Shown here piece after piece: positions 1-37,135 of a DNA stretch of 37,135 bases. The translations under genes and the position numbers were made by a program. The notes below the pieces were generated by a model that saw only the letters and a program-made list of their open reading frames with translations, made no database searches and was not told where the DNA came from. Source of the stretch: a virus (Duplodnaviria; Caudoviricetes); the IMG/VR virus record IMGVR_UViG_3300042923_001353, positions 1-37,135 of that record; one strand, given 5' to 3'. The first letter of the stretch is position 1. Every line of letters starts with the position of its first letter.

Positions 1-30
1 GTTATTTGAATTGGTGTAATTGAAATATGC

Positions 31-57
31 AACCTTTACAGCCTCTTATCATATAAT
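31..57 (+). promoter_or_regulatory. Putative sigma-K-type (mother-cell sporulation) promoter of the split glycosyltransferase gene
   Basis: aACc at 31-34 and CATAtaaT at 50-57, with 16 nt from AC to CATA, match the AC-N16-CATA---T consensus; it lies upstream of RBS gggagtg (84-90) and ATG 96. TATAAT at 52-57 means sigma-A use cannot be excluded. Confidence 0.55.
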
Positions 58-74
58 GAAAAGTGTATACTGAA

Positions 75-302
75 TCAAACCTTGGGAGTGAGCTTATGCA
101 AATATGCGTTGATACCAGAGGAGCAAAGCTCTATGCCGGAACTCCAATAGGTACAAAAGTACAACAAATAGTATATTGAGTTTTTCTTATGAAACAAAAT
201 TTTCGCGGGAATAGACCATTCTCTCAGCAGCTCTTGCAGCTTTCCGAATGGTCTTAATCTACAATAACAATACTTGTCCAACCCTTCTACATTAAATACC
301 AT
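75..302 (-). CDS. Small ORF crossing attL; possible recombination directionality factor, or spurious
   Basis: ATG at 302 overlaps the end of the upstream 86-aa gene; no clear RBS and no recognised motif. Confidence 0.2.
   Translation of the reverse strand: MVFNVEGLDKYCYCRLRPFGKLQELLREWSIPAKILFHKKNSIYYLLYFCTYWSSGIELCSSGINAYLHKLTPKV
96..142 (+). pseudogene. 5' fragment (MQICVDTRGAKLYAG-T) of the prophage-interrupted GT4/CotSA-like glycosyltransferase
   Basis: Hand translation from ATG 96 after RBS gggagtg gives the typical GT4 N-terminal strand; it joins in frame to TGIGTYT at 33946. In the lysogen this frame stops at TGA 177-179. Confidence 0.9.
126..165. other. attL (host half ...ctatgccgg, core AAC 140-142, phage half tccaatagg...agtacaac)
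   Basis: Host half 131-139 is the reverse complement of 33947-33955; phage half 143-165 matches the reverse complement of 33923-33945 at 18 of 23 positions. Confidence 0.9.
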
Positions 303-547
303 TTGCAATTATTATTATCGAACATCAACTTAAAGGGTACTCGTAAACCATCAATAGTGCTCTCACATTTATAATGGAATGCTCTTCCAGCAGGATTGTT
401 CATTGATGCAAAGACCTTTTTAACCTCTTGCTCAACAATCTTATCCACGTTTATAACGTGTTTTCCTTCTTTATCCTCGAATCTTATTCGCATTGGCTTT
501 AGCCCGCCTTTGCCATCACAATCAACTATACATTCCACAGGTCTCAT
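287..547 (-). CDS. 86-aa SOS-type small beta-rich protein resembling the accessory proteins found next to DinB/Pol IV genes in Clostridia
   Basis: RBS gcggaggg before ATG 547; pattern V..D.dG..P..i.fED...I.vD...Y.C....G....L.F....W; LexA-like box upstream. Confidence 0.6.
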   Translation of the reverse strand: MRPVECIVDCDGKGGLKPMRIRFEDKEGKHVINVDKIVEQEVKKVFASMNNPAGRAFHYKCESTIDGLRVPFKLMFDNNNCKWYLM

Positions 548-574
548 AGTATCCCTCCGCATATTTTTTAGTAT

Positions 575-595
575 ATTATACCAAACATATGTTTG
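575..595 (-). promoter_or_regulatory. TATAAT -10 (580-575) with an adjacent LexA-like palindrome CAAACATATGTTTG (582-595)
   Basis: Perfect 14-bp palindrome, a variant of the Firmicute SOS box CGAAC-N4-GTTCG, directly upstream of the -10. Confidence 0.6.
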
Positions 596-703
596 CTTTG
601 GAACATAAATCTAATAACGCGTAAAACCCAGAGGTATAAACCTATTACCCCATTGATTTTACTTCGTTGTAGAGCATTTTGAGAGGTTGTTTTTTCAAAA
701 AAT

Positions 704-733
704 AAAAAAGCGTAGACAACGCTACGCTTTTTT
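704..733. terminator. Bidirectional intrinsic terminator after the endolysin
   Basis: aaaaaagcgtag-acaacg-ctacgctttttt. Confidence 0.85.
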
Positions 734-734
734 A

Positions 735-1466
735 CTATTCTAATTCCTTTGCAAATTTTATAATTAATTGTGAAGCAAATTCGCCTCTTATCAACTTGCC
801 AGCTTTTGCATTTTCTAACCAGTGAGCAGGTGAATTCATTATGCCCCTATCTTTCAACTTGGCTATTGCTATATATAGCTGTTGTTCCTCTGTCAGCTTC
901 TTTAGCCGCAGTTTTAAGTAATCAACAATACTATAAGCTATTGCCTGAGCTTCTACGGTTAAAAAGGCATCTGTTTTAAGCAGAGCTGCATCAGCTGCAT
1001 TGGTTACAAAACCACCCTCTGTTATAATGGCATCGGTGTCATTATCCCATATTCTGCGGATCATGTAATACCAATCAGAACCGATACTATTAAGTTTTGT
1101 AAATGCCCTTCGTTTTGGCATACCTGCTACAGCTAACCTTTGCATTATATCAAGTGCCAGTTTATCATCATAATCATCATAATGCGCATGAATGACCTCG
1201 CTGCCTCTTGCTTTTATATCTTCTGCAGCATTATGATGTACGGATATACATAAATCAGGATTATAAGCTTTTGCGATTGCAACCCTTTGATCTGCTGTAA
1301 GGGTTATGTCTGTTTCTCTTGTCAGCTTCACATCACATTCAAAGCCTAATAAATAATCCTTTAGCAGAAGGCCTACCTTCAAGTTGATAACTTTTTCAAC
1401 AAGTCCGTTTGCCTGGGCTCCCGGATCACTGCCGCCATGACCAATGTCAATTAATACTTTACTCAT
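735..1466 (-). CDS. Endolysin, N-acetylmuramoyl-L-alanine amidase (Amidase_3)
   Basis: IDIGHGGSDPGA, EK, SVHHNA and EGGF Zn-amidase motifs; RBS ggaggtg. Confidence 0.95.
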   Translation of the reverse strand: MSKVLIDIGHGGSDPGAQANGLVEKVINLKVGLLLKDYLLGFECDVKLTRETDITLTADQRVAIAKAYNPDLCISVHHNAAEDIKARGSEVIHAHYDDYDDKLALDIMQRLAVAGMPKRRAFTKLNSIGSDWYYMIRRIWDNDTDAIITEGGFVTNAADAALLKTDAFLTVEAQAIAYSIVDYLKLRLKKLTEEQQLYIAIAKLKDRGIMNSPAHWLENAKAGKLIRGEFASQLIIKFAKELE

Positions 1467-1518
1467 GTTTGCACCTCCAAAAAGAAAGGAGCAGGCAGCT
1501 GCCTACCCCAGTTTAAAT

Positions 1519-1842
1519 TTATTCTCTTTTAGGATTATCATCTTGGCGTTTGACTAATACCTGTTTTACTGACTCATTAAAAAATACAGTTAACGCCGCT
1601 ATGATTACCCCTTGAATGATACCTATAATAAGTCCAGCTATAGTAAAGCCTTCACCTAAAACAATAGCTGAGTATATCACCGCAAAAATTATGCCTATAA
1701 GCAGTAAAATAAAAGGTATCATCCACTCTGATTTGAACCAAGGTGCCTTTTTTAGGAACAATCCTAAGCACCATAAGAATGCTACTAATATCAGTAGCTC
1801 AGGTTTCACGAATTGTAGTAATATTTCCATATCCATTTTCAT
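1519..1842 (-). CDS. Phage holin
   Basis: Three hydrophobic segments, charged C-terminus, immediately upstream of the endolysin. Confidence 0.85.
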   Translation of the reverse strand: MKMDMEILLQFVKPELLILVAFLWCLGLFLKKAPWFKSEWMIPFILLLIGIIFAVIYSAIVLGEGFTIAGLIIGIIQGVIIAALTVFFNESVKQVLVKRQDDNPKRE

Positions 1843-1847
1843 CTCTC

Positions 1848-2174
1848 CTAAATTATATTTTTGATATCTTTTTTCTCCGTTGGAAGATCCTTAAGTCTTT
1901 CAACCAGCTCCGTAACAGTTCCATTGCCGCCAAGCGCATGATATTGAGTATATAGTGCCGTAACGTTATCAAGCGCATATATGGGGCAGAACTCTTTTTC
2001 ATGATAGTGATTATACGACTGGATTATTCGGTCTCTAAGCAGCGCTTGTATGCCTAGCTTAATAGCATCTTGCTCTCTTGACTTCATTTGAAGCTTTCTA
2101 TATAACGCAACCAAGCCCGCACATATAAGTCCAAATAGTACCTCAATCCAGTATTTGAGTATCCAATCTTGCAT
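1848..2174 (-). CDS. Holin-like lysis membrane protein with one N-terminal TM helix
   Basis: N-terminal TM; LLRDRIIQ...Y..LGGNG pattern common in Firmicute phage lysis cassettes. Confidence 0.7.
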   Translation of the reverse strand: MQDWILKYWIEVLFGLICAGLVALYRKLQMKSREQDAIKLGIQALLRDRIIQSYNHYHEKEFCPIYALDNVTALYTQYHALGGNGTVTELVERLKDLPTEKKDIKNII

Positions 2175-2207
2175 TCGGCACCTCCATCAAGTCTAGTTTT
2201 TGTAATG

Positions 2208-2235
2208 AAAAAGGAGCCTACTTTTGTAAGCTCCT
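2208..2235 (-). terminator. Intrinsic terminator between the tail and lysis modules
   Basis: Minus strand aggagcttac-aaaa-gtaggctcct followed by tttt. Confidence 0.65.
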
Positions 2236-2272
2236 ATCTGTTTTTAGTTACGCATAATTGTCCTCATGTGAA

Positions 2273-3994
2273 TTATCCTTTTACATATGCCATTATCTTA
2301 TTGATGTTTGCAACTGCAATTTTCCCACCCCATCTATAGGTATCTAACGTGTTAACATCCCATAATTCGGCTGCACTAAAATAAAGTTTTGGATAATTTA
2401 ATCTTTGCCAAAATCTAATAGGAAATTCTGCTTTTCCAACTGTTTCGCCAATTCGCATTGTGCTGAGTGGTTCGGTTATTGTACCAGCCGCAATATAGGA
2501 GTTATTTACAGATGAAATAAAGCAACCGCTTTTCATATTGTCATTTTCTGTAAAATAATAGTCTGTACCATCATTTTGAGAAGTTCTTGAATCTCCTAAT
2601 GAAGTAATCGCTCTATTTAATGTGGAATATTCAACAGGTAACATCAGTGGATATATTGTATTACATACAGTATCCGCCTCAGCTCTTAAATATCCACTAT
2701 ATTCAACAACTCCATCTAATCCTATACTGTGTGTTATAAACCATGTTGCAAGTTTGACTCCAGGGAATTCAGTATATTCGATATAATTATCTTGAAATAG
2801 CTGAAAACTCGCCCCTTCAACCCATTCATTTAACGGTAAATCTGCTTCATTTATTTTTACTCCATCAACCGTAAATACAGGAATATCATTGGCAAATGTT
2901 GTTCCTATCATTTCATGCTCAGGATTGAAACGATGTACTCCATTATAACTAATATCAACCGCTATCTCTTTATTAGATGCTTCATTTAACAAGGTTGCTG
3001 TTTTTACAATGCCATCTTCATCATATCCTTGTATAGTACCTGCAACTAGTGCATCTGTGCCATTTATCCAACCCCTCGCTGTTCCACCTGTTGGGGCATG
3101 GTTAGGGTCAGCCCCTTTATATGTTGCTACAATAGTATGCTCTACATTATTTAAACCTCTTACAATTTCCGATTCTAATCTAACACCGCCTGTATCAGTT
3201 AGATTCCACGTTGATATAGTAATTGGATTGGCAGTATCTCCATCTATTACAAATTCAAATATGCCACCTCTTGAATCTGCTCTATGTCTAAATACAAGTT
3301 TTGTACCTGTTACATTAACTGTAAATGTGGATTCTGCTATTGTTGTATAATAATCGGGCGGACTAGCTGTATTCCATGTACCTGTTAGATTTGTCGCTAA
3401 TCCGGTATCAACCAATCCGCCAATTAACCCAATATCACAAGCACCTAATTTTATAAAGTCATCGTTTGCGTCTTTGATAAAACCATAAGACACATAATTA
3501 TTACCATTGTCAACACATACTTGATAACTATTTTCTGCAATCATCCTAAATCTTAATCGATTATAATTAGTATGCTTTTTTATTAGTTCAACGTAATCAG
3601 CTTGATTCATGTACTTTATCTTTTTAGCATATTCAGTCAAATTTGCATTAATATCCGATATATCTTGCGCATTACCATCTAGTCTAAGACCAAGAGTAGC
3701 TTCTCCACCCCTAGCATCAATAATCTCCTGAGCTGCTATAGTACCATCTACTGGCGTGGTGATAATTTCATTCACTCTGTTGTTAGTCGCATTTATATCA
3801 GCTTCTACCTTACCAAAGCCATCATTTATTTTTATGTATTCTTCACTTATGTTTTTGTTCACATCAAGGTTGCAATACTTGTTATTCATTCTAGTCACCT
3901 CTTCCGTGTTACCAATGGCACCTACAGAGATAATAGAAAATGCTAATATAAAAATAGCAATTCGTACTGCAAGTTTATTATACTTATAAAACAT
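2273..3994 (-). CDS. Receptor-binding/tail fibre-like protein with two in-frame starts (3994 with a signal peptide; 3889 without)
   Basis: Last gene of the tail module; EIIDARGG...LGLRLD baseplate-attachment motif; beta-rich, carbohydrate-binding-like C-terminal part; both ATGs have strong RBS. Confidence 0.75.
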   Translation of the reverse strand: MFYKYNKLAVRIAIFILAFSIISVGAIGNTEEVTRMNNKYCNLDVNKNISEEYIKINDGFGKVEADINATNNRVNEIITTPVDGTIAAQEIIDARGGEATLGLRLDGNAQDISDINANLTEYAKKIKYMNQADYVELIKKHTNYNRLRFRMIAENSYQVCVDNGNNYVSYGFIKDANDDFIKLGACDIGLIGGLVDTGLATNLTGTWNTASPPDYYTTIAESTFTVNVTGTKLVFRHRADSRGGIFEFVIDGDTANPITISTWNLTDTGGVRLESEIVRGLNNVEHTIVATYKGADPNHAPTGGTARGWINGTDALVAGTIQGYDEDGIVKTATLLNEASNKEIAVDISYNGVHRFNPEHEMIGTTFANDIPVFTVDGVKINEADLPLNEWVEGASFQLFQDNYIEYTEFPGVKLATWFITHSIGLDGVVEYSGYLRAEADTVCNTIYPLMLPVEYSTLNRAITSLGDSRTSQNDGTDYYFTENDNMKSGCFISSVNNSYIAAGTITEPLSTMRIGETVGKAEFPIRFWQRLNYPKLYFSAAELWDVNTLDTYRWGGKIAVANINKIMAYVKG

Positions 3995-4113
3995 AACAAA
4001 ACCTCCAACCTATAATTATATTCCACAAATACCATTATATAACACTTTTATTAAATTATTGTAAATATTTATAATTAAGTAAATTAATATATACTTTACT
4101 AATCACTTAACGC

Positions 4114-4359
4114 CTATAATGAAGTTTCGGGTATTGCAGCTATCATCTCGTCAATTTCTTGTATGTTTGCATTCAATAAATCATATTGAGCCTTTAGTTG
4201 GGTGCTCTGCCTTACGATCTGCTGTTGTTGTGCAAAATATCTTTGTTTTTCTGCCATGAGCTCTTCTTTCGAAAGTTGCTTTTCCACCGTCTCTGTTATT
4301 ATCACACCACCATTTTCAGTGGTTTTGAAATTTTTCTTTAAAGTCTTTTGAATTGCCAT
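4114..4359 (-). CDS. Small coiled-coil tail-region protein
   Basis: RBS aaggagg; 81 aa, Q/E-rich helix. Confidence 0.7.
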   Translation of the reverse strand: MAIQKTLKKNFKTTENGGVIITETVEKQLSKEELMAEKQRYFAQQQQIVRQSTQLKAQYDLLNANIQEIDEMIAAIPETSL

Positions 4360-4377
4360 GTGAATCCTCCTTTATCT

Positions 4378-5832
4378 TTATACATGATAAGCAGCTATGT
4401 GATCTGCTATTGCCGCGTTTATAGCGGATTGCTTTACATACCCTGAGTTTCCTAAGCCTACTACATTTACCGATGAAAAATCCACATCATATGGAGTTTC
4501 AAATTCAATATTGCCAAGAGCTGAAAGCAATACAGCATCTGTGCCGTATGGATTGCTTATACTGGCACTTGCACTAAAAACAATAGCCTTACCAGTGTTA
4601 TTCGTATCGCCTAAGTAAAGATTATTGCCTACTCTTGCATTTTCAACAGTTTCTATTGTTCCGCCAAAGGTTCCAGTTTTAGCATTCATATGTCCTGCAA
4701 CATCAACACTAAAGTTGTAACCGCCAGATCCGTCCTCTCCAATGTCTATTGTACTACCCATAATTGAACCCCCGGTAATAGTCGCTGCTGTTACATCCCC
4801 GGAGAATACTCCACTGGCTGCATATATTGTGCCGTCAAATACAAACTCGCCTTCTAATGGATTAAAATACAGCTTATCTACATAGCTGCCTAACCCGTCT
4901 CCAGCTTGCATAGCTATAGTATCTGCATTGTAAATACTTCTGGCCAGTTTATCTGACCTTACGCACTCAAATCCAAATTCAGGACCTATCCTGGATCCGT
5001 AATACAATTTGTCTTTGATGACTGTTTTCGTTTCCATACGATACATTTGGGTTTCTATCGTATCAATAAAATTAGCAAGCTCTATGCTTGCTTCTAGGTT
5101 GTTGTATGGGTTGTAACTAATTTTAACTATTCTCAACTGTTGTTGTATGCCTAGATCCTTTTGTATGAGTAGTGCTTCATCACCTAATGCAAATTTCGTA
5201 TTTTCTAATTGAATAGGCTCACAGGCATAAGCCACTAATGCATTTCCAGCCTCATCTGCTTGTCTCTTGTCATATACCTTGCTGACAACCTTGATGTTTT
5301 TACCCTTGGTCAACAACTTACGTGTAGTGTTACCTCGATGTGCAACAATGGATATTTCAAACTTGTTAAAATCAGCTTCTCCACCCAGCTGTGCAATGAA
5401 CTCCATGAGGATTTGCCGTCTGCTCTTTGCTTCTTGTGCTGAATATGTTGTATTTTTAGTGAATTCTACTGTGCCTACAGCGAATTCTGTACCAACAAGC
5501 ATCTGTGCTAATATAGTTTCTGGTGTACCGGTAGCTGTAAAGTATTCCATGTCATACTCTGGATTATTCAATCTATAGCTCACATGTTCTGCTTGTATAT
5601 CCATCGATAATAAACCGTTCTCTGCCTGTCCTTTTAAGTAATAAGCTATGTCAAAATAGTCATTTTCTAGCTCAATTATGCTGTTTTCATCAACATTTTG
5701 AGCTAATTTTTCAGTTAACTCAGTACTAAAATTAAGCGTATTCTCTCCATTTATTTCTTCAGAGCGAACTGGATTTTCTGCCTTCTTGAGTATTACAAGC
5801 CTTTTAAAAGCACTATTTAATATCTTTATCAC
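4378..5832 (-). CDS. Tail-associated (Tal/prophage endopeptidase-like) hub/spike protein
   Basis: Follows Dit; EEING..TLNF, AEHVSYRL and GKNIK motifs; GTG 5832 after RBS aggtga. Confidence 0.85.
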   Translation of the reverse strand: MIKILNSAFKRLVILKKAENPVRSEEINGENTLNFSTELTEKLAQNVDENSIIELENDYFDIAYYLKGQAENGLLSMDIQAEHVSYRLNNPEYDMEYFTATGTPETILAQMLVGTEFAVGTVEFTKNTTYSAQEAKSRRQILMEFIAQLGGEADFNKFEISIVAHRGNTTRKLLTKGKNIKVVSKVYDKRQADEAGNALVAYACEPIQLENTKFALGDEALLIQKDLGIQQQLRIVKISYNPYNNLEASIELANFIDTIETQMYRMETKTVIKDKLYYGSRIGPEFGFECVRSDKLARSIYNADTIAMQAGDGLGSYVDKLYFNPLEGEFVFDGTIYAASGVFSGDVTAATITGGSIMGSTIDIGEDGSGGYNFSVDVAGHMNAKTGTFGGTIETVENARVGNNLYLGDTNNTGKAIVFSASASISNPYGTDAVLLSALGNIEFETPYDVDFSSVNVVGLGNSGYVKQSAINAAIADHIAAYHV

Positions 5833-5848
5833 AAGTCTATCACCTGCC

Positions 5849-6679
5849 TTATAACCACATAGGAGCAAATACTATTTGAACTGTTATATTTAGCCCGGTA
5901 CCGCTTACATTGATTGAGTTCTGCCCGGGTATAATACTGAGGAAGCTATCTATGTCCCCATCTATATTATCAAGATCATTAAGGCCATCCAAGGTGGCTT
6001 CCATATCGATATTATTAATCACTAAGGTTCCTGTACCTGCACCAACATATCCTAATGTCTTACCGTTAAGCGATATTGAAAGGGTTGTCCATGTACCTGT
6101 TATAACTACATTAAACTTGCTGCCTTGTGGACTGCTATTGTCTATTTCTTTAGTACCAGGATTCTCAAATTCAAAGGATGTATTTGCCGTGGCTGAAAAT
6201 GTGTAAGCATTACTCATTCCCCATGGTATATCCGTCCCCCAAGGAAAATTGGCTTCTCCCCAAGTTAGATCAGCATCAGTGTCTATAACCATATATGCAA
6301 AGGGCTGGCATTCAAAGGTGATATCTGCCTGACCAGTTTTTTTGAAAGTGTCTAAATCTACTCCACCAATAACTCTAGCCAGATAGTATTTATCAGGCTC
6401 ATCATTTATGATAAGTTTTTCCCACTGTTCTGAGCTTAGCCATGCCGCTATTTCTCTTGCTCTCCTTCTCAATTCTGCATAGCTTTCACCTTTATAGGCA
6501 ATATGCATTATTATAGGCTTTGGAGAGTAATCATTTTCGCCATAGTCAATTATGCCTGACTTGCCGTATATTTCTTTCGATTTAGGACGTATAGCAGCGA
6601 GCATGGGGCGTTTTATGGACATGCAGACAAGCTTAAATATCATGCTTGCTGTGCCTTTATACTCAAAGCTACCTATCAT
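5849..6679 (-). CDS. Distal tail protein (Dit)
   Basis: Follows the tape measure; DEPDKYYLA, ITFECQPFAY and PGQNSI motifs. Confidence 0.9.
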   Translation of the reverse strand: MIGSFEYKGTASMIFKLVCMSIKRPMLAAIRPKSKEIYGKSGIIDYGENDYSPKPIIMHIAYKGESYAELRRRAREIAAWLSSEQWEKLIINDEPDKYYLARVIGGVDLDTFKKTGQADITFECQPFAYMVIDTDADLTWGEANFPWGTDIPWGMSNAYTFSATANTSFEFENPGTKEIDNSSPQGSKFNVVITGTWTTLSISLNGKTLGYVGAGTGTLVINNIDMEATLDGLNDLDNIDGDIDSFLSIIPGQNSINVSGTGLNITVQIVFAPMWL

Positions 6680-8478
6680 ACTGGCACCACTCCTAACGCC
6701 CTTGATTTGCTTCTGTTATTCTGAGCTTGAATTCTACTTGTGCTTCTAGCAATCTCTTTACCTTCTAAATATACAGGCATAGTCACATATATATCCTGCG
6801 CCGATGATTGTCCATTACTGTTATTAAACTCTTCTCTTACAATTTTTCTTAGATCATCTAATGCACCAACAAATTCAGGTCTTTTTTCAGCTATACCAAT
6901 AATGCCAGGTGATCTAAATACTCCCCCTTTGTCGTACCAATCAATATTGAATTTCGGTATTTGTGGTGGATTCAAACTAAACTTGCCAGTTACATCGAAG
7001 TGTGGCAGCTTGATCTTTGGTAACTCCCATTTGAATTTAAAGAAATCTTTTATTTTATCTATAGCAATTCGTATTGCATCCTTTGCTGCATTAATTTTAT
7101 CTGTAATACCTGTTTTTATTTCATTAAACTTTTGACTAATCGCAGATCCAAGCGCACCAAGCTTTTCTTTAACGGTGTCCCAATTTTTATATAAAAGTAC
7201 TCCTGCAGCGATTACTGCCCCAATTGCCAAAATAATAAGTCCAATTGGGCTTGTTAAAAATGCAAAGGCCGTACCCAAAGCCGTTGTTACTGCAGTTGCA
7301 CCTGCAGCTATGGCACTCCACAATGTCATTTCAGCAGCCATAAGGGCTTGCTGTATATTGAAAGCTATCATTAAGGTTATAATTGTTCCTATCACTACAC
7401 CTAGCACTGTCAGCAGTGTTGAATTGTTTTCTATCCATTCAGGTAATTCTTTTAACTTTTCAAGAAATTCTTGTATTTGAGGAAGTACCTCGGCAAACTT
7501 TTCCCCAAACGAACCTAATACGGATGATTTCAAATTATCTATTGTATCTCCAAAAGCATCTAATCCTGCAACGGCTTCATCAGACATTACTGCTCCGTTA
7601 TTTCTAGCTTCTTCAGAGAGTCTCGCAAGCTCATCTCCACCAGCTTTAATAAGAGGATTCATATCCATAGCAGATCTACCGAATATTTGCATTGATAAAG
7701 CGTCGCGTTCGGTTTCATTCCCTACGTTATTGAGAGCTGTAAAAGCTTCTTCCATAACTGCTTTAGCATCTCTCATTTGACCATTACTATCAACAACAGA
7801 AATGCCTAATGCTTTAAATGCATCAGCTTGTGTACCGGTACCATCTTGAGCTTCATACATTGCTTTTGTTAGCTTTGCTTGAGCTCCTGTTATCGTTTCA
7901 AGCTCTACCCCTAAATTATTACCTGCATATTGCAGTTCTTGCAATCTTTCAGCTGTTAGTCCTGTTACATCAGCCTGTCTTTGTAGTTCATCAGCGCTAT
8001 TGACTGCTTCTGCTGCCAATCCAACAAATGCCGCTCCAACTGCTAAAGCTGCAGTTCCTGCTGCTACTGCTATATTCTTAAGATTTCCTACAGCTTCGTC
8101 CTTGGATAAAACTGCATTCGATTTTTTTGCTTGGTTCTCTAAGCTCTCTAAATTCTGCGTAGTAGCTATTACTTCTCTTTGGATGAGCCTGTATTGTTCT
8201 TCACTGCCTTTGCCTTCTTCCTTCAATTGCAGATATATTTGCTTCTCTGTTTCCTTTAAGGTGTCTAATTTGCTCTTTGTATTTCCAATTGCCTCAGCTA
8301 GGAGTTTTTGCTTTTGTTCAATTAAGGTTGTATTGGATGGATCTAGCTTTAATAGTCTATCAACTTGCTTAAGCTCAGACTGTAAATCCTTGGACTTTTT
8401 ATTTACACCTTCTAAAGCCTTATTTAAAGGCTGCGTATTGCCGCCAATTTCTATAGTAATGCCTTTAATACTTGCCAT
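6676..8478 (-). CDS. Tape measure protein (600 aa)
   Basis: IKGITIEIGG..QPL start, coiled coil, Ala-rich and hydrophobic segments, KLPHF...WY..GG C-terminus. Confidence 0.92.
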   Translation of the reverse strand: MASIKGITIEIGGNTQPLNKALEGVNKKSKDLQSELKQVDRLLKLDPSNTTLIEQKQKLLAEAIGNTKSKLDTLKETEKQIYLQLKEEGKGSEEQYRLIQREVIATTQNLESLENQAKKSNAVLSKDEAVGNLKNIAVAAGTAALAVGAAFVGLAAEAVNSADELQRQADVTGLTAERLQELQYAGNNLGVELETITGAQAKLTKAMYEAQDGTGTQADAFKALGISVVDSNGQMRDAKAVMEEAFTALNNVGNETERDALSMQIFGRSAMDMNPLIKAGGDELARLSEEARNNGAVMSDEAVAGLDAFGDTIDNLKSSVLGSFGEKFAEVLPQIQEFLEKLKELPEWIENNSTLLTVLGVVIGTIITLMIAFNIQQALMAAEMTLWSAIAAGATAVTTALGTAFAFLTSPIGLIILAIGAVIAAGVLLYKNWDTVKEKLGALGSAISQKFNEIKTGITDKINAAKDAIRIAIDKIKDFFKFKWELPKIKLPHFDVTGKFSLNPPQIPKFNIDWYDKGGVFRSPGIIGIAEKRPEFVGALDDLRKIVREEFNNSNGQSSAQDIYVTMPVYLEGKEIARSTSRIQAQNNRSKSRALGVVPV

Positions 8479-8493
8479 GCCTTCACCTCCCTA

Positions 8494-8712
8494 TCAGAAT
8501 CTGTCGAAGTCTGATTGAGTCGCCATTCTCACATCGTCTTCTTTTTCATCATCAGCTAGATGCTCATTGTTATAAGTGATAATAAACCCAATAATCATTC
8601 CAGGAGTCATGTTTTCAAAATCATTCAAACAGAGACCTCTCTCGATAGCTCTCAACATCAATATTTCTGTTGTTAGCTCGAGAGAGGTCTCTTCATCATT
8701 ATTCTCTATACT
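8494..8712 (-). CDS. -1 frameshift extension of the tail assembly chaperone (gpGT-like)
   Basis: Open -1 frame SIENNDEETSLELTTEILMLRAIERGL...RMATQSDFDRF* begins at the A9G run (8711-8720); absent from the ORF track. Confidence 0.8.
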   Translation of the reverse strand, partial: SIENNDEETSLELTTEILMLRAIERGLCLNDFENMTPGMIIGFIITYNNEHLADDEKEDDVRMATQSDFDRF

Positions 8713-9053
8713 TTTTTTTTACTCTGTACCGTTGAAGTCAAGCAGTTGAACATCATATCTGTTAATTCTGGTATGATATCCATCAACGGAAATTCGCTAA
8801 AAGTATCTAGCCATTCAACTGGAGGTGGTATCAATGGGTCTGCCGCCTTTGCAAGTGTCCAAATCAAGTTATAAAACACTTCTAGGTCAAGTGCTTCGAT
8901 GTTAGTGATCTTATTGTTCTCATCTACTGCACCTTGCAGCCTATAAATATCTTGCAATGCATCCCTGTGAAATTGCGCTTTATACCTTAGTAAAAAAGCA
9001 CCAGTAGACTTGAATTTTACATTTCTACAATCAATATTTAATACTTTTTCCAT
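8706..9053 (-). CDS. Tail assembly chaperone (gpG-like)
   Basis: Between the major tail and tape measure genes; IPPPVEWLDTF motif; ends SKKKV at a slippery run. Confidence 0.85.
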   Translation of the reverse strand: MEKVLNIDCRNVKFKSTGAFLLRYKAQFHRDALQDIYRLQGAVDENNKITNIEALDLEVFYNLIWTLAKAADPLIPPPVEWLDTFSEFPLMDIIPELTDMMFNCLTSTVQSKKKV

Positions 9054-9064
9054 CTAATTCACTC

Positions 9065-9889
9065 CTAAGCTGTTACAGTTAGAGTTACAGTTATTGCATT
9101 GCCCTTGACAAACTCAACAGTAATTGTATAAGTTCCAATATCAAGAGTAGATAGATATGCGCTAAGGATTGTTGCATCAACGCCAATGTATGACATATTT
9201 GCACCGCCAATGGATACTCCATCAAGCTTAACATCCTTGATTGTATTAGTGGCATCAGTACTTGTTGCATCAATAGTAACATTTGCTGGAGCTGCTAGGC
9301 TAAATGTTGCAGTTGATACGGCTACGGAGTTATTTACTGCATTCTTCAGATATACCGCTGTAAAGAAGGTATCATATCCTGTTTTATCTTGTTCTAATTT
9401 AGCTTTTACATTGCTGGTGTCCACTGCAGGTCTTACCGCAATATTCATTGTTTCCGTTTTTGGCTCTTTGGTATTTGTCTTGGTTGACCCATCTATATTC
9501 GGCCTAGAAACTTTTACATTGTAGTTGACATGTCTTATCTTGTTTACATCTCCTGTAAACTCATACATTAAGGCAATTTTATTTGGTTTAGCGTCAGCAT
9601 TTTCAATAAGTGCTCCGTTGGCATCTATTTCATCGCCAAACACATCCACCCTGAAATCATCCGGTATCAATGCCATTTCTAAGGATCCATCATATCCATT
9701 GTTTGTATCCTCGTTGAAATACTCTATATCATCTGCATGGAATAATACTGGATCTCCTACAGGATTTTGAACTAAATTGACAGCACCGGGTATTGGTTTA
9801 GGTGTGCCATAAGTTACAACTCCATTAAGCTCTGTTATAACAGCATAATGAGCATTTTTCAGACCAAATTTAACTTTATTTTTCGGCAT
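9065..9889 (-). CDS. Major tail protein (phi13-like) with a C-terminal Ig-like extension
   Basis: NKVKFGLKNAHYA, IPGAV, NNGYDG.LE motifs; about 90-aa Thr-rich beta C-terminal domain. Confidence 0.92.
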   Translation of the reverse strand: MPKNKVKFGLKNAHYAVITELNGVVTYGTPKPIPGAVNLVQNPVGDPVLFHADDIEYFNEDTNNGYDGSLEMALIPDDFRVDVFGDEIDANGALIENADAKPNKIALMYEFTGDVNKIRHVNYNVKVSRPNIDGSTKTNTKEPKTETMNIAVRPAVDTSNVKAKLEQDKTGYDTFFTAVYLKNAVNNSVAVSTATFSLAAPANVTIDATSTDATNTIKDVKLDGVSIGGANMSYIGVDATILSAYLSTLDIGTYTITVEFVKGNAITVTLTVTA

Positions 9890-10267
9890 CTATTTCACTC
9901 CTTTTATTTCAGCCACCACCGCGGCTGCCATTTCATTTATACTTTTTTCATAAGTTCTTTTTATAAGCCCTTGGTGCGGTGAATTTGAGCTGTATTCTAA
10001 TATGTTTGATAAAGGTATATCACCTTTTTTGCCTGGTACCATTTTTGTATTTCCAACATATCTCTTTAATTTATATTTCTTTTTGCTCTTCCAAGACTTT
10101 GCAAACTGCTTGCTTATTCCTTTAGGACTTGCTGCTTTAAGGTTCTTAATTAAAACCTTTTGAGCTGCATCAAGCCCTTCTTCAGTTGCTTGGTAAACTA
10201 CATCGCCGTAACCTCTCAATATGTCTGCAATGGCACCCTCTAAATCATCAATTTTTATGCCTGCCAT
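9890..10267 (-). CDS. Tail completion protein (HK97 gp10-like)
   Basis: Position; L...SP...FAKSW and NILEY pattern. Confidence 0.7.
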   Translation of the reverse strand: MAGIKIDDLEGAIADILRGYGDVVYQATEEGLDAAQKVLIKNLKAASPKGISKQFAKSWKSKKKYKLKRYVGNTKMVPGKKGDIPLSNILEYSSNSPHQGLIKRTYEKSINEMAAAVVAEIKGVK

Positions 10268-10644
10268 TATACACCCCTCCAGTACTCACATTCAAACACG
10301 GTAACACAATATCCAATATCATCAACATCCCCAGCATCAAATCTTCCCGGAGGTATTTCAAATCCTGCGTCAATTAGAGCATTCTCAATGATATCCTCAA
10401 TTTCTCTGACCTTTTTTCTGGTGGTATAATTGTCAAGTTTACTTGATCTGTAATAATACCTAACGGTTAAGCTGGCATTTTTAGTGAGTACTATATCGTC
10501 TGCAAACTCTTGTGAGCTATCCCCTGCAGATGAATATACTACATATTCGTGTGCTTCTGGTCCTGATTTTCTTTGATCATGAACGTGAATTCCTTTAGGA
10601 TGTAGGACTGTATCAAGGGTATTCTGTAATAAGTCTTTTATCAT
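10267..10644 (-). CDS. Tail terminator/completion protein
   Basis: Position; YVVY, FADD and AGF motifs. Confidence 0.65.
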   Translation of the reverse strand: MIKDLLQNTLDTVLHPKGIHVHDQRKSGPEAHEYVVYSSAGDSSQEFADDIVLTKNASLTVRYYYRSSKLDNYTTRKKVREIEDIIENALIDAGFEIPPGRFDAGDVDDIGYCVTVFECEYWRGV

Positions 10645-11075
10645 AGTCCTTCATACCTCCTAACCCTAAATTCCATAAACTGATTTTCCTCCAGCACGTT
10701 GTCCACGCAGCCCCAGAGTTCATAAACATTGGGATTATTCTTGTTTGGTTCTCCATCTACAATGGCGGTAGAATCAGCATTTTTCACAATTACTACTTGT
10801 ACAGTCTTAAGCTTTTCATAAACTGTGGGATTATAAAATGTTCTTATAGTCGCTGAGTCTTTTACACCTATGGCCTCTGCAGATATTGCCCTGTCTCCAA
10901 AGCTGCCTTTCCATTCACAATAAAAAACGCTTGCTTTTTCTGCAGGCATTTCTTCTGTTTCAGGTTTGGTTATGCTTTCTACCAAAGCCCATGTATTTGT
11001 TTGACCTTGACCAGGCACATATGCGCCGCTTTCTTTGGCATACAACATAATAGGTGTATTCGGGTTAAATTTCAT
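10641..11075 (-). CDS. Head closure/head-tail adaptor
   Basis: Position; DSATIR..YNP and VDNV.EENQFMEFRV motifs. Confidence 0.7.
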   Translation of the reverse strand: MKFNPNTPIMLYAKESGAYVPGQGQTNTWALVESITKPETEEMPAEKASVFYCEWKGSFGDRAISAEAIGVKDSATIRTFYNPTVYEKLKTVQVVIVKNADSTAIVDGEPNKNNPNVYELWGCVDNVLEENQFMEFRVRRYEGL

Positions 11076-11334
11076 CCGATACCACCACCCTTCCTTGTGC
11101 AATGAAAGACAAAAGCACAGGATGATTGATTAGTTGTGCTGGGTCTGTTGACTGAGCCATTTTGCAATAGAGTGTGACTGCCTCTATAGCTAAGGCATCA
11201 GGGGTGGAAATATCCCACCCCGCACCTTTGAAATATAGAGTAGCACCATTAATCATGTCCTGGACTTCTTTGTCTTTTTTGACATCGGAGTAGTATATTC
11301 CGAGTCGTGGTTTTACATCATCAATTAGTGCCAT
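11065..11334 (-). CDS. Head-tail connector (HK97 gp6-like)
   Basis: VKPRLGI...D.EV.DMI...Y...AG...AVTLYCK pattern. Confidence 0.75.
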   Translation of the reverse strand: MALIDDVKPRLGIYYSDVKKDKEVQDMINGATLYFKGAGWDISTPDALAIEAVTLYCKMAQSTDPAQLINHPVLLSFIAQGRVVVSDEI

Positions 11335-11344
11335 ACTCCATCAC

Positions 11345-11755
11345 CTACTCTTCTAACTTTTTCTTTTTATCTTCCTCGGACTTAACCCTCGCTTCTTCTT
11401 TAGCTTTGGCCTTCGCTTCCTCTGCTTCTTTTTCAGCAAGCACTCTTGCCTTAGCCTCAGCCTCTTCAACTGCTTCTTGCACTTGCTTTATTGTTAGCCC
11501 ATCAGGCAGTTCAAGTTGTAATTTTTCTACTCTAGCATAAAGTTCTGCCTTTAGTTTTGCCTCAGCTTCCTTTTGTTTTTCTGCCTTTTCTTTAGCAAGT
11601 TTTTCTTCTTCATCTTCGATAGGTTCAAGGAAAATACCTAGAGAGGTCGAGTTAATTTCCTCGAACCTCTCATTTGATATTGTTATATCCTCACCCTCTA
11701 CATGAATGGCTTTGGTGTATTTATCTTCAAACCGCTTAATTACTTTTGCTTTCAT
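11345..11755 (-). CDS. Phage hypothetical protein, E/K-rich C-terminus
   Basis: KVIKRFEDKYT...G..I...ER N-terminus typical of small post-capsid genes. Confidence 0.7.
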   Translation of the reverse strand: MKAKVIKRFEDKYTKAIHVEGEDITISNERFEEINSTSLGIFLEPIEDEEEKLAKEKAEKQKEAEAKLKAELYARVEKLQLELPDGLTIKQVQEAVEEAEAKARVLAEKEAEEAKAKAKEEARVKSEEDKKKKLEE

Positions 11756-11766
11756 AATTCAGCCTC

Positions 11767-13029
11767 CTATACTGCTGCTATTTTAACTATAGGAATGAAG
11801 CCTTTGTATTTGTTTACTATTCCTCCAGCGATAGTCTTGCCAAAGAAACCAATCTTGCCTTGGTCGATGTATCTCTCGTCTGACCTTTTTATTGTCAAAG
11901 GAGAGAATAATGGCAATTCATAGTTCGTTGGGGAACCATAAACCATAGTCTTTGTTCCTACAACTGTAGCAACATTTGATAGAGCATTACAAGCACTATT
12001 AATGCTGTATGGAACTCTTAATCCTCCGCCAACTTCTTCAATAGTACCGTTTGCTCCATTGTAGGTTATGCTGTAGTAAGGTCTGCCATCTGTTGCTTTG
12101 ACTGCAGCAAATGCAGCTAAATCAAGCTTGCTCAAGAACAAAGTTGCAGGGCTTTCGATATCTTCATCTCCACCATACGCAAACACTATCTTTCTTAAAG
12201 TCTCTCCGTTAATCTCAGATACTTCAACCTTATAAGTGTCAGGTATTAATATTGCTGGAGCATTGTAAATACCTTTTAGCTGATTGGTCCCTCCTAATCC
12301 AGCAATGATTTGATTGCTTGCCTTCTTACGAATTGACTTTCTTACGCTGTTTACAATTCTAGTAAGATAGTCAGCATTCGGAAGCTCCACAACTTCCTCA
12401 TTTACAATTGCACTATTGGTAATCTTTGCTCTGCCAGTGCTTGCAGTTCCAAATGTACCCTCATCGTTTGTATATGTTTCTCCTTCAACAGCATAATCTG
12501 CATCGCCATCAGTAATTTGGAAAGAAACATCATAAGCACTTCCGCCATCAAGCGGGAAAGCATCAACTAAGTCAATTGTCTGTGCTACCTCATTAAAGTT
12601 TTCCGCTACTTCTCTCTTGTATTTATTTTCCAACATAATATTGGCAGTGGTAACTGCACGCTTTTCAAGGTATTCTTGAATATCAGCTGAAATAGCTACT
12701 TCTTTGCCGCTTCTCAAATCTGTGGCAACTGCTTCAATGCGGGTTTCTATTTCATCCGCAGCTTTACGTTGCTCTTGACCTTTGGCACTTGCCACTACTA
12801 CCCCTGGGATTTGTCCGTTAACTGCTGCTGTTCTTTCATTTGGCTTTTCTTCCTCATCAGGAAGAGCAGCAATCATTTCTTCAAGACTTCTAATCTCCAC
12901 ATTAAGCCCATCAAGTTCTGCATTCAAGTTTCTTAGCTCTGCAACATCGCTAGATGCTTGAGCTTGCGTGTTTATAGCTGCCTTTCTCTCATTTTTCTTT
13001 GCTAACAGGTCCATTAATTTCTTTTTCAA
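11767..13029 (-). CDS. Major capsid protein, HK97 fold
   Basis: N-terminal coiled-coil scaffold domain, follows the protease, 420 aa; TTG start with RBS aaggggg. Confidence 0.92.
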   Translation of the reverse strand: MKKKLMDLLAKKNERKAAINTQAQASSDVAELRNLNAELDGLNVEIRSLEEMIAALPDEEEKPNERTAAVNGQIPGVVVASAKGQEQRKAADEIETRIEAVATDLRSGKEVAISADIQEYLEKRAVTTANIMLENKYKREVAENFNEVAQTIDLVDAFPLDGGSAYDVSFQITDGDADYAVEGETYTNDEGTFGTASTGRAKITNSAIVNEEVVELPNADYLTRIVNSVRKSIRKKASNQIIAGLGGTNQLKGIYNAPAILIPDTYKVEVSEINGETLRKIVFAYGGDEDIESPATLFLSKLDLAAFAAVKATDGRPYYSITYNGANGTIEEVGGGLRVPYSINSACNALSNVATVVGTKTMVYGSPTNYELPLFSPLTIKRSDERYIDQGKIGFFGKTIAGGIVNKYKGFIPIVKIAAV

Positions 13030-13030
13030 T

Positions 13031-13633
13031 TTACATTTCCCCCTTAATTTTTGCTTTTAGTTTTAGTAATTCTAACTCGTGTAAGCTTTCCAGCCGCTTC
13101 TCTTCGCTATCCAGCAATTCAAGGCTACGAGCATATATAGATGTACTATCGTAAAACGGCGTGTCCACAACCGATACGTCGTACAGTTTCGCAATGTTGT
13201 TTACATCTCTAGTAGTCTCTTTCTCTCCAAAGGTCCAAGTATCTCCGCCATCAGCAACGGAAAAGGCAAAGGACATTTTGTCTATCAGACCTTCCTGTAT
13301 CCCTTTGTATAAATCTCTATTGCTTTGTGTATCTAATAGATCAGCTTGTATCTTTAACCCCTTAGCATCTTTTATAAGCTGCAATGACTTATTTCTTGTT
13401 CTGGCCATAATCATTACATTATCATTATGGTTATACCTCATAGGTACATCTTTCATGTCAGTGTTGTCTAGCGCACCTTTTTTTATTGTCTCCGTAAATT
13501 TCCTGCTACCATATTGATGAGTAGCCGGTTGATCATAAATAATTGCATAACCTTCCACTAACATTTTATCTTCATCATTTTCAACAGCTCTAATTTCAAT
13601 CAATCGACGTTCATATTCTTTATTCTTGCTCAT
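13031..13633 (-). CDS. HK97-family prohead protease
   Basis: EGYA, YNH, KMSFAF and LYDVSVVDTPFY motifs. Confidence 0.95.
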   Translation of the reverse strand: MSKNKEYERRLIEIRAVENDEDKMLVEGYAIIYDQPATHQYGSRKFTETIKKGALDNTDMKDVPMRYNHNDNVMIMARTRNKSLQLIKDAKGLKIQADLLDTQSNRDLYKGIQEGLIDKMSFAFSVADGGDTWTFGEKETTRDVNNIAKLYDVSVVDTPFYDSTSIYARSLELLDSEEKRLESLHELELLKLKAKIKGEM

Positions 13634-14870
13634 CTTTTCCCTCCTTCACTCCCGCCTTGCCCTTTTGGTAAGCATCTATATCTTTGATATTCACATAGTT
13701 AAGACTCTGCAGCCTCCTATTTCCATCTGGGAATGGTTCAATGCCAAACATTTCATTTATTTGATTAAGTGTCATTATTCCAGTTTCCTTTGCAAGCCCT
13801 GCTAGGTTCATTTTGTCAGCAGTTGCCATATAATTAACCTTAGAGTAATAGCATTTGCCCCTATGGCCTACATCCTGCTCCCTCTGAGTGAATATACAAG
13901 CTGTAAATGCCTGTTCAAATTGCACTATAAAGTCTTCTATTGCAGTTTGATAAAATGCGCTATGTTGATTGCCGGTATAATCACCACTGAGAATTGCAGC
14001 TGAAACTCCATAGCGTTCTTGAATAACTGACTTAAGAAATTTTAATGCTGTATCAGATATTTCCGGAGCATTAATATTAACCGGTGTAAACTCACCCGCT
14101 AAATCTGTGGCAATCATACCACTTTTACTTGTTGTTATATGGCTTTCAAAGTCATCTCTCATTTTGCCCAGTTTCGCTTGATCTGCTAGTGTCTTAGCGC
14201 TATAGACTCCTTTAATTTGCAAGGATGCTTCTATACTCTTCGGTAAGCCTTGGATTGTTTTGTCCAAAGCATCAATGGTACGAATTACATCGTAATCATT
14301 GACCTCACCGCGATCATCACCACCGCCAATGATCGTATTCGCTCCCCTGCGCCACCTTAAATGAATCAAGTCTGCGTAAGGTAATGTGTAGCTGCTCCCA
14401 TCCTCAAAATCAAATCTTATCTCCCACACCTTGCCATCATTTTCACCTATATAAACAAAACTTGGATTCAGTGGATAGAAGGCAATATATTTTTTGAATT
14501 GTCTTCCATCAGGTAATATAATATTCACATACTGTGGGTAAATAAATGCATTACAGTGTTTGCGCCGCAACCATTCTACGTTTGCAAAAAAATCACTTGT
14601 TGTTTGCAGAGGGTTAGGTTTAAATCTGAATAGTCTTGTAATGTCATCGTTTTGAACTTTCAGCACATCACCATTCTGAACTATGCTTTTTAATTCTATC
14701 TTACTAATTTCACTTGCTACCCTATCGATGGCGTTATTGACGAAGTCAGAAAGGTAGATATCTTTTCCGAAACTTGAAAAGAGTGGTGCGCCATCAATCA
14801 GCCAAGACCTATATTTTCGCTCTTGGCTCTGGGGTAGTACATTTTTAAGATAATCTAATATTCTCATCAT
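13620..14870 (-). CDS. Portal protein (HK97 family)
   Basis: KPNPLQT, NAFIYP, GIMTLNQINEMFG motifs; between terminase and protease. Confidence 0.93.
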   Translation of the reverse strand: MMRILDYLKNVLPQSQERKYRSWLIDGAPLFSSFGKDIYLSDFVNNAIDRVASEISKIELKSIVQNGDVLKVQNDDITRLFRFKPNPLQTTSDFFANVEWLRRKHCNAFIYPQYVNIILPDGRQFKKYIAFYPLNPSFVYIGENDGKVWEIRFDFEDGSSYTLPYADLIHLRWRRGANTIIGGGDDRGEVNDYDVIRTIDALDKTIQGLPKSIEASLQIKGVYSAKTLADQAKLGKMRDDFESHITTSKSGMIATDLAGEFTPVNINAPEISDTALKFLKSVIQERYGVSAAILSGDYTGNQHSAFYQTAIEDFIVQFEQAFTACIFTQREQDVGHRGKCYYSKVNYMATADKMNLAGLAKETGIMTLNQINEMFGIEPFPDGNRRLQSLNYVNIKDIDAYQKGKAGVKEGKDEQE

Positions 14871-14877
14871 TCACCTC

Positions 14878-16563
14878 CTATCCAATCAGAGACATAAACT
14901 CTGATCTAAACCATTCTAAAGTTGCATAACAAATAACTGCAGTAGCTGTGCCGTCAATCTTCTTTTTAGGATGCATTTTACAAGGCATTATTCGGCCCAC
15001 GGTATCAAGTTTTATGCCTGTATTGCAAAAGCACCAGAAGTCCATAGGATTATTATTATAAATTACAGTCTTATCTCTTAGATCTGCTTCTAATGTTCTC
15101 ATTGGATTATTTAGAACCTTTGCTTCCTGTGGTATATTGACAGCTACCTTTTCTCCAAACAACTCTATATATTTATTTTGAAAATCCTTAGCAAATCTGT
15201 TATCGTATCCACTTTTAAAAGGCTTTAAATCATATTCAGTAAGCAAATAAAAATGCCAATCGGCTATCAACGAGCTTGTAACTACATTGCCTGGCACAAT
15301 TGTAAGCAATCCCATGCTCTCCCATTCTCTATAGTCTACATCATCCGGAGCGTTTTCTAATTTGCTTTCTGGGATCCAATACCTTGAATATAAATAAGTC
15401 TTTTTATCATTAGGCTTCTTAAGAAGTATTCTTGATGCACACAAATCCGTAGTTTCTGCAAAGTCATTACCGGAAATATAAAAACCTCCGACAAAATCCT
15501 TAAGGTCGAAGGTTTCAGTATTCAGTATGTCACTTTGCTGCATCCAAGCCTGGGCATTGGATTGCTTTATGTTAAAATCCTTTGCTAACATGAATGCTCT
15601 GGTTGCGCTGTTGGTCTTAGCTTCTTCAATTAACCCATCAAGATAATGCCATTTCTTTGCTATTCCAAGATTAGGATTGCTCTTCGGCCAACTGCTGCGG
15701 TCTTGCCATATCTCAATTTCACTATCCTGGGTGTAAAGCCAATACAGTGTTCTTGGCCGATGCAACTCTCCTTTTAGCGCTAATCTGGCTTCTTTAAGCT
15801 CCCCATCTAAATATCCATCTTGAGTGAATCCCTCAGTTGATATTTCATCAATCATTGCTTCATCTTTAGTCGAAGTGGACTGAACTATTGGTGCTACTAG
15901 ACTGTTGTCTTCCATCTCATGCACTTCATCAATAACCGCCTTATCTACGTTCTTGCCTTCTTTGGCACCAGTCTTAACAGAAAGCTTTTTAATTTTAGCC
16001 TTATTTTGCTTGCTAAACTTACCCTTTTTCTTCTTTTGCTTAGGGTTACCCATGAATATGCCCTTAATATTTTTGCGGCTTACCTTTTCAAGCTTTGGGC
16101 TTTCTTCCCTCATGTTGTTTATCTCATCAAAAACAAGCCCTGCCTGCTCATAATCATTAGAGGCACATAAGATATTGGTACCAACATTCCCACAAAAAAA
16201 CTCCGCTAAGCTGTCAGCTGCGCAGAGTGTTGTTTTTCCGTTTTTTCTGCCAATTAATAATAAGGTCCTGTTAAATCTTCTTAGCCACTTCCCCTCAATC
16301 TCCATATAAAAGCTGTACTTTGCTTCAAGAAATGCTTTTTGCCATAACTCCAGTAAAAAAGGAGCCCCGGCAAAAGGTGAAATGCTATGTTTACACTCAT
16401 GCTCGATAAACTTAATCCTCTTATGAGCTTCAGTTACATCAAAACGATATGAAGAACTATCCATGTCATTCATAAGTATTTCAAGTTGTGCCATTAACTC
16501 TTTGCCTATGATGATTTCTTTAGATTTACATTTCTTATAGTACTCAATTAAGTAACTATGCAT
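14878..16563 (-). CDS. terL: Terminase large subunit
   Basis: LELWQK, GRKNGKT Walker A, VIDEVH Walker B, KIDG nuclease motif; start uncertain (16563-16590). Confidence 0.96.
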   Translation of the reverse strand: MHSYLIEYYKKCKSKEIIIGKELMAQLEILMNDMDSSSYRFDVTEAHKRIKFIEHECKHSISPFAGAPFLLELWQKAFLEAKYSFYMEIEGKWLRRFNRTLLLIGRKNGKTTLCAADSLAEFFCGNVGTNILCASNDYEQAGLVFDEINNMREESPKLEKVSRKNIKGIFMGNPKQKKKKGKFSKQNKAKIKKLSVKTGAKEGKNVDKAVIDEVHEMEDNSLVAPIVQSTSTKDEAMIDEISTEGFTQDGYLDGELKEARLALKGELHRPRTLYWLYTQDSEIEIWQDRSSWPKSNPNLGIAKKWHYLDGLIEEAKTNSATRAFMLAKDFNIKQSNAQAWMQQSDILNTETFDLKDFVGGFYISGNDFAETTDLCASRILLKKPNDKKTYLYSRYWIPESKLENAPDDVDYREWESMGLLTIVPGNVVTSSLIADWHFYLLTEYDLKPFKSGYDNRFAKDFQNKYIELFGEKVAVNIPQEAKVLNNPMRTLEADLRDKTVIYNNNPMDFWCFCNTGIKLDTVGRIMPCKMHPKKKIDGTATAVICYATLEWFRSEFMSLIG

Positions 16564-16879
16564 ATTCGTCAAGTCCGTCATCATCATCATCCGTTTCTGT
16601 ATATAAATGCTTTATTAGCTTATCCATTATATTTGTCAGTGAAGCTGAATGTTTAGAAATCTCATTAGATACAGGCAAAGCCTTTTGCATTTGAGGATTC
16701 TTAGGGTGTATTTTGACCAATCCGGTTGCTAAGGCCTGCTCATTCAGCCTACGTAAATATAACCTTTCATAAGCTGCTTGCTCTATCAATGCATCTAAAG
16801 CTCTTAATTTATTTTCGCTTGCACCAATAAATTCTGCTTTAAGCCTCTCAATCTCGGCTAACAAGTCAACATTTGCCAT
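16556..16879 (-). CDS. Terminase small subunit (P27-like)
   Basis: Directly upstream of terL; helical, HP.NP..QK.LP and acidic DDDDGLDEY tail. Confidence 0.7.
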   Translation of the reverse strand: MANVDLLAEIERLKAEFIGASENKLRALDALIEQAAYERLYLRRLNEQALATGLVKIHPKNPQMQKALPVSNEISKHSASLTNIMDKLIKHLYTETDDDDDGLDEYA

Positions 16880-16921
16880 CATCTCACCCTCTTTTAATTT
16901 TTCTCCAAAAATCTGAAACAA

Positions 16922-17001
16922 AAAGTCAAAATTTTACTGTATGTTACAAAGATAACCCCTCCCAGTAAATCGCTATCGCTATATATCACTGACCAGGGGG
17001 G
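16922..17001. other. Candidate cos/packaging region
   Basis: G/C runs (minus strand cccccctggtc...actgggagggg) between the HNH gene and terS, where cos usually lies in HNH-terS-terL phages; inferred from position. Confidence 0.4.
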
Positions 17002-17657
17002 CTATACTTTTCCCACCAATCATTTATATATTCAAGCCATTGCTTCGGCTTATTGCTTTGCTCTAATCTTTTAATACATTCTTCTTTAGTACTCTCACAA
17101 TAAATAAACTCTGCTCCTAAGGACTGTGCCAATCTCTCACGCTCATACTTATCAGGATAACCCCCTATGATATATGCATCATACCATTGACCATACCTTG
17201 TCTTTATCTGGTCGAGTATATCATCCCTAATCTTAAACACATTAAAGCGTACATTCTTTGGCTTGATATACTCAGGTTGAAATGTAACCGCCTGCCATAG
17301 CGCATCCATATCAAGTACTATATCTCCATGCTGCATGAGTTCCCTAACCAAAGTACTCTTTCCACTAAGTGGACTGCCATACACAATATATACATGCTGC
17401 TTATTGCCAAACCTTCTATGCTCTTTGTTGTGACAATTAAAACAGATAATCTCAATGTGTATTGGGTTAAGAGATATGTTAGGATCATCTACATTATCTT
17501 CAGTAAGTTCTATCTTGTGATGCCCTATCAACTGGCTAAAGTCTTCAATTACTTCTCCGCACCTGCTGCATCTGCCCTTGGCTTCTATCTTTAGTCTATA
17601 TGACAAGTCCCTCCAAGGTTTAGAACAATAAAATAAATGTACCTTGTCCATGCTCAT
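16986..17657 (-). CDS. HNH endonuclease fused to a P-loop NTPase/kinase-like domain
   Basis: CSRC...HH...CFNCHNKEH followed by GSPLSGKST. Confidence 0.85.
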   Translation of the reverse strand: MSMDKVHLFYCSKPWRDLSYRLKIEAKGRCSRCGEVIEDFSQLIGHHKIELTEDNVDDPNISLNPIHIEIICFNCHNKEHRRFGNKQHVYIVYGSPLSGKSTLVRELMQHGDIVLDMDALWQAVTFQPEYIKPKNVRFNVFKIRDDILDQIKTRYGQWYDAYIIGGYPDKYERERLAQSLGAEFIYCESTKEECIKRLEQSNKPKQWLEYINDWWEKYSPPGQ

Positions 17658-18409
17658 CACCACATCTTTTCTTTGTTCATTGCTTTTTGATGCTTGAATT
17701 TTTCCTTCTCAAGCTTAAGCTTTTCATTGTCATGCTTAATTCTATGCTTAAGCTCCGGATTCTTTAATTCTGTCTTAAGCTTTTGAACTCTTAACCGTTG
17801 TTCTTCTGTAATTAAATCTCTATTTGTAACAAGCATTTCTTCATAGCGCTTAATCATGCTTGTCAATTGCGCCATTGCCCTTGATTGAGAATTAAGAAAA
17901 GTAGCTTGTCTATCCCAAGCGAACTGGAATTCCCATTCGGTCTCTGATCCGCCGCCATCTTTACTGCTATATTCTTTTTCCTTCTTAAGTTCCTTAATCA
18001 TTTCATCTTTATCTTTAACAAACATTATCTTTTGAGCTCTAATAATAGCAGCCCATTGTGTAATTATCTGAGCCCAAAGTATTTCTAAGGTAGAACCTCC
18101 CGCTTCCTCAACCTCTTTTATAAGGTTTCTAGACTCAGTAGGATAATATTTTGAATACCATCCTTCTTTTCTTGCATTTTGATTTCTCTCAGAAGCACCA
18201 CCATTATTACCAACGGCATTCTGATTCCCCTTTGGTGCTCCTCCTTTTGGGTTATAGTTCTCGTCCCATTTATCTTCACTTTTCCAGAACCTAACGTTTC
18301 TTTCTTTTTCAGATAGCATCTCAGCTATTTTAATTATTGTTATATTGCCATGATGCTCCTTGTATAAAACAAATGCTTTATCTCTGTTTGGATTTCTTTC
18401 CTTAGCCAT
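17657..18409 (-). CDS. Second terminase-small-subunit-like protein (YqaS-type)
   Basis: RNPNRDKA...WKS.DKW HTH, GAPKGNQNA repeats, EFQFAWDRQA motif. Confidence 0.75.
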   Translation of the reverse strand: MAKERNPNRDKAFVLYKEHHGNITIIKIAEMLSEKERNVRFWKSEDKWDENYNPKGGAPKGNQNAVGNNGGASERNQNARKEGWYSKYYPTESRNLIKEVEEAGGSTLEILWAQIITQWAAIIRAQKIMFVKDKDEMIKELKKEKEYSSKDGGGSETEWEFQFAWDRQATFLNSQSRAMAQLTSMIKRYEEMLVTNRDLITEEQRLRVQKLKTELKNPELKHRIKHDNEKLKLEKEKFKHQKAMNKEKMW

Positions 18410-18770
18410 ATCCTCTCCTCCACATGTAACTGTCCATTTTCACTGTCTATAAATTCTAATAAAAATATACAATAAACTTTACTGAAATGAATTTAGTTGA
18501 GTTGTTCTCGGCATTTATCCGCTTTAAAAAGGACAGTTTGAGAATTTCAGTTTTTGATATTCTTTTTATAATTTTCACCACTAAGTGCTTGTAAGCTAAA
18601 TATATCAATGCTTTGAGTTGATTCTTCCACTACTTTTTGAATGTTGCATTTTCATAGGGAATCAAACATTCATTTTTAAAAATCTCTTCTTATATATGCA
18701 CGATAATTTTTATATGTTAATGTTCAATAGTTAAAAAATAAAACATTCGAGCCTAAAAAATAAGATTCAC

Positions 18771-19379
18771 TCAAGCTCTTATGAACTTATTAAGTGAATC
18801 TGTATATTTGTCGTAGGTTTCTCTATCGAGGCCTATATATGCTTTAGTTTCTTCAATGCTGCTATGACCAAGCATCTCTTTAACAACAGTGATATCATAA
18901 TTACTTTCAACATAGATCTGATAAGCAAAGGTTTTTCTCAAAGAATGGGCTGTTATATTTTTTAAACCAAATTGTTCCCCGGCTTCCCTTAATATAGTGC
19001 TCACTCTACTGACCTCTATATGTTTGTTGCAGCCTTTTCTTGATTGAAATATATATTCATAGTCTTTTTTATCTTTAATAAACCGTTTTAATATTATCTC
19101 AAGATTTCCTATTATCTTTACTACTCTAGGTTTAATATTTTCTTTCCGGATATTTTTGCTATGAATCTTTTTCCCTTCTAAAATTTCAAAATAGCCATCA
19201 GATAGAGCCTTTCTTATATCTCTTGACTTCAGGATTACAAGATCACCAGCTCTATATCCAGTTGATATCCCAAGGACAAATAAAACAAAATTTCTCTCAT
19301 CTTTATATTTCAAATAATCCTGGATATCCAGTATCAACTTTTCATCTTTTATCGGATTAGCTGGTCTCTTCTTTACCAT
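18771..19379 (-). CDS. Small tyrosine recombinase (catalytic domain only)
   Basis: TGYRAGD, HSLRKT, LGHSS and Y catalytic motifs. Confidence 0.92.
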   Translation of the reverse strand: MVKKRPANPIKDEKLILDIQDYLKYKDERNFVLFVLGISTGYRAGDLVILKSRDIRKALSDGYFEILEGKKIHSKNIRKENIKPRVVKIIGNLEIILKRFIKDKKDYEYIFQSRKGCNKHIEVSRVSTILREAGEQFGLKNITAHSLRKTFAYQIYVESNYDITVVKEMLGHSSIEETKAYIGLDRETYDKYTDSLNKFIRA

Positions 19380-19389
19380 CTGAATCTAC

Positions 19390-19557
19390 CTACCTTGAAT
19401 TTTTTTGATCTTCTTTAATACAAAAAGGCACTAAACAAAAATACTTGTATTCCAACCATCTTCCGCACCAGCAGCCTGTACATTTGTGATCAGACCGTTC
19501 TTTCTGGACCTCTGAATCAATTAGTTTTTGCTTTTTTACTTCAAGCTTTTTACTCAT
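19390..19557 (-). CDS. 55-aa Cys-rich protein (not in ORF track)
   Basis: RBS aggtga; MSKKLEV...HKCTGCWCGRW...FCLVPFCIK...*. Confidence 0.65.
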   Translation of the reverse strand: MSKKLEVKKQKLIDSEVQKERSDHKCTGCWCGRWLEYKYFCLVPFCIKEDQKNSR

Positions 19558-19571
19558 AATATCACCTAATT

Positions 19572-19597
19572 AAAAAGCCCGGGCATGTGCCCGAGCT
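19572..19597 (-). terminator. Terminator-like hairpin
   Basis: Minus strand agctcgggcac-at-gcccgggctttt. Confidence 0.5.
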
Positions 19598-19647
19598 AAA
19601 TTTTATTGTACTTCTATTTTATAGATTAATTTAGTTTGTCAATATTG

Positions 19648-20082
19648 TCAGTGGGTAAAAAGTGGGTTTTTATTCCTCTTTGAAATTTCTTTTATATAAT
19701 CCAGTGTATATTTCAACTCATCAGCAATCTCCTGCAGCTTCATTCCCTTTATGTCTCTAAGGTAAACTACCTTTTGATCAATACCATCCAACTGCATCAC
19801 CTTTGCCAGTATTTCCTTCTCCAGCTTTTTCAAGTTCTCAATGGTCCATGTTTCATGTTCAATCATACTCTCATATTTCTGAAGATACATATATATTCGA
19901 TCTAAGCTCATAGCGTTACCGTTCCCACTTGGCAAGCCATCATAGCTGATACTACTTATTTCGTGTGGAGCATCCTTGTGCAGCAGCTTCTTATAATAGT
20001 TATAATTTTCTTCTGCTATCTCTAGATATCTTTCATGCATTTCCCTCTGTAAAACCAAATTTTTGAATGACCCAAAATCCAT
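19648..20082 (-). CDS. Late transcriptional activator (ArpU/RinA-like, sigma-4-type HTH)
   Basis: C-terminal LQEIADELKY HTH; last gene of the replication module. Confidence 0.75.
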   Translation of the reverse strand: MDFGSFKNLVLQREMHERYLEIAEENYNYYKKLLHKDAPHEISSISYDGLPSGNGNAMSLDRIYMYLQKYESMIEHETWTIENLKKLEKEILAKVMQLDGIDQKVVYLRDIKGMKLQEIADELKYTLDYIKEISKRNKNPLFTH

Positions 20083-20128
20083 GCGACTCCCACCCTTCTC
20101 TTGTATTCATTTCCTAGTTACTAATAAT

Positions 20129-20160
20129 AAAAGGCACTACCCCTCCCAAGGATAGTGCCT
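20129..20160 (-). terminator. Intrinsic terminator upstream of the late activator
   Basis: Minus strand aggcacta...tagtgcct followed by tttatt. Confidence 0.7.
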
Positions 20161-20177
20161 CCGCTCTTCGGTCAGCC

Positions 20178-20354
20178 CTACTTAATTTTTTCTTTCTCTG
20201 AAAACTCCGTCTTTGAAATTATTTCTCCGTTTACATGCCGGATATTGATTTCAAAGTAGTCAGACTTTCCAATTTTCTCTATGCAGTCCACCAGCTCCCC
20301 TGCTCTTTCAACTATCTTTCGTTTAAGCTGCTTTTTATCATTGTCCAATTCCAT
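20178..20354 (-). CDS. Small phage protein (58 aa)
   Basis: RBS agaggggg before ATG 20354. Confidence 0.6.
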   Translation of the reverse strand: MELDNDKKQLKRKIVERAGELVDCIEKIGKSDYFEINIRHVNGEIISKTEFSEKEKIK

Positions 20355-20364
20355 TCCCCCTCTG

Positions 20365-21360
20365 CTATTGAACGTTAAGTTCTGCTCTTGCTCTACGATC
20401 TGCCATGAGCTTTTCAAATTCTTCCTCGCTCATTGGGTTTTCGATACTGCTCCTCTTTAGCAGCTTCTCTTCAAGGTCTTTATGGTCATAGTCCCTTGGC
20501 GTAAAATTATTAAATCCATTAGACTTACTTTTTCCTGCTAGAGGATATGCTTTACCAGCCTTTTGTATGGATGTCCCCGTTATAAACTCTTCAAATGGTT
20601 TATTCTCACCCAAGAAAGTTTTCGCATGCTTTATGAATCTTTCTTCTGCGCCCTCTAGCTTACACTTTTCAGCATAGTTTTGTGCAGCCTTTATCATATC
20701 CGCAGCTGACACCTTTTGCTTAAGCCTGGCCTTCCATTTGCTAAATGCAGCAGATTTCTCCGTTTTACGAGGATAGTAGCTCCAAAACTTCTCAAACTCA
20801 TCTGTATACTCATTCTTGCCTTTGCCAGAATCTCCATTCTGCGCTCCACCCTTTGAATTGGGTTTCTCAGCCGAGGCCTTTGCGCAATCGTCTGTACCGA
20901 CAGGTGCAGACATATTATCGAGTATCGAGTTACGAGTATCGAGATACGAGATACGAGATACGGGAACATTTGATTGCACATGATTACATATGTATTCATC
21001 CGTATTCATATGTAGGTTTATAATATCACCTTCTTCTATCGACGGAAATTTGCTTTCTTTAGCCCTAATGTTTTGATGTCTTTCCCAGGTATTTACTTGA
21101 AGGTATCTTTTTCCGCAAACCTCATATAGAGTAATTAATCTCTTTGTAAGTGCTAGCAGCCAACTATCGATAACTTCAAGACTTAATCGATCTGTCCTTA
21201 AAGGGTAGCACTTAGCTCTTACAATTTGAGTCCTTGCATCCATTCTTCCATAGTCATCACAATTCACAATTATTCTATAAAAAAAAGCTTCTTCTTCAGG
21301 ACTCAATTCATCTATATCTTCGCTTATGCAGATGCTTTCTTTTATTATCCTATTAGGCAA
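20365..21360 (-). CDS. Phage replication initiator protein
   Basis: PNRIIKESI...CDDYGR N-terminus, FEKFWSYYPRK and IKHAKTFL motifs, FNNF..RDYD tail; internal repeats. Confidence 0.85.
   Translation of the reverse strand: MPNRIIKESICISEDIDELSPEEEAFFYRIIVNCDDYGRMDARTQIVRAKCYPLRTDRLSLEVIDSWLLALTKRLITLYEVCGKRYLQVNTWERHQNIRAKESKFPSIEEGDIINLHMNTDEYICNHVQSNVPVSRISYLDTRNSILDNMSAPVGTDDCAKASAEKPNSKGGAQNGDSGKGKNEYTDEFEKFWSYYPRKTEKSAAFSKWKARLKQKVSAADMIKAAQNYAEKCKLEGAEERFIKHAKTFLGENKPFEEFITGTSIQKAGKAYPLAGKSKSNGFNNFTPRDYDHKDLEEKLLKRSSIENPMSEEEFEKLMADRRARAELNVQ
20916..20964. repeat. Seven tandem heptamers (tatcgag/atacgag), probable origin iterons
   Basis: tatcgag tatcgag ttacgag tatcgag atacgag atacgag atacggg inside the initiator gene. 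Confidence 0.8.
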
Positions 21361-21389
21361 TTTGTATCACCCTCTTACTATAAAATTTC

Positions 21390-21788
21390 TTAACCTGCTA
21401 GCTCATATCGAAATACAGTTAAGTCCTGATTCAAAATATATATTGGCTTGTTATCCTGCAATGCCCACTGAAACTCTTCGTTACAGCCTTTGGACTTGTC
21501 CCAATTTGGACACATAATTATTGCACCGCATACGTCAAACATCTTCCTGCACATTATCATTGCAACAGAGTCTTCTGTGTTAACAGGAATTATAACAATA
21601 GGATTTATCATAGTGATTTGATGCATATCGCTTAAACAACGTTCATATATAGCAGCTGCATATCTATTAGCAGCTGGATCTCCAAAAGTTGTGCATGGAT
21701 GACTAAGATAGTATATACAGTCTTTGTCCAATTCAAAAACCTCCAATCTCATTGAATATCTATCTTGTGATGTGTAACTATTCTTCAT
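21390..21788 (-). CDS. DUF4406/DUF1937-like protein (nucleoside deoxyribosyltransferase-like fold)
   Basis: YLSHP...INP...C.AI...NWDKSKGC.EE..A motif. Confidence 0.75.
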   Translation of the reverse strand: MKNSYTSQDRYSMRLEVFELDKDCIYYLSHPCTTFGDPAANRYAAAIYERCLSDMHQITMINPIVIIPVNTEDSVAMIMCRKMFDVCGAIIMCPNWDKSKGCNEEFQWALQDNKPIYILNQDLTVFRYELAG

Positions 21789-22047
21789 AAAAAATATTGT
21801 CTTTGCACCCTTTGCATCTTTCTATTGGCTCATCATCATGTTCTGACATTTGATACCCTAAACATTTGTTTTCGGTAGTTTTTTCAGCTTCGTTGCATTT
21901 AACTTCCTGTCTTTTGTTATTAGTAATCCTTAAACAACTGTTTGTATAGTTGCAAGAGCAAATACTTGTTCTTGGTATTTCATCCTCTGAGTACTTTAAT
22001 ACCCAATCCATTTTTCCGTAGCAATGAGGTTTATTCATCAATTTCAC
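21778..22047 (-). CDS. Cys-rich hypothetical protein
   Basis: RBS gaaggag; CLGY...DDEPIERCKGC. Confidence 0.65.
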   Translation of the reverse strand: MKLMNKPHCYGKMDWVLKYSEDEIPRTSICSCNYTNSCLRITNNKRQEVKCNEAEKTTENKCLGYQMSEHDDEPIERCKGCKDNIFYEE

Positions 22048-22065
22048 TCCTTCGCATTTTAGTCA

Positions 22066-23016
22066 TTACAGGACTTTCTCTCCCATTTTACTAAGCAAAG
22101 CATTGATAGCATTCTTATATTTGCTATAGCTCTCTTCGTCTGTGCCGGCGATTTCGGCCAATACTCCGAGTAGCTTCTGGAAGTCCTTAACCAGCTCATC
22201 AAAGTAAATTGCAAATTTCTCAGCAGCTCCACCAACCAAAGCTTTTCTTCTTAAATCCTCAAGCTCTTTCTCAATTTCTTCTGGTACCTTTTCTATAGTT
22301 GCTACAGTAGCTTCGATGGGTTTTTCTTTGAGCTGCTTCTCAAGTTCAAGGATCCTACTGTTTGCCCAATTCAAATCATCCTCTGTTTTCTTAAGTGAAT
22401 CGTTTAAGGCATCAATCTCTTCATCATTCCCTGAGTCCTCAGCATCCTTGATTTTATCCTTCAGTTCTTCTATGGATTTTCTAAGTCGAGTTATCTCAAC
22501 AACTGAATGCTCTTGCTCTTTTTTAAGGTCTTGCTGCAGCTTTGAAGCTTCATCTTCTTTAGCTTTCGCTGTCTGTATAGCATCCTTAAGCTTCTTAACT
22601 GCCTCGTCTCTTTCTTTTATGGCTTGCTGCAGCTCTCTGGTGCTCATATTGTCTATATCATGCTTTCCAACGAACTCTTCTCGCTCTTCTTCAGGTACTC
22701 CGAGCAATGCAACTGCTTGCGTATAGCTCAAATTGGCAAGCGCTTGCGATTTTGAATTATCCCCTAAAAGAGTTAGTTGATCAGCTCCATATTCTTCAAA
22801 TATCCTCATTAGATTTGAGGCGGTTCTTTGCGAGTAGTCCACTGAAGCTTCTAACCAACCGCCCCACTCGCCATGAGATACAAGTTGCTTTGCCTCGGTT
22901 AGGCGACGGCCTATTTCAATGCTGTTATATAAAACCATCTTCCTAGTCTGATTCTTAATATTATTAATCTCAGCTGCTATCAGTTCAGGGGTTCTATTTA
23001 TAACTAAATCACTCAT
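22066..23016 (-). CDS. DUF3102-domain protein
   Basis: IEIGRRL.EAK..V.HGEW..WL motif plus coiled coil. Confidence 0.88.
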   Translation of the reverse strand: MSDLVINRTPELIAAEINNIKNQTRKMVLYNSIEIGRRLTEAKQLVSHGEWGGWLEASVDYSQRTASNLMRIFEEYGADQLTLLGDNSKSQALANLSYTQAVALLGVPEEEREEFVGKHDIDNMSTRELQQAIKERDEAVKKLKDAIQTAKAKEDEASKLQQDLKKEQEHSVVEITRLRKSIEELKDKIKDAEDSGNDEEIDALNDSLKKTEDDLNWANSRILELEKQLKEKPIEATVATIEKVPEEIEKELEDLRRKALVGGAAEKFAIYFDELVKDFQKLLGVLAEIAGTDEESYSKYKNAINALLSKMGEKVL

Positions 23017-23034
23017 CTTTTGTCCTTTCTCCGG

Positions 23035-24654
23035 TTATGCCGGCACCTTAACTTTTGATTTCTTTTTCTTGAGTAGCACTTCAGCTTCGAACTCATCAAC
23101 GAAAGCTTGTACCTCATCTGTGGCTACGCAGTTGCGAAGTCCCCTAGTTTGGTATATTGTGGTTCCACGCACTTCCAATGTGTAGAATGGAGTATCTGGC
23201 TCTCTCTCTTTCCTTATCAGTAAGATATTGGTCTTTCCATCCGCATAGTCTTTGCTATAGCGTCCTACACAATGATTTAGAGCTTTTCCCTCATTTACTA
23301 ACTCTTGTGAACTCACAGCTGCCCTAATGAACAAACCATTGTATTTAAAAGAGAATTTTTTTAGATCAGGCAACCTCTCCTTAATCTTTTCTGTCAGTGC
23401 GAGGTCCTCTGCGTATTTTATTTGGGCACTTGTATTCTGATGAGCAGAATGTAGATTATTTGGGTAAAGAATCCTCATTTCACTTGTATCAATGTTAAGT
23501 TTCTTACACTCCTGTTTATAATCCATCCAATCCCTCACGACATTAGAGGTTCCATAATATGTGCGATTGCTATTTCTCAGTTGTTTTGATATATACCTTA
23601 TTGCATCTTTGAATGTGAAGCTTTCACATGTCATACTTCCAATGGTGTCTATTTCGCCAATACCATAAATCATTTCAGACAGTTGTTTTACTTCAATGAT
23701 GCTAAGCCCTAGTCCCTTATCTTTATTTAGTTTTATCAAGTGCAGGAACCAAAAGGTCGGTATAATCTTTTGTTGTTTAATCATCTGATACTCTTCATCA
23801 GTGAGTTTGAATACCTTTAACAGTGTCTTGCCTCGCCAGTTGATTGTATTGAAAGTGTTATCACCTTTAAGCCTGCTAAGTATCAGCTTCCGGTAGCCAA
23901 GCTTGTTAAGATACTCAACAACCGGATACCTAGCATAGAAATCAAAGAATCTCACCATGTCTTCATATTCACATAGCTCCCAGCCACTCCAAGCAAAAGG
24001 TGTGTCTTTAACAGCTGTCTTGATGCTCTCTTTTGAATACCCGGTCACAGTACTTGGTGCCTGGTTGTGTAACCTTGAATATACCGTCTTCGTGAATCCC
24101 CATCCCGATGGAGCCTGCCACCTGTCAATCCATTTGATCATTTTTCCGCCCTTGCTATACTCGAAAATGTAATAGTAATCAGTATGTAAATTGGTTTTTA
24201 CATTTTTATAGTCCGCAGTATAATCTCTCCAAGCTAAAAAGCCTCTCGCTACGATTATTTTTGGATCCAATACTGATTTTTCATAGTAGACAAAGTATGA
24301 GCTATCCAAGAGCCTACTGTGCCCAAGTCCTGAGTAACGTACTTTACATTTACTCTTGCATACTGGGCACTCCATAGACTGTCCGTGTTTCTGTTTCTCG
24401 TATTCTGAATTGTAGTAATATGCTGCATGACACCCACACTGGTCTACTTCTGATTTCTGCCTTTCTGTAGGTTTCTTCAAATGGGTTTTAAATTCGCTGT
24501 AGCAGTGTGTGCAATAGCCATACTGTTGTTTCTTGATTGTAGTTACAAATACGTATCTGCTTTCTTCAAGCATCACATTAGTAGCATAGTCAATAATTTC
24601 TTGGCTGTATCCATCATTGAAATGTTGAATATAAGCTTTCACCTTCTCATCCAT
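23035..24654 (-). CDS. PcfJ-domain protein
   Basis: GYCTHC/CPVC Zn motifs; EGKALNHCVG.Y and PFYTLEV C-terminal motifs. Confidence 0.9.
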   Translation of the reverse strand: MDEKVKAYIQHFNDGYSQEIIDYATNVMLEESRYVFVTTIKKQQYGYCTHCYSEFKTHLKKPTERQKSEVDQCGCHAAYYYNSEYEKQKHGQSMECPVCKSKCKVRYSGLGHSRLLDSSYFVYYEKSVLDPKIIVARGFLAWRDYTADYKNVKTNLHTDYYYIFEYSKGGKMIKWIDRWQAPSGWGFTKTVYSRLHNQAPSTVTGYSKESIKTAVKDTPFAWSGWELCEYEDMVRFFDFYARYPVVEYLNKLGYRKLILSRLKGDNTFNTINWRGKTLLKVFKLTDEEYQMIKQQKIIPTFWFLHLIKLNKDKGLGLSIIEVKQLSEMIYGIGEIDTIGSMTCESFTFKDAIRYISKQLRNSNRTYYGTSNVVRDWMDYKQECKKLNIDTSEMRILYPNNLHSAHQNTSAQIKYAEDLALTEKIKERLPDLKKFSFKYNGLFIRAAVSSQELVNEGKALNHCVGRYSKDYADGKTNILLIRKEREPDTPFYTLEVRGTTIYQTRGLRNCVATDEVQAFVDEFEAEVLLKKKKSKVKVPA

Positions 24655-25009
24655 TTAACAGATCCTCCAGATTGACATCGAATTTAGTTGTTTCAGCCAC
24701 TGTGGGTTTGACCACCTGCAGTATAGGTTTCGTAACCCTAGCCATTGGAATATCAAAGTATTCAAGGACAATTGCAAAACCCTCATCATCAGTCAGGACC
24801 CCGCAGCCATCCTTTTGAATCTTCCGCGCCTCAGCTTTCATAGCTTCCATGGCACCTTTAATTGACTTGTTACCCTTAAGAATCATATCAGCTGATCCTG
24901 GATTTGCATCTAACTGTTGGAGCAGGAAATCACCGATTATCTTCTTATATCCATTATCTTTTCCTATCTCATCGAGAAGTTTTTTTCTCGCTTTTTCTAG
25001 CATATACAT
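24647..25009 (-). CDS. PcfK-like protein
   Basis: KSIKGA...MK.EARK...LTDDEGF.IV.EYF; directly upstream of pcfJ. Confidence 0.75.
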   Translation of the reverse strand: MYMLEKARKKLLDEIGKDNGYKKIIGDFLLQQLDANPGSADMILKGNKSIKGAMEAMKAEARKIQKDGCGVLTDDEGFAIVLEYFDIPMARVTKPILQVVKPTVAETTKFDVNLEDLLNG

Positions 25010-25034
25010 TCACTCCCTTAAAATAAGGTAATTT

Positions 25035-25070
25035 AAATCAATAGGCAGAGCTCTTCTACCTATTGATTTT
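25035..25070. terminator. Hairpin/terminator in the early operon
   Basis: aaatcaatagg...cctattgattt 11-bp stem. Confidence 0.55.
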
Positions 25071-25090
25071 ACTTATGTACTTTGTTATAC

Positions 25091-25324
25091 TTAATTCAAC
25101 GATATAATTTTAGTTTGCGCACAGTCTTGTGTGCTTTTTTTATGCTCTGGAAGCACTCTCTTTATTTCTTTACCCAGGGCTAATAATATGACAAATAAAA
25201 ATGGTACAAATAGCTCTCCACCTACTGCAAAATACCCTCTCTGAATATAAGCTGCTTTAACTGCATAAGGTGTAAGTAGTAATCCTAGTAGTAATACAAT
25301 CAGGTACATACGGCTTGTCCTCAT
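25091..25324 (-). CDS. Small two-TM membrane protein
   Basis: AYIQRGYFAVGGE between two hydrophobic helices. Confidence 0.7.
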   Translation of the reverse strand: MRTSRMYLIVLLLGLLLTPYAVKAAYIQRGYFAVGGELFVPFLFVILLALGKEIKRVLPEHKKSTQDCAQTKIISLN

Positions 25325-25325
25325 T

Positions 25326-25853
25326 TTACACATACCCCTTTCTCTTTAGCTTTGCATTGGTTCTTTTCTCGATGTCCTTGAGCTTTATGCCATATGCTTC
25401 ATCCATGCTAGTGAAATGCATCTTTAATGCTACATATAAATCTGCAATTTGCTCTTCTTGTTCATATATTTGCTCCCTTAGCTCATCAGTTAAACTGCTA
25501 CCTGGCTTTTTATTTGTTAATAGAGTCTTAATTGTTTGAATGCCTTTGCCGGCTTCGAACATTTCAGTAGTCAGCACTTCAAGCACATTCTTAGGATTGT
25601 CATCCACATTTTTAAGCAACGGCACATTAAAAAACTCACTGCCTGTTTCATAAGAAAGTTCAGCTTTCGCCTTTGCATCATCCAGCACTAAAGGTATTCT
25701 TGAGACGATATCGGCTGGGGCAGGTTTTTTGCCTGCTTCGATATCAGAAATCATTGGCTGTGATATATGAAGCATCCTTGCCAGCTCAGCTTGAGACAAA
25801 TTATTGCTTAATCTTGCCTCTCTAATACGATCAGCCATGCACATTATCCACAC
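25326..25853 (-). CDS. XRE-family HTH regulator
   Basis: LSQAELARMLHISQPMISDIEAG. Confidence 0.85.
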   Translation of the reverse strand: MWIMCMADRIREARLSNNLSQAELARMLHISQPMISDIEAGKKPAPADIVSRIPLVLDDAKAKAELSYETGSEFFNVPLLKNVDDNPKNVLEVLTTEMFEAGKGIQTIKTLLTNKKPGSSLTDELREQIYEQEEQIADLYVALKMHFTSMDEAYGIKLKDIEKRTNAKLKRKGYV

Positions 25854-26048
25854 CTCCCCTCTGTATAAAGTTCTTGAAATCTATATGAAATTGTTATAAA
25901 AAGGGAATTTATTTATAACTACCACTATTGATAAAATTAAATAAATCAAATCTTTTGGGCTTCCCACCCCAAACTATTTTAATGTATTCATATCTATGCT
26001 GTTCTATTATGTATTGGCGGTAGATAGCTGCCGCCTGCCCACCTTAAG

Positions 26049-26282
26049 TTATTGAAATGCTTTCTCTCTTAATTTTGCTGAAGGACTTTCTTTGAACGCG
26101 AGACAAATATTTTGCCCCCTCCTGCCTCCACAAGAACCTTTATTGAATTTCAGAAGTTGGCATACTCTGCATTCAGCAGCCAGCACTTCATAGGGAACAT
26201 CCTTAAGTATCCGAATTCCTGTTCTCTTCTTTGGAGCTTCCTCCACAGGTCGGACCTTATCAGTTTTAGCTACATAGCTCAT
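26049..26282 (-). CDS. Small Cys-containing hypothetical protein
   Basis: RBS aggaggtg; CRVC...C...C. Confidence 0.65.
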   Translation of the reverse strand: MSYVAKTDKVRPVEEAPKKRTGIRILKDVPYEVLAAECRVCQLLKFNKGSCGGRRGQNICLAFKESPSAKLREKAFQ

Positions 26283-26346
26283 ATTACACCTCCTCTCAAG
26301 ATTACTATTGGGCTGCATGTCCTACTTTTTCCCTATAAAAGAAGGC

Positions 26347-26502
26347 TTACACTGCCTTCTCCTTCTTTTGTATATCTAACTTATCTTTCTCCATTCTGGA
26401 CTGTACCTCATAATGCCAATCCAGCCATATCTTATTCCATTCATCTTCGCTGTATTTTGGTATTATATTCACAGTTACGCTTATTACTGGGCTGGATTTC
26501 AT
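26347..26502 (-). CDS. 51-aa hypothetical protein (not in ORF track)
   Basis: RBS aaaggggg; MKSSPVISVTVNIIPKYSEDEW...KEKAV*. Confidence 0.6.
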   Translation of the reverse strand: MKSSPVISVTVNIIPKYSEDEWNKIWLDWHYEVQSRMEKDKLDIQKKEKAV

Positions 26503-26599
26503 GATATACCCCCTTTATCGTTTATTGAATTCTATGCAGTGCACGGTTTGTCTGATACTATGCTTATTTACTCACCTTCTTAACAAATGGTAAAATGTT

Positions 26600-26838
26600 G
26601 ATGTAAAGGGGCTTAATGTATTTGGAGCGTGATTTAATGTCAGACAACAATTTTAAGGAAACATCAGCTTTAATAGCCAAAGACATAACAGTAGCTTTAA
26701 TTAACAAGTATGAGTTTAAAGGTAACCCTGAGCAAAGATTAGATGAAATACACCGAATTTTTGATTCAATATATAATCATGTTGTTGAATCATTAAATGT
26801 ATCTACTAAAGATTAAATAACGGAAGCCCCTTTACATC
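26600..26838. repeat. Perfect 15-bp inverted repeat flanking a counter-oriented small gene
   Basis: gatgtaaaggggctt (26600-26614) and aagcccctttacatc (26824-26838). Confidence 0.9.
26616..26816 (+). CDS. Small counter-oriented hypothetical protein (start 26616 or 26637)
   Basis: Extended -10 TGgTAAAAT (26588-26596); helical protein of about 60 aa. Confidence 0.7.
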   Translation: MYLERDLMSDNNFKETSALIAKDITVALINKYEFKGNPEQRLDEIHRIFDSIYNHVVESLNVSTKD

Positions 26839-26990
26839 TAGTCAAAATAGGCAGATGCTTTATCAACAAGTTGAATAATTGTCTCTGCTATCTTGCACAT
26901 ATCTGATGCTGTCCCTGGCTTATACTGGAGTTCTTTTTGTTTGGTTTTAAGCGTCTCAATTTGCTCTTCCAGCTCTTTCTTATAATCCAT
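26838..26990 (-). CDS. 50-aa coiled-coil hypothetical protein (not in ORF track)
   Basis: RBS gggtgaggg; MDYKKELEEQIETLK...SAYFD*. Confidence 0.6.
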   Translation of the reverse strand: MDYKKELEEQIETLKTKQKELQYKPGTASDMCKIAETIIQLVDKASAYFD

Positions 26991-27003
26991 CTTCCCTCAC
27001 CCC

Positions 27004-27258
27004 CTAACTTGCTTGACTTGTCTGCACGCCGCCTTTGTCATCATTGGTTGACACATCAGATAAAAAAAATAATTTATCGATTGGTTCATTAGGAAAAGCT
27101 TTCAATAATCCCGCAATCACTTCTTTGCCCGAACCTCTGCTGTCATTAAATATACGACTTATTGTAGCTCTAGAAACGTTCATTCTCCTTGCCAACTCAG
27201 ACTGCGACCATCCATACTGCTGCATTAATAATATTATATAATCTTTATTAATACGCAC
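27004..27258 (-). CDS. Cro-like XRE repressor
   Basis: GTG 27258 after RBS aggaggtga; WSQSELARRMNVSRATISRI; divergent from cI. Confidence 0.85.
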   Translation of the reverse strand: MRINKDYIILLMQQYGWSQSELARRMNVSRATISRIFNDSRGSGKEVIAGLLKAFPNEPIDKLFFLSDVSTNDDKGGVQTSQAS

Positions 27259-27276
27259 CTTATCACCTCCTAGTTG

Positions 27277-27379
27277 TTGTTGACTGGTGTCATCGTTCAA
27301 TTACAGTATAGTCCAAGCCTTTCCATTTGTCAACATGCGTTTACACATTTTTTTAAAACATATTTCCAATTGGTAACAT
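27277..27379. promoter_or_regulatory. Lysis/lysogeny switch: leftward sigma-A promoter plus repeated operators
   Basis: Minus strand TTGACA (27333-27328), 17 nt, TATACT (27310-27305); related imperfect palindromes tttccatttgtcaacat (27320-27336) and tttccaattggtaacat (27363-27379), with a weaker copy at about 27277. Confidence 0.75.
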
Positions 27380-27410
27380 CACTGATAATATTAAAATAGG
27401 TGGTGAGTGA

Positions 27411-28172
27411 ATGAAAACTGTGGGAGAAATAATTAAAGAAGCTAGAGATAAAAAAGATTACTCACAAAGGCAACTTGCTCTTTACACAGGAATTAGCAAC
27501 ACAGAAATATCAAAAATTGAATCCGGAGAAAGATTAAATCCTAGTCCGGAGATTTTAAAAAAAATATCTGATTATTTAAATCTGGACTATATGAAATTGC
27601 TTGTAGTTGCAGGTTATATAGATGAGAAATTTAAAGATACACAAAATAGATTCAATATTCCTATACTTGGCACTATCCGTGCCGGACTTCCATTACTTGC
27701 GGAAGATAATTGGGATGGGCAAATAGAAGTCCCCACGGATTTAAAGGCAGACTTTGCATTGAGGGTTGTAGGAGACAGCATGAGCTGGGTAGGCATACAT
27801 GAAGGTGATATTGCTATTATGAAGCAGACAAGCACTGCTCAACATGGACAGATCGTCGCTGCTGGTGCCAATGAAGGTGAATGGACCGCTACTCTTAAAT
27901 TCTTCTGTCAAGAAAACGGCACCCCTGTATTAAGAGCTGCCAATCCAAGTTATCCAGATATTAAAGTTAACGGTGTGCATAAGATTATTGGCACCCTGGT
28001 AAGTGTCCAAAAGGATGCTCCAACTATGTCTACATATAGAGACTTTCTACATGATAAAGAGAGTCTAAGTAATGAATGGAATGAGACCATAGAAAAGGCT
28101 ATTTCATTAGGACTTGATGCGGTTAGCTTGAGACAGTATCTTGATGTGCTATCTCATATAAAAAAAACTTAG
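27411..28172 (+). CDS. CI-like repressor (XRE HTH + S24 autopeptidase)
   Basis: N-terminal HTH, Ala-Gly cleavage site (IRAG), GDSM serine and ATLK lysine. Confidence 0.93.
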   Translation: MKTVGEIIKEARDKKDYSQRQLALYTGISNTEISKIESGERLNPSPEILKKISDYLNLDYMKLLVVAGYIDEKFKDTQNRFNIPILGTIRAGLPLLAEDNWDGQIEVPTDLKADFALRVVGDSMSWVGIHEGDIAIMKQTSTAQHGQIVAAGANEGEWTATLKFFCQENGTPVLRAANPSYPDIKVNGVHKIIGTLVSVQKDAPTMSTYRDFLHDKESLSNEWNETIEKAISLGLDAVSLRQYLDVLSHIKKT

Positions 28173-28211
28173 GTTAGTTAGTAAAAATAATATGAATAAT
28201 AATTTGTTATC

Positions 28212-28238
28212 AATAGTCCTCCAAAGGGGACTATTTTT
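28212..28238 (+). terminator. Intrinsic terminator after cI
   Basis: aatagtcct-ccaaag-gggactatt-ttt. Confidence 0.8.
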
Positions 28239-28315
28239 ACACCTATTTAAGGAAAATAATCTCTTATATGGTAATGGCTATAAACATAATAACAATGTAA
28301 CGAGGGGGAGTTGCT

Positions 28316-29731
28316 ATGGATAATTGCAGTAATATGAAACATATTTTGAGATATGGAACCAATGCAGAGCAGAAGTATATTGAGCAAATTAAAAATTCAT
28401 TTGATTTATTGGCTTTTAACGGAAATATGTTAGCATATACACCTGGTGCTATTGCAGGTTTTATTATGATGCATATATTAAAAAGCAAGCGTTCGAAAGG
28501 TTACTTTATTGATCCTATTACACATGCATTTCAACATGACATAAGTACTATATCTTCCTATAGTGAAAAAGAAAAGAAAATAAAAATAAAGAAATCTGTT
28601 GAAAACTTAATTGAAGCATATGGCGAACCAATACAATCAAATATTAATTCTGAAATAAGTGTATTACCCTCACATTTTAATACACCTGAATTAAAGTTGG
28701 AATTCTGTAAAAACGTTATTAATTTTCAGCTTAATACTATTATTACAGAATTAGAAAAAAAAGGATTTATGGACTATATAAATAATGCCGCTCTTGATAT
28801 AAGTAAATTGAAACCATGTTTTTTAATAGCACCCTATTTTTACTTAACTACAAAACCTACTGATTTTAAATGGTTGCCACTAAATTGTGAATTTATTAAG
28901 CTAACAAAATCAATAGCAAATGATCAAGAAGTCTATGCACAGCTTGTAGTCTCAAAGGAAATCCTTACTAATGAAAGCTTTAGAAATGAAATCTTAGATG
29001 AATATACTAAGGTTAAACCAAGTGGTGTATTATTATGGATTGATAAGTTTGATGACCATGATGCAAATATTTCAGAATTAAATAGCTTTGTAGAAATTAT
29101 TAAAAAATTTACTCAAAATGAAATCCCAATTTATAATTTGTATGGTGGTTTCTTCTCTACTATATTAACCGGATTTAAAAACGAGCTTGGATTTGAATTG
29201 AGCGGTGTTGGACATGCTCTTGAATATGGCGAGAGTCGAGCTGTAGTTCCAGTTGGAGGAGGTATACCTACAAATAAGTATTACTATTATCCCTTACATA
29301 ATCGCCTTGATTATAAGGATGCCAGTACGCTATTAAGGTCATTGGGCTATTTTTCTGTGCCTCCATCTGATGGAGCAAGAGAGTATAAGAAGAATATTTG
29401 TCATTGCCCAACTTGCATGGAAGTTATTCAAGATGATATTAATAATTTCTCGTTATTTGAAAATACTGAGTTCTACGACATTACCCTACATGGAGTAAAA
29501 CAAAAAAGAAGCTATGCAAGTCAAGATACAAAAGAGATTTGCGTATTACATTATCAGTACAACAAGCATAAAGAGTTCTTAGAGGTAGAAAAAAGAAGCC
29601 TAAATGATTTCATAAGCAGATTAGAAAAAACTAATAGCGATTATGCTCCACATGAACCTGAATTGTCTAAGCAAATTGACTATTTAAGTAATTGGTCGTC
29701 AGTTTTAAAATCTCTAGTGGGGTTGAAATAA
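28316..29731 (+). CDS. 471-aa hypothetical protein; probable TIM barrel with a TGT-like CxCxxC...H Zn site (beta-protein/TGT-like)
   Basis: RBS gagggggag; alternating beta/alpha pattern, YFIDP, IAPYF, YGESR..PVGGG.P..KYY, CHCPTC with downstream His. The fold is inferred. Confidence 0.55.
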   Translation: MDNCSNMKHILRYGTNAEQKYIEQIKNSFDLLAFNGNMLAYTPGAIAGFIMMHILKSKRSKGYFIDPITHAFQHDISTISSYSEKEKKIKIKKSVENLIEAYGEPIQSNINSEISVLPSHFNTPELKLEFCKNVINFQLNTIITELEKKGFMDYINNAALDISKLKPCFLIAPYFYLTTKPTDFKWLPLNCEFIKLTKSIANDQEVYAQLVVSKEILTNESFRNEILDEYTKVKPSGVLLWIDKFDDHDANISELNSFVEIIKKFTQNEIPIYNLYGGFFSTILTGFKNELGFELSGVGHALEYGESRAVVPVGGGIPTNKYYYYPLHNRLDYKDASTLLRSLGYFSVPPSDGAREYKKNICHCPTCMEVIQDDINNFSLFENTEFYDITLHGVKQKRSYASQDTKEICVLHYQYNKHKEFLEVEKRSLNDFISRLEKTNSDYAPHEPELSKQIDYLSNWSSVLKSLVGLK

Positions 29732-31053
29732 TGTCTAGACCAGTTAAAAAGAAGGTTTATATATTTGGTGCCGGTGCGTCAGTAGCAGCGAAGCTACCAA
29801 TTCAATCAAATATCTTGAATAACATTTTTACTTTGCAAAAACCAATTATTACAATGCCCCTTGGTTTTATTGAATCCTTTGATGAGTTTTCTGTTATGTT
29901 AATAAGTCAATATGAATTCTTTGAAAAAAGCAGACGTATACTTACAAAATTTATTATACAGACTTTTGGAGATATCCAGCTTCGTCAGAGATTCAAAGAT
30001 AAATTTGTTTCATATGATTACGATATTAACAGATATGATAACACAAATATAGAACTCAATGAAAAATGGAATCAATTTTATATTCACCTTAAAGACATTG
30101 ATATTTCTCTTGAAGATGTATTTACACTGCTTGACAAAGCATCATTATCAAAAGAATACTTTTCGCTGTATTCGGTAGCTGATATGGACAATATTCAAGA
30201 AAGCTTAAACTACTGTATAGTATATTCAATTTCTAATTCTATACATATTTCCAGCCATGTTGAATTATATGATAAAATTGCAGAGTTCCTAATAAGAAAA
30301 AGATTAAAACCTGGCTTAGAAGCTGATACCTTTTCTTTAATAACTTTAAACTGGGATACAGTATTAGATAAGTACATTTACGATAAGTGTAAGAGTAATA
30401 ACTTGATTCATCCTGAAAAACAAATTTTTCCTGATTACTGTTGTTACAATTACGATATTAATTCAGAAGTTCCATCAATTCATATAAAAGCAAAAGGTAA
30501 TTATAATATTAAACTGATGAAATTACATGGTTCAATAAATTGGTTAGTCTGCAGTAATTGTGGTCGTTTATATTCTGACTACGCTAGAAATATATCACTA
30601 CAATACAGTAACAAAGGTGAAGTGAAGTGTAAATTTTGCGAATCGTCCAGCAGAGAATATAAGCTCAGAAGACTTATTATAACCCCAACCTTTATAAAAG
30701 CTTTTAATAATCTACATTTAAAAAACGTGTGGCATAATGCTTATTTAGATTTATGTGAGGCTGATGAAATAATTTTTATTGGATATTCATTCCCTGATGC
30801 AGACTTTGAATTAAGATATTTATTAAAAAAAGCTATCAAACCTAGTGCAAAAATAAAGGTTATCCTTCACCAAAAGGACAACCCCAAGTTATATCGTTCT
30901 ATTTTAAAAGATATTAAACCCATTGCAGACAAAAATGAAACATTTTATAGAATAAACTTACCCTATAAAAGATACATTTCCTTTTTTAAAAATCATAAGG
31001 TTGAATTCTGTTACAAGGGCATTGAAAATGCATTGAATGATGGGTGGTTTTAA
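29731..31053 (+). CDS. SIR2-family protein (putative NADase) with Zn ribbon
   Basis: FGAGAS, ITLNWD, KLHGSINW, CSNC/CKFC and FIGYSFPDAD motifs; ATG overlaps the upstream stop (TAATG). Confidence 0.9.
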   Translation: MSRPVKKKVYIFGAGASVAAKLPIQSNILNNIFTLQKPIITMPLGFIESFDEFSVMLISQYEFFEKSRRILTKFIIQTFGDIQLRQRFKDKFVSYDYDINRYDNTNIELNEKWNQFYIHLKDIDISLEDVFTLLDKASLSKEYFSLYSVADMDNIQESLNYCIVYSISNSIHISSHVELYDKIAEFLIRKRLKPGLEADTFSLITLNWDTVLDKYIYDKCKSNNLIHPEKQIFPDYCCYNYDINSEVPSIHIKAKGNYNIKLMKLHGSINWLVCSNCGRLYSDYARNISLQYSNKGEVKCKFCESSSREYKLRRLIITPTFIKAFNNLHLKNVWHNAYLDLCEADEIIFIGYSFPDADFELRYLLKKAIKPSAKIKVILHQKDNPKLYRSILKDIKPIADKNETFYRINLPYKRYISFFKNHKVEFCYKGIENALNDGWF

Positions 31054-31065
31054 AAAATTAATGTA

Positions 31066-31500
31066 TTATCTCTCAAAAACTACTTTTTCAGAGATTCTAT
31101 TAATTCTATTTTTCAGACTATCGATCCATGGTTGCCATCTATCATTCAAAGACTTTGATGGTACTACTTCTATAAATGGATACTCACTTTCATTATCATA
31201 TAGTAGTAAGCCTATCCCTTGATTTTCAACTTCCTGTATTAATAGCTTTGATACTTCCTTATAAGGTTTTGGCAAGCATATATATGCTCTATCAGCTCCC
31301 AACCTATGATCCTTTGCTTGCGCAATAGCCTTTCTCCAGTCTTTTAATTTAAACTCAATACTCAAAATCTCGTTATTTTGGTCTACAAGTACCATATCAA
31401 TACACCTAGAAAGATATGGTACTTCTAATACAATTTCTTTATATAATTCATTTGATTGCAACTTGTTATAGCAGTCAAGCATCATTTCAGTTTCTGTCAT
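31066..31500 (-). CDS. Small PD-(D/E)XK nuclease-like protein
   Basis: E...EVP....ID.V.....IEFK..W.KA..QA; RBS aaggtgg overlapping the upstream stop. Confidence 0.75.
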   Translation of the reverse strand: MTETEMMLDCYNKLQSNELYKEIVLEVPYLSRCIDMVLVDQNNEILSIEFKLKDWRKAIAQAKDHRLGADRAYICLPKPYKEVSKLLIQEVENQGIGLLLYDNESEYPFIEVVPSKSLNDRWQPWIDSLKNRINRISEKVVFER

Positions 31501-31510
31501 AAAAACCACC

Positions 31511-32098
31511 TTAATTCTTCAAATACTTATCTTTTATTTTTGATTTCTCTGCACTTTCAGGATACTTTTTATAAACATATTCTATTATTGCATCAAGAGG
31601 AAGTGCGTTTATTTTGCTTTTAAACTTAGTAAGTAATTCGATCTGATCCTCTGAAAAGTTATTAATTACGTTTTCCTTAACATATTCTATTCCCTTTTCG
31701 GTAAGATAATAACTTACTTCTAAAGGATTCTCCTTTTCGCAACTCTCTGATTCTTCTCCATATCCAATATCATCGTACTTATCAAAACAATATTCAGCAG
31801 CTTCTGATTCTGACATAGGCTGTTCAAGTGTTTTCTCATTTACAAATCCTATTGCGCTGAAAAAACCAATATCATCTAATAATTCTTTTGAGAAAGGTCC
31901 ATAGTTATAAGCAAAAAACTCTGGCATATTGATAATATTAAAATTGTTAAAATATTGAACTATCTCTTTATCAAATAGATAGAACATTTTTGTAATTCTA
32001 GTCCTTCCATCTATAGGCTCATTATACTCATTGTTAATTCCCGGTAAAAATAAAAGTGTAAGCAATAAGTCTTTAGCTTTTAAATCCTTTTTATTCAT
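31511..32098 (-). CDS. SocA/Panacea (DUF4065)/YwgA-like winged-helix protein
   Basis: GRTRITKMFYL, FFAYNYGPFS.EL, Y.LTEKG and EYVYKKYP motifs; RBS aaggagg. Confidence 0.7.
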   Translation of the reverse strand: MNKKDLKAKDLLLTLLFLPGINNEYNEPIDGRTRITKMFYLFDKEIVQYFNNFNIINMPEFFAYNYGPFSKELLDDIGFFSAIGFVNEKTLEQPMSESEAAEYCFDKYDDIGYGEESESCEKENPLEVSYYLTEKGIEYVKENVINNFSEDQIELLTKFKSKINALPLDAIIEYVYKKYPESAEKSKIKDKYLKN

Positions 32099-32134
32099 AA
32101 AAGAACCTCCTTATCATAAACAATAACAAATATC

Positions 32135-32163
32135 TTGATGCGAACAAGTGTTCTGTTTATAAT
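32135..32163 (+). promoter_or_regulatory. Sigma-A promoter with a LexA box in its spacer, facing the integrase
   Basis: TTGATG (32135-32140), 17 nt, TATAAT (32158-32163); CGAACAAGTGTTCT at 32141-32154. Confidence 0.8.
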
Positions 32164-32255
32164 TATATTATACCATGATTTACAAAAAAAATGCTATTAA
32201 AAATACATATTTGAAAATATATTATAATGTTTTCTACAAACTTTTTTTTAATCCT

Positions 32256-32287
32256 TCTCAAATCTACTATGCATAAGAAATTTGAGA
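32256..32287. repeat. 32-bp imperfect palindrome in the integrase leader
   Basis: TCTCAAAT-ctac-TATGCATA-agaa-ATTTGAGA. Confidence 0.6.
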
Positions 32288-32318
32288 GTCCGAATATTTT
32301 AAAGAGTGAGGTGTTCTT

Positions 32319-33998
32319 ATGGAATTAGCAGCTATATACGCGCGTAAAAGTGTATTTACTGATAAAGGCGAGAGTATACAAAACCAAATAGATCGATGCA
32401 GCGCATTTGCTGCTATGAGAGGTTGGGAAATCAAAGTCTACTCTGATGAAGATTATTCCGGAAAAGATATGAACCGCCCGCAATTTCAGGAAATGCTTCG
32501 AGCTATAAACCGTGGCGAAATTCAGAATGTAATATTTTATCGACTGGATCGTGTTTCAAGACGAGTCATAGATATTATTAATTTTATTGAGGATCTGAAT
32601 AAAAAGGGGATTGGATTTGTATCTATATCTGAGAATTTTGATACTACTACCCCAATGGGCAGAGCTATGCTTTTAATTACTGCTGTATTTGCACAGCTTG
32701 AACGTGAGACTATTTCTGAGCGTGTTAAGGATAATATGCTAGACCTTGCTAAAAAGGGTAAATGGAACGGCGGCAGGCCTCCTTTTGGCTACTTAGTAGA
32801 GAAAACAAAAGTTGATGGTAAAAATACCACTCTCTTAGTCAAGGATCCAGAACGCTCAAAAATTGTAGAACATATATTTACCTGGGCAAAGGATGGAGAA
32901 TCTTTACGCACAATTTCAGAGAAGCTTATCTCTAATCGTGTGTCAGGAATACATAATGGCAAGTGGGGATTAAGTACTGTAGCTAGGTTACTGCACAATC
33001 CGGTCTTTTGTAGTGCCGACCAAGATGCCTATGATTACTTCTCCACCTTGGGGGTAAATCTAGTAGGATCACGCGAGGAATGGGATGGAAGCAAAGGTGT
33101 TATGTGCTATAACAAATCCAGTCATAAGGTAGGCGAGAGTTATTGGAAGGAAAAAGAGGATTGGATTATTAGCATAGGTATTCATGAGGGCATAATACCA
33201 GGCAAACTATTTGCCGAAGTATCGAAGGGTTTAGTAGATAGGCGACTAGAAGGTAACTTGCCATCCCAGAAGGGGATTCTATCTGCCGGCATATTGAAAT
33301 GCGGCTGCTGTGGCAAGAATATGAATGTAGTGTCAGGTAGCAAAGTAATAAGGCAATCTAATGAGAGGGTCACATATTACCGCTGCAGGACTAAAGTTGT
33401 AAAAGGCATGAAGTCTTGTGAGAATACAAATATACGAACTGAAATTATAGACAATATTGTTGTTGAGAAGCTAATTGAGATAGCTAATAATCCCGAAATA
33501 GTCAAAGCACAGATTAATGAGCTTAAAGATAAAGCAAAGGTATCTAGTGTAGAGATGGAAAAGCAAAAGCAGCAAATCAATAAGGAAATAATCAAGCTAA
33601 ATGATAGAATATCAGCACTTATCGATCTGTTGACAGATAACGACCTCCCTAAGTCCAATATCAAACAGAAGATATCTAAGCATCAAACAGAGCTTGATGC
33701 ATTGCAACAGGAGCTTAATAAAATCAATGATCAATTATTTGTAATCAATAACGTTTCTATTAATGCTGATATAGTTACTGAAAGCATTATCACCTTTGCA
33801 AAAGATATTGAGAATGCGACAGTTGAAGAAAAGCGAAAGCTGATTAACAAGGTTGTTGAAAGTGTTGTATGGACAAAAGGCAAGATAGATATAAACATCT
33901 GGGGTACCGGCAAAGCTAAAGAGTTGTACTTTAGTGCCGATAGCAACCGGCATAGGGACTTACACTGCAAGATTGATGGAAAATATTATATCAATTGA
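32319..33998 (+). CDS. Large serine recombinase (integrase)
   Basis: YARKS catalytic Ser, RLDRVSR, FAQLERE, PFGY, CGCCG/YYRC Zn ribbon, coiled coil; the ORF runs through attR. Confidence 0.96.
   Translation: MELAAIYARKSVFTDKGESIQNQIDRCSAFAAMRGWEIKVYSDEDYSGKDMNRPQFQEMLRAINRGEIQNVIFYRLDRVSRRVIDIINFIEDLNKKGIGFVSISENFDTTTPMGRAMLLITAVFAQLERETISERVKDNMLDLAKKGKWNGGRPPFGYLVEKTKVDGKNTTLLVKDPERSKIVEHIFTWAKDGESLRTISEKLISNRVSGIHNGKWGLSTVARLLHNPVFCSADQDAYDYFSTLGVNLVGSREEWDGSKGVMCYNKSSHKVGESYWKEKEDWIISIGIHEGIIPGKLFAEVSKGLVDRRLEGNLPSQKGILSAGILKCGCCGKNMNVVSGSKVIRQSNERVTYYRCRTKVVKGMKSCENTNIRTEIIDNIVVEKLIEIANNPEIVKAQINELKDKAKVSSVEMEKQKQQINKEIIKLNDRISALIDLLTDNDLPKSNIKQKISKHQTELDALQQELNKINDQLFVINNVSINADIVTESIITFAKDIENATVEEKRKLINKVVESVVWTKGKIDINIWGTGKAKELYFSADSNRHRDLHCKIDGKYYIN
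33923..33961. other. attR (phage half gttgtacttt...agc, core AAC 33945-33947, host half cggcatag...)
   Basis: Complementary halves to attL; core AAC shared with 140-142. Confidence 0.9.
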
Positions 33999-35016
33999 CA
34001 ATAGCAATTCATATACCTTTTTTTGGCCAAACGACGGCTATGATTTTATGCTGGATAAATCAAACATAAGTGTTACTCTGTTTGGCGAAAAAAACAAAAA
34101 ATTTTGGGATGAAAGCTATCTTCCATCCCTTATATCCCGTCGAGATTTTGAGGTTTTTCATCTGCCGCAAAATGGTCTGGGACTGCCGCGGAGTAAGCAT
34201 TGTCCTTATGTAGTCACCATACATGACTTAATTCCATATACCATGCCGGAAACCTGCGGTAAAAGCTATCTTGACAGATTCGTAGAGCAAATGCCTTTCA
34301 TCATAGAGTCTGCTGATCGAATCATCACGGTATCAGAGTATTCCAAGCAGGATATTGTCAGGTTTTTTAATACCCCTGCAGAAAAGATCAAGGTTACACA
34401 CTTGGCAGCAGACAGTGGTTTTAAGCTTATGGATAAGGAGAAGGCATGGCAGTTCCTTAAGGAAAAATATAATTATACGGGAGACTATATACTGTATCTG
34501 GGAGGTTTTAGTCCCAGAAAAAATGTTGATGGTCTGATAGAAGCTTTTCACAGGCTTGTAAACGAGCTGCCGGGACATTATGATTTAATGCTTTTAGGTG
34601 CCTCAAAGGATAATCACTATGAATTAAAAAAGAAGATCGATGACTTGGGCATCGGAGATAGAACGGTATTCGCTGGCTTTGTACCCTATGAGCACCTGCC
34701 TTACTTCTACAATTGCGCTTCTGTTTTCGTATATCCTTCCTTTTATGAAGGCTTTGGGCTGCCGCCATTAGAAGCTATGACCTGCGGTACGCCTACCATC
34801 ACCAGCAATGTAACCTCCATTCCAGAGATCGTGCAGGATGGAGCCATTACAATAGACCCTAGCAATACCGATTTGCTAACCGAAAACATATTTAATGTTC
34901 TGACTGATATGGACCTGCGAAGGGATTTGATTGAGAAGGGACTCCGGCGTGCATACAATTTCTCATGGAAAAAGACCGCTATTGAGACTATTAAGGTTTA
35001 CGAAGAGTTGATGTAA
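33946..35016 (+). pseudogene. 3' part of the interrupted GT4 glycosyltransferase (CotSA-like); 371 aa when rejoined
   Basis: TGIGTY, VTIHDLIP, PRKN and YEGFGLPPLEAM GT4 motifs; lacks the first beta strand, which is at 96-140. Confidence 0.92.
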
Positions 35017-35030
35017 TATTAAAATAAACA

Positions 35031-35059
35031 GGCAGATAACTAAAAAGTTATCTGCTTTT
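35031..35059 (+). terminator. Intrinsic terminator
   Basis: gcagataact-aaaa-agttatctgc-tttt. Confidence 0.8.
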
Positions 35060-35131
35060 GCATTTTATAATGAAGTTTTATGGTAAATAGTGGTACAATA
35101 TTATCATACTTTAATAGCGGAGGATATAATT

Positions 35132-35899
35132 ATGAATTCTATATTTAATACCGAAATTGAATATGCGAAATGCTTTTCTGAATATGATGAACAACAAAGC
35201 ATTATAAGATTTTGGGATGACAGATTACCTGACATGTATGGCTACAATTATACTTTTATAAAGGATAAGCCTAATCAAGACAAGCTAATAGAGTTAATTA
35301 GTAATGAAATAACGATCAGAAAGTTTGCAAACAAGAAGTTTTTGCAGATAGAGACCAACTTTGTAATAGAACCTGAAGTTATCAACGCACTGCCTGAATC
35401 AAGAGTAACCATAATGGATTACATGCATATAGAAACAGATAATTATAATAGGATAAAGTCTCGAGAGGATGCGCTTGTACTGTGTGCCACAACCGAAGAT
35501 ATTTTAAGAGATGGCATCGCTGTGGATTTGCAAGCAAACATCCCAGTCATGGGCGAATTTGCTAAACGCAGAATTGCCAGAAAAGCTGAAGTATATAGAG
35601 ATCTAAATAAAGCTCTTGATTTATATGTGTGTTATGATAAAGGTTTGCCCATAGGAAACTGTGAATTACTTACGCTGTCTAATATAGCTAAGATTGAGGA
35701 CTTTGATATTATTGAACAATATCAAAGAAAAGGCTTTGGCTCGACTGTATTAAAGCATCTATTAGCACATCTATATACCAATGGAATACAGGATGCTTAT
35801 CTGGTTACAGATGCTTCCGATACCGCTAAAGATATGTACAGTAAATGCGGCTTTAAACGTATCAGTCAGAAATATCAATTATTCTTTTCATTAGAATAA
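35132..35899 (+). CDS. GNAT N-acetyltransferase
   Basis: QRKGFGS acetyl-CoA motif, MYSKCGF; RBS gcggagg before ATG 35132. Confidence 0.88.
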   Translation: MNSIFNTEIEYAKCFSEYDEQQSIIRFWDDRLPDMYGYNYTFIKDKPNQDKLIELISNEITIRKFANKKFLQIETNFVIEPEVINALPESRVTIMDYMHIETDNYNRIKSREDALVLCATTEDILRDGIAVDLQANIPVMGEFAKRRIARKAEVYRDLNKALDLYVCYDKGLPIGNCELLTLSNIAKIEDFDIIEQYQRKGFGSTVLKHLLAHLYTNGIQDAYLVTDASDTAKDMYSKCGFKRISQKYQLFFSLE

Positions 35900-35914
35900 C
35901 ATATAGCAAATATC

Positions 35915-35946
35915 AAAAGAATGAGGAGCAAATTCCTCATTCTTTT
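35915..35946. terminator. Bidirectional terminator
   Basis: aaaagaatgagga-gcaaat-tcctcattctttt between convergent genes. Confidence 0.85.
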
Positions 35947-35951
35947 ATTGT

Positions 35952-36773
35952 TTATATATATATCTCATTTTCCGGTTCTGATCCTAATATCTTGAGCAGC
36001 TGCTTGATATCCTGATCTCTATCCTTTTTACATACCAGTATGACATCCTCTGTCTCTACGACAATCAAATCCTCAACTCCGACTGCCGCTATAAGTCTTT
36101 TGCCCCCATACAGTATGCAGTTTCTTGAGTCTAGGGTCTTTACAATACCCTTTTTAGAATTTCCACTTTCATCCTTTTCAAGATATCTCTCTAGCGCAGT
36201 CCAACTACCGATGTCATCCCACATAAAGTTTGTTTCCATTACATAAACATCGTTGGATTTTTCCAATATACCATAGTCAATAGATATGCCATCAATTTTC
36301 ATGTATTCCTGCTCTACTATCTCGGCTTCGCATGCTGTATCAACCGCAGCACTTATATTCATTAGGCATTCATACATATCCGGCAAAAACTCTCGGTACT
36401 GTTCTAACAGCACCGAGGCCTTCCATATAAACATGCCGCTATTCCAAAGATAGGTTCCCTTTTCTATAAATTCCTGCGCCTTTTCTTTATTAGGTTTCTC
36501 GGTAAACCTCTTAACCTTGTAAACTGCAGCTTTTTCCAGGCATTCGACCTTCTTGCCTGTTTCTATATAGCCGTAAGCTGTTTCCGGTCTTGTGGGCTTA
36601 ATGCCCATGGTTACCAAGCAGTTTTTATGAAGCGCTATATCCAGGCCTTGCTCAATCGTACGCATAAACTCATCTTCATCCTGAATATAGTGGTCAGAAG
36701 GCAGCACAATCATAACTGCATCCTTATCATGCTTAAGAAGCTTTACTGCAGAATATCCTATACATGCCGCAGT
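35952..36773 (-). pseudogene. manC: 3' part of an interrupted mannose-1-phosphate guanylyltransferase
   Basis: TAACIG...VLPSDH, PETAYGYI, FTEKP, WNSGMF, SIDY and WDDIGSW motifs; similarity ends at the T of the usual EP..(R/K)NTA motif; the N-terminal GG.G.R domain is missing. Confidence 0.88.
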
Positions 36774-36809
36774 TGCTTCTTTCAGGTTATGGGTCTTTTG
36801 GGGTAAAAA

Positions 36810-37135
36810 TTATCGTTCCTCTATTGGATATCGGAACTTGTATTTGATGTCTATTCGTTTTTGTCTTGTTTCTTTATTCTCGTATACTGTTATCACATCA
36901 ATGAGGTCCTCTATATTTCTGCGTGTCAAGTGTTCAAAACTAATGGCATCCTCTATGTAATCTCTGAACCTCTGGTACTCTTGCTCAATATCTTTTACAC
37001 TGATTAAGCTGCTCTCAAGATTTTCTCTATCGCTTTGAAGTTTGTTTTGTTTAGTCTGCAGCTCAGCAGAGAACATCTCGAAATTCCTTATACTGATTCT
37101 CTCATCCAGCCTGTCATCATATAGCTTTCGGAACT
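36810..37135 (-). CDS. C-terminus of a large serine recombinase of a second mobile element (partial)
   Basis: Coiled coil then LTR.NI..LID.I.VYE....RIDIKYKF, typical recombinase C-terminus; ends 36 bp from the manC breakpoint. Confidence 0.75.
   Translation of the reverse strand, partial: FRKLYDDRLDERISIRNFEMFSAELQTKQNKLQSDRENLESSLISVKDIEQEYQRFRDYIEDAISFEHLTRRNIEDLIDVITVYENKETRQKRIDIKYKFRYPIEER

What the first reader, a model, noticed from the sequence alone, without database searches (positions are those of the whole stretch)
28316..32098. Candidate new four-gene anti-phage system: TGT/beta-like Zn protein + SIR2 facing SocA/Panacea-like + PD-(D/E)XK nuclease
Seen: a visibly AT-rich 3.8-kb cassette in the cI-integrase accessory slot, insulated by the cI terminator. 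It has two tightly coupled gene pairs (TAATG overlap at 29729-29733; RBS overlapping the stop at about 31505-31513) converging with a 12-bp gap. Known: SIR2 domains are NAD+-depleting effectors in Thoeris, DSR, SIR2-HerA and short pAgo systems; Panacea/SocA domains are antitoxins; TGT-fold proteins exchange bases in tRNA or DNA (DpdA). None of the usual SIR2 partners (TIR, HerA, pAgo) is recognisable here. Inferred: a base-modification sensor or writer coupled to an NADase and a nuclease, restrained by the SocA-like protein.
Basis: partly seen in the sequence, partly recalled or inferred. Interest (0 to 1): 0.85.

Follow-up and report, generated by a model that had tools for sequence, protein, structure and literature searches.

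The report
TGT-fold defence cassette with swappable killer
A prophage carries four genes that travel together across many bacteria and archaea: a fixed trio (a tRNA-transglycosylase-fold protein, a small nuclease-motif protein and an antitoxin-like protein) plus one interchangeable gene, here a sirtuin and elsewhere a membrane protein, which together likely form an untested anti-phage suicide switch distantly related to the gop-beta-cII system of satellite phage P4.

Summary
The 471-aa protein (A) has the TGT fold (best match archaeal TGT, Z 21.2) with TGT's zinc site. By strand order it lacks two catalytic aspartates. In 60 well-flanked loci from several phyla, A travels with the PD-(D/E)XK protein C (60/60) and the Panacea/DarG-C-terminal-like protein D (59/60). 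The fourth gene is either SIR2 (40) or an unrelated three-helix membrane protein (20), never both. So SIR2 is a swappable effector on a three-gene core, not one fixed part of a four-gene system. Neighbours are defence genes in 16/38 loci versus 1/43 control blocks; two copies sit inside BREX operons. PADLOC has no model for A. The closest known kind is P4 gop-beta-cII and the predicted 'TIM-B' systems (TGT-like barrel, variable effector, REase). A does not match Beta_protein by sequence, and the near-constant Panacea partner is not described there. Most likely mechanism (inferred): A and D form a resting guard complex that keeps the effector off until infection disturbs it, and SIR2 then depletes NAD+. 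Verdict: new variant of a known kind, untested.

The parts
28316..29731 (+). Gene A: TGT-superfamily (beta/alpha)8 barrel with CxCxxC+H zinc site; core gene; no family model in Pfam, NCBIfam, PADLOC or PHROGs
   Evidence: AF2 model pLDDT 94; top structural matches are TGTs; conservation; family scans
29731..31053 (+). Gene B: SIR2-family protein (GAGxS, NWD, LHGS, two CxxC, GYS motifs); the swappable effector slot; predicted NADase
   Evidence: Pfam SIR2_2 above cut-off; motifs kept in 30-31 of 31 homologues; exclusive with the membrane gene
31066..31500 (-). Gene C: small PD-(D/E)XK nuclease-motif protein (E3, D35, E49-x-K51, Q61); core gene; remote relative of the sce7726 family
   Evidence: motif residues invariant in 91 of 91; 6 of 50 members hit NF033832, best E 2.8e-8
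31511..32098 (-). Gene D: winged-helix protein of the SocA/Panacea/DarG-C-terminal kind with a conserved acidic loop (about residues 90-127); core gene
   Evidence: Pfam SocA_Panacea in 13 of 51 members at E<=0.01; best structural match DarG chain of 7yk3, Z 9.0; loop net charge <= -5 in 90 of 91
28212..28235 (+). Hairpin after the cI-like gene, candidate terminator
   Evidence: folds as a 10-bp stem, -12.7 kcal/mol; not flagged by the scan
32142..32153 (.). GAAC-N4-GTTC LexA-like box between D and the recombinase; probably belongs to the recombinase promoter
   Evidence: only such site in the window; inside a predicted + strand promoter at 32135-32163; box consensus recalled

Best explanation
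This is a conserved three-gene core (TGT-fold A, nuclease-motif C, Panacea-like D) plus one swappable gene (SIR2 here), and it likely works as a toxin-antitoxin-like anti-phage switch in which A and D are predicted to form a resting guard complex that would hold the effector off until infection disturbs it, after which SIR2 would deplete NAD+ and abort the infection. Shown: folds, motifs, co-occurrence, mutual exclusion of the two effector types, enrichment beside defence genes. Inferred: A acts as gatekeeper of the effector, as beta does for Gop in P4. D's acidic loop mimics nucleic acid and sits on A's nucleic-acid groove, as the DarG C-terminal domain does on DarT. A phage product competes for that contact. 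C cuts DNA as a second, built-in effector, which would explain why the core can stand alone.
For: Co-occurrence in 60 well-flanked loci: C 60, D 59, SIR2 40, membrane gene 20, both 0, neither 0. Four further profile-picked genomes show the same plan. Defence neighbours in 16 of 38 loci vs 1 of 43 control blocks, Fisher p 1e-5, or 3 of 43 counted generously, p 2e-4; two copies lie between brxC and downstream BREX genes. Same prophage slot in L148, L149 and L069. TGT fold. P4 gop-beta-cII protects against lambda and P1, and Gop is toxic without beta (PMC9122126). TIM-B is TGT-related and pairs with sirtuin, 2TM, RES and a convergent REase (bioRxiv 10.64898/2026.10.19.760177). D's best fold match is DarG, whose C-terminal domain blocks DarT by mimicking ssDNA (PMC11481870). 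Complex A+C+D with D as partner: weak support, score 0.50, best of 3 controls 0.01. The mark was reached by 116 of 157 solved complexes and 2 of 215 mismatches, but at 0.60 or under by only 18 of the 157 and by both mismatches; runs agree in at least 38% of contacts; partner pLDDT at least 74.
Against: No experiment exists. The direction of control (A as repressor) is borrowed from beta, and A does not match beta by sequence. A's many conserved polar pocket residues fit an activating enzyme equally well. The DarG match is modest (Z 9.0, rmsd 4.7, next winged-helix 7.6). In the window's clade A-B and D-C are separate convergent units, which fits two pairs. One viral locus has C-A without a detectable D (L186). 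The control for defence neighbours came from only 12 genomes of one phylum, in consecutive blocks.
Confidence: 0.45

Rival explanations
1. Signal model: A is an activating enzyme, normally blocked by D. On infection A, fed by C's DNA cleavage products, excises or transfers a nucleobase to make a product that switches on whichever effector is present (Kongming-like logic).
For: A constant core with an exchangeable effector is typical of signalling systems (established knowledge of CBASS and Thoeris). A keeps D66, H300, Y304, E306, R308 and the zinc site. In TGTs the zinc site supports nucleic-acid binding, and the protein-binding Cap10 lacks it. A+C is the deepest conserved pair, also seen in kinase-linked versions.
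Against: Neither effector has a recognisable extra ligand-binding domain: B gives only SIR2 hits, and the 166-227 aa membrane proteins give no consistent family. In the nearest tested system the barrel protein is an antitoxin.
Confidence: 0.27
2. Two linked toxin-antitoxin pairs: A neutralises the effector, and Panacea-like D directly neutralises the nuclease C (or, both toxins).
For: A-B and D-C are adjacent in every complete SIR2 arrangement (ABDC, DCAB, convergent). Stand-alone Panacea domains directly neutralise diverse toxins, including membrane toxins (PMC10440598).
Against: In the membrane-type loci the effector gene sits between D and C. The three core genes stay together across phyla with correlated divergence (Spearman 0.76-0.85), though shared ancestry alone gives such correlation.
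Confidence: 0.15
3. Addiction or maintenance module of mobile elements with no anti-phage role.
For: Found in prophages, plasmids and beside recombinases; toxin-antitoxin-like parts.
Against: Strong enrichment beside R-M, BREX and Abi genes; the related gop-beta-cII system is anti-phage.
Confidence: 0.08
4. Dpd-like restriction-modification: A writes a 7-deazaguanine mark into host DNA and C cuts unmarked DNA.
For: DpdA is among A's fold matches (Z 14.5); one locus has a DpdB-like neighbour (L010).
Against: No other gene family recurs in more than 7 of 57 loci, so there is no conserved precursor pathway. The two TGT aspartates appear absent at strands 4 and 8 (inferred). A near-constant SIR2 or membrane gene is not part of Dpd.
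Confidence: 0.05

Closest known systems
P4 gop-beta-cII anti-phage system (PMC9122126; passages read)
   Same: TGT-like barrel + REase-fold gene + toxic effector in a phage accessory hotspot. REase convergent to the barrel gene, as in the window's clade; the five beta loci examined also show an adjacent REase-like gene.
   Different: A is 400-480 aa with a CxCxxC+H zinc site that the five beta proteins aligned lack; no PF14350 hit; near-constant third core gene D; effector here is SIR2.
Predicted 'TIM-B systems' (bioRxiv 10.64898/2026.10.19.760177; section 33 read in full)
   Same: TGT-related barrel coupled to alternative effectors including a sirtuin and 2TM proteins, plus an REase; predicted negative regulation.
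   Different: Defined on PF14350, which A does not match. Its REase has helical extensions and a HeH domain, while C is a bare 144-aa core. The section names no Panacea partner for TIM-B. Figure and supplement could not be seen, so inclusion of the A family there is not excluded.
sce7725/sce7726/RES operons (NCBIfam NF033831/NF033832)
   Same: C is remotely similar to sce7726; both come as adjacent pairs followed by a third gene (RES label recalled).
   Different: A does not align with sce7725 (hhalign probability 0.2%); sce7726 is about 285 aa; no D.
Type IV CBASS Cap10 (bioRxiv 10.1101/2025.04.06.647259; passages read)
   Same: TGT fold repurposed in defence and bound to a partner protein; fold match Z 13.8.
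   Different: Cap10 keeps the catalytic aspartate, lacks zinc and needs QueC-like Cap9 and a cyclase; none of these recur here.
DarG C-terminal domain / PanA (Panacea) antitoxins
   Same: Winged-helix fold with the GPF/GPY motif; acidic surface; antitoxin or sensor role.
   Different: D has no macrodomain or extra neutralising domain, sits in a three- to four-gene system, and carries a long acidic insertion.

Membership tests
TGT (deazaguanine transglycosylase) superfamily | (beta/alpha)8 barrel closer to TGTs than to other TIM barrels | tested here: met
   archaeal TGT Z 21.2 (rmsd 3.6, 306 aligned), bacterial TGT 17.8, QTRT2 16.1, DpdA 14.5; best non-TGT barrel 13.8; Foldseek top hits TGT
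TGT superfamily | C-terminal CxCxxC + His zinc site | tested here: met
   C362 375/378, C364 369/378, C367 377/378, H412 376/378; the motif is the only part hhalign aligns to a TGT
Active TGT/DpdA transglycosylases | Asp at the end of strand 3 (TGT DSGGFQ motif) | tested here: met
   D66 in IDPxTxxFQ, D in 369 of 378, E in 7; part of that set was selected with a pattern containing this residue
Active TGT/DpdA transglycosylases | Guanine-binding Asp on strand 4 and nucleophile Asp on strand 8 | tested here: inconclusive
   by strand order these positions read LIAPYF and GVGH, with no Asp; no residue-level superposition was available; conserved H300/E306 could substitute
TIM-B / Beta_protein (PF14350) | Sequence match to PF14350 | tested here: not met
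   no hit for A or 43 relatives at E<=0.05; hhalign to five beta proteins probability 2% (shallow alignment)
TIM-B systems | Barrel gene coupled to alternative effectors (sirtuin, 2TM and others) | tested here: met
   SIR2 40 vs membrane gene 20 of 60, never both
TIM-B systems | Linked REase with helical extensions and C-terminal HeH | tested here: not met
   C is linked in 60 of 60 but is a 134-150 aa core with little room for such extensions
gop-beta-cII | Effector toxic without the barrel protein; phage protection | not testable with these tools
   needs genetics
Dpd restriction-modification | DpdB/DpdC and precursor genes in the cluster | tested here: not met
   no recurrent neighbour family beyond 7 of 57 loci; one DpdB-like neighbour in 38 loci scanned
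SIR2 superfamily | GAGxS, TxNWD, HGS, GYS motifs | tested here: met
Thoeris / DSR / SIR2-HerA / SPARSA / Kongming | Cognate partner gene (TIR, HerA, pAgo, deaminase+HAM1) in the operon | tested here: not met
   the partners are A, C and D; no such PADLOC hit for them and no recurrent neighbour
SocA/Panacea (PF13274) | Profile match above cut-off | tested here: inconclusive
   23.5 bits vs cut-off 25.7 for D; 13 of 51 members at E<=0.01, best 1.3e-6; the Haloarcula homologue is annotated SocA
PD-(D/E)XK nucleases | E...D...ExK catalytic motif | tested here: met
   E3, D35, E49, K51 invariant in 91 of 91; weak hits to several clan families; fold not modelled alone

The most novel reading that the evidence does not exclude
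A is a new kind of immune enzyme: a zinc-bearing TGT-fold protein with re-wired chemistry (Asp66/His300/Glu306), held shut by a DNA-mimicking Panacea protein. On infection it works with C to turn nucleic acid into a nucleobase-derived signal or protein mark that fires any of several unrelated effectors (SIR2, membrane pore, perhaps PIN or kinase). That would define a new signalling family spanning bacteria and archaea, and would likely explain beta/cII and sce7725/6 as well.
Probability: 0.22. Interest if true: 0.9.

Novelty: new variant of a known kind. Interest (0 to 1): 0.72.

Why it matters
It defines a previously unnamed, widespread protein family (1,150 clusters at 50% identity) and a clean modular system with a fixed core and a swappable effector. 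The mechanism of gop-beta-cII has stayed open since its anti-phage role was shown. The SIR2 version gives an easy biochemical readout (NAD+) for asking what TGT-fold proteins do in immunity. It also offers a concrete test of the published hypothesis that Panacea domains are sensors rather than simple neutralisers. Cultured carriers exist (two Halanaerobium strains, Haloarcula marismortui pNG400, Arthrobacter pSI-1).

Tried and rejected
Sequence searches of A against Pfam, NCBIfam, PADLOC, PHROGs and PDB sequences gave nothing significant. A vs sce7725 and vs beta by hhalign: no alignment (shallow template alignments). Foldseek against viral structures: no clear match. No GenBank phage match. 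No longer fused forms among 864-2465 aa proteins (weak evidence), though a 669-aa kinase fusion turned up otherwise. No RNA holder was listed. The complex job scored only D. Its control with A replaced (0.00) is not a test of D-C binding, and A-SIR2 and D-SIR2 contacts were not modelled. LexA-like box as part of the system: rejected; it is upstream of D in 2 of 6 convergent loci and upstream of 2 of 94 co-oriented loci. 'Convergent layout is unique to the window': rejected; five other loci share it. Repeated effector switching is not shown: the quick tree needs 4 changes, but well-supported branches force only 1. A reverse scan with D could not be run. Ten literature searches listed no paper describing this gene set. 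Passages of PMC9503650, PMC12839542, PMC13434031 and 10.1101/2025.09.30.679545 were checked and describe other systems.
Full report
OBSERVATION. The window is a 37-kb virus record. A Clostridia genome bin holds the same DNA, identical over 13,884 bases. Between a cI-like repressor and a serine recombinase lie four intact genes: A 28316-29731 (+), B 29731-31053 (+), C 31066-31500 (-) and D 31511-32098 (-). The TAATG overlap, the 12-bp convergent gap, the ribosome-binding motif over D's stop and the low GC (29.7% vs 37-38%) are as described. The hairpin after cI exists but was not called a terminator by the scan.

WHAT THE GENES ARE. A has no significant match in four family libraries or in PDB sequences. 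Its model is confident (pLDDT 94) and matches TGT-family barrels above all other barrels: archaeal TGT Z 21.2 (rmsd 3.6, 306 aligned), bacterial TGT 17.8, QTRT2 16.1, DpdA 14.5, Cap10 13.8, best unrelated barrel 13.8. In 378 homologues the zinc ligands C362/C364/C367/H412 and pocket residues D66, Y174, W241, Y276, H300, Y304, E306 and R308 are conserved. I laid A's strand order beside the motifs of a real TGT. D66 corresponds to the DSGGFQ aspartate, but the aspartates of TGT strands 4 and 8 have no counterpart. This is inference from strand order, not a superposition; the TGT residue roles are recalled, apart from the nucleophile described. B is a SIR2 protein with intact motifs and a zinc ribbon. 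C keeps an invariant E-D-ExK-Q set in 91 of 91 sequences and is remotely like the sce7726 family (6 of 50 members). D is a winged-helix protein of the Panacea kind (13 of 51 members). Its best solved match is the DarG chain of 7yk3 (Z 9.0, rmsd 4.7, 148 aligned; next 7.6), and it carries an acidic loop in 90 of 91 sequences.

IT IS A CONSERVED, MODULAR SYSTEM. Searches with A gave 57 genome loci (one is the window's own element), the best 80 of 241 metagenome loci and 4 viral loci. Sixty of these 141 loci, excluding the window's own, had at least 1.9 kb upstream and 2.5 kb downstream. Of the 60, C was present in 60, D in 59, SIR2 in 40 and a 166-227 aa gene with one N-terminal and two C-terminal hydrophobic helices in 20. 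None had both effectors and none had neither; no locus among all 141 had both. A few SIR2 copies counted are split or interrupted (L011, L032, L036), and the metagenome set includes near-duplicates. Orders are A-B-D-C, D-C-A-B, D-TM-C-A and the convergent A-B><C-D of the window's clade, which includes two other viral records and a prophage-like contig in the same cI-adjacent slot. Profile searches of 1,300 sampled genomes found five more matches (1 of 350, 0 of 250, 0 of 400, 4 of 300, centres excluded). Four are complete core-plus-one-effector loci and one is a kinase-barrel fusion with a convergent C-like gene. Plasmids add D-TM-C-A in Arthrobacter and a bare D-C-A block in Haloarcula. The reverse tests are less tidy. 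Of 12 viral loci found with C, 3 are full cassettes, 1 is C-A without detectable D, 2 are kinase-linked and 6 are distant stand-alone genes. Of 10 found with B, 2 are cassettes and 8 are distant SIR2 genes without the core. On a quick tree of 113 A proteins the effector label needs 4 changes, but well-supported branches force only 1. The family is large: 1,150 clusters at 50% identity.

DEFENCE SETTING. I scanned the nearest neighbours of 38 genome loci (121 of 175 candidate proteins, limited by size). Sixteen loci have a defence-specific PADLOC hit (R-M, BREX, AbiE, AbiD, DarG-like, PDC), after setting aside generic kinase, ABC, HTH and polymerase hits. The same scan of 43 three-gene blocks from 12 unrelated genomes gave 1 (3 if generic hits are counted); p 1e-5 or 2e-4. 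The control is small, from one phylum and not independent. Two copies sit within BREX operons, between brxC and downstream BREX genes.

MECHANISM. I commit to a guard model (0.45; about 0.85 that it is anti-phage at all). The nearest tested system, P4 gop-beta-cII, protects against lambda and P1, and its Gop is toxic without beta (PMC9122126, passages). A phage accessory gene triggers it (10.1101/2023.04.06.535777, passages). A recent preprint places beta in the TGT family, lists sirtuin, 2TM, RES and a convergent REase among its partners, and predicts constitutive repression relieved by infection (10.64898/2026.10.19.760177, section 33 and passages). By analogy A gates the effector. The addition here is D. 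The DarG C-terminal domain blocks DarT by mimicking ssDNA (PMC11481870, passage), and Panacea domains are proposed sensors (PMC10440598, passages). A retains the zinc site that supports nucleic-acid binding in TGTs and that protein-binding Cap10 has lost (10.1101/2025.04.06.647259, passages). So D's acidic loop may occupy A's groove until a phage product competes. The one complex prediction (A+C+D, D scored) gave weak support: 0.50 against a best control of 0.01. The mark was reached by 116 of 157 solved complexes and 2 of 215 mismatches, but at 0.60 or under by only 18 of the 157 and both mismatches; runs agreed in at least 38% of contacts, and partner pLDDT was at least 74. The main rival has A as an activating enzyme that makes a base-derived signal (0.27). 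Two separate toxin-antitoxin pairs (0.15), an addiction module (0.08) and Dpd-like modification (0.05) follow.

COMPARISON AND NOVELTY. It works like gop-beta-cII/TIM-B in plan, but A is not a member by sequence. There is no PF14350 hit, no profile alignment to five beta proteins, and A has a zinc site they lack. C lacks the extensions described for that REase, and the near-constant Panacea-like partner is not named in the section I read. It is not Thoeris, DSR, SIR2-HerA, SPARSA, Kongming, type IV CBASS or Dpd by partner content. Ten searches of the open literature listed no description of this gene set. Subscription journals are largely missing from that library, PADLOC dates from 2023, and the preprint's figure and supplement could not be seen and might include this family. 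An earlier unchecked note of this scan (e1-731269) records an archaeal cassette of TGT-like, Hjc-like, Panacea and PIN genes, which would be a third effector type; I could not check it.

VERDICT. A real, widespread, modular candidate defence system; new variant of a known kind; interest 0.72.

Noticed in passing
window 32142-32153: The only GAAC-N4-GTTC (LexA-like) box in the window lies between the -35 and -10 of a predicted promoter facing the recombinase and about 45 bases upstream of D; it could put either gene under SOS control.
   Followed up: partly
L180:4741-7485; L189:4614-7325; L192:2870-5923: Kinase-linked relatives: a Ser/Thr-kinase-barrel fusion (or separate kinase and barrel-like genes) with a longer C-like REase, in prophage accessory slots; the Atlas also lists kinase-barrel clusters. 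Likely a sister system.
   Followed up: partly
L026 and L038: The four-gene cassette is inserted inside BREX operons, between brxC and pglXI/pglZ.
   Followed up: partly
L174:4006-6242 (Haloarcula marismortui pNG400): D-C-A core with no effector gene inside the block, next to an HNH gene and parA; a cultured, tractable host.
   Followed up: partly
L186:3396-6660: C-A pair without detectable D, preceded by a 290-aa gene resembling nucleoside deoxyribosyltransferase/TIR-like proteins (resemblance recalled, not tested).
   Followed up: no
L178:286-2245: A distant stand-alone D relative next to an HD-domain gene, recalling the ywfO-ywgA pair (names recalled).
   Followed up: no
L011: The record is titled Escherichia coli, but its A protein groups with Bacillota copies; possibly a mis-binned contig.
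   Followed up: no
L195, L196, L197: Stand-alone ~370-aa SIR2 genes about 30% identical to B in prophages, without A, C or D.
   Followed up: no
L183, L184, L187, L188, L190, L191: Stand-alone C-like small nuclease-motif genes among ordinary phage genes; a possible source of C.
   Followed up: no
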